Positions 1-64,000 of a stretch of DNA of 64,000 bases are shown in pieces. Under the pieces are notes generated by a model, which saw nothing but the letters and a program-made list of their open reading frames with translations, did no database searches and was not told the origin of the DNA. Made by a program: the position numbers and the translations under genes. How positions within the stretch are numbered: position 1 is the first letter of the stretch; every line of letters begins with the position of its first letter. The DNA comes from Octopus vulgaris (lineage: Eukaryota): assembly GCA_951406725.2 (NCBI GenBank), contig OX597815.1, positions 62,744,001 to 62,808,000 of the forward strand. The letters are read 5' to 3'.

Positions 1-30
1 TCAATGTTTCTAACAAGAGCGTGAGATGTT

Positions 31-243
31 CTCTTTACTCTTTTACTTGTTTTCAGTCATTTTCATGCTGGAGCACCGCCTTTAGTCGAGCAAATCGACC
101 CCGGTACTTATTCTTTGTAAGCCCAGTACTTATTCTATCGGTCTCTTTTGCCGAACCGCTAAGTGACGGGGACGTAAACACACCAGCATCGGTTGTCAAG
201 CAATGCTAGAGGGACAAACACAGACACACAAACACATAAACAC

Positions 244-329
<86 letters not shown>

Positions 330-504
330 ATACATATATACGACAGGCTTCTTTCAGTTTCCGTCTACCAAATCCACTCACAAGGCTTTGGTCGGCCCGA
401 GGCTATAGCAGAAGACACTTGCCCAAGATACCACGCAGTGGGACTGAACCCGGAACCATGTGGTTGGTTAGCAAGCTACTTACCACACAGCCACTCCTAC
501 GCCT
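31..504 (-). mobile_element. tRNA-derived SINE, family A, near full length, with central (CA)/(TA)n microsatellite
   Basis: Minus-strand head GGCGTAGGAGTGGCTGTGTGGTAAG...GGTTCAGTCCC (Pol III A/B-box-like); 3' tail GGCGGTGCTCCAGCATG...CTGAAAACAAGTAAAAGAG; many homologous copies in this window. Confidence 0.9.
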
Positions 505-2940
505 ATATTATCATGCTGTTTATAGTAATCAACAAATTATTTGCTACTGCGTGCTGATGTCCGTTAATCATGATAATTTATGAGGTGGACGCAAAAAAGC
601 GACAGCCCAAACAATAACGAACCTATTCTCAAAACATTCTGTTATGAACACATTATCTAAAGGGAGGAGATATTCTCTGATGACGAAATACAACAGCGAT
701 CAGTATGTTAACGTTCGAATCTACCAGAGCATATTGCGAATGAATTCTCCCCTTTTGCATGCACCTAACATTTCTGTAAATTGCATTTCTCATTGTTAAT
801 TAAATCGCAATGACATTTTCGGACATCTACTTATGATGTGAGCGATATCTTAAGTACTAATCATGAGTTTTCTATATTAATGTTTTTGGCCTATGCCTCT
901 ATCCTGTTTTCATCAGATATTTCTTGTTTATATTATGTAATGTAAAACTTTTCCTTCAAAAGCCGCTCTCACCTTAAAGCTCTATGACATCATTGTCATG
1001 TTTGGCCTTCATCTGATATATATTCGGGTTTTCGTTTGATGACCTCCTGCAGTAGCTGTGCAACTCTTTTGCTCGTGTTTCCTGGTCAACGAGGTTGGGC
1101 ATACTTTGCGATCAGCTTCTTACCAATTCTCATGTTATCTGCCTCAAACATGAGAAGCTCTAAACGTCCGTTGATACGTGGCGGTTAAGTAAATGTTCTC
1201 AGTGCAATATGATGTATCATTCAAAAAAGCCATTACAATCTATAATAAGTCACTGCCTCGTTCTTTTCCTTTTAACTAAATTTTGATTATATCACTGTCG
1301 ATATGGTAATCGCTGGTGTTTATAGTTTTAGTATTTTAACATGAATAACCCGGTACTCTTCTAACTCTCAATCCAGTATCCAAAACGTTAGTATGTGAAA
1401 TAGTCCAGCATGTATTGTTTTATTGCACGCAATGAGTTACGACAGTGTCGTTTTTATTTGGTTCTCGTTCCTTATTACAAGTCACATTACAGGTTAGATT
1501 TTTTATCCATCTCTCATCAGATATAGAAGAAACAGTCATGCGGTTGTTGAAACACTGCAAGACTGGTTTATAAATCTTCCCCTTTTCACAAACGAATAAG
1601 AACGATTATTCTGATGAAACTCCTCTCCATATCCTTTAAGAATGTCATTACCAAGTTAAGAATGATTTTCATGCCATTCACATTTTGTTCCTCTGTCTAT
1701 CTGTAAATATATAAATTTGAAAGTAAGTAAGAATGTAGGTGTATATTTGTATGTATATACTTGATGTTATATTTCTTATAAAATATTTGAATTAATTCCT
1801 ATGAAAAAGGAGCTAGTTAGATATAAAAATTCATAGCGCCATTTCTAAAATTTATACAACGGTGAAAAGTTATATATTGAATACTAGTATTTATAAACTG
1901 TATATATAAAGTAAATATTAGCTAATTCTTTTTTTTTTTCATCTCAAATCCTTTATGAGTTTGGTTTCTAACATGACCATGGAAGTACCAATAATTATAA
2001 ACATGTATTATAATCAAGAATGTGCAGCTGCGGGTTTTGAAAGAGTCGTCCTTAAATATTCTCTTTCTTAATCATTTTCAATGAAATGGTCATTCTAGCA
2101 GGCTGGTTGCTTTCTTTAGCAACACATTTGCTTTTTTTTCTTTTTCTTTTTCTTTTTACTCATCCAAACTACAAAAGGCTTGTCATATTTGCACTGAGTG
2201 GATGTTTCCATGGGTCTGCACCATCAAAATCTCTTCTCAAGAAATTTATCTATTTATTCAACAAGAGTTATTTTTCTATATAAATACTAAAGCAGAGTAT
2301 GTTGTTTTAGCAACAACATGTCGCATTGAAAAATGGCAACCCAGACATTCTTGGACCGTTGTTGATTTGTTCTTCCTACGACAGACCAATTTTGGAATAT
2401 AAGTCTGGTTTTTCAGAATTCATATAAATATCTAGTTTGTTAACAGTTTGTAGAACATCAACATATTGAACTAATATCTAACTGTTATCTCTCTTCAACT
2501 GTTTCTTTCCCGTGATGCAGCTATCCTACATCGAAGTTGAATGTCGAAGTTTTTCTCTCCTTGTAATAGTTTTAAACCATCAACAAAGTTTGACATTCAA
2601 CGTTTTGTGTCAATGCATGAAAATTACTTTTTATTTTTACTTTACAAGTTTCAAGTAAGGAATCTCGGTAGATTTTAACTTGTGTCAAAAGATCCTATTG
2701 GTCTGCTGTGAACTTATTATTCCCTTCACAACATATGGCAATGTTTTAAACGTTCAATTCTACATGTTGTTTTCTTAAAATCTTATAATTCACCTGGGCA
2801 TAGAGTTATTTCATTACTTCCATAAACTACAGATATCTTCTCGATGTCCTTTTAATAGTGACAACAGCTTTATATACATGCAATTATTGATATTCCAATA
2901 TGTTACCCCTTATTTTCATTTTGTTCCCAACAATATAATA

Positions 2941-3110
2941 CATACATGCATACATGTATGTATATGTGTATGTATGTATGTATGTATGTATGTATGTATG
3001 TATGTATGTATGTATGTATGCATGTATGTATGTATGTATGGATGGATGGATGGATGGATGGATGGATGGATGGATGGATGGATGGATGGGATGGATGGAT
3101 GGATGGATGG
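2941..3110. repeat. (TATG)n/(GATG)n microsatellite
   Basis: Direct inspection. Confidence 0.95.
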
Positions 3111-3421
3111 GTGTTACCTGTGATGTAGGCAGCAAAGTCTACCAAGAGCCGCATCGGGCTTATGAGACATCTGAAAATCCATAAGTCTTTGCGGCAAACC
3201 CTGTTGGCCTCTCGCCGGCTTTATGAGCAACTGCCAATCTCACGTTCGTACGAACTATCAGTTCGTAGTCAACTTCTCATTGGAAGATGCTCGGCTAGCT
3301 AGTTGATAGCCATCATATGTGCATGTATGTATGTATGTATGTATGTATGTATGTATGTATGTATGTATGTATGTATGTATGTATGTATGTATGTATGTAT
3401 GCATGTATATTTGTATGTATG

Positions 3422-3455
<34 letters not shown>

Positions 3456-3477
3456 TGTATATGTATGTATATGTATG

Positions 3478-3588
<111 letters not shown>

Positions 3589-3616
3589 GCATATACATAT
3601 ACATATACATATAAGC

Positions 3617-4130
3617 TACATAAAGATCGTCTCAATGCGACATGTTAGCTACTGGGAGAGATTGAAAAAGCTAAGACTCTATTCCCTTGAACGAAGGAGG
3701 GAAAATATGTAGTGATATACATCTAGAAAATCCTAGTAGAGCTTGTACCAAACTTTGGCATTGTTAGTTACACAAACAGCAGAACTGGTAACCACTGCAT
3801 AGTACCAAAATTCCTAAAATCGCCATTAAGAAACAGAACCAGATACTGTCACATGTTAGGTTTCAAGGGTTCACAGCTCTTCAATATCTTCCCAAAATGC
3901 CTGAGAGACCTACATGGGATAGATATAGGTGTCTTCAGAACAAAGCTAGATCTCCTTCTGTCAACAGTTTCAGTTGAACCTTCCTAGCGGCAAGGAACTT
4001 AGGTAAGAGCAGCAACGTTAAACTCATTCACCAAATGCCACGTATCAGAGAACGTTTAGTGGAAGTGTAACAAAGCTAACGGCAGTGCCCCAGCATAGCC
4101 ACAGCTCTCGAACTGAAAGTAAATAAGAAA
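3617..4130 (+). mobile_element. CR1-clade LINE 3' fragment (degenerate)
   Basis: Translates to SYWERLKKLRLYSLERRRE, then ..GFKGSQLFNIFPKCLRDL..; homologous to 23245-23805; ends in a stem-loop tail. Confidence 0.8.
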
Positions 4131-4141
4131 TATATCACTCT

Positions 4142-4197
<56 letters not shown>

Positions 4198-4248
4198 TTA
4201 CACACACACACATGCACACACACATACGTATATTTGTATCCATATGTG

Positions 4249-4280
<32 letters not shown>

Positions 4281-4600
4281 TGTATGTATGTATGTATGTA
4301 TGTATGTATGTATGTATGTGTGTGTGTACATGTGTATGCATGTATGTACACATGTCTGTATACATGCATGCATGTACCTTTGTACGCTTATAGTATATAT
4401 GTATGCTTTTCTTTGAAATTTATTCAATTTTTCGCTTAGTTCAACTTCAAAATGACGAGACATTTCTGGCTGAAGTTACGACCGTTTCGATGATTTGTAA
4501 ATATGAGATGTGAGTGTGTGTGTATGCATGTGTGTATGTACGTATGTGTATGCGCGCGTGTGTGTGCGTGTGCAAGTATTTGCGTATGTATGTGTGTGTA

Positions 4601-4653
<53 letters not shown>

Positions 4654-4959
4654 GCATGCGTGCGTGCGTGTCTATGAGTGTATGCACATAAGTAGCTCGA
4701 ACTCGAGTGTTAGAGTGTCGTTAGAAAGCCGGGAAATAACTGGAAACGGAATTTCAACTAACGGCGCCTCTCCCTCGGCACGACCATTCTTCGCTTTGTA
4801 TTTAAAACCGGATCTACAGTTCGAACTACTTGAAAGTGAACATATTTACCCTAACGCGTGTATAGAAGTGCTTATAGTTCAGTACCGGAACTTTTATTAT
4901 CAGTAAAATTCCCAAAACGCTAATTCCAAACACCTTAGTATTACAAAAATTTCATTGTC

Positions 4960-6042
4960 TTTGTCGTCTTTTCGCAGCTCGTCTCCTTGACAGAGCTGCA
5001 GTCCTGGATGAAGAAAAGAACGAGACTGGGCACCTGGCAACTAGAATGTCAGGCGCTCACGACCTTCTATCTGTCGGACAATGGGATCGGTGCACTTCCG
5101 CTTTAGAAATTTATAGAGGATTAGTGGCGGCGAAGTGCGACGACGTTCTCTGGGAGAACCTGGACGCCAACGAGAACGAACTGGCTAGTCTGTTCTGGAG
5201 GACTTTCCGGTGGGGAAATATCATGGATAATTTCCCAGATGTCCTTGGCCTGGCAGTGCTACCGGGGGTGGAGTTGTGAGCACTACCGGTTCGGGATACA
5301 CTCTACAGGCACGGACATGCTGTCAGACGGGCTTGTTCGAGGTGCGCGCAGAGTGACGAAACCATTCTGCACGCCCTCGTTCAATGTCCTGGTATTGCTG
5401 ACTTGTGAGGTTATGTCGAACAGCTGCTATCGCATGTGGAACGGATCCGTCTGAGAGTTGAGTCCATAATGATGATTGCCCCACCGCCCTCCCTTAATCG
5501 GGCAGGCAAGGTAGTTTTCCTTTGCCTGATGGCTGTGGCGAAAGAGATTGTTTGTGGTCAAGGCTGAAAGGCATGGGGACAGATACATTCCTCTTTGGTA
5601 GAGCTCTCATTGACTTCTTCAAGTTTCACTTGAAAAGGAAATTGGGAGAGGAGAAGGAAATGCTGTCTTCGAGTGAGTTTATTGAAAAGTGGGAGAAAGT
5701 TGCGAAAATGGCAATGGTGGATGGTACCTCTCTAAGTGTGAACCTGTGAGTCGGAGAGAAGGAATAAGAGATGGCACCTGCTCTTGGAGTTTCAGGGAAA
5801 TCTCAAACAGTGGGTTCCTCGATTATCCCAAGATGCCTTCCATTTATCAGGAGGGCCACATCATCCTCCATGCCATTTTTTAAACCTTTGAATGCTATCC
5901 ATATCTCCCTTCTTTTTCAGTGTATCCCGTGTAAACTTTCTTTCTTTCATTCATTATTTTTTATTTTTTATTATTTCCTTAGATGTAAACCCCGACCCTT
6001 TATTACCCCTTCATCATTTGCCCTGGTGACAAATAAATGAAA
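4960..6042 (+). mobile_element. L1/Tx1-clade LINE ORF2 C-terminal fragment with 3' UTR
   Basis: SLAWQCYRG motif and C-terminal CCHC finger CSRCAQSDETILHALVQCP (about 5330-5390); ends AATAAATGAA followed by (ATT)n. Confidence 0.75.
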
Positions 6043-6080
6043 TTATTATTATTATTGTTATTATTATTATTATTATTGTT

Positions 6081-6182
<102 letters not shown>

Positions 6183-6635
6183 GAGTGAGAGAGCAGTGCA
6201 TGCCATCAAATGAAACGGGTAAAATATATGAAGCCCATCATGACTACCCGTCTGATCAGGGTACGCTAGGCACATGCATCACAACCATATGTGTGCGACC
6301 TGGAGATCTCATATCAAGATAAACAGCAACTGACCTTACTGGTTGGACCCAGTTAGGATTTTCTTCTGGTCGAGTAACCCATCCCGCTCAAAAGGTCCCT
6401 GAATGAGGGTTGTTTAAGGATATTGAACGAAACACCCATGTTTCCAGAGGTGAATTATTCAAGCCCCAAAGAATTCCTCTCAACACATGGCTATGATGCT
6501 CCCCTACTACTACTGCTCGTGATCAGAGATGCACATATCGTCAGCCATGGTCAACTGGTTATGGTCAAACAACTGACAAGCAAATTTGTGGTATTGAGCA
6601 GAATATTTGCTGTGGCCCATCTTTTATACTAAGAC

Positions 6636-6637
<2 letters not shown>
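6183..6637 (-). mobile_element. Non-coding interspersed element, family C, 5'-truncated
   Basis: Reverse complement of 6800-7277; flanked by (ATT)n/(AAT)n. Confidence 0.85.
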
Positions 6638-6721
<84 letters not shown>

Positions 6722-6723
6722 AT

Positions 6724-7277
6724 GCCCTGATGCAGTACCAGGCAGTGGCTCTCATGGCTTCTGATCTTAACTGATTGGAAGTGTTATCATGTACATTGTT
6801 TTGTCTTGGTATAAAAGATGGTCTACAGCAAATATTCTGCTCAATACCACATATTTGCTTGTCAGTTGTTTGACCTTAACCAGTTGAGCATGTCCCTTAG
6901 TGGCTGACGATATGTGCATCTCTGATCACGAGCAGAAGTAGTGGGGGAGCATCATAGCCATGTGTTGAGAGGGATTCTTTGGGGTTTGAATAATTCACCT
7001 CTGGAAACATGGGTGGTTCTTTCAACATCCTTAAACAACTCTTATTCAGGGATCTTTTGAGCGGGATGGGCTACTCAACCTGAAGAAAATTCTAACTGGG
7101 CCCCACCTGCAAGGTCATGTGCTGTTTATCTTGATATGAGATCACCATGTCGCGCACATATGGTTGTGATGCATGTGCCTGGTGTACCCTTATCAGACGG
7201 GTAGTCATGATGGGTATATTGGGCTTCGTATATTTTACCCCAGTGTCACTTTGATGACATGAACTGCTCTCTCACTC
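6724..7277 (+). mobile_element. Non-coding interspersed element, family C, about 555 bp, apparently full length
   Basis: Starts GCCCTGATGCAGTACCAG, ends CTCTCTCACTC(AAT)n; four copies in the window, all in (AAT)n tracts. Confidence 0.85.
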
Positions 7278-7304
7278 AATAATAATAATAATAATAATGA
7301 TTTC

Positions 7305-7384
<80 letters not shown>

Positions 7385-7456
7385 GCACACACACATACAT
7401 ATATGCACACACACACATACATATATGCACACACGCATCTACATGTACGAAAGTTG

Positions 7457-7640
7457 CTATTTGTTTGTTCCCCACCACTGCTTGACACCGGTATTTGTTT
7501 ACATCACCGTAACTTAGTAGCTTGGCAAGAGCCCGAGAATATGAACCTTACTTGAAAATATAAGCACGGAGGTCGATTGTTCGAGTGAACGCATCAAGGC
7601 CTAGCCTCAGCTTGGCTGTCGTCCAATGACTGAAATAAGC
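7457..7640 (+). mobile_element. SINE family A, diverged 3' half
   Basis: Similar to 43495-43683 (CGTAACTTAG...GGTCGATT...ATGACTGAAA). Confidence 0.7.
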
Positions 7641-7887
7641 AGCAGAAAAACGATTAATACAGAGACTCCAAAACGGCATTTTAAAAAGGTTTTGTCACTT
7701 TCTTGAGCAATCTTTCGGTTTATGACCACAAATTTAACATGGAAGACCAATCGAAAAATATCGGTATTGATATTTTGGGAGAAAAAATTGAAATTTTTGA
7801 AAGTGATATTTTCTATAGAAATAATAATGTCCAGATGAAGCAAAGACTTTCTTGTGAGAATCTTATCTTTTCACGAATACCAGTTTC

Positions 7888-8222
7888 AACAAGAACACTC
7901 AGAGAGCGCAAACCTCCGCCAAGGCAACACCAACGATTAATCTGAGATGATTTTTAAAATGAGAATATCTGAAATAAACTCGACTGCTCTCACAAACGAG
8001 AATACTAAAAGTGAATCCGACCTCTCTCAAAAATTAAGTAAAAAACAAAAACGGAAAAGTAATCCCAGAATCCTTGTCCGGTACCGGACACAAGGTCAAA
8101 CATCCCTGACAGTTTCATCAGAATCTATTCAGCAGTTTTTGAGGTATCTTGTCCACGGACAGACAAACAAACAAACGCGACTGAAAACAATACCTCCGCC
8201 TTAGTGAAGGCGAAGGTTATAA
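7888..8222. mobile_element. Helentron/DINE-like non-autonomous rolling-circle element (putative)
   Basis: ACCTCCGCC near both ends, terminal hairpin ACCTCCGCCTTAGTGAAGGCGAAGGT, subterminal (ACAG/ACAA)n. Confidence 0.5.
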
Positions 8223-8849
8223 TATCTATGACTACATTATGCAAACGAGATGTCTGACACTCTTATTTGGTTCCAGGTCGGCTATAATCAATCAGAACAT
8301 TAACCAATGACTTGCCCGCCATGACTATTGCCTTCATGGAAGCCTAGTGTAGTATAAGGATTGCTGTCTGTTAACGGAAGATTTGAACATGTGATGTCAA
8401 CCTTTTGACCGTGAATTGGCTATAACTTGTCATAATATCAATGCTTCCAACCAAGATCAGTTTGTCTTTATTCGAACATAGTATATCTAGGATCTACATT
8501 ATCCGATGTGCCCACATTTTTTTTAAAAAAAGGATAAGATTTCTGGAGAACTGACTGTTATTTCCTGCAGGTTGAAAATGACTATTTAGAAGTGCATGTG
8601 GTGATCATGAAAAACGAGTCAGTTTATGCGTGTCAGTTTGTCTAACAAAACAAACCCGGCAATACAGTTTCGATTCTTGTATGGAGGAATAGCTAAAGAA
8701 TCACTATTCTTTTCTCTTTTGCCTCAACAAAAACCTTCTGTTGGTTTGCATTTTTAAAGTTTCAGGTTCTTCGAATTTCTATTTCCAACGAATTCTTTCT
8801 TCTCTTCTTCCGCCGACGTGACTCCCAGCTCCTCTTAGTTCCATTAAGT

Positions 8850-8867
8850 CCTCCTCCTCCTCCCTCC

Positions 8868-8898
<31 letters not shown>

Positions 8899-8907
8899 CT
8901 TCTTCTT

Positions 8908-8940
<33 letters not shown>

Positions 8941-9625
8941 ACAGTTCCTGCAATTCCACTACACGCAATTTCTCTCTTTCTCTGTTTGTTTGTCTGTCTC
9001 TCTTTTTGTCTGTCTCTCTCTCAAATACGTACACACACATACACAACTTCAAATACTAGCCGCCTTCATTCCCACACAACCACCACCATCACAACAGTTT
9101 CTAATACGACCACACCACCACAACCCCCACCCCAAACATCACCAGCAAAGCCTCTAGCAAAACCACCACCGTATCCACCACCACCACCACCACTGTCACC
9201 GCTACCAGCACCAGCACCAGCACCACCATTACACCACCATTTTAACTACCTCCATCACTACAATCTCTACAACAAATCCAGCTACCATCATCACCCCACC
9301 AGCACTACTGCACACCCCATCACCCTATAATTGTAGACACATGACAACACAGCCGCCTCCATAATTAAACATGGTCACTTCCTACCCCACCACATCCCTA
9401 ATGCCCTACCCCACACACACTCAATAACTTCTTTCACATCTAATTATCACATCCTTTGTTAACACCACCACCACCGCCACCGCCGCTGCCATCATTACCA
9501 CAACATCACAAACAACATTCAACTGACAAACTTCCTCCTCTTCTCATCTTCATGCCCGATCCTCCAACCCTCTTCCCACTACGTCTTTTTCATCACCACC
9601 ATTACCACCACCATCGTCATCATCG

Positions 9626-9660
<35 letters not shown>

Positions 9661-9960
9661 GTCGTCGTCATCGTCGTCGTAGTCGTCATCGCCGTCGTCG
9701 TTGTCAACTCTACATTTTCACCACAACCACCACCACCACCACCATCGTCATAGTCATCATCATCATCATTGAGATCTTCCGCGTCGCCACCGTCGTTGTC
9801 ACCAGAACTTCGTCATTATCAACATCGTTGTCGCCGTTATCGTTGTTGTCGTCCTCGTCGTCGTCATCATCATCCTCTCTACTTATCGATTGTTGTCAAT
9901 GCTGCTGCTACTGCTGCTGCCACGGCTGCTGCTGTTTGTTCTCTCTGCTGTCATTGACGT
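8850..9960. repeat. Low-complexity (CTT)n/(ACC)n/(CAT)n/(GTC)n tract
   Basis: Degenerate trinucleotide repeats; ORFs are homopolymeric. Confidence 0.85.
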
Positions 9961-10199
9961 AATCTCCCAGACGCACTCAACATAGTCAGAACAACCTCCC
10001 CACTCAGTACCTATCACACCCCACCTATCACACTTATCACACATTCCAACTCACACACGCATTGACATACATTTACACACACATACACACACTGCAATAC
10101 TGTCAATAGTCGCTACAACTTCCCTCCCTCCCTCCCTCCCTCTCAATCCTCTCCCACCTCTCTGTCTCACCCAAGCACATACATGTATACATACATACG

Positions 10200-10298
<99 letters not shown>

Positions 10299-10735
10299 GT
10301 GTGTGTGTGTATCTGTAAGAGAATATATAAGTATAAATATATGTGTATACGTATATAGAAATATATACATACATGCATGCATACATACCTACATACACAT
10401 ATATATATATGTATATGTAAGTATATGTGTATATATTTATACACACACACATATATACACATATACATGCATACATACATAAATACATACATACATACAT
10501 ACATACATACATACAGACATACATACATAGACATATGCGTATATATATATATGTGCGAGTGTGCATATACTCACATATTTACATATACATTCGCATGTAT
10601 AGGTATTTATATATGTATACATAAGTACATATATAAATGCCTATATATACGAATGTCAATGTAAGTATATGCACATATATATACACGCATGTGTGTGTGC
10701 GTATATATATATAATCTAATATATATATATATATA

Positions 10736-10771
<36 letters not shown>

Positions 10772-11014
10772 TGCACATCTGTGAGTGTGCGTGTGTGTGT
10801 ACTTACGGGTTAGTACATGTGTTATGTGTATGTGATCTTTAGTGTGTCTTCCGCTAAGACATACGCGTAGTCACACATAACAAGCTTCACCACAAACACC
10901 GCCATTTTCAAACTCGTTCTAAGCCGTCTTTGTAGTTTCTACAACAAAGCACCAAATTCATGAAAAGGAACCGGTTTCCTACTGAAATTCTTTCCTTCTT
11001 TCTTCCATACCACT

Positions 11015-11073
<59 letters not shown>

Positions 11074-11619
11074 CCTTTCTTGCTTCCTGTCTTTTTTCTT
11101 TCTTTTCTATATCTTTCTTTATGTCTACCTTTCATTTTATTATTCTGCCATTCATTCTGCACTTTTCTTCATTCTTTATTGTCTTTTATTCTTTCACCCT
11201 CTTTTATCTCTTTTATCTTTTATCTCTTTCTTATTCTTCATTTTTGTTCTTCCTATTTTTTCTTTGATACATCTTTTCATTTTATTCATTTTATTCTGAC
11301 TTATTCTTTCATTTCGTATTTCTTCGGTCTCATCCTGTATATTTTCATTCCCTCCTCTAATACTTTCATTTCTTTCCTTCTTTTTCATTCGTTTTATTTG
11401 TCATTCGTTCTTTTCCTTCAGTCTATGTTTTTTTCTCTGTATTTCTTCTTCTTCTTTCCATCACCCGTTCGGTATTTCATTTTTTAACTCTTTCTGACTC
11501 TCCATTCTACCATCTATATTGTTTTCACCCTCTTCACACGCGGGCGCACACTCACAAACACACACACACACACACGCACGCACACACACAAATTTATGTA
11601 TGCATGTAGTACGTATATA

Positions 11620-11809
11620 CTCTTTTACTTGCTTCAGTCATTTGACTACGGCCAAGCTGGAGCACCGTCTTTAGTCGATCAAATCGACCCCAGGGCTTAC
11701 TCTTTCTAAGCCTAGTACTTATTATATCGGTGTATTTTGCCGAACCGCTAAGTTACGGGGACGTAAACACACCAATATGGGTTGTGAAGAGATGTTAAGG
11801 AGGACAAAG

Positions 11810-11878
<69 letters not shown>

Positions 11879-12024
11879 CGACGGGCTTCTTCTTTGGCCC
11901 GAGGCTATAGTAGGAGACACTTACCCAAGGTGTCGCGCAGAGGGACTGAACCCGGAACCATGTGGTTGGTAAGCAAGCTACTTACCACACAGCCACTCGT
12001 ACGCCTATAACCACTACTGCGCCT
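11620..12024 (-). mobile_element. SINE family A with internal deletion
   Basis: Homologous to 31-504. Confidence 0.88.
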
Positions 12025-12051
12025 ATACATATATATATATATATATATATA

Positions 12052-12944
12052 CTAGCTTAAGGTGACCTGTTCTGCGCGCGGGTGAGTGCGTAGTTGTTAG
12101 TTTCTGTTGCTTCCTCTCTGTTTCTTATCGCCACATTCTCCCTTTTTGTTTCTATCTCCTTTCTCACTTTCCCATTCTCGAACTCTCCCTCGCTTTCTCT
12201 TACTCTTTATCTTTATCTATGTCTCTTCCATTTATAAAAAAAATAGATTTCCACGTTTAAATTACAAATCCGCTTCCATTTTACCTTGTTGAAAATTTGA
12301 TTGAAATCTGGCAAAAGGTGTCCGATTTAAACCCCCAAATGTCCCCCAAAATCAATAAAATCCCAGTTTTCTCACCAAAGCAACCACTGTAACGCCCCCA
12401 AACATCTCCTAATCAATTTCCCACCTCAAGTTACCCCATCCTGTAAATTTTAATACCCTTCCAGCCCCATTTAAACCCCTTGTTATATAAAAATCCAATT
12501 TGTATCAACGTTCGCCTTCTTCATTTTATAGATTAGACCGATATACCGGGCCTTGCTCGGGATTAAAATAGTTTATTATTGTTTTACATGTTTCGGTATT
12601 ATAACCCGATTTCATTCAGGTCTACGCGGGTCGCATTCTAAAAGATGAGGAATTTTGCCCTAGAGGTGATGCCTTTCAATTGAGCAAACGCAAAGTTGCC
12701 ATGCAAACTCGCTAGCACTTTTAACATAGGTGTGCATATTTTCAGCTGAATACAATCACATCTGCACACATTATAAATATATACATACGCATTAAATATA
12801 TACATATATACGCATTATATATACATGTCTACATATACATATATATATATCTACACATATATATACAAATATATACATATTATATATATATATACACACA
12901 CACATATATATATATATGTATACACATTATATATATATTTATAT

Positions 12945-12998
<54 letters not shown>

Positions 12999-14375
12999 GG
13001 AGCTCACCTCTAAATACCTCGACCGTGTCCTTGCCCCCTAGTGGCGTCTCTTCCCTCCCACAACCACGATACCAACCATGCTCTCCGGCTTTTCAACTCT
13101 TTCTCCTTTCCTCCCGGCTCCTCCAAAATCCTTTTACTATGGACATTCAGAGCCTCTATACCGTTATCCCTCACCACGAAGGACTGCAGGCACTTCAACA
13201 CTTTCTTGACCTCCGCTCCAACCCTGAACCTGACACCTCCACACTCATTCGTCTGGCCGAACTTGTCCTTACTCTTAACTGCTTCTCGTTCACGGGCGAG
13301 TTCTACCATCAGATCTCGGGAGTGGCCATGGGAACGCGAATGGGCCCCAACTATGCGAACCTGTTCGTTGGCTATGTTGAGGCCCAAATGTTCTCTAATT
13401 TCACTGGTCCCACTCCTGAACTATATGGTCGTTACATTGACGACATTATCGGTGCCACCTCACTCTCCCGTGAACATCTAGATTCCTTCCTCTCTTTTTT
13501 TCAATCTTTCCATCCAGCCCTCCACTTCACTTCCACTATCTCCAACACCTCTGTCTCCTTCCTCGACATTTCGGTTAGCATTCTTCACTCCACTCGCTCC
13601 AACACTTTCCCACTCTCTTACTCTTCCTTGCTCTCGGATTCTCCCTCGCTTTCTCTTAGGCGCTATCTTTTTCCATCTATCTCTCTCCCACTTATAAACA
13701 ACAAAAGATCTTGAGTAAGTTGAGAAAGAAAATATTTTGAAAGATCAGTTATGAATATCAGGCAGTGACAACGGAACGGTCTGCTTCAAGGCAGATAGCA
13801 AAACACTAACATTTAAAACAGACAGAAGAACTTGCGAGCTGAATATAAATTTAAAAATATTGGAAACCAAAGTTTGAAGGGATAGAATCTGAGGATAGTA
13901 GAGTCACCATGGCTGGCATTTCTTAACGACGGACAGCAACGTAGTGGCAGTTTAACGGCTGGCGTAAAATTTTGAACTTGATGTAAAAGAAAATTCCTAA
14001 ACACCTGCTCCTGTAAATTTTAATCCCCTTCCAAGCCCCATTTAGACCCCTTTTCACATTTTGGTTAATATAACCCGATTTCATTCGGGTCTACTCGGGC
14101 CACATTTTACAAGATGAGGAATTTTGTCATAGAGGTCACGCCTTTCATTTGAGGAAAAAATAGTTGCCATGCAAACTCGCCAGCATTTTTAACATAGGTG
14201 TGCATATTTTCAGCTCAAGCGACCATATAATGCATACATTATATATATACGCATTAAATATATATATGTACATATATACGCATGGAATATATATACACAT
14301 ATATATGCATTATATATATATGTGTGTGTACGCATTATATATATGTGTGTACGCATTATATATACAAATGTATAC

Positions 14376-14438
<63 letters not shown>

Positions 14439-14959
14439 GTATATATAAATACAGATATATACACTTTGTATATATACATATTTATATATAGAACACACAC
14501 ACACACACTTATACATTAACCCAATAAATATTTGATTCATATTTGTTCTCATGAATGTATGATTGTTGTGGCGATGATAATTCTCTCTATGAATGCAGAC
14601 AGACGTAAAGAGAGAGAGAGAGAGAGTGAGTGACAGCGCTTGCGAAGGCGGCGGGGGAAAGTTAGTAGACAATGTCAAGCGATGTTATAGAGAGAAAGTG
14701 ATGGGAAGGGAGGAAACAGAAAGAGACGGAGGAAAACAGTCATATAAGGGAATGGGAGCAGACTTGTCAAAGTGTGCGTTCTTTGCCCTAGTAACCATAC
14801 CTTTAAAGATAGGGATTTCTAAGCTAGCCCACTCACATCCTCACCTCATTTTACTTGTCCCTGTAAATTTTGGAGTCAATCCGATGTGATCTAGTGTCCT
14901 TTAACCCGTTCCAATGCCAAAATCAGACAAACAAACTTTTCGCATTTCAGATTTATAGA
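12052..14959 (-). mobile_element. Non-autonomous Helitron-like element with internal duplication
   Basis: Minus strand starts A|TC at 14959 and ends with a GC-rich imperfect hairpin plus CTAG|T at 12052 in (AT)n; blocks of about 12165-12800 recur at about 13602-14260. Confidence 0.6.
13025..13595 (+). mobile_element. Penelope-like element reverse transcriptase fragment (Neptune/Poseidon type)
   Basis: ORF 13025-13714: MDIQSLYTVIP, YHQISGVAMGTRMGPNYANLFVG, RYIDD, SFLDI; truncated at both ends. Confidence 0.9.
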
Positions 14960-14967
14960 TATTGATA

Positions 14968-15025
<58 letters not shown>

Positions 15026-15026
<1 letters not shown>

Positions 15027-16618
15027 CTAATTGGATGTGTCTAGTATTATTGGTTTCTTGGTTTTTGTATGTGGGTTTTTGTTTGTTTTTTTTAAGAGAA
15101 ATGCAATATGACATAAAATAACATATTCATTTTGGTATTTGCCTTGTAATGTGTGATTTTTGAAGTTTTCCAATATTGCATAGTATATTGCAAAGTATAT
15201 ATGTATATCTTGGTTAGATACCTAGCTCTGGATAATGTAATGATATTGTATAATATGTAATATATGAGAGCCTTTTGTGAGTTTGGTGGGTTTAGGTTGA
15301 GATTATGGGTTTTTTGTATGTGCTGATTTGGAAGGTTTTTATTATATATTTGGTCTTTTTGTACTCACCTTAATTTGTATCTTATGTTATTCACTGATAA
15401 ACCTTTTTCATTTTTTTCATTTTCTCATTTACATGCATTTTGCTTTATAATTGTTACCAGCCTCATATATTTAGTTTATATCTATAGTCCTCTGGATCTG
15501 TACTTTAAACTATCCTTCCATACATATTTACTTTCAACAATATAAAATATATATATTCACTTTATTTATTTTTATTTATTTCCCATTTTATTGTAATATT
15601 ATCAATATTTGCATCTAGTCTTCTATTTATTTATTTATTTGCCTATTTAAGTGTGGATGTTTACATACATATCAAGTCATTTAATTTGTTACCTATTTAT
15701 TCTTTACTTATTTACTTATACTGGTGTAGTTTTATACATACATATCTATCATTTATTTTTATTTAATTTTAATAATATATGAATACATATATACTAGTTT
15801 GTACTTATAATTATGTGTATAACCGTATTTATTCCTTCGTATTTATTCCTTTTTATTTATTTTATCTCTTTTCATCTTAGGTCTTTATAATATAAAATTT
15901 ATTTAAAATTTCTGTGATGTTCTCATAAGCGTTTACATTAATACTTCCCCCTCTATTTTTTATTGCCTAAACTGGTATATTTTGGCACTATATTTATTAA
16001 GTTAATAAGTGACTTATTTATAATATCTAAATTAATATATTTTATATTTTATATTTTATAATTTAGCGTACTTTAAATCATAACAAACTTACGATAAACC
16101 TAACAACCGTATGTTTACTCTGCAACAAACCGGTGTTATAAATTTTAAGTTACCCATGAAATAATTATCTGAATTAGTAACATACTGATATTTAAAAATA
16201 CATTTATATCTTAATTAAATATTTTATAGAATGCATGGATGGTTCTTTTTTTGTTATTGAGGCTCAGTTATAATTTTGAAGGACTTAGTGTTAGCATGGT
16301 TGCTTCCCTATTTGTTTATCTAAGTGTTAGTTGTTGCTTATGATTATGTATATGTACAAGTGTATGTATATACATATAACTATGTGTGTATGTGCGATTG
16401 ATCTGTAGATGCGTGTGTGAATATTGGCGTTCCCTGACTAACCAACCGTATAATTTTCTTTTGTGATTTAAATTTCAAACCAATAGCCAATCGAATTAAT
16501 CTAAATTTTCTTTACCTAGTGGTCAGCATTTCTTAACTCATAGTTATTTCGATCTTGGAAGGATGGACTTGGTGATAACTTAACTGTATCTATTTTTATT
16601 ATTTTTTATTATTATTAC

Positions 16619-16661
<43 letters not shown>

Positions 16662-17478
16662 AGTAATTTTTATTAACTTTTATAGCTTTAGAATTTTATG
16701 AACTGTACCACGGATTTAATTATTATTATTTTTCATCTCCATATGTGTTAGCCCTTTTTTTTATAAAAAAAACTATTAGCTAAATATGTATGATATCGGT
16801 ACTTATTAATATTATATATACACTGTTATATATTTTGTTTTATTTTGTTCTGGTTACCTTCCTTTTTGTACAAATATGTATTATATTATACAAGTGTAGC
16901 ATTATGATGTATAAGTTTTTATATTTTACTTTTTTATATTTTTATATTTATATGTATATGATTATATAATATTTTTCACTATTATAACAAATTTAATTTA
17001 ATTCTCTGAAGAGGCCGTGGGGCATCTTTGTTAATGCCTCATTTATACCTGCCTTTATGGCTTATAGGTTAAATGAGGTATGACTGTCCTCACTGCCGAA
17101 ACAGCTGTCAGTTTTGATTTATTTGCATATTGTATTTGTAATTTTTTACTTATATCTCTTTATCTTTTTACTTTTACTATTACTGTATATCTCATTTCAT
17201 TTTATATATTGCCTTTACTCCTATGTAATGGTGTATTAAAGTATGGATTGAGTATCATCGGATAGTTGATGTTTTATTGATTTAAGTATGTTTCTCCATT
17301 CTCTAATTTTGTAGTATTAATTTACGGTAATATTATTACCCTTACCCATTTAATACAATAGATGAACTGATTGCTTGACAATTTCTAACATCTATGTATT
17401 AATTTTTGTTGGGTACCTATCTAGCAGTATATTGGATATATATTATCCCATGGTGGGTTGAATTTTCAACCCCTATCT

Positions 17479-17485
<7 letters not shown>
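15026..17485 (+). mobile_element. Very AT-rich probable PLE 3'/pLTR remnant
   Basis: Bounded by (TA)n; contains a PLE-type hammerhead near its 3' end; no recognisable ORF. Confidence 0.4.
17001..17114 (+). ncRNA. Type I hammerhead ribozyme with long helix II
   Basis: CTGAAGA-GGC...GCC-GAAA-CAGCTG-TC; palindromic helix III ACAGCTGT; helix II extended by ATGCCTCATTT/AAATGAGGTAT; helix I weak. Confidence 0.7.
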
Positions 17486-17517
<32 letters not shown>

Positions 17518-17684
17518 GGGCTTTTTGCAACAAGTTGCTTAAACCACATACCGAAAATATTAGAAATAGCAAAGGCCTACTATTTCTTTTACTTCAAAAA
17601 TAAGTCTCCACAAACAACAATATTTGTAACTCACATATGGCAAAAGAAGAAGAAAAACAACGAACCCACACAGTCTACGGATTA

Positions 17685-17742
17685 ATTATGGACGCACGTT
17701 TCTGGATTAGAATCGTAAAGTTCATTTCCTTATCAACATAAT
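17685..17742 (-). ncRNA. Degenerate type I hammerhead
   Basis: ATTATG-TTGATAA-GGA...TCCA-GAAA-CGTGCGTC-CATAAT; helix I 6 bp intact, core mutated. Confidence 0.5.
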
Positions 17743-17764
17743 ATTTCCCATAAATCTAGAAATG

Positions 17765-18007
17765 CTAGGAAAAACTTACCTCTTATATTTTCGATCAAGC
17801 GACATCGAAAGATACAAAAGTTCACTAGCATATCCACATTTATATAGACAAGCGAATTCGTATTTCCCCACAAAATCCTACCACGTGCGTCACAAAACAG
17901 TACTGCCGAAACGAATTCGCTTGTCTATATAAATGTGGATATGCTAGTGGACTTTTGTAACTTTCGATGTCGCTTGATCGAAAATATAAGAGGTAAGTTT
18001 TTCCTAG
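17765..18007. repeat. Inverted repeat, 97-bp arms, 49-bp spacer
   Basis: 17765-17861 versus 17911-18007, 2 mismatches seen. Confidence 0.95.
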
Positions 18008-18547
18008 TTGTAGTGATATTCGGAAATGCTATATTAGCCAAGTAATAATTTAAATGACAGGTCACAGCCTCCAGTCCTCTATACTAGATAAGTACCATAT
18101 AGAAGTGCGTGCCTGTTCTTCGAAACAGAGGACGAAACAAGAAAACGGGCAACTCAGATGGAGCCCACTGACACATCATCTGGTGCCCTGTCACATAACA
18201 CAACGCTAAAGACACAGACAATATTAGCGACGGTGACGCTTGCACAGTGGTTGTATATTGAGCGCAGAAATAGCACAGAATGACGTGGCCGTTTGAGATA
18301 TGGATGGCCATACATCATATCTACTGAAAACTACAGGGCAATTCCCGAGAAGTACTTCGTTGTGGGTTCAGAAGCAAAAAGGTGACAAGATTGATAGTGC
18401 TGAACAAAATGCCGGGATTACTGAGGGATTTCTGTTCTTAGGAGAAGCTAGAAAGGTAACAGTAGTGAAAACGATTGTAGGGATCAGCAAAATAGTGTTT
18501 CCGGAGAGCCACTGGTCATAGTGCCAGGGATAAGGGGTAACTTAAAC

Positions 18548-18586
<39 letters not shown>

Positions 18587-18594
18587 TTATTTCT

Positions 18595-18790
18595 GTGTTT
18601 TACTTGTTTCAGACATTGGACTGCAGCCATGCTAAGGCATCGGCTTGAAGGGTTTTAGTCGAACAAGTCGACCCCATTACTTATCTTTAAGCCTGATACT
18701 TATTCTATCCAGATCTTTTGCTTAACTGCTAAGTTACGGAGACGTATACAAATCAAAACCGTTTGTCAGGCGGAGGTGGACAGGCACACA
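18595..18790 (-). mobile_element. SINE family A, 3' half
   Basis: TTTTACTTGTTTCAG...TACTTATTCTATC...GCTAAGTTACGG. Confidence 0.8.
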
Positions 18791-19278
18791 CACACGCACA
18801 CACACACACACGCACACACACACACACACACACACACGCGCGCACACACACACGCGCACACACACGCACACACAAGGGCGCGCACACACGCACACGCGCA
18901 CACACACGCGCGCGCACACACGCACACACTCAAACATACTCACAAATCGTGTCATTTAAAAAATCAATGCATCTTAATATAGAGCTTAATTATATTTTCC
19001 CCTCCCTTATCTTTTTATGTAATTTCAAGAGGGACTCGGCCAATTGACGGATCCATTGGACACGAAACAGTCCGGACACCGAACGAGGGTGGCGTGCAAT
19101 ACAGTTTTGTAGCTTTGTGTGTATCTTGGATAGAGTTTGATGACGCGCACTTTTGTGCCTGTGGAGTTAGCTGTAGAGTAGTGTTTCCCAGCCAATTTTC
19201 CCTCAGACCCCACTATAACTTTCTTGAAAAATGTATGCTCCAACGGCGGTCGGAAAAATAAAACAATTTTATTTTCAG

Positions 19279-19439
19279 TACATTATTTACATTATTTACA
19301 TTTTGACGGATTTTGTCCTCATCTTGTTTGTTGTTGACACAAAATTTCGGCTGACATACCCTCCAGCCTTCATCAGATGTCTTGGGGAAGTTTCGAACCC
19401 GGGTTCTCATTCCTAAGGTATTTTTCTATGTTGTTGTTG

Positions 19440-19491
<52 letters not shown>

Positions 19492-19570
19492 CATTCAGGT
19501 AACTACCTGGAATCGAACTTGGAATCTTGGGTTTATTAGCCCGCGCTCTTAACTACTACGCCATATGCCC
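19279..19570 (-). mobile_element. tRNA-derived SINE carrying a hammerhead-like motif
   Basis: Head GGGCATATGGCGTAGTAGTTAAG...GTTCGATTCC (A/B box), (AAT)n spacer, hammerhead motif, short (AATGTAAAT)n tail. Confidence 0.8.
19336..19381 (-). ncRNA. Minimal type I hammerhead-like motif
   Basis: GACAT-CTGATGA-A-GGCTG-loop-CAGCC-GAAA-TTTT-GTGTC; helices I and II pair, helix III vestigial. Confidence 0.6.
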
Positions 19571-19862
19571 GTATTTTATCACAATTATTAAATACAAAAG
19601 AATCTACCGGTAATTCTTTTATTAAGTACTGAGCACAAAAGTAAAAAAAGATTATTGACTAAGAAAAAAATGACTCACTTTAATGAGAACCTTTTGCCTG
19701 ATGTCTATGGCGCCACGCTCCACCATAATTTTCCCAGCCCCACCTGTGGGGCATATGCCCCACGTTCCCCATGTTGAGAGTCACTGCTGTAGAGTTTATC
19801 TTGAGCAAGTAGCACTCCTGTGTTGTTACTTCCAGGTCACGGATATCTGGAAGTTATCCCAT

Positions 19863-20015
19863 TGTACGAGGCGGGTACTGAGATGTTCCTGGTTTTCGGT
19901 AAAAGAAAATACAGGAGAATCAATTATGATTCAAACACTTATTGCAGTGGTCCTTCAGTTTTTCTCAGCCCTGTAAAAGAACTCGGAAGGTTAGGCCTAC
20001 AACCAGGCCTTTAGA
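19863..20015 (+). mobile_element. Mariner-like terminal fragment (putative)
   Basis: Begins TACGAGGCGGGTACTGAGATGTTCCTGG, resembling mariner TA-flanked TIRs. Confidence 0.4.
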
Positions 20016-20489
20016 AGGGAAATTTTCAGTATCCCTTCGCTATCATCGATAGAAATTTCAGAAGCTCAATAATATCTAATAATAAGATTAAATTAAATTA
20101 AACAGGAATATACTCCAGTCCTTGTGAAAGAGGTGGAGTATTGTCTACTTCATTGGGTTTTATTTTATCGGACCGTAAAATGCGAGAGTCAACTGAGCAA
20201 GAATCAACTACGAATTACAAAATCTGTTTATCTAATAACTAAGATTCTATTTTCATTATTCCTGTCTAAATTTAGAGAACCTCTTTTCCAGCTAGACTAG
20301 TATGAGTATTTTGGACGACATGCTGGCAAAACAAACAATAAAATTAGAAATAAAACAAAGTAGAACGTCTACTTCCGGTGGCAAAACCATTGTTTTATTT
20401 ATGTGATATTTTTGGTCGAATCTAAGAGGGCAAAGGACTTGTGACAACGGCCACTTGTAGTTGGCCACACTTGCAGCCAATGACATCAG

Positions 20490-21850
<1,361 letters not shown>

Positions 21851-21861
21851 ACGATGAGGAG

Positions 21862-21904
<43 letters not shown>

Positions 21905-22706
21905 GTGACTATCATGTGAAGTACATACATATTATATGCGCAAATAACACACACACACACCTACATAATATAAGCAGACACACAGATATATACATACACA
22001 AGCATAATAAACGTAAATAATATAAACACATAAACACACAACGTTAACATTTTATAAATATAACGACTACAAGATCGTATGAACAAGATGGCGGTGGGGA
22101 TGCGAATGCCACTGTACTACGCACAAAAAAGACTAAGAGATATTGGTGTCAGGCATGTAGATATAGGGAGGAGTAAAAGTTCGATTAACAGAAATTACCC
22201 ATGTAAATAGTGAGCGAAACCTTCTTCAAGAGGTGGGTGAAAATCTAAAAATATCAAGTAATTTAATAGAAATTCTGGAGATTTAAAACGTGCCTTTCAG
22301 AGTGGATCTGTGCAAAGTAATATAGATGATTTGGGTTTATTTAACTTCCTCAGATAAGCTTATTATTCTCATATGACAATGCCATATTGAAGATGTCTAA
22401 TAGGGCCGAAACAAGCTTATTGTACTCACCAGCTGTCTGTAAAGACCAGACCTCCACTAACATTGCATTTTCCAAAATTTCAGTTGATCGATTTTACTGG
22501 AGTGATCTACTATGATTTTTCGTTATTGAATTTTATACACCAGTTGAGGGAGTTTTCTTTCGGTAATTGCTTGGATAAACTACGTTAACTAAAGTTATTC
22601 CTTAGAAACTGCCATTACATAAAAGAGACCCTACTGTAAAAGAAAGAAGAAAAATGAAAAACGAACACTACCACAGTTGTTTAATAGCATAGGTGTATAT
22701 ACTTTA

Positions 22707-22751
<45 letters not shown>

Positions 22752-23244
22752 TCGTGTGCGTGTGAGTGTGTGTATACATACACATACCGAACAGATAAGT
22801 TACGGGGACGTAAACACACCAGCACCTGTTGTCAAGCGATGGTGGGGAACAATTATAGACACAAAGACACAGACACAATATATATATATACTTCTAATAT
22901 AAGGATAAAATTTTATTTAAAAAATTTTTCAGTGGCCAGCATATGAAAAATACCTTTTAAGGTCGAAATTATAAATACAATTATAAATAAGGGCAAAAAG
23001 AAAAATATTTCCTTGTCTTTAAGCTGAAAAATAGACGCTAAATCGTCTAACCACATAAAATATTTTCACTTATATTATTACATCCCGTATCGAAACTAGC
23101 AAGCGAACAGAAATTCATAAAAATATAGTTATCCCCGAATCGGTTCCGATTTCTCGATTAATCTAATACATACATACATACATACATACATACATACATA
23201 CATACATACATACATACATACATACATACATACATACATACAGT

Positions 23245-23805
23245 GTAAAATTAACAGCGGACCTTGAAGCAATCGAGAGAAGATTCACAAAGAAGATCGT
23301 CTCTTTGTAACAGCTCAGCTACTGGGAAAGGTTGAAACAGCTAAGACTCTACTCCCTGGAAAAAAGATGGGAGAGGTATGCAGTAATATATGTCTGGAAG
23401 ATCCTGGAAGGAATTGTGCCAAATTTTGGCATTGTAAGCTACACCAATGCTAGAACGGGACGACACTGCATAGTGCCAAAGATCCCAGCAATGCCATCAC
23501 GCTTCAGGACCAGCTTCTGCAACAGCCTGGGTTTCAAGGGTCCACATCTTTTTAATATTCTCCCAAAGAGTCTGAGGAACTTGCACAAAGTAGATGTAGC
23601 GGTTTTTAAATCAAAGCTGGACATCTTCCTGTCGAGAGTCCCAAATGAACCTACCTCACGGCAAGAGGTGCAAATGAGAGTAGCTATATCAAACTCCATT
23701 CTTCAACAAGTGCCACATATTAGACGAGATTCTTAGCAATAACAGTGTAGCACAAAACGGCGGTATATCAGCATGGCCGCAGCTCTGAGCTGAAACTAGA
23801 GAAAA
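23245..23805 (+). mobile_element. CR1-clade LINE 3' fragment
   Basis: ORF 23332-23736 LRLYSLEKRWERYAVIYVWKILEGIVPN...GPHLFNILPKSLRN...FKSKLDIFL; stem-loop 3' tail. Confidence 0.85.
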
Positions 23806-23972
23806 AAAAAAATATATATATATCGCAACATTTATATATATACCAAATTAACTCGCAAGATTTTGGTCGGTCCGTGGCTAAAACAGAAGACACTTGCTCA
23901 AGGTGTCAACAGTGGGAATGTACCCGTAGCATGCGGTTGGGACGGAAGCGTCTTAACACACACACACACACA

Positions 23973-24014
<42 letters not shown>

Positions 24015-24317
24015 ACCCTAATCATCAGCGCCAAGAATTTCCCCATAGAACATTGTTGCACGATACCAATCCCCTATGGAACACGACCATAGAACTTCTA
24101 CAAGTGTAAGTCTGCAATTTCTTAACATCATTCTCAATGTCAAATGCCCTGGCTTGGTCTTTGCTTGACCCAGGACTGCAGCTTTGTTAGAGAGCCGAGC
24201 TAGGAACATCGGGTCTGACAACGGTGATGATAACATCTGTTCACTATCAAAGAATTGATGGAGATATTGCAGTCTCACTGGAATGAGACATTTGTACATA
24301 AAAGCCAATGACCAGAT

Positions 24318-25173
24318 ATACATAGCACTCTCCCTCTTTCGCTATCATTCTTCGCCTTACCCTCTTTTTCTCCGTACTTTTTCTTTCGCTTTCCGCCTTT
24401 CCCTTCAACTAATCACGTGAAAGTGTCCATAGACCAGCTAAGTAACAGAGAAAAAAAATTAGTTAAAATTACATATATATATATATGTCCTATATATATA
24501 TATATTGCAGTCTCACTGGAATGAGACATTTGTACATAAAAGCCAATGACCAGATATACATAGCACTCTCCCTATATATATATAGGACATATATATATAG
24601 GACATATTACTACGACAAGGTAGTAATAGCTGACGGAGACGATGTAAACGTTCACCAAGTCTTTCCGATTAGCTTTCTCTTGGCCCATTTCTCGGTGACA
24701 CAGACCACTCTTGTCCTCTTCTCCCAGTTTTTATCGAAATGGAGATCTGGAACAGACTAGGCTACCAGTATTTTAACCGACCGTTCAGTGCCTCACACAT
24801 GACGTGCATGGGCAGAACGGACCGATTTACCGACTTACCGTATTTGTGGCTGCTGCCGCCACGGCTACATTATACGTTCGGAAGAGGAGTAGTGAGAAGC
24901 TATCAGAAATCCATTTTCTAGTTGCTGTTCCAACGAATATTGACTCCCACTTTTTGAAACGCTAAGTCTTTTTAAATGTTGAAAATCAAGAAAAAATTCC
25001 AAATTTCTTCCTGGAAATCCCATAGTGAAGAAAATTGTTTTAACCAGTTCCTTAAGATCTTGGTTTGTGAAAACAAAAGTTTAACTTAATGATTCAAAGG
25101 AGTGCTTGCTGATACAAATCAACAATAACAACGACGACGACAACAAAAACAATAACAGTAATAATAAAATCGC

Positions 25174-25208
<35 letters not shown>

Positions 25209-26236
25209 ATTCATTTGACTCAGATTTTGTTGGAAATCCTGGTATCTTGTATGAGTAGTGGACATGCTACCTACAGCCTATGTCAAGGAGGAAAACTTTT
25301 CGTAACAGCTCTACTGGACACTCTATTCTTATTTTCTTTATGTTCCTCTTAATATCTGTTGATGCTATACCCAAGGTCACAACAATATTTAGCACTGTCT
25401 TCATCTCTTTCTTTTTCCACAATTTAGCCAACTCGTGTTTAAGAGGATTGTATACGCGAACGTTCTCGCCTTCCTTTTTAACCGTCCGTGGGGCAAATAA
25501 ATATGCAACATAAATTATAGAGCAGATGTGGATTACTTTACTCACCACCACTAAGTCCGTTTGTTTTGCTCAAACAGCTAGCTTACTTAGATTAAGAAAT
25601 CGCACAGGACTTTCCAAGTCTCCGATTCATTCATTCCCTGTGGTTTGAGGTTACTATGTCTTACCTCTCTCTAGGCTCCACTTGTTTCCAGTGTAGAACT
25701 TTTGCTGCTTCATCATGTAACTACAACTTATACTAGTTTTGGGCAAGCCTAGGATATTAAGTCACAATATGGGCAAATTCGGCACTTGCTAATTTCTTAG
25801 ACTGGCCCTCGAATTTGTTACCAAGGCTTGTTGTTGTGCAGCAAGTATAGTGTTCTCAATTCCCTTTTTTAAAGTTCTCTTTTCTTTAATCAGTCGCACC
25901 AATTATCTTATAATAATTCTGCTTGTTTCTCCGTTACTTAGCCCGTCCGTAACGCTACATCGTGATTATTTGAAGGTGGGGGGAGGGGAGGAGTTATGCA
26001 GTCGGGAGAAGTTAGGGTTAGGGTTAGGGAGGGGAATAGAGACATGGGAAGGAGAAGGAAGAGGTGGTGGGGAAGCGAACGTGTAATTTTTACTAATTTT
26101 TTTTCTCTGTTACTTAGCTGGTCTATGGACACTTTCACGTGATTAGTTGAAGGGAAAGGCGGAAAGCGAAAGAAAATGTACGGAGAAAAAGAGGGTAAGG
26201 CGAAGAATGATAGCGAAAGAGGGAGAGTGCTATGTA
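24318..26236. repeat. Dispersed inverted repeat, about 155-bp arms
   Basis: 24318-24474 is the near-identical reverse complement of 26082-26236. Confidence 0.9.
25205..25930 (-). mobile_element. R4/Dong-clade LINE 3' fragment (degenerate)
   Basis: ORF 25267-25551 (YNPLKHELAKLW..VVTLG..ELLRK) resembles the restriction-like endonuclease C-terminus of the 37826-39625 copy. Confidence 0.6.
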
Positions 26237-26482
26237 TTAAGTCTATAAAATTGTGCATAAAGTATGTAAAGTGTATATATAAAGTGTATTAATTAATCAT
26301 CGTATTCCAATTTCCTTCACTTTTTAATGATTACCAGATGAGCGACTATCTTTTGATACAGAGAAAACACAGGCTATGCTTTCAGGTTTTTAGATGAAGT
26401 TTTCAGAAGTAACCCAATAAATTTACCATTAATTCCGTGAAAAATTCACGGGACTCGCTGGTTATTATGATTATAATTATTA

Positions 26483-27466
26483 TGGCGGCGAGCTGGCAGA
26501 AACGTTAGCACGCCGGGCGAAATGCGTAGCCGTATTTCGTCTGCCGTTACATTCTGATTTCAAATTCCGCCGAGGTCGACTTTGCCTTTCATCCTTTCGG
26601 GGTCGATAAATTAAGTACCAGTTACGCACTGGGGTCGATGTAATCGACTTAATCCGTTTGTCTGTCCTTGTTTGTCCCCTCTGTGTTTAGCCCCTTGTGG
26701 GTAGTAAAGAAATAGGTATTTCGCCTGCCGCTACGTTCTTAGTTCAAATTCCGCCGAGGTCGACTTTGCTTTTCATCCTTTCGGGGTCGATAAATTAAGT
26801 ACCAGTTACGCACTGGGGTCGATGTAAAAGACTTAATCCGTTTGTCTGTCCTTGTTTGTCCTCTCTGTGTTTAGCCCCTTGTGGGTAGTAAAGAAATAGG
26901 TATTTCGCCTGTCTCTACTTTCTGAGTTCAAATTCCGCCGGGATCGACTTTACCTTTCATCCTTTTGAGGTCGATAAATTAAGTACCAGTTGAGTACTAG
27001 GGTCAATGTGATCGACTACTCCTTCCACCAAATTTCAGGCCCTGTGCCTATAGTATAAAGGATTATCATAATTATTAAGGCGGTAAGCTGGCAGAATCGT
27101 TTGCGCGCTGCACGAAATGCTTAGCGGTATTTCGCCCGACGCTACGTTCTAAGTTTGAATTTCGCCGAAGTCGACTTTGCCATTTAGCATTTCGGGGTCG
27201 ATAAATTAGGTACCAGTGAAAGACTGTGGTCGATGTATTGGATTAATCCCCTCCCCAAAACTACTGCCCCTGTGGCAAAATTTGAAACCAATATTATTAT
27301 TAAGGCGGTGAGCTTGCACAATCGTTAGCACGCTGTCCTTACGTTCACTGGTCAAATTCCACCGAGGTCCACTTTGCCTTTTATCCTTTCGGGGTCGATG
27401 GTCGATGTAATCAACTTCCGCCCTCGATATTGCTGGCCTTATGCCAAAATTTGAAACTAATATTAT
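26483..27466 (+). mobile_element. Tandem array of tRNA-derived SINE family B (MetaSINE-like core)
   Basis: Head GGCGGCGAGCTGGCAGAA..GTTCAAATTCC; core GCCTTTCATCCTTTCGGGGTCGATAAATTAAGTACCAG; three units about 184 bp apart plus two further copies. Confidence 0.88.
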
Positions 27467-27470
27467 TATT

Positions 27471-27852
27471 GAGTGAGAGAGCAGTGCATGCTATCAAAGT
27501 GACACTGAGGTAAAACATACGAAACCCAGTATATCCATAATGACTACCCATCTGATAACGGTACACCAAGCACAGAGGTGAATTATCCAAACCTCTGGCA
27601 ATTCCTTTCAACACACGGCTATGATGCTCCCCCACTACTTCTGCTCATGATCAAAGATGCACATATCATCAGCCACTAAGGGACATGCTCAACCGGTTAA
27701 GGTCAAGCAACTGACAAGCAAATCTGTAGTATAGAGCAGCATATTTGCCGTAGCCCATCTTCTATACCAAGACAGAACAATGTACATGAAAACCCTTCAA
27801 ATCAGTTAAGATCAGAAACCATGAGAGCCACTGTCTGGTACTGCGTCAGGGC
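27471..27852 (-). mobile_element. Family C element with internal deletion
   Basis: Both termini match 6724-7277; flanked by (ATT)n. Confidence 0.85.
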
Positions 27853-27994
<142 letters not shown>

Positions 27995-28385
27995 GTTTGG
28001 GGGTTAGGAGAAACACTAGAGCTCTGGACAAAATGCTTTGTGTTTCTTCAGTCCGGCTCTTTGCTTCCAGAGTTCAAATCCCTCTCGTGATGGTCATATT
28101 TGTTTTTCTGGATTCGGAAACATAAAACAAAGAGGAGGGGTGGGGTGATTCAACCGACTAACACATCACCCACCTCCCCAAATAAAGAGTGTACTTTTGT
28201 GTTGTTAACAAAAGCGAATATAATTACAGGAGTGGTACAGTACCGGACTAAATACTTTTTAGTAATTAATTACCTCCCCTTATTCCCGTTTCAGTTTCTA
28301 ATGAGACGTAGTTTACTTCTTAACAGCAGACCATGATTGATTCATATATTAATGTCGAAGCAATTACCTATACACACACACACGC

Positions 28386-28456
<71 letters not shown>

Positions 28457-28519
28457 TATAAGCATATATGTTTATATATGTATATATGTATGTATGTATG
28501 TTTGTATGCATGCATATAT

Positions 28520-28567
<48 letters not shown>

Positions 28568-28799
28568 CATATATGTTTATATATGTATATACGTATGTAT
28601 GTATGTTTGTATGCATGCATATATATATTTATATATATATACATATATACATATATACACATATATATATATACATACATATACTTGGAAGATGATGCTT
28701 GACGTTCGATTATAGAATAATATAAATAATACATGTATATATGCATATATACATGCGTATATGTACATACCTACATCTATACGTATATATATAAGCATA

Positions 28800-29235
28800 C
28801 GTGGGAACAGGAGGTCATTTAACGTGTACTACAAAAGATACGAAGTACAAGTACATGAAACATGAACTATTCTTTCGAACAACGAAAGGCACAAATGGAA
28901 AACAAAACAAACAACATAAAGAACGACTCTTTATCAGTTGTTGGCTGGTTTTCCAGTCTCGTATTTCGAGCATTTAAGAGCAATATACGCTTTCGATAAA
29001 ACAGTTGCTCCTACAAAGCAAATTAAATAAAATTTGGGATTTTACTGAGGGCCAAAATAGGTAACACAAACAGGACAGTGAAAACAAACAGGAAGGGTTG
29101 TTACGCCTTAACGATGTTGTGATGGGGAACGCGTAAATCAAGCGTGGATAGGAGGCAAGCAAGAACACGTCTTCCTTGTTCCATTAGCCATCTTTCTCCC
29201 CCTAACTTGTGTATCTTTCTTTCTCTCCGTCCTGT
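28800..29235 (-). mobile_element. Non-coding element (probable PLE pLTR), divergent relative of 55515-56657
   Basis: Shared blocks CGCGTTC..GGCGT(T)AACA.CCCTTC..CTGTCCTGTTT.TGTTACC..GCTTT..AGGA; bounded by (TA)n. Confidence 0.7.
28926..28989 (-). ncRNA. Non-circularly permuted (pseudoknot) hammerhead ribozyme, core slightly decayed
   Basis: CGTAT-A-TTGCT / GCTC-GAAA-TACG / AACAA-CTGATAA-A-GAGT. Confidence 0.7.
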
Positions 29236-29263
29236 GCCCACGTATGCTTAATATATACATATA

Positions 29264-29430
<167 letters not shown>

Positions 29431-29458
29431 TATTTATATTATTATAAATACATATAAT

Positions 29459-29525
<67 letters not shown>

Positions 29526-29555
29526 GTGAATTAACACGTATACACACACACACAC

Positions 29556-29587
<32 letters not shown>

Positions 29588-29687
29588 ATACGTGTTAATT
29601 CACTATCGATATTTGGTAATCTGTCAACATCAGTAAGTATTGTTGTTCTTTTTGTTACTGTTTTTGCTGTTGCCAACATTTATTTAC

Positions 29688-29781
<94 letters not shown>

Positions 29782-30343
29782 GTCTATCTATCTATCTATA
29801 TATTTATCTATTAAGTTATTTATTCATTTAATATATTTATGTGTTTTTCTTTTATTTATTTTGTTCTTGTGACAAAAAAAAATTAAAAACACGAGGTTTT
29901 CTGATGCAGGAAAGCGTATTGAAGTAGGTTCGCATATAAATTTTGCATGTATGTATGTATGTATGTATGTATGTATGTATGTATGTATGTATGTATGTAT
30001 GTATGTATGTATGTATGTATGTATGTATGTATGTATGTGTGTGTGTATGTGTGTATGTATGCATGTATGTATGTATGCATGGTGTGTATGTATGTATGTA
30101 TGTATGTATGTATAGATGTGTAGTTGTATGTATGCGCGTGTACATGAGCATATAAATAATGCGTGTATCTGTGTGCATGTATATTGGTGTATGAGAGTGC
30201 ATATGTGTGTATATCTATGTATGTGTGTATGTATATGTACATATGTGTGTGTATATGTGTACGTTTGTATCGGTTTTCGTACAGTAATTCTCCCTAAGAC
30301 ACATAATCTCACATATTTAAATTTATCAATCTTTATCGACCTT

Positions 30344-30403
<60 letters not shown>

Positions 30404-30921
30404 TATGTTTGCATGTGTGCGTGTTTCCATGTGTGTGTGCGTGTGCGTGTATTCTTTCATCCTTTTATTTGTTTTAGTCATTTGACTGCGGGCAGGCTGG
30501 AACATCGCCTTTAGTCGAATATCGTTGTAAGCCTAGTATTTATCATATCGGATCTCTTTTGCCGAACCGCTAAGTATATGTATGTACATACGTCTTCTGC
30601 GCTACGTCCTCGCGTTTTTTTTTCCTTTTTCTACTTTTTCTCTGATTAAATTGACTACATATATATACACACACACAAACACAAGCGCACCCATTGATAT
30701 CTACACACAAATATACACACACATATATGTATATTTGTGTATCTGTGTGCGTTTATGCATGTGCGAATATATATATGTATATATATATATACGTACATGT
30801 GTATGTATTTAAACGATGGAGATAGGAGATATATGAAGTATGCTATGCACTGTATAGTATATACAGAACATACCCACATTGATACATATTCAGAAAGATT
30901 GTTTATTTAACACGCACACAT

Positions 30922-30974
<53 letters not shown>

Positions 30975-31275
30975 TTGTCTGGCTTCTTGTATGTCTGCTG
31001 CTGTACTCACATAAAGAAAACTGCCTTCATAGTCCCGCCCAAAGATACATACACATATACTCTCTCCGTTCTCCTTTCGTGCACACCACACACACACACA
31101 CACACACACACATGCACGCACACAACACATAGGCAAAACACATACACACACACACACATTTATATTCATATAGGGACTCGCTACCGTATTCATGTCGCCC
31201 GACTGTGAGTTTATCCGTTACTCATCTCTTGGTTCAGAAGTTTCTTGTCAGACTGTAAAATTGTAGTGTACACCA

Positions 31276-31316
<41 letters not shown>

Positions 31317-33149
31317 ACTCTCTTTCCCTCTCTGTCACTCTGTTGCATCCCAAGTTTTAGTAACGAACTCCGTGCTCTTCTTCCAATGCTTTAACAAATT
31401 ACTTGCTTTCATTTCTAGTACTCCTTAACTTTCTGCAAACAGGCGTCATCTACATGCAACAGCGACACAACGGTGGCGTCAAATCTTCGCCACTTCTAAC
31501 AACAGAAACCTCGAAAATATTCTCCAAGGGGGATATTACAATCATATATCGTTCAACAGTCCCGCGACAGCTTATATCAAGTGAAAAGCAAAAAACAAAT
31601 AAAAACTTCTTTATTCTTGGACAGCAAATAATCTAAACCTTCAAAGTCGCCAAAAATACTACATTTTGAAATTTAGCCCGAAAATTCAAAACATTCTGAA
31701 ATTTCTTGCAGAGTTAACTTGACCTGAAACAATTATTTTCTCTGAATCAGAGTTTTAATGAATTACTCATCCAAAATGTACATACAGGAGGAGTATGCAT
31801 ACAAAAAGACACACATATACAAACTGACAAACACTCACATATTCATACATAAACTCATACAGACAAACCTTTATATACGCAACAGTAATTACAGTACAGA
31901 AGGCACCTAGTAGTGAATCAAAAATACTCAAAGACTGTTCACTTCTCTTAATCACATATTATTTGGTATCAAAATTTTCGTCCCACCAACTGCGACTTGG
32001 TCACTGACAAAGTTGCACAGCAACTCATTGCAAGTCATTTGCCAGACAAAAGCAGTTCCTAAATTTATATAGACACATTTACTGAGACACTGTGATATCA
32101 ACATATAACGGATACTGTTATTCATAGTACAAATAAATATCATCCATGCACATTAACGTCGTAGATCTCTTCCTCCTCCTCCTCCTCCTCCTCCTCCTCC
32201 TCCTCCTCCTCCTCCTCCTCCCCTCCTCCCCTCCTCCCCTCTCCCCCTCCTCCCCTCTCCTCCTCCTCCCATCCTCCTCCTCCTCATCATCATCATCACC
32301 ATCGTCAACGTGGTCCTCCTCCTCTCCATCATCATCATCATCATCATCATCAATACCATCGTCATTGTCGTTGTCATCGTGGTCGTTAACATCAGCTTAT
32401 TCAATATATTATTGACAAATGTATAGAACACCATTTCGTCAGTAGAAAACAGCTTGCATAATTCTTTAGATTTGCGTTTGCGTGCATATATTTTTGTCTG
32501 CCTGTCTGTCCGTACATTCGTATGTATACATATATACATACACAGCAGGTTGTAATATATGTATACATACACAGCAGGTTTAATATAAATATACATACAC
32601 AGCTGGTTGTAAGTTGGATGAAATTGCGGGTAGAGGCAGCAACTCAATCGTCAATGTATCCCACCATAAGTTTAATTAAGAATGGGGCTTCAACATAAAC
32701 GAGTTAGCATTGCTGGAGTTCATCCTTGTAGCCATGACCACATTTTAGTCATTTTTCTCTGCTGGTAGAAATGACTGCAAAGAGAAATGCTGTTTAATGA
32801 TGTAAGGAGAAGCTCAGTAAAACATAGAAGAAAGGCTGCTTCTGAGAAGCTGTGGTCGATTGAACTACATTTACCCACCTGAGGGCATCACTAAACACAA
32901 GACATTATAACAGCTTATGATTTTAAGGGCATATTTATGCAGTACGTACTCCTTATAGTGTAGGGGTAGGAAACCCCAACCAGCCTGTGCCGGGTCAACG
33001 GGAGACTCCAGATCAGTAAAATGACTGCTCCATTATCACTTGATCCATGACATGCCCCTTCTTGCACATCTGGAGTTTGAAATTTCCAGCTCTGTTTCCA
33101 AGAGAAGTTGAATATACTGCTACATTCTGGGTATTCACCATCGGGAAAA

Positions 33150-33650
33150 ACATCAGTCATATTGTTGTCACCAAATATACGTCCTTTTAATGAACTTCAA
33201 ACCATAGGCGTCTGTTAATACTACACTAGCCCTCACTGATATACGTATAACTGCAAGATATGTTGTTCCAATTTGGTATAATTTCTTTTTCAGCGTATTA
33301 TGACTGTGGCCAGCCCACTGTTAGCCAGTTTCCATTCGTACAATGGTCTTACAAAATTGGTTATTTCTCATCATGAAAACCACCATCAACAAAATGTCCC
33401 AGCCTTCAAGATATCGACTACCTGACACCAACATATTTTCTACTCAACCATGTAAAGCATGTGATATAAGAATCGCTGTAGATGCTTAGAAGTCACCTTA
33501 AAATCTCTTTTGAATTATCTTTATTCGTACTCCAGACATCTGAGAGATTGGAGAATTTCTGTGCCCACGAGAATTTAAGTAATGCGGTACTGTGGCAAGA
33601 TATTATTAAATACAACTCTAACCAAATATTTCCAGTGCTACATTCTTCTC
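33150..33650 (-). mobile_element. Highly degenerate RTE-like LINE C-terminal relic
   Basis: Fragmentary RRLGHFV-type motif reminiscent of the RTE C-terminal W-x-GH segment. Confidence 0.35.
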
Positions 33651-33698
33651 ACTCAATTGTATGTGTGTACACACACGCACACATAAACACACACACAC

Positions 33699-33743
<45 letters not shown>

Positions 33744-33956
33744 CATAATCATATACATGCGTGTGTCTGTGCGCTCGCACACGCCTGTATGTTTGTGTTT
33801 GTGTTTATGCCTATGTCTGTATAAATATATAAGTGTGTGCGCTTTTATGTAAATTATTTACATAATGCAATATATATATATATATATATATTAAAGCGAC
33901 ACAGCCGAAATTTCAAAATATACGTAAATGATTTGTAAAAATAATTAGGTGTCTAC

Positions 33957-34001
<45 letters not shown>

Positions 34002-34467
34002 CAAACGTGCACACACACACATCACAAAGACACACGCACATATATATATTTTTATATATATGCATGCATATATATACAAATACATTTACACATGAATATA
34101 TATGTAGGTATTAATGACTTTACACGCCATTTACGTCAACAGTAAACAACATGCTACATAGGTTTTCCCCCAATGTATTTCCTATTGTGAAATAGCGACG
34201 ACAAAACTATGTGTGCCAAAATAGCAGCGTTGTTGAAAAGGTGACCCGAGTTGAAGTAGGAAAGGAAATGTTGGAAGCACGTGCTGGCTGACATTTTTAG
34301 ATTTCCATACAAGGTTAAGTGGCGTCGTCATATCAATGACATCTCTTTAGTTCTTCAAAAATATGACCTACAACTGCTCTACCCCCTCCTTCTCATCCTC
34401 TTGCTGCTGCTGCTAGAGTAACATTTCTGCTGCAGTTACTGCTGCTGCTGCTACAACAACAATGGCA

Positions 34468-34526
<59 letters not shown>

Positions 34527-34973
34527 CACTACTTAGGATGATGATGGTGATGATGTCATTTATTAGCGGCAGGGACATAGATAAGGGGGAAATCACAAGG
34601 ACAGTCTATAATTAGTGTGGTGGTTTACATTAAAGATGTGGAGAAAGAAATGGAAATGCGATGAAAGGATAAATAGTATACCAATTACGTTATAACATTA
34701 ATGCTGCGGTCCTAATACAGGAAAAACTCCGTCTAGGGGCTTTTCAAGGAACCTCACACATCCACGACTACCCTAAGCACCAAAGGTACGAGCCCTTTCT
34801 CCTGCTCTTCAATCTACAGGTGCATACGTAGAGTAGGGTCATTCGTTTCTAACCATTTTTGCCAGAGTTACATATCTGAATTTGAACTCAAAAAGAAAAG
34901 TTGGACGAACTGCTGCCAAGCATTTGTCCCGGAGTACTAACGATTCTGCCAGCTCACCACTTTAATAATAATA

Positions 34974-35005
<32 letters not shown>

Positions 35006-35029
35006 AATAATATTAACAACAACAATAGC

Positions 35030-36815
35030 ATGGATAGATTATAGGGAAGCCAATGACATGATTTCACACTCATGTGTAAGTGAACGTTTGAGTATATTCA
35101 ATATAGCAGACAACATGAGAGAATTAATTACCTTTAGCATGAGAAAGTGAAAAGTAGATGTCTACTCGGGTGACACAGCCTTAGGAAAAGTTAATATCAA
35201 GAGAGAGAATTTTCGAAGGGGACTCGTTATCCTCTTTAATATTTGTCTTATGTTTGATCCCCTCAGTTTAGTATTAAGGAAGGCAAACGCAGGGTATCAG
35301 TTCAGAAATAGTGATGGAAAACTTAACCATTTGCTCTACATGGATGACCTGAAGCCATTTAGTAACATTGAAAAATAGATAGATACCTTAATACAGACTG
35401 AAAAGACGCTTCAGCAAAGATATAGGCATTGAATTTGGCATAGATAAGCGCGCAATATTAGTCATGAGAAGAGGACAGCTAGTCAACAGCGAAGGCATCC
35501 AATTACCAGATGGCCAGATATTAAAATCATTGAAAGGAGGAGAGAGTTGTAATTATCTAAGTACTAACTATAACAGAATACTAACTATAACAACAAAAAT
35601 AAAAATTGGGGAGTACATCCAAAGGGTAAGGAAGCTAATGAAGTCAATGCTAAATGGTCCGAATCTAGTGAAGGCTGTAAATATTTGGGCAAAATCATTA
35701 CTTAGATACTCAGCAGCTTTTGTAGATTAGACAAAAACTGAATTAGCAAAGCTAGACAGAAGAAATAGGAAGGAATTCAATATGAATAGAGGACTCTACC
35801 CAAGTGCAGGAGTAGCAAGATTACACCTACCTAGAAAGAAAGGCGGAAGAGGGTTAATATCAGTAGAAGACTGCGTTAAGTTAGCTACAGTAGATATAGA
35901 CTCTTCTGTAGGTAATGGTGAAGAAAGTTAATTGAAAGTTGCTAGAGTCACAGCATTACAAAAACCCAAACGAAGTTAAAAACCAGAAAAAGAGCAGAAA
36001 TTATCTGACTGGCAGGAGAAAGTGTTGCATGGTAGATTCCCAAAGAGAGTTACAGCAAATAATAGTAGTGAGACATGTTTATGGTTGCAGAAAGGAAAGC
36101 TGAAAAGAGAGACAGAAAGTTTGTCAGTTGCAGCATAAGATCAAGCTTTAAGGACTAATTGGATAAAAGCTAAGATAGACAAGACCTACGTAGCTTCCCA
36201 GTGTAGGTTATGCAAATCAAGAGAGGAAGGCGTTACTCATATAGTAAGGGAATGTAGCATGCTGGCACAGAAAGAATACAAGAAAAGACCTGACAATCTA
36301 GGGAGAGTAATCCGCTGTGAGTTATGTAGAAAGCTAGGATTTGACCATACTGATAAATGGTATGAACATGAACCTAGTAAAATACTAGAAATTAAGAAAT
36401 ACAAGATGTTGTGGGACTTTAACTTTCAGACTGACAGATCAATGGAAGCTAGAAGGCCTGATTTAGCAGTAGTAGATAAAGAGAATAGAAAGTATAACAT
36501 AATTGACTTTAAATCCCATTTGATGAAAAAAATCAATATGAGAGATACAGAAAAAAATAGGAAAGTACCAGGACCTAGCTATTGAATTATAGAGACTATG
36601 GAAAGTGTGGAAAAAACGTATCACAGCAGTGATAGGTGCATTGGGAAAAATCCCTAAATACCTGAACAGATGGATAGAGGAAATAGGCATAAAACCCAAT
36701 TTAGTATAGCTCCAGAAAACTGTGTTATTAGGGACAGCTAGGATACTTAGAAGAGTTACTTGTTGTAGCCCGATGTTATGGTTTTTTTTTCTTTTTCAAC
36801 AGTCTAATCTGTAGT
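35030..36815 (+). mobile_element. R4/Dong-clade non-LTR retrotransposon, degenerate 3' half
   Basis: GDSLS, HLLYMDDLK, GGRGLI, CRLC..THIVREC, RPDLAVVD; multiple stops and frameshifts; (AAT)n-type flanks. Confidence 0.85.
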
Positions 36816-36848
36816 GTGTATATAATAATAATAATAATAATAATAATG

Positions 36849-36988
<140 letters not shown>

Positions 36989-37323
36989 TTGGGGGCATCA
37001 TAGCCATGTGTTGAGAGGGATTCTTTGGAGTTTGAATAATTCACCTCTGGAAATATGGGTGTTTCGTTCAACATCCTTAAACAGCCCTTATTCAGGGACC
37101 TTTTGAGGGGGATGGGTTACTCGACCAGAAGAAAATTCTAACTGGACCCCACCTGCAAGGTCATGTGCTGTTTATCTTGATATGAGATCACCATGTCGCG
37201 CACATATGGTTGTGATGCATGTGCCTAGCTTACCCTTATCAGACGGGTAGTCCTGATGGCTATACTGGGCTTCGTATATTTTAACCCAGTGTCACTTTGA
37301 TAGCATTCACTTCTCTCTCACTC
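36989..37323 (+). mobile_element. Family C element, 5'-truncated
   Basis: Matches 6943-7277; in (AAT)n. Confidence 0.85.
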
Positions 37324-37355
<32 letters not shown>

Positions 37356-37362
37356 TAATAAT

Positions 37363-37452
<90 letters not shown>

Positions 37453-37453
<1 letters not shown>

Positions 37454-37756
37454 CAAGAAAAAAGTTGATAAATATGGAGACCTGAGAATTGAGATCGCTA
37501 AGATGTGACAGATACAAGAGTCGAACATAAATGTTACCTCTATTGTCATCGGAGTATTGGGTTCAATACCACCCAGTTTGAAAAAACGTCTGTAAACCTT
37601 AGAGATACTCTACAATCTAGATGTATTGCAAAGGTCGGCATTACTGGACCTGCACGCATATTAAGGTCCTTGTTGTGACTTGAAAACAGTATAAACCCCC
37701 GGTAGATACAATATCTTCAGTCAACAACCACACGATATTGTATATTGTGCGACGTC

Positions 37757-37758
<2 letters not shown>
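37453..37758 (+). mobile_element. R4/Dong-clade extreme 3' fragment
   Basis: KVDKYGDLRIEIAKM..IVIGVLGSIP..LQRSALL; (AAT)n on both sides. Confidence 0.75.
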
Positions 37759-37825
<67 letters not shown>

Positions 37826-37826
<1 letters not shown>

Positions 37827-39624
37827 TTCCCCATTAGAAGAGGAATATTCCAGGGAGACACGCTCTCTCCACTCCTTTTCTGTTTGGCACTGTCACCTGT
37901 ATCTGATATGCTAAATAGAACTGGATGCGGATATAAATGTTACGGCAAAACGATCAGCCACCTTTTATATATGGATGACCTAAAACTATACGCTGCAAAT
38001 GACAAACAGCTGGAAACACTATTAAAGACAGTTCATGGATTTACCAAAGAAATAGATATGAAATTTGGATTAGAAAAATGCGCCAAAGTAACCATGAAAA
38101 GAGGAAAACTAGTTAAGAGTAACAACATCACACTAGATAAAACCAATGAAATAAAAGAATTAGACCAAAGCCAAACTTACAAATACTTAGGAATCCATGA
38201 ACTAGATAAGACACAACACACACAAATGAAAGAGAAAATAAAAAAAGAATATTATAGACGAGTTAGATCAATACTAAACACAGAGCTCAATGCTAAAAAC
38301 AAAATAATAGGTATCAACACTTTAGCTGTCCCAGTTATAAGTTACAGCTACAATATCCTTAACTGGACACGAAATGAACTGACCAAAATAGATTGGAAAA
38401 CAAGAAAAATACTGACAGGATCTAGGATGCATCACCCAAAATCTGACATAGAAAGACTATATATACAACGTATAGAAGGTGGTAGAGGCCTTATACAGCT
38501 GGAAAACTACTATAAAATAACCACCATAGGACTGCAAAAATATCTACTTCAGAAGGAAGGAAAACTGATCCAGATAGCGGCAAAACACGAGCAAAACAAA
38601 AAACTGTTCTCAGTATTTAAGGAAGCTGATAAATACAAACAAGAAATCATACCACCTAATAAACATGAAGAAGAAGAAGAAGATGAAGAAACAACAAAAG
38701 CTATAAAACAAATGAAATCCAAACTAAAAATAGAACAGCAAACGAACCATGATAAAACGATGGCAAGAAAAGCCCCTTCATGGTAAATACTGGACTAAAC
38801 TAAACGCAAAAGAAATAGACAAAGAAAAATCCCAGCAATGGTTGAGAAGCTCAGGACTCAAAGCAGAAACAGAGGGATTTTTAATTGCAGCACAAGACCA
38901 AAGCCTCCCCACCAGAAATTACCAAAAACATGTAATGAAAAGAAATATTACAAGTAACTGCAGAATATGTGGAGATGGACAAGAAACAATAAATCATATT
39001 ATCTCTAGCTGCCCAGTCTTGGCTAAGAAGGAATATATTCACAGACATGACAGAGTTGGAACCTACATACATTGGAAGCTATGCCAACATTATGGAATAA
39101 CAACAGAAAAAAGATGGTATAGGCACGCACCAGAAAAGGTCACAGAAAACGAGAAAGCAATCATACTCTGGGATATGCCGATACACACAGATAGAGAAAT
39201 TAAGGCCAACAGACCAGATATAGTTGTCAGAGATCATGAAGAAAAAAATGCTTTCTAATTGATGTATCAATACCGGCTGATGACAACGTGTCTCTAAAAG
39301 AAATGGAGAAACTCTCAAAATACAAAGACCTGGAAATAGAGGTAACTAGAATGTGGAATCTGAAAACAGAAACAATTCCTATCATAGTAGGTGCATTAGG
39401 CATGATAAAAAAATATTCAGACAAATACATAACAAAAACACCAGGACTTACAAACACATATAACATACAGAAAATTGCACTACTAGGCACTGCACACATC
39501 CTACGCAGAACACTTTCCATACAATAACCATCAGAGCATCACAACAAATCACAGCACATACCCAAGGCACACAGAGCTGTGCTCGGTAGTGAAATGAAAG
39601 CACGCTATAAAAATAAAACTACTC

Positions 39625-39625
<1 letters not shown>
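37826..39625 (+). mobile_element. R4/Dong-clade non-LTR retrotransposon, young 5'-truncated copy (RT + CCHC + restriction-like endonuclease)
   Basis: ORFs 37884-38786, 38749-39258, 39288-39527: IFQGDTLSP, LYMDDLK, CRICGDGQETINHIISSC, RHD, RPDIVV, KEMEKLSKYKDL; two frameshifts; inserted in (AAT)n. Confidence 0.93.
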
Positions 39626-39701
<76 letters not shown>

Positions 39702-39703
<2 letters not shown>

Positions 39704-40490
39704 GTTTATCATAGCAGCTCAAGATCAATGCCTACCAACAAGAAACTACCAGGCCAACATATTAAAGATCAGAAGCAGTCCAACGTGTCGTGTATGCCAG
39801 CAACAAAATGAAACCATTGACCATGTGGTCTCCAAGTGCAGTCTTCTAGCGCCTACAGAGTATCTCAACAGACACGATAGAGCTGCACAATATATTCACT
39901 GGGTAATCTGCAAAAACCTGGATTTGCCCCATGAAAAGAACTGGTGGGAACACAAACCACCCCCAGTGCTTGAAAATGACCACATCTCACTCCTCTGAAA
40001 CTTCACCATTCAAACTGACAGAAAGATAGATGCAAATAGGCCAGACATCATATTGAAAGACTTCAAACAAAGAACATGCCTCCTCATTGATATGACTGTC
40101 CCAATCGATATAAACGTATCTGTCAAGACCTACCAAAAACTGAGCAAATATAAAGATCTTGAAATAGAAATCAGCAAAATGTGGAAGCTGAAGACTAAAA
40201 CAATACCTGTTGTCATAGGTGCCCTGGGAATGATAGCAAAAGGGGCTGATAGCTACCTAACTCTTTTTTTAAAAAAACAGGAAAAAAAAAATTATTTTAT
40301 TTTATTTTTAAAAAATTAAAAAAAACTTTTTTTTTAGAGATTCATTAGTACAACACCAAAAACTCCCCCCCCCAATATATGGCACACTAGGCATAACAAC
40401 AACATGAACTTCCAACCTGTTGTCTCTTGAGGTCTCTGGGTGAGACTTGGAGCCAACTTGTACAAATATAAAGCAATAGTCAAACATAGA
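39702..40490 (+). mobile_element. R4/Dong-clade 3' fragment, second subfamily
   Basis: AAQDQCLPT, CRVC..IDHVVSKC, RHD, RPDII, LIDMTVP..KLSKYKDLEIE. Confidence 0.88.
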
Positions 40491-40504
40491 ATAATAATAA
40501 TAAT

Positions 40505-41012
40505 AAGTGTGTATCTTCAATGGCTCTTATGCCGTAAATACCAATATGAAGTAACAGAGAATTGGTATAAGCATGTACCAAGTAAAGTTATGCAGGAGGA
40601 TGCAAAAGTAATGATACTCTGGACTATGATTTTCAAACGGGTCGTGTAATCGAACACCGTCGGCCGGATATTGTCATATAGAATAAGAGAGACAAATACT
40701 GTTAGATCATTGATGTAGCCATATCTAATGACGAATGTTGTGAGTAAAGAGGTTGAACAAATCATCAAGTACTCCGAATTGAAAGTAGGAATGGCAAGAC
40801 TGTATGGAATGCGAGAGGGTAATGTAAAAGTGATACCAGTGGTGATGGGCGCGTTAGGCTCAATCCTATTGAAACTTCAAGACTTTGTAAGGCAACTGGA
40901 AATCCCATGCAAGATTTATGTCTTGCAAAAAGTATTATCTCTCCGAGGTCCTTGTGACTTGACAGATGACTAAAGACTCAGATGTATTTTTACCTACACT
41001 GTGTTATGAAGG
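40505..41012 (+). mobile_element. R4/Dong-clade 3' fragment, third subfamily
   Basis: WYKHVPSKV, RRPDIV, KYSELK..VIPVVMGALG. Confidence 0.8.
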
Positions 41013-41026
41013 AATAATGATAATAA

Positions 41027-41234
41027 TCCTTTCTGCTAAAGGAACAAAGCCTGAAATTTTTAGGGGGAGGGGACTAGTCAATTACATCGACCCTAGTGTT
41101 CCACTGGTACTTAATTTATCGACTCCGAAAGGATGAAGGCCAGTTCAACATCGGCGGAATTTGAACTCAGAATGTAAAAACGGACGAAATATCGCCAAGC
41201 ATTTTTCCCGGTGTGCTCACGATTCTGCCAGCTC
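41027..41234 (-). mobile_element. SINE family B
   Basis: Reverse complement of the family B head and core. Confidence 0.85.
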
Positions 41235-41832
41235 GAGGAAGGGGCTCATTCCCAGCACAAAGATCAGTGGGGTTACATTATCCCTCTGGAAGATTCCTCT
41301 CTTGATTTTCACCTTACCTATACCGGATTCCCTGCTGTCAATTCAGTTCTTCAATATTTCATACTGTTCCATATAAGGATTGTTGTGTTCTCTGCTACTC
41401 CATTATTCTTATTATCCAAGAGTGTGGTATCATATCGTATGCTTTACGAAAGTTAATCCGTGCGAGGCTCAGGTTTGTGTGTCTTCTCTTGGAGTTTCAG
41501 ATAATTAGATTATCAATTAACAGCAGGTCTTTTGTTCCCCTGTTTCCCTTTCGGTACCCTATCAGTTCAATAACTAGCAACCCACTTTTTTCTAAGTTTC
41601 TATACAGTTCACCGGCCAAAGCACCTGACAATAGTTTCCACATTAGCGGAAGAAACATTATTGGTCGAAAGTTAGGTGCTGTATTACCCTTTTCAGGCTC
41701 CTTAGCACATAATGTCTTTCCCTTTGTCATCCAGCTGGGTACTGCGCCTTCTTGCAACCACTCATCTAGCTGTTGTGCTATTCCTCACGCTTGGACCTTA
41801 TCCGGCACTGGGCTCTTCCAATTTGGGAATTT
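41235..41832 (-). mobile_element. R4/Dong-clade RT N-terminal fragment
   Basis: PSWMTKGKT..NFRPIMFLPLMWKLLSG..RGTKDLLLID. Confidence 0.75.
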
Positions 41833-41844
41833 TCTTACTCTTTA

Positions 41845-42053
41845 CTCTTTACTCTTTTACTTGTTTCAGTCATTTGACTGCGGCCATGCTGGAGCACCGC
41901 CTTTAATCGAGCAACTCGACCTCAGGACTTATTCTTTTGGAAGCCCAGTACTTATTCTATCGCTCTCTTTTGCCGAACCGCTAAGTAACGGGGACATAAA
42001 CACACCAGCATCGGTTGTCAAGCAATGCTAGGGGGACAAACACAGACACACGA

Positions 42054-42090
<37 letters not shown>

Positions 42091-42240
42091 CGACGGGCTT
42101 CTTTCAGTTTCCGTCTACCAAATCCACTCTTAAGGCTTTGGTCGGCCCGAGGCTATAGTAGAAGACACTTGCCCAAGGTGCCACGCATGGGACTGAACCA
42201 TGTGGTTGGTAAACAAGCTACTTACCACACAGCCTCTCCT
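41845..42240 (-). mobile_element. SINE family A
   Basis: Near full-length match to 31-504. Confidence 0.9.
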
Positions 42241-42626
42241 TAATTACTTTTTATAAAAAAATTCTGTAGTTATTTATTTGTTGTCTTGGCCTTCTATATT
42301 TCTTAACCTATCTTGGATTTCATGCAGATTCCTCCCCAGAATTCCCTGCTTGCCTATGCATCCGGTGTCATTGTTCCCGAAACAGTCTTTTCCTGATTTG
42401 CTTCAAACTGTCTGTTCTGCTTGAATTGTTTTGCTCTATTATTATTACTTTTAAATGTGGCGAATTGCCAGAATCTTTAATGTCTCGCACAAAATGTTGA
42501 GTGGAATTTTCTAAGTCATGACGTTCGGAGTTCAAATTTCACCGAGTAACTGACTGACTGATTGATTGATTGATAAACATGTAACAGGCAGGTAGATAAA
42601 AGAGAGAGAGAGACAGAGACAGAGAC

Positions 42627-42685
<59 letters not shown>

Positions 42686-43284
42686 AACGGAGATACAATA
42701 TGAGACGAAATGGTAGGATGAACAAATGAAGTGACTCAGTTTTTCTTAGTGTAGGAGTAAATTTGAGTGTAATATTTATAGGGGATAATTAAGGGGAAAT
42801 TAGAAGGCGATTAAAACGTGATTTGTACATAAATGAATACTCACTCAAACACACATATGTTTGCATACAGACACATAAATCTATGTGCATAGACATATAT
42901 AAACAAGCAAGCACATATGCACACACATTAAATACGTACTTTGACATGCACTAAAACATCTTACAGTTATATATACTTGTGTAAATACACACGGACTTTA
43001 TACAAGTTTAAAGGAGTACGCAATAAATGACAGTAAAAGTAAATATGTGTTGTGATGTGAAATTGAAATGGGTGTATGGAAAAGTATATAAATATGTTAA
43101 ATACTTAGCGCTGGCTGATTTAGTACCAAGCGTTAGGTTACAACAGGAAGTAAAACATTAAGTTACATGTCTATATAGAATATATATTTCAGAGGAAATG
43201 TCTAAGATTTATTTAAATGGAGTAAAAATTAATTTTGCTTTGGGTGTAATATTCAGTATGAACTGAGGCGGAGGGGCAAGTTTT

Positions 43285-43683
43285 GGTAGTGGCTGTGTGG
43301 TAAGTAGCTTTCTTACCAACCACATAGTTCCGTGTTCAGTTCCACTGCGCGGTAACTTGAGCAAGTGTCTTCTACTATAGCGTTGGGACGACCAAAGCCT
43401 TGTGAGTGGATTTGGCAGACGGAAACTGAAAGAAGCCCGTCGTATATATATATATATATGTATATATTACGTGTGTGTATGTGTTTGTGTGTCTGTGTTT
43501 GTCCCCCAACATCGCTTGACAATCTATGCTGGTGTGTTCACGTCCCCGTAACTTTAAGGTTCGGCAAAAGAGAGCGATAGAATAAGTACTAGGCTTACAA
43601 ACAATAAGTCCTGGGGTCCATTTGCTCGACAAAAGGCGGTGCTCCACCATGGCGGCTGTCAAATTACTGAAACAAGTAAAAGC
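43285..43683 (+). mobile_element. SINE family A
   Basis: GTGGCTGTGTGGTAAG..GTTCAGTTCC head; tail ..CTGAAACAAGTAAAAG. Confidence 0.9.
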
Positions 43684-43684
43684 G

Positions 43685-43717
<33 letters not shown>

Positions 43718-43824
43718 TATACACACACACACACACACATACACACACACATACACACACACACACACACACACATATATGTGTGTGTGTGTATGTGTGT
43801 GTTTGTGTGTATGTGTGTGTGTGT

Positions 43825-43864
<40 letters not shown>

Positions 43865-43953
43865 AAATACAAAAGGTGACAACAAAACATCCAGATAGAC
43901 GATACAAAAAACAGCCTTTTATCTTCAGTCAAGAACCTGATCATCATCATCAT

Positions 43954-44045
<92 letters not shown>

Positions 44046-44784
44046 TTTATTTGTGTATAAGGCTGCCATTATTTTCATGCTAAGAAAATATTTGTTGGAA
44101 CATTAGCTGCATTTTTTTTCGTAAACTAGTTTGTAATATTCATGCTGTGGAAGTTATTTTTTAATGGGATCGATAATATTTTTGCTTCTTATGTCGAAAC
44201 GAGATGAAGTTGAAAAGTTGCCCACATTAATCTTCTCTGTCACACGTGTGGCAACTTAGTCTTCTTTGCGTCCCACCTTATTTCTGTGAGCGAATGTGTG
44301 AAAAGTTCTCTCGTCTTTTGACCTAGTCTCAACAAAGGGCACATTCTTAGCGGCATTTCGTCTTCACGCTCTGAGTTCAACTTCATCCGAGGTTAACTTT
44401 CCCTTTCATCTTTTCGGGATCGATAAAAAAGGACCAGGAACCCTATGGCAGGAACGTTATGTTTAAAAAATATAATTAGATACAATTAAAAATTATTTAT
44501 TTAAGAAACTCTTTTAACAAATTAATACACACACATGTATACAGATATATCTTACATATATCTATATACATATACATACATGTGCGTGCGTGCGTGTGTG
44601 TGTGTTGTGTCATACGGAAGGCTCCTTTTCTCCATAAATAAATAGAATAACATGAAAAGGAAAGAAATGTTATAAGTTTGAAAAATATAAACAAGAAAGA
44701 GGATCGATGCAAAGGCAAAGAAAAAGTGTACGATGATGGTGATGGTGATGGTGGTGGCGCTAGTAGTTGTGGTGATGAGGATAT

Positions 44785-44833
<49 letters not shown>

Positions 44834-46028
44834 CAAATATATATATATATATATATATATATGCATGGAAGCCGAAGTGATTGACAACATAAAGTGTAGC
44901 CAGAGGTGGCCATCACTGGTGGAGATGACGTCGTGTCAAGGCGGGAAACTTTGTGGTGGCCATGTTCCAAACCAACAACCTTGAAGCATGCCGTGTGCCA
45001 AACCTTAATTAATTCACTCCACTATATGCCAGTAATCGCTTCTCATAAGTTCTGCTTCTTTCTGCTCTCACATATATATAATACATAGACATAAGACACG
45101 AGCGTACGCACGCACGTATGCGCGTGGGCGCGCGCCCGCGAACACACACACGTACACACACACTCACACACGTATAGACACAGCGCGCATACATACACAT
45201 AAATACAGTACGAACATACGGAAACACTAGACATGCACCCAGAAATACAGAACTCAAATTCACACAAACACAACACACATATACACATGTACACATCACA
45301 CACATACATGCACACAAACACACACACACATACACACCAACAGAGAGACAACATTCATACGCACATAGACACGGTACACACAAATACTCATAGATACAAC
45401 GGACATATGCATACATAGAGAGAGATGCAGAGAAGAAACGTTTAAGAGGGAGAAACAGAAAGAGACAGAGAGAGACAGCGATAGAGAAAGGCGGAGGGAG
45501 AAGAGAAGAGAGTTGGTTGGTGAAAGACAGAGAGATAGTAAGAATATATGTTCACAAATCGATCCACGGTTGTTTGAACACCCCTTCAACTAAAATGTGT
45601 AGTAATACCTAAGACTTTTGAGGTACATGACTCTTCCCCACGGTTTTTAATTATTTGAATTCAGGTTTTGAACTTGAGAAAAATCTTGCATATTTTTACT
45701 AGTCCACTTACAGACTGTGTTCGTAATGTCCGAATTAGTTGGTTGAGTTCTTTTTTGAAAACCTTAGCTTATCCAGATTGCCAGTTGTTATGGTGTTGTG
45801 GTGCCAGTTTTAGAAATTGCATGGGCGTGTGAAGCCGAAAATGGCTGCCATTTAAGCAATGCCATTTTTCATATGTGATGTAGTGGTGTTGCAAAATTTG
45901 ATTTGTGCATATTAATTTCCATTACATTCTTTATATTGTATCAACATTTCATACATATATTTGTAAAGTTAAGGAAGTTATTAAAAACTGAAACTCGTCA
46001 GTGACTTTTCGGACACACTGTATATATC

Positions 46029-46135
<107 letters not shown>

Positions 46136-46283
46136 GATGAGTGTACTTTTACCCTGTTAACAATTAACACGGAAAAAATAAATAAATTGTTACCAGGGTA
46201 GCAAAAAATCTCACAAGTAAAGAGATTGTAACTCCTTGTTTATAAAGGTAGAAACTTCGTGTTTACGTGGAATTATTTGTATA

Positions 46284-46408
46284 ATATATGAATAAATAAA
46301 TGGAGTTTAACGCAGGTATAAATCAAATATTTATATTTCGAAACATGTGTTGAAAGTAAAAATATTTGATTTATACCTGCGTTAAACTCCATTTATTTAT
46401 TCATATAT
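46284..46408. repeat. Perfect inverted repeat, about 49-bp arms
   Basis: 46284-46332 versus 46360-46408. Confidence 0.93.
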
Positions 46409-46983
46409 GGATATATATATAAATATATATATATATAAATATGTACACATTGACAAAGAGTACAATCAAAATTTAAGAGAAATAAGCAATAATTATAATT
46501 CCTTGTGGACTTTTGTCTGTCCAAAGGATCATTTAGAGGAAGACTCGTATTGTAGACCGAGAGTCATTTGGTTAGACTCTAACTTTGGTTAAGCCACAAT
46601 GTACACATAAAGAGAAAAACAAATCAGAATGGTCAGATCATGAAATATTTTGTCCGTAACATCATGTTACTAAATATCTTATGTCCCTTATTTAGTTCAT
46701 GTGTGTGTATCTATGTATTCGTACATATATACATGCATCTATATATATTCACACGCACGCGCACACACGCATCACACACACGCGCGCACATTAGGAGAGA
46801 GAGAGCCACATTGGGAGAGGAGATTTCAGGGAATGAAAGTGTAGCAAAACTAACTGCAGTGCCCTAGCATGGCCGCAGCTATCGTGCTGAAACTTGTAAA
46901 AGAGTGTATGTATGTGTATATTTAAAACCGGCGAACTTGGATACTGACATCCCTCTAAGAGAATTTTATATCCTTGACTTAAC

Positions 46984-47024
<41 letters not shown>

Positions 47025-47198
47025 TACGATATGTACTTGCATGGCAAGTGACCTGATCTGAGACCATATGCTGAAACAAAAACACAGGTCACGGTCTCAA
47101 AGCGACGAAAATATTTTGGCACATTAAATTTAAATGTTGAAGTGAATCTAACAGTTTTTGTGTTTTTACATGGCTTATAAACACCTTTTCACGCTGCA

Positions 47199-47240
<42 letters not shown>

Positions 47241-47359
47241 CTAGCAATATAACCTGGTTTTGTCCGGGATTAAGCTAATCAATTTTTTTAATTTCAAACC
47301 AAACAAAAATAACACCGACGTCAAATTTGGGCGAAATCCGTTGAAATTGTTTATATATA

Positions 47360-47458
<99 letters not shown>

Positions 47459-47814
47459 GGGCAACACATATACACACACGTACATACACCTATTGCATAG
47501 ATGTTTTTTGTACGCATACATGTTCATGTGTATGTGTGTGTGTGTGTGTGTTGCCCGTATATCAACAAAACACTTTTTTCCTCGATAGAAAAAAAAACAG
47601 AAGTCTTAACAAAAACTTACTCGCCTCTAGAAGGGGACTTAACTCCTGTTTGCAAACAATGGTGATTTCTCCGACTTGAGAATTGTTAAAAGTTTTGGTG
47701 CCTCTGGGGAAAATAAGTTGACGAAAATACGGCTAGGATCATAACGAATGTCCTCTTAAAATTGGAGCGACATGCGAGCTAATTTGTGGATGTGCATAAA
47801 TTATATTTCACATA

Positions 47815-47855
<41 letters not shown>

Positions 47856-47894
47856 ACATCCTGCCTTTCATACATACAAATATATATATATATA

Positions 47895-49194
47895 CTAGTA
47901 GAGATACCCGGCGCTGCCAGGTTACATTCAATTGAAGAATTAGACTTTTATGTTATATTTTCTGTAATGAACTGGAATATCTATGTTTCGAATTTCATCA
48001 AAATTGCAGATCAGGGTTATTTCCCTCTTTACACACCCTAAAATATTGTAATCGTGCCATATTTATCCTATACTACTGGTTTTTATGCGCATATTCCAAT
48101 ATTGCAGTCTTATTGAACCTGTTAAAAAGATTTTGCTCCTGAAAAATGAAGGTCATGGAGCTCTAAAATGCGAGAGTTAAGGCTTCTATTGGGGGTGGGT
48201 ATCTTAATGTCAACCAGAGAAGTTGAATTGTTGAGAATCTTTTTAACTTGGGTCTTATACCTATTGTTTGAATTTCTTTGAAATAGGAAATATATGTTCA
48301 GTGGGTTTGTAAAAGAGAGCAAAGCTACAGGAAACCAAAAGACGAATGATCACAATAAGCAGTCAGTTACCCTATCCTAGTCGTTACCGATCCCAATGTA
48401 GGATTCCTCACTATCCAGGTGACAGGCACAGCCGTAAGATGCATTACGAATCTATAGCAATTGGAAGGGCGTGACCCAACTGAAATCAACACTAACAATT
48501 GTGTGACGTGAGGGCTAAGAAGACCTCTGGAGTTTGCAAATTACCACTATACTGATACGTAACTGGACAGAATAAAATTACAATCTATAAATGTCTTTGA
48601 ATAACCAGTCATTCATCTGGGAAGGCCTTGAAATCAATGTTACCCTCTGGGGACTATGTGTGACGGAGTGATAATAAAAAGAGTGAAAGGAGGTGTACAA
48701 TCAAATAACTTTACTCAACAGTTTGCAACTGAATCAGTGGAGCCAAATATGCCTCTCATTTACTTCACAATTTATGCAGCACATTGCAGAAATCACAATG
48801 TAAGTGTATGTCAAAGCAAATTGTTACACTGTTGTACCATTGAATTAGAAATAATGCTCAACCTTTATACTTGGGTAACCCTACAGCTTCCAAGAGCACA
48901 ACTGTATTCGTTTTTGTTTAGATAAAATGACAAAATTGACGGTGTTAAGTCCCCATGGATGGGTCTTTCTAACTTGTAAAAAGATGAAATTTTATAAATA
49001 TTACTTCATTTGTGTCTAATATCTATGGTTAAAATTTCATCAACAGCAAAAATATATGAATTGTCATGGGGGTTATGGCCCTTATGCATAGAATATAATT
49101 TCCAAATTTCATAAAGATTCATTCAGTACTTTTGACCTAGTTTTGGATCATAAAAAATGACTAAAATTTGGGAGTTAAGGCTCCCATCAGGGTG

Positions 49195-49249
<55 letters not shown>

Positions 49250-51144
49250 TACACACACACATACAAAGATAAATTGATAGATACAACTACAACTGAGAGG
49301 GCAAACAAATATATGAGACACAGCCTAGTGCTTTTTTATGTTGATAAGCCTGGTACTTATTCTATTGGTTTGTTCTTGTGAAACCAGTAAGTTATGTGGA
49401 TGTAAATAAATGAACACCAGTTGTGAAGCAGTGATGAGGGCGAAACACAAATACACACACATAGACTTACATATATACATACATATATATACGATTGATT
49501 TGTTTCAGTTCCTGTCTACGAAATCCATATATATTGTTGTTGGCATCCTTTTTGTCTCGGAAGACAATGGAGTTGCGCATAAAATAATCTAGTCCATTTT
49601 TTATTTGGAAGGCGGCTGATGTTGAACCATTGTGCTGTATGGTGCCTTGCATATCATTAGGGAAAGATTTGATGATCCTCAGCAGCTTTGGTGGACATCT
49701 GATTTTTTGGAGCAGGATGAATAGGCCTTTTCTACTTACAAAGTCAAAGGCCTTTGTCAGATCAATGAAGGCCATATATAATGGCATTTTCTGCTCTCTG
49801 GACTTCTCCTGCAGTTGGCGTATGGAGAATATCATGTCAATAGTTGGTCTGCTGCTTCTAAAGCCACACTGCGATTCTGGATAAATTCGAGAAGCAAGCA
49901 GTTGCAGCCTGGACAGGATAATGCGAGCAAAGGCCTTTCCAACAGTGCTTAGAAGAGATATTCCACGGTAATTGTTACAATCACCACGGTCACCTTTGTT
50001 TTTGTAAAGCGTAATGATGTTAGCATCCCGCATATCCTGAGGGATTGTACCCTCTTCCCAGCACTGACACAGAAGATCATGAAGGTGCCGAAGCAGGATG
50101 GTGTTTTTGCCGGTTTTGATGATCTCTAAGGGGATGCCGCCTTTTCCCGGAGCCTTGTTACTTGCTAGGGAGACAATAGCCTTGGTGAGCTCTGCTATAG
50201 ATGGCAGACTGTGAAGTTCGCACATGACTGGCAAGATCTTGAGACCCTCGATTGCAGCCTCAGCTACCGTGGTCTCCCATGAGTAGAGATCCTGGTAGTA
50301 CTCCACCCATCTATCCATCTGCTTGCTTTGGTCCTTAATGAGATCTCCAGTAGTTGATTTCAGAGGGGCTGACTTGGTTGCGGATGGACCGAGGGCCTTC
50401 TTCAAACCAGTATACATCCCACGGGTGTCACCACTGTCAGCAGCTGACTGGATACTCTGACAGATTTCCTGCCAATACCTATTTGCACAGCGTCTGGCCG
50501 TCAGTTGGGTTTTATTTCTTGCCTTTCTGAGTTCTTCGAGTGACCTTGTAGAAGAATCACTCTTGTATAGCATCAGAGCTGCACGCTTTTTTTCGATAAC
50601 TGTTTCCAGCTCTGAGAGCCCAGCACTGAACCCATCTGGGTTTTGCCTTTCTCTCATGCCGAAAGTATCTATTGATATGGTATACAAAGCTTCCCTGATA
50701 TAATTCCACCTACTTTCAGCAGAGAAGGTTGGGCAGCTACTGAGGACAACCTTGATAGAAACAGTAAAATTTTGTCGCAGTGTAGGATCCTAGGTTCTGG
50801 CAGTGTTAATGCGTAGTCGACCCATTTTCTTGGAGTGTTGGACTTTTTAGGCAGAATCCTCCCCTTGCCTCTTATTAGTGAATGCTCTGTGTCACAATCC
50901 GCGCTGTGGTAACTACGGGTCAGTCGAACAGAATTCAGCTGATGCCAGTGGTAAGATCTTGGATGTTTCCAAGATGTCTTGAGGGATGTCTTGTTGGCAA
51001 AGAATGTGTTAGTGATGCACAGGTTATGGTATGTGCAAAATTCAAGTAGTCTCTGACCATTGTCATTCATGTTGCCAATACCAAAACACATATATACATA
51101 CATATATATACGATTGATTTGTTTCAGGTCCTGTCTACGAAATC

Positions 51145-51181
<37 letters not shown>

Positions 51182-51200
51182 ATATATATACATATGCATA

Positions 51201-51282
<82 letters not shown>

Positions 51283-51832
51283 GATAAATTGATAGATACA
51301 ACTGATAGGGCAAAGAAAAATATGAGACACTGCGTAGTGCTTTTTTATATTTTGATAAGCCTGGTACTTATTCTATCAGTTTCTTCTTGTGAGACCAGTA
51401 AGTTATGGGGATGTAAATAAACGAATACCAGTTGTGAAGCATTGATGAGGGAGAAACACAAACACACACACATAGACTTACATATATACATACATATACA
51501 TACAATTGATTTCTTTTAGTTTCTGTCTACAAAATCCACTGACAAGGCTTTGGTTGGTCTGAGGCTAAAGCAGAAGACACAAGTTACCACACAGTGGAAC
51601 TGAACTGAGGACCATGTGTGTGTGAGGGGGTCTATGTGTGTGTATGGGTGTATATATGTATGCATATATATGTGTGTATATATAAGTGTACATATCAGTG
51701 TATATATTACCTTTACATCTATATATATATATATATATATACATCTAGACATACATGTATACACATACATGTATATCTATAGAAATACATCTATACATAT
51801 ACTGCTATACATATATATGTGTACATATACAG

Positions 51833-51887
<55 letters not shown>

Positions 51888-51888
51888 C

Positions 51889-51923
<35 letters not shown>

Positions 51924-52364
51924 CATCCATATATATACATATATATATCTACATCCATATACATACAATAGAGAGATGTCTTTAAAATGATAATGAAATT
52001 ATTGTATACAGTGCGCAGGTGCACCACAACTTTTGTTTCACTTTTAACACGTAAGACTGAAATAGTGGAGAAGATATGATATTGCTGTGGGCTCGCCCTA
52101 GTCAAGAAGTTAATCATTGTTTTTTGCGTATGACGCTACATGGACCCTAAGTAAGGCATGTCTAAACTTTGAATGAAATTGGTTTTATGGATTCATAGTG
52201 GAGAAGATATATTAAGAAGTTAAAAATTTTTTACCCATGACACTCCATGGACCCTAAGTAAGGCATGTGTAAAATTTGAATGAAGTTGGTTACGTAGTGC
52301 TCAAGTTTTAGGGATTCACACTGACAGACAGACAGACACACATTCTCACTTTTATATATATAGA
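47895..52364 (-). mobile_element. Helitron-like composite region (putative)
   Basis: Hairpin plus CTAG-type end at 47895 (ACTAGTAGAGATACCCGGCGCTGCCAGGT) and TC-type end with (ACAG)n near 52364; the block 52030-52345 recurs at 55202-55405; whether the two ends belong to one element is uncertain. Confidence 0.4.
49534..51087 (-). mobile_element. RTE-clade (BovB-like) LINE, 5'-truncated with internal deletion
   Basis: NDNGQRLLEFC..ITNTFF (endonuclease end), KAPGKGG, NNYRGISLLS, PESQCGFR, FIDLTKAFD; 3' tail CCATTGTCTTCCGAGAC..GGATGCCAACAACAA; about 64-bp flanking direct repeat. Confidence 0.92.
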
Positions 52365-53204
52365 CGAGAAAAATAGTAATAGGAAAGGACAGAGAGATTA
52401 TGAATCGTGTTGCGAATATTATTTGGCTGAAAATGAATTCTGTCGAATTTATAAGAAAGCAGACAGCTTGAAGGATGAAGGTATCAAGGTATCAGTGATG
52501 GTATAGTGGTGTGGGGTCGTTTGAATTGTAGGTACGCTATGAAGGTAAGAGGTGAAGTGGATGACAATATACTTCACTTAATAAGGTAGCATGTGGTAAA
52601 TATCTGTTACCATCTTCCATTGTCCCGTAGTGAGAAGTAAGTTTTATTTCCCTGTGTTGGGAATGAAATGAGAATGAGATGTAAGGGAACAATGTTTTTG
52701 AGATTCCTGTTCGAATGTAAGGCAGGTTTGAAAGTGGTGTTATCCTAGATTCACCGTCTTTGTCGGTGATCATTCCGAAATAGGTTTGTATTTCTTCCAT
52801 TTTAATTTTAATGAGTTCGCGCCCGCCGACGGCTGCAGCGAAATTCATTTTTGGTCTTTCTTCTATCGAAGACATTTTAACAAAAATGCTTCCGTATAAA
52901 CGGTGAAAATATTGTCAATTTCCTCAAACAGGGACACAATTCAATTTTTAAACAATAACCAAAGCTCCTTCTCCCAAAGGGGGAGGGTTACGGTTTACAA
53001 TTATTTAACAAATGCATTACAACCACGCTTCCATTACGAGGAACCAGCAAACGTGATAACCATAGTTAAACAGTAATAATAATAACAACAAACCTTACGG
53101 TGAATCAAAAAGCAGTACTCAGTAGAAGCTATAGTCCTTTATGTATAAGAAATAAACCAAAAGCAGTACTCAGTAGAAGCGTATGTTCGAGAAAACAGAC
53201 ATTA

Positions 53205-54840
53205 CTTATATTTTATTACCCATAAAGTGCTTACATAGAGGGGGAAATTACAAACATTGAGGACACAAAACATCAGAAAAATACAGAAACTTATGAAAGA
53301 TGAAAAATTGTGAAAATGAGAAATGAAAGCGATGTTAACGGCCCCATCTGATAACATCACTTACCTGTCCTTCTTCCCTATATCGGTATAAAAAACATGT
53401 AGTCCTCCAGTTTCATCTCATATATTTCTTCGAGTTCATATCTCTTATCCGGTTCAATTGTTTTCCTAATCAATTTATAAATTTTTAAAGTTTTTCCTTG
53501 AGTTCTTTTTCTTGGTCCTCTGATATTACTACATACATCAACCCCGCCATATCCCAGCTGTCTTGCAATTCCACCTTTCCCCAGTCCCTCAATATTTCAC
53601 GTATTTCTTCCTTGTTTATTACACTTAATATATGGGGACGAGATTTTTTAAAGTTATCCTGTGTGTCTGTGTTATCTTTTTTTTTGTTTTCTTGTTGGTG
53701 GGGAGCGAAAGGGTTCCGTGTCTGCAGGAGAAGGGTGGGCTATAAAGGGTGCGGATGGTGATGGGTTGGGGTTCAGAACAGTTTGCCTTTTTCTCCTTCT
53801 CTTCTCCTTCTTCCCATGGATTCCCATTCTGCTGGTAATTCCTCCTCATCCACTTGCTTCTCTTCCGCTGTATTCTGCTCCTCCTGGGGCTCTTCTACCT
53901 ATCTTACTGGTTCTTGTCTTTGTTCTTTTTTGGGGGGAGGACAGTTAGCTCTTATGTGGCACTTCAAGCCGCATTTGTAACAACGAGGAGCTCTACCCTC
54001 CACCCATACTCTCATAATGATGTTTCCCATTGCTATATTCTCGGCCAGTTGTTCCAACACCTCCGATTCCGCCTGGACTGCTCCAGTACTGCTCCTCTCC
54101 ATCCTCCCTCGTCCTTCACCATGGCATGAAGAATGTCCACCTTATCTTCATTAGCACTGATGATGGCTGCTACAATCCACTCTCTGTTTATGTCTGGTGG
54201 TATTCCCTCCACCCTGATCCGGGTCGTCCTACTTCCCAGATACGAGTGTAGAATGAATACCTTCTCCGACTTTATTGTTTTCGCCGCCATTCTCCTTGCC
54301 ACTTTTTCGGTTTTAAATTGTACAACCACGGTGCCGAACCCAACGCCTCTTGCGAGAAACCCTACCTCCTCTTCTGTCATTCTCAGTGCTTCTTCTACCA
54401 TTTCCATGCCGGCCAAATCTATTCTCCTTTTTTCGTTGGTGAATACTCTATACGTAATGGTCCTCTTCTCATACCAGTCTCTTCTTTTCCTTGGCGGCGA
54501 CAATTCAACTTCACCGCCGACCTTCGTAACAAATTCTTGATAACCTGGCAACTTAGCCAGGTCTATCTTTTTTTCCGTTGACTTCGTCACTCGCGCGTAT
54601 GTTGTTTTTTCTCCGAGTGCTCTGTCCAATTTCCTCACTGCCTTTTCCAGTTCCTCCTCAGAGGTCGACAGGTCCGACTCACTGAGGCTTGTAAAAACAT
54701 TTTTCCTTGCCATTTCCTCCCTTAGGGAGGGGCAAACTGTTTTTTCCTTGTCTGTCTCAATACAGATAGACAAAATTCAACAACACCGCTTAACAAAATT
54801 TAATAAAGAATAACAGGCAAAGCAATTACACACAGGTTCC
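53205..54840 (-). mobile_element. ORF1-only non-LTR retroelement (gag-like CCHC zinc knuckle), frameshifted
   Basis: ORFs 54033-54773, 53899-54102 (CYKCGLKCHIRANC) and 53625-53849, continuing to about 53360; short 3' UTR ending GGGTAATAAAA; no ORF2. Confidence 0.75.
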
Positions 54841-55407
54841 AAAAAACGACTACAGCCAAACTTCATATAGATACTTAATGCTAGCTAATTAGCAGATACT
54901 CTAATGTAAAAGCCATGGTAATGAGTATGTGCACAGCTCCATCTGGACTATTTCATTTCTGCACTTTAATTTTATTATTAATTTATTCCCATTCATGTGA
55001 AACCACTTATTCAAGTTCATGTCATTGATGCAATTTTATACCAATTGCTATTTTTACTTTTAATTGTTGTGTTACGATTTAATTATTATATTTTACTTTA
55101 GTTTGAATTTAATTATTATTTACTACATAGAATTCAATTGTTATTATTATCTCTAATTTTTATTGTTAAAATGAAAGTATCTGACATAAAATGGAGAGAT
55201 GTTTTTGTTTCACTTTTAACACGTAATACTGAAATAGTGGAGAAGAAATGATATTGCTATGGGCTCGCCCTAGGCAAGAAGTTGAACATTTTTTTGCCCA
55301 CGACACTCCATGGACACTAAGTAAGGCATGTGTAAAATGTGAATGAAATTGGTTGTGTAGTTCTCAAGTTTTAGGGAAACACACAGACAGACAGACACAC
55401 ATTCTTA

Positions 55408-55479
<72 letters not shown>

Positions 55480-55562
55480 TATATATATACATATATATAT
55501 ACAGATATATATATATTTTAATTGATTGCTTTTCGCAGGAAGGAAAGTTTTCTTGTCGAAGA

Positions 55563-55624
55563 TACGTCTCGCTTTTATCCTTCGAAACGTAGAGTAGATG
55601 AAACCATAGCGACTGAAGAAGGGG
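55563..55624 (+). ncRNA. Non-circularly permuted (pseudoknot) hammerhead ribozyme
   Basis: TACGT-C-TCGCT / CTTC-GAAA-CGTA / AGCGA-CTGAAGA-A-GGGG; all core nucleotides present. Confidence 0.78.
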
Positions 55625-56408
55625 TTTTTTCTTTGTGTTAATTGTCCTGTACTCTATTTTTTTGCTGTTTTTAAAAAATGTCCAGTTCCTTTGGTTTGTG
55701 TCTATGTTTTCGTTCTCATTGTGTTCGACGTCCTTTTGGTGTCCTGTACTCATATATGCGTGTATATGTTTATGTAGAGGTAGGTACGTACATATATGTT
55801 TATATATACGCATATGTTTAATTTATTTATAAATATATTATATGACGAAACGCACGCACCCCCTTAAGTAAGATTGTTCTTTATATCAAGTTTTGTTCTT
55901 GACATTAACTTTGACGTGCACTCTTAACCTTTCTGTCCCATCCATCCCTTTCTCAGCCTTCATTCTTTGATTTCCTTTTCCTCTACTTAACTTGTCTCTT
56001 CCTCTCTCTCATTCTTCACTCTCTCTCTCCCCCTCTCCATTCTTCATGGTTTCCTCGCAGCCATTCCCCCTCTTCTCTCCCTTTCTCATGCTCCTCCTCC
56101 CCCCTTCCCGTCGTTCACCCGCGACGTGGCTTCCGCTGCTGTCTCTCTGGCCTCGCCCTCTCAAGGTAATGGACGACATTCTTTTTGCTCCGCTCGTCGT
56201 TCATAAAAAATTCCGCGTTCGCAATACTTTTTTTCGTTCGGCGTTAACAGCCCTTCTTATCTTGTTTTTCCTTGTCCTGTCTTTTACTGTTTATAATTTG
56301 TACTGTCGTTACTGTCCTGTTTTTGTTACCATTTTTTACCCCTCTGCGAAAAGATCTCAGAATTTTAATTGATTGCTTTTCGCAGGAAGGAAAGTTTCTT
56401 GTCGAAGA

Positions 56409-56470
56409 TACGTCTCGCTTTTATCCTTCGAAACGTAGAGTAGATGAAGCCATAGCGACTGAAGAAGGGG
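56409..56470 (+). ncRNA. Non-circularly permuted (pseudoknot) hammerhead ribozyme, second copy
   Basis: Identical to 55563-55624 except one linker base. Confidence 0.78.
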
Positions 56471-56656
56471 TTTTTTCTTTGTGTTAATTGTCCTGTACTC
56501 TATTTTTTGTTGTTCCTTTGGTTTGTGTCTATGTTTTCGTTCTCATTGTGTTCGACGTCCTTTTGGTGTCCTGTACTCATATATGCGTGTATATGTACAT
56601 GTAGAGGTAGGTACGTACATATATGTTTATATATATGCATATATTTAATTTATTTA

Positions 56657-56702
<46 letters not shown>

Positions 56703-57530
56703 CACACACGCGCGCGCACACACACATACATATACATATACATGATACATTATTCCATATATACGTATATGAATATCTAAATAAGTGCAAGTATATATAG
56801 AATATGTGTGTGTGTGAGTTGCAAAGAGTGCATGTTTACCTTAATTGTACTGAGATTAATATGACTTCTTTACAGAAAATCATGGGTTTCGCTCAGCAGG
56901 GTCTTATCTAGCGAATGAGTATTTAGTTTAACTGGTAGAAATTAGAGTTAAAAACAGAAATAATTCTTTCAAGACATTGGATTTTCAAAAGTTTACAAAT
57001 GGACAAATCAGACATCATATTAAAAAGGAGTGGGGGAGAGTATCGAGGATAAACGATTTGTTTTAAGATAGACAAGGATGTACTTCAGCATAAGTGGTTG
57101 GAATTCTAAGCTGCATTCGCTTGATGAGCTCTTAGACAACCATTTGTAATGCGTTATCTTTATTATTGGAAACGTCGGATCCCTCCTTCAGTGCTTTGTT
57201 TTCTAGTTCGTACAAGCATTCTACAAGCACACTCACTTATCCACACATGCATATATACATATAAACATTTAATTATATGCGTGTCTATATATATATATAT
57301 ATATATATAAGTGTGGGTTGTGTTTGTAAAACAATATAAGTATTGTTCGTCTGTTAGGTAATATAGACCAACCCAAACAAATCTGTGCTAATTCTGTAAA
57401 TATTTCATTTGTGTGCGTGTGTGTTTCGATGTTTTTCGATGTGTGTTTATAGTGTGAGACTTACTTTACATACGTTCGTATATACATACATACATACATA
57501 CATACATACATACATACATAAATACATACA

Positions 57531-60700
<3,170 letters not shown>

Positions 60701-60705
60701 CCTAT

Positions 60706-60752
<47 letters not shown>

Positions 60753-60801
60753 TATATACATACATACATATATATGTACACAAACACACACACACACACA
60801 C

Positions 60802-60863
<62 letters not shown>

Positions 60864-60905
60864 ACATATATGTATTTGCACCGACAGCTAGCAAGGCCAA
60901 GCTAC

Positions 60906-60948
60906 TCCAGACTGATGAAAGGCAATTACCCTGAAACTAGTCTCTGGA
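60906..60948 (+). ncRNA. Intact minimal type I hammerhead ribozyme
   Basis: TCCAGA-CTGATGA-A-AGG-CAATTAC-CCT-GAAA-CTAG-TC-TCTGGA; 6-bp helix I, palindromic ACTAGT helix III, GUC site. Confidence 0.88.
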
Positions 60949-61146
60949 TTTTGGCTTTGTTGGGTGGAGGTGCTTATCTCCCCTGTTCGAAAACTTAAGG
61001 ACACAGAACGCTTATGTCACATAGCCAACTAGAAACGGTGTTTCTTGCGGCTAAATTGCAGTAGCATTCTTCCCTTTCCTGGGGCTGACACATTAAGTTC
61101 GCTACAAGCCATCACTTTATCGAGAGATTTAGAAATGCAATATTTC

Positions 61147-61206
<60 letters not shown>

Positions 61207-61211
<5 letters not shown>

Positions 61212-61358
61212 AAATGAGGGGTAATTTACTAGCTACTTAATCAAAAGAAGTTTACATCTACGAGTGAACATGGGATCCTATAACGACAATGTCAACTTCA
61301 TTTGATTAAAGCTTCTTTGGCCTGACTAGTAGCTAGCGGATTACCCCTCGTTTGGATA
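61207..61358. repeat. Imperfect 150-bp foldback
   Basis: TATCCAAATGAGGGGTAATTTACTAGCTACT / AGTAGCTAGCGGATTACCCCTCGTTTGGATA, plus inner TTAATCAAA/TTTGATTAA. Confidence 0.75.
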
Positions 61359-61927
61359 GTTACTACTTCCAAGGATCTTCTAGGTAAGAAGCATATGTAA
61401 AGTGGATATTATCTCCTCCAGTCCCTAATTTTGGATTTCTGTTCGCATACACAGCAACCACTGCTGCTAACTTTAAATTATAAAACAATTTTTTCACGTT
61501 ATTGAACTTCTATACGGGAGAAATTAACTTTCTACGTCAATAAACCACTATTGCACATGAAAGTTTTTTTTATATCTCCTACTGACTGCTCGAATCTTAC
61601 AATCTTCCTACATCTTGATCTTGGGATCTTACCATTATACACACACACACACATACATACACACACACAGAGGCACACATACAAGCACGTACACACACAC
61701 GTATACACACATATACACACATATGTATGTACGTACATATGAAAGTATATGTTTTCTATCATCTGCTTGTATTAGTCATTAGACAGCAGCCATACTGGGT
61801 CACCTCTTTGAATGGAGTTTAGCCGAACAAATCAACTCCGATTTCAAACGGTTGTTTTCTGCCACACACTCAGATGTACGTATACATACATAAATACATA
61901 CATATATATATATATATGTATATATAT

Positions 61928-62255
61928 ATATCACGTGATCAGACCATCAGATGTTGTTACACATCGCTGGTCACAATGCGTTCGCATTGTTTTAGCCTTC
62001 GAATGACGCCACCTCGCTGGCTCAGCGAGCAGGCCAACAGAAGGAAGAGTGGGAGAAAGAGTGGTGAAAGAGTACAGCAGGGATCACCACCTCGTGGAGC
62101 CTCGTGGAGCCTCGTGGAGCCTCGTGGAGCCTCGTGGAACCTCGTGGAGCTTTTAGGTGTTTACGCTCAATAAACACTCACAACGCCCGGTCTGGGAATC
62201 GAAACCGCGATCCTAAGACCGCGAGTCCGCTGCCCTAACCACTGGGCAGCTCCAC
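61928..62255 (-). mobile_element. tRNA-derived SINE family D with internal 10-bp tandem repeat
   Basis: Head GCTGCCCAGTGGTTAGGGCAGCGGAC..GGTTTCGATTCCC; about six (CCTCGTGGAG) units; inserted in (TA)n. Confidence 0.8.
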
Positions 62256-62364
62256 ACACATATATAAATATATATATATATTTATATATATATATATATT
62301 TTTTTTTCAGAATGTGATAAAAATCCAAGGCTGTGAAAGATTTCAGAATATATATAAATAGAAG

Positions 62365-62412
62365 ATCTTACAGCTGTTTCCGGGATATTTTATATATCCC
62401 TTTTTCGGAGAC
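62365..62412 (-). ncRNA. Degenerate type I hammerhead
   Basis: GTCT-CCGAAAA-A-GGGATAT/ATATCCC-G-GAAA-CAGCTG-TA-AGAT; helices intact, core mutated. Confidence 0.55.
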
Positions 62413-62477
62413 AGTGTGAGAAAATGGTTAGCAATAGTTATTTTAGATACGATATGAAATAGAGAGTGAAGTATATA

Positions 62478-62638
62478 TATGATGGGCTTCTTTCAGTTTC
62501 TGTCTACCAAGTCTACTCACAAAGATTTGGTCGTCCCGAAGCCATAGTAGAAGACAGTTGCCCAGGGTGTCACTTAGTGGGATTGAACTCGGAACCATGT
62601 GGGGGAATCAAACTTTTTACCACACAGCCACGCCTGCG
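62478..62638 (-). mobile_element. SINE family A, 5' half
   Basis: Homologous to 340-504. Confidence 0.8.
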
Positions 62639-62829
62639 CTTGTGTATATATGCAAGGGTTGGACAAACTAATGGAAACACCAGTACTTATTTTGTTGTAT
62701 TTTCTAATCGAGATTAGTTGTTTATAATTATTCAGGTTGCTTATGCGTAAAGCGTATTGTTTAAACCCAATTCTTATCTTTTTCAGATATCTATATCTAT
62801 ATATAATAAAATATGTGGCCTTACTGGTT

Positions 62830-63228
62830 TTCAAAGACGGTAAATGTTGGAGCTCGGAAGGCTAAAACTACAGAATTTTCCCGTGTTTCGAAAGGTACTG
62901 TCTCTTAGATTATGACAGCATTCAAATAACAAAGGAAATTGAGCTGTGAAATGTGTAATTCTGGTCTGACGTCGATATGTTCAGAAAGGGACCGGAAAGT
63001 GTTAAAACGTATTGTTTCCAAAAATCATAGAACTGCTACAATGGAAGTGACTGCAGAGTGAAACCAATACCTTGCAAACCCAGTCTTGACCAAAACTGCT
63101 CGTCGTGAGCTCAATAGTGCTCGATATCATGGGAGAGCTGCAATTGCAAAACCTCTCCTTTCTGCCATCAATATGGGAAAGCGATTAAAATGGTGTAAAA
63201 ATCGGCATAAGAGGCCAATAGATTAATG
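62830..63228 (+). mobile_element. Tc1-like transposase N-terminal (HTH) relic
   Basis: SERDRKVLKRIVSKNHRTAT..TARREL..GRAAIAKPLLS..KRLKWCK with an in-frame stop. Confidence 0.82.
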
Positions 63229-63230
63229 AA

Positions 63231-63773
63231 GAATGTTTTCAACCATTTTTTGCCTTTGGGCCCCTTTTAATTGCTATTCTATTTTGGTAGATTTCTAAAA
63301 TTTTTTCTCATTTCCTATTTTGTTTTTCACACTATTTATGTGCAGTAGTAGCCAAAAGTTTGCAACATGTTTAAAAAAATTAAAATTGTTATACCCAAGT
63401 ACAATTTGATTCAAATATATACAACGTAGAAATTATACTTACCTAATAACTGATCCAATAGGTCGATGTCTTGAAGAAAAAATAGGCAAAATCAAAAATA
63501 TAGTTCTAGACCAAATTGCTTACTTTTAATATAACTTTGGGTATTTTATAATTAATAATTCTCTATTTCAAATGTATGTTACACATTTTTGACCACGACT
63601 TTTTGTAGAACAATGTAAAATGTTAGAGAAAGAAACTTAGATGTTTCTTGTAATAAATACATCTAAAGCAAAATATTTTCTTGGACCCTTAGAATACAAC
63701 TCTGGATCTCCAATTAACTATTTTGCTTTCATGGACCACCAGATGTTATATGGACCCCGGTTGAGAACCACTG
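63231..63773. mobile_element. hAT (Charlie-like) non-autonomous element interrupting the Tc1 relic
   Basis: Right end GGACCCCGGTTGAGAACCACTG (TIR CAGTGGTTCTCAACC); left TIR decayed. Confidence 0.55.
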
Positions 63774-64000
63774 CTTTAGACTGTGATACGAAAACTTTAT
63801 ATGCTCTACTTTTTCGAGTGGACCAGATGTTGACTGGTATTCGGCCTTCTGTTGTGTATGCCATCACTAAATGGAGAGTTAATCGATTTGGTATCATCAG
63901 GTTATATATCAATTTGCTTGTCGAATATTTCCGGAGGCTATAGCGATATTACATTAAATAAGAAATAATACCACTTCAGGTTAACAGGGAAATAAGGAAC

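What the first reader, a model, noticed from the sequence alone, without database searches (positions are those of the whole stretch)
28926..28989. Divergent copy supplies covariation for the permuted hammerhead
Seen on the minus strand with the same strand order as 55563: CGUAU-A-UUGCU, 7-nt linker, GCUC-GAAA-UACG, linker with hairpin CUGG-AAAA-CCAG, AACAA-CUGAUAA-A-GAGU. Versus the 55.5-kb copy, helix III changes from UACGU/ACGUA to CGUAU/AUACG, helix I from UCGCU/AGCGA to UUGCU/AACAA (one mismatch), and helix II from GGGG/CUUC to GAGU/GCUC, with pairing retained and linker lengths nearly the same. G8 is mutated to A, so this copy is probably inactive.
Basis: seen in the sequence. Interest (0 to 1): 0.8.

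Follow-up and report, generated by a model that had tools for sequence, protein, structure and literature searches.

The report
Split-core rearranged hammerhead in Penelope retroelements
This is a worn-out copy of an abundant repeat whose family keeps all the catalytic letters of a hammerhead self-cutting RNA in a six-helix wiring that I did not find described; the same wiring appears, read by eye, at the tails of Naiad jumping genes reported to lack canonical hammerheads, so it is likely their missing ribozyme, although cutting is untested.

Summary
The motif is real. It is a hammerhead in non-circular S-G-C order, found three times in the window (copy A on the minus strand, B1 and B2 on the plus strand). 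Contigs from four runs show that A is a decayed member of an abundant family whose majority letters restore CUGAUGA and helix I.

The GAAA-side strand pairs better, and with covariation, to a strand upstream of the cleavage site. The bases after A9 instead pair with a far-upstream strand (helix V) beside a hairpin (VI). The A majority has 36 of 36 Watson-Crick pairs over six helices; against B2, 13 of 28 pairs change on both sides and none breaks. The core is therefore split between A9 and G10.1, outside the six permutations of Eckert 2023.

By eye, 6 of 23 published Naiad (Penelope-like) consensus 3' ends show the same layout, 6 show S-G-C and 2 show C-S-G. Naiads were reported to lack canonical hammerheads.

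Most likely this is the processing ribozyme of a non-autonomous Naiad-type element. Cleavage, transcription, host and parent element are untested.

The parts
28778..29263 (-). Copy A: 5'-truncated repeat in a (TA)n microsatellite, bounded by 35-nt inverted arms (91% alike)
   Evidence: homologous to B1/B2 along their shared length, including the 3' end
29184..29230 (+). Inverted piece of the family's upstream sequence at the 5' end of copy A (Penelope-like 5' inversion; inferred)
   Evidence: opposite-strand joint 29178/29230 in 4 of 4 runs (1-2 contigs each) and loose ends at 29183 with agreement 0.69-0.76
29048..29053 (-). Helix V, 5' strand (pairs with 28925-28930)
   Evidence: 6 of 6 WC with majority letters; this copy has 1 wobble and 1 mismatch
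29011..29047 (-). Helix VI hairpin (29047-29041 with 29017-29011), abutting helices V and II without spacers
   Evidence: 7 of 7 WC with majority letters; 3 pairs weakened in this copy
29006..29010 (-). Helix II, 5' strand, upstream of the cleavage site; begins with G10.1
   Evidence: 5 of 5 WC with 28968-28972; chance in a random 40-nt window 553 of 20000
28998..29004 (-). Joining helix J (the helix I-II connector), 5' strand; pairs with 28945-28951
   Evidence: 7 of 7 WC with majority letters
28978..28989 (-). Block S: helix III 3' strand (28989-28985), A17 (28984; predicted cut between 28984 and 28983, triplet AUA), helix I 3' strand (28983-28978)
28960..28972 (-). Block G: helix II 3' strand, GAAA, helix III 5' strand
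28945..28951 (-). Joining helix J, 3' strand (this copy has a private mismatch at 28948)
28931..28943 (-). Helix I 5' strand and core: CUGAUAA in this copy, CUGAUGA in the family
   Evidence: 28932 reads G in 97, 95, 99 and 99.6% of depth in the four runs
28925..28930 (-).
56338..56471 (+). Copy B2: complete six-helix motif with intact core CUGAAGA and triplet GUC (V 56338-43/56466-71; VI 56344-53/56376-85; II 56386-91/56424-29; J 56394-98/56446-50; III 56409-13/56433-37; I 56415-19/56454-58)
   Evidence: 37 pairs in these ranges, 36 WC and 1 G.U
55516..55625 (+). Copy B1: 5'-truncated partial tandem copy 846 nt upstream of B2; starts inside the helix VI loop, so it lacks the 5' strands of V and VI
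   Evidence: its one difference from B2 over 55563-55625 swaps U-A for U.G in helix J
55569..56414 (+). 846-nt unit between the two predicted cut sites; no credible reading frame (longest 133 aa, low complexity, no Pfam hit)

Best explanation
Copy A is a decayed member of an abundant repeat family that keeps a six-helix RNA fold around intact hammerhead core letters, and this fold is likely a self-cleaving hammerhead, split between A9 and G10.1, that would cut the transcripts of a probably non-autonomous Naiad-type Penelope-like retroelement. Order 5' to 3': V5', hairpin VI, II5', J5', III3', cut site, I3', II3'-GAAA-III5', J3', I5'-CUGANGA, V3'. This equals the published C-S-G/S-G-C wiring with a two-helix domain (V and VI) inserted at the 9/10.1 link and the chain opened in helix V. 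Shown: letters, pairing, covariation, family majority, truncated and partial-tandem insertions in (TA)n. Inferred: the 3D fold; cleavage after AUA/GUC; release of a unit-length RNA (846 nt for B) from read-through of partial tandems, possibly circularised as in animal retrozymes; mobilisation by a Naiad reverse transcriptase/endonuclease.
For: Family majority at A: 11 places in 28925-29053 differ from the window in all four runs. Nine lie in helices and improve 8 of 8 pairs touched, one restores G8, and one is in a linker, giving 36 of 36 WC pairs. B2, a window sequence with no majority letters used, forms the same six helices. A majority against B2: 13 of 28 pairs in helices I, II, III, V and VI change on both sides and none breaks (counted by hand). 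G10.1-C11.1 and A15.1-U16.1 stay fixed while their neighbours covary. The four-helix descriptor finds 3 loci in the window and 2 in 500 shuffled windows. Helix J sits where Eckert's experimentally required I-II helix sits: 3' of II5' and 5' of I5'. By eye, the same six helices occur on the sense strand at the 3' end of Naiad_Obim, Ovul, Esco, Amil, 3_Chem and EuTe; in four of these six no G follows the core within 0-1 nt. Context fits Naiads as Craig 2021 describes them: (TA)n targets, 5' truncation, partial tandems, inverted 5' copies.
Against: No cleavage or transcript data: the only 'RNA' run laid is a guess, and contigs show no ends. No hammerhead with a broken 9/10.1 link was found tested in the papers read; the crystallised pseudoknot hammerhead keeps it intact. 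Plain folding of B2 favours V (0.79), VI (0.90) and I (0.55) but not II, J or III (all <0.04), and the z-score of -1.41 is not significant (pseudoknots are not modelled). Helices V and VI in A were drawn after seeing the majority letters, so the 13 in 100000 null is post hoc. Only 40 of 91 variant rows were shown, and letters are unphased; R-scape was not run. The window gives two independent sequences only. No sequence link to a Naiad ORF was found. 9 of 23 Naiad 3' ends showed nothing, and the Naiad readings are by eye on consensus sequences; Obim and Ovul are near-identical. My prospective test on two further supplement parts was not triggered. In A, B, Obim and Ovul a downstream G could still pair with C11.1.
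Confidence: 0.62

Rival explanations
1. Plain type-SGC hammerhead: helix II is formed by the bases after A9 plus one extra base, and the upstream strands (II5', V5') are an off-switch that sequesters both helix II strands until the RNA is truncated or refolded.
For: A 4-bp downstream helix II is possible in A and B. Published SGC ribozymes and PLE hammerheads often have one extra base after A9. B1 lacks V5' yet keeps an intact core. Six Naiads use a downstream helix II.
Against: Downstream II is 2-3 times weaker and 2 of its 4 pairs are G.U in both families. It is absent in Amil, 3_Chem, EuTe and Esco, which keep an intact core. Helix J is anchored to the upstream strand, not the downstream one.
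Confidence: 0.12
2. Hybrid, like the pseudoknot hammerhead: a downstream G supplies only the 10.1-11.1 pair, and the upstream strand continues helix II coaxially.
For: One-pair stem II plus a pseudoknot helix is an active, solved layout. A, B, Obim and Ovul have G one base after A9.
Against: The upstream strand begins with G opposite position 11.1 in A, B and all six Naiads; four of those Naiads have no G there downstream; the downstream G is part of perfectly paired helix V in A and B2.
Confidence: 0.07
3. The fold is conserved but no longer catalytic, or only weakly so; it serves as a 3'-end recognition or priming signal for the element's reverse transcriptase.
For: PLE hammerheads cleave weakly in vitro. 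Several Naiads thrive with no hammerhead seen (9 of 23). Helices V and VI crowd the core.
Against: C3-A9, G12-A15.1, U16.1 and a non-G at position 17 are all kept while the stems turn over, across two window families and several animal phyla. That pattern is expected of catalysis.
Confidence: 0.12
4. The ribozyme is as described, but its carrier is not Naiad-derived: it is another Penelope clade, a LINE/SINE tail, or a MITE defined by the 35-nt inverted arms.
For: No Naiad ORF was found next to A or B; other PLE relics occur in the window. (TA)n targeting is shared with Neptune. A has terminal inverted arms.
Against: B has direct partial tandems and no inverted arms were seen; the A arm is a copy of the 3' end joined to an inverted internal piece. 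Other PLE clades carry type I hammerheads. The split layout was seen only in Naiads, though no other clade's consensus sequences were read.
Confidence: 0.2
5. Chance arrangement in repetitive DNA.
For: The descriptors were written after seeing the motif; no Rfam hammerhead model matches A or B2.
Against: 1 in 200 and 2 in 500 shuffled windows; the family majority repairs every weakened pair; 13 of 28 pairs show compensatory change.
Confidence: 0.01

Closest known systems
Type-SGC and type-CSG non-circularly permuted hammerheads (Eckert et al. 2023, PMC10085705; read: abstract, sections 4, 13-16, 18 part 1, two supplement searches)
   Same: Core letters; S before G before CUGANGA; short I3'-to-II3' linker; a helix joining the far sides of stems I and II.
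   Different: Block C is not contiguous: II5' lies upstream of S, and helices V and VI are inserted between A9 and G10.1, which that paper assumed cannot happen beyond 1-2 nt. Their tested SGC and CSG examples are IMG/M metagenome or metatranscriptome sequences; this is a chromosomal animal repeat.
Naiad Penelope-like elements (Craig et al. 2021, PMC8557442; read: passages, File S1 part 1, 9 of about 20 parts of File S5)
   Same: (TA)n target, 5' truncation, partial tandem, inverted 5' piece; the same six-helix motif near the 3' end in 6 of 23 consensus 3' ends read by eye.
   Different: A and B encode no protein and no ORF link is shown. The paper reports no canonical hammerhead in Naiads, only 'core' and 'half-core' matches.
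Type I minimal hammerheads of PLE pseudo-LTRs and animal non-LTR retrozymes (PMC4209133 and PMC7229834, passages; bioRxiv 10.64898/2026.07.22.740005, part 1 of 5 and passages)
   Same: Hammerhead in the repeated end of a Penelope-like or non-autonomous element; tandem copies bracket a unit-length RNA.
   Different: Those are type I (C-G-S) with a weak palindromic helix III that works as a dimer. Here helix III is a full 5 bp and the order is non-circular.
Pseudoknot (PK) hammerhead, PDB 8YDC (PMC11300833; read: parts 1-2 of 6 and passages)
   Same: Most of the helix II position is supplied by a strand from upstream.
   Different: A9-G10.1-C11.1 stays contiguous, the block order is circular, and there is no helix V or VI.

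Membership tests
Hammerhead ribozyme | Core CUGANGA and GAAA | tested here: met
   Intact in B1, B2 and the A family majority; copy A itself has G8A
Hammerhead ribozyme | A15.1-U16.1 pair, non-G at position 17, G10.1-C11.1 pair | tested here: met
   AUA and GUC triplets; pair tables
Hammerhead ribozyme | Helices I-III supported by covariation | tested here: met
   Double changes 2 of 5, 3 of 5 and 4 of 5 pairs, A majority against B2; two independent sequences only, R-scape not run
Hammerhead ribozyme | Site-specific self-cleavage | not testable with these tools
   Contigs show no RNA ends
Hammerhead ribozyme | Match to an Rfam hammerhead model | tested here: not met
   No hammerhead family at E up to 10 on A or B2; expected if the library's models are of the circular orders only (not checked)
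Type-SGC hammerhead (Eckert 2023) | Order S, then G, then CUGANGA | tested here: met
Type-SGC hammerhead (Eckert 2023) | Block C contiguous: II5' within 1-2 nt of A9 | tested here: not met
   The best helix II partner is upstream and the downstream bases form helix V; a weak downstream alternative remains possible in A and B
Type-SGC hammerhead (Eckert 2023) | Helix joining the far sides of stems I and II | tested here: met
   Helix J, 7 bp in the A majority and 5 bp in B2, when II5' is taken upstream
Naiad Penelope-like element | ORF with N-terminal GIY-YIG endonuclease and RT | tested here: not met
   No ORF in A or in the 846-nt B unit; at most a non-autonomous derivative
Naiad Penelope-like element | (TA)n insertion, 5' truncation, partial tandem, inverted 5' copy | tested here: met
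   these features are shared with other PLE clades
Naiad Penelope-like element | 3'-end sequence homology to an autonomous Naiad | tested here: inconclusive
   Same RNA layout by eye; no alignment was possible and no genome is held
Animal non-LTR retrozyme | Type I hammerhead in each tandem unit | tested here: not met
   Only S-G-C hits
Animal non-LTR retrozyme | Abundant circular monomer RNA | not testable with these tools
   Only a run guessed to be RNA was laid, and on A

The most novel reading that the evidence does not exclude
Naiad retroelements and their non-autonomous derivatives carry active hammerheads in non-circular wirings (S-G-C, C-S-G and an undescribed six-helix form whose catalytic core is split between A9 and G10.1). 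Non-circular hammerheads would then be a high-copy feature of genomes across several animal phyla, the list of six possible permutations would be incomplete, and the reported lack of canonical hammerheads in Naiads would reflect the descriptors used.
Probability: 0.55. Interest if true: 0.92.

Novelty: new variant of a known kind. Interest (0 to 1): 0.85.

Why it matters
It turns a stated puzzle into a bench test with named sequences and exact predicted cut sites. Craig 2021 reported that Naiads lack canonical hammerheads and show only 'half cores'. It also challenges the assumption behind the six-permutation scheme, that CUGANGA and helix II cannot be separated. If the motif cleaves, hammerhead counts in animal genomes are underestimated by current descriptors and by Rfam. 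The C-S-G form, known from two sequences, gains covarying genomic examples in nematodes. The 9/10.1 link would become a natural insertion point for whole RNA domains, useful for ribozyme engineering. An 846-nt unit bracketed by two cut sites would be a retrozyme-like element with a new ribozyme layout.

Tried and rejected
No genome is held for the window, so no genome-wide alignment was possible.

Rfam on the whole window: the 150 rows shown of 361 were microsatellite artefacts. Focused scans of A and B2 gave noise only. The whole-window repeat search was swamped by microsatellites.

Family pattern searches: 1 hit in metagenome contigs (L001, inside prokaryotic coding DNA, no helices by eye; rejected as chance), 0 in viral contigs, 0 in GTDB genomes.

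3' splice-site idea upstream of the motif: rejected. The AG is a minority (65-74% of depth reads G at 29012) and the letters belong to helix VI.

My first joining-helix idea for B used the bases after the core; I dropped it once helix V was seen. The alternative register, that B had lost two core bases, was dropped because the upstream strand explains the II3' letters. One search indexed the A upstream strand one base off and included G12 in the B2 duplex and null; one search corrects both.

MITE reading: kept only as a rival. Early guesses at the host (shrimp, then octopus) rest on recall of repeat patterns and were not tested.

Row dropped before the count: the minor second letter at 29046 (10-27% of depth), which would still pair.

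Naiad 3' ends with no hammerhead seen: 1_Chem, 2_Chem, 4_Chem, Ppla, Omin, Adux, 1_Skow, Ebur, Tama. Esco was first scored as none and re-read as the split type with imperfect helix II.

The prospective test for helices V and VI on supplement parts 17 and 27 gave no new split-type case, so no verdict.

Scan look-ups by sequence and by place found nothing.

Full report
Observation. The comparison copy at 55563 is on the plus strand, and a second one lies 846 nt further at 56409. I call these A, B1 and B2. They are homologous along their shared length, including the 3' end that runs into (TA)n. A descriptor scan over all six block orders and both strands returned three hits, all in the order cleavage site, GAAA, CUGANGA; 200 shuffled windows gave one relaxed and no strict hit (descriptor written post hoc). 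That order is type SGC of Eckert et al. 2023 (PMC10085705). Rfam has no matching hammerhead model at A or B2.

Family evidence. No genome is held. B2 words occur in 20 of 24 listed runs from 10 studies, one of them only at a 0.05 share. Four runs laid on A at 80% likeness gave 3981, 4976, 2730 and 623 contigs, so the family is abundant; depth is not a copy number. Only 40 of 91 variant rows were shown and they are unphased. G8 is restored in 95-99.6% of depth. The helix I mismatch is repaired on the 3' strand, with a sixth pair added.

Helix II is elsewhere. The strand before GAAA pairs with a strand about 15 nt upstream of block S: 5 WC pairs in A and 6 in B, against 4 pairs with wobbles downstream (-6.2 and -6.5 against -2.9 and -2.5 kcal/mol). 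Random 40-nt windows reach this in 553 and 254 of 20000 draws, and three of five pairs change on both sides between the families. Just 3' of this strand lies a helix (J) to the bases just 5' of helix I. That is the position of the stem I-II connector that Eckert showed to be required for cleavage. A four-helix descriptor finds the three copies, and 2 loci in 500 shuffled windows. The bases directly after A9 pair with a strand further upstream (helix V), and a hairpin (helix VI) fills the gap to G10.1 with no spacer. With majority letters A has 36 of 36 WC pairs over six helices. Of 11 majority differences in 28925-29053, nine lie in helices and improve all 8 pairs they touch, one is G8 and one is in a linker. 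V and VI were drawn in A after seeing these letters, so that call's null (13 in 100000) is post hoc; B2 shows both helices without any majority letters. A majority against B2 gives 13 double changes in 28 pairs of helices I, II, III, V and VI, none broken (hand count). Against this, nested folding of B2 favours only V, VI and I, and its z-score is -1.41; pseudoknots are not modelled. B1 starts inside the helix VI loop and lacks V5' and VI5'.

Element. A sits in (TA)n with 35-nt inverted arms (91%) and an inverted internal piece at its 5' end (joint and loose ends). B is a partial tandem with an 846-nt non-coding unit. Craig et al. 2021 (PMC8557442, passages) describe these features for Naiad Penelope-like elements. 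They also report that Naiads lack canonical hammerheads, and that some show a 'core' or 'half core'.

Naiad consensus sequences. I read 9 of about 20 parts of their File S5, covering 23 of 54 3' ends, by eye only. Five elements are named by file order because their headers were not seen (1_Chem, Hcon, Obim, Sdum, Ebur). Six show the split six-helix layout on the sense strand: Obim and Ovul (near-identical, one mismatch each in V and VI), Esco (imperfect II), Amil, 3_Chem and EuTe. In Amil, 3_Chem, EuTe and Esco no G follows the core within 0-1 nt, so a downstream helix II is not available. Six show S-G-C with a downstream helix II: 4_Dst clearly, with a long stem-closed insert; 1-3_Dst with 2 pairs and a bulged A; Smim irregular; Sdum with two core mismatches. 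Two nematode elements (Hcon, Hpol) show C-S-G with perfect, covarying helices. Nine show nothing. A prospective test on the last two parts was not triggered.

Mechanism. Shown: letters, pairings, covariation, decay of copy A, insertion anatomy. Inferred: the RNA folds as a hammerhead in which A9 continues into helix V and G10.1 is reached from helix VI. Topologically this is the C-S-G form with its front piece (J strand, helix I strand, core) moved to the 3' end. It would cut after AUA (28984) or GUC (55568, 56414), and read-through of a partial tandem would release a unit-length RNA, as described for animal retrozymes (PMC7229834, passages). A Naiad RT/endonuclease would reinsert it into (TA)n. 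None of these steps was tested. The laid 'RNA' run is a guess, so transcription is not shown. The host was not determined, and no ORF link to a Naiad was found.

Comparison. It works like a hammerhead and meets the sequence criteria, but it fails the contiguous block C of type SGC, so I do not file it there. The PK hammerhead keeps A9-G10.1 intact (PMC11300833). Natural core variations in Perreault 2011 (PMC3088659, passages) are insertions of a few bases. PLE hammerheads are type I with one extra base at 9/10.1 (PMC4209133, passages).

Novelty searches in the held library. 'non-circular permutations' + hammerhead, 8 papers, 6 listed; 'type-SGC', only Eckert; Naiad + Penelope-like + hammerhead, 4 papers; Naiads + ribozyme since 2022, 1 unrelated; 'rearranged hammerhead' + retrotransposon, only Eckert. 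Most of these I saw as listings only; none that I opened describes this layout or non-circular hammerheads in retroelements. PMC13725137 (passages) cites variants with additional helices to Weinberg 2015, which I did not read, and to Forgia 2023 (PMC10162972, passages, nothing relevant seen; its supplement was not read). Subscription journals and the supplements of the bioRxiv preprint were not visible, so prior description cannot be excluded. Unchecked notes of this scan (seen after I had reached this reading) report a phage hammerhead opened at the same link and another Penelope-like element with a rearranged hammerhead; they are leads, not support.

Verdict. Confidence is high in the six-helix structure (about 0.9), moderate in catalysis (about 0.75) and moderate in Naiad origin (about 0.65-0.7). 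Interest 0.85.

Noticed in passing
window 19335-19390, minus strand: Canonical-order (type I) minimal hammerhead with CUGAUGA, one extra A and a 6-bp helix II; helix III is degenerate. It is the only such hit in the window.
   Followed up: partly
PMC8557442 File S5, Naiad_Hpol and the element before it (Hcon by order): Perfect C-S-G hammerheads with four covarying helices in nematode Naiads, read by eye; this order was known from only two sequences.
   Followed up: partly
PMC8557442 File S5, Naiad-1 to -4_Dst, Smim, Sdum: S-G-C hammerheads with long inserts between helix I and helix II strands; stem-closed in 4_Dst; 1-3_Dst share a 2-bp helix II with a bulged A before GAAA.
   Followed up: partly
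PMC8557442 File S5, Naiad-1, -2, -4_Chem and 1_Skow 3' ends: Other conserved, apparently structured motifs, not hammerheads, are shared among these 3' UTRs; possibly another ribozyme or signal.
   Followed up: no
window 28947 and 28992 (loose ends): Further subfamilies with different helix III letters after GAAA and the same GAGUAGA linker motif; low agreement (0.57-0.81), hints only.
   Followed up: no
window 28978 and 28980: Two private changes make the helix I 3' strand of copy A resemble the helix II 3' strand, so plain folding pairs it with the upstream II5' strand; chance or local templating.
   Followed up: no
window 29014-29045: Laid depth peaks over the helix VI loop and falls upstream of it, and B1 starts at the homologous place; possibly a preferred truncation point or a motif shared by subfamilies. 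Depth is not a copy number.
   Followed up: no
window 59092-59859, minus strand: Relic of a Penelope-like element with a C-terminal GIY-YIG-like domain interrupted by an (AAT)n run; recognised by recalled motifs, no Pfam hit. No hammerhead seen by eye in 58300-59200.
   Followed up: partly
window 12947-13711 (+), 37695-39258 (+), 49467-50789 (-): Reverse transcriptase relics (Pfam RVT_1 and zf-RVT); the first looks Penelope-type and the last RTE-type by recalled motifs.
   Followed up: no
window 6234-7214, with related arms at 27573-27855 and 36982-37259: Another repeat family with inverted arms of about 300 nt, 90-92% complementary.
   Followed up: no
L001 618-661: Only metagenome match to the family pattern; lies in prokaryotic coding DNA with no helices seen; chance.
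   Followed up: yes
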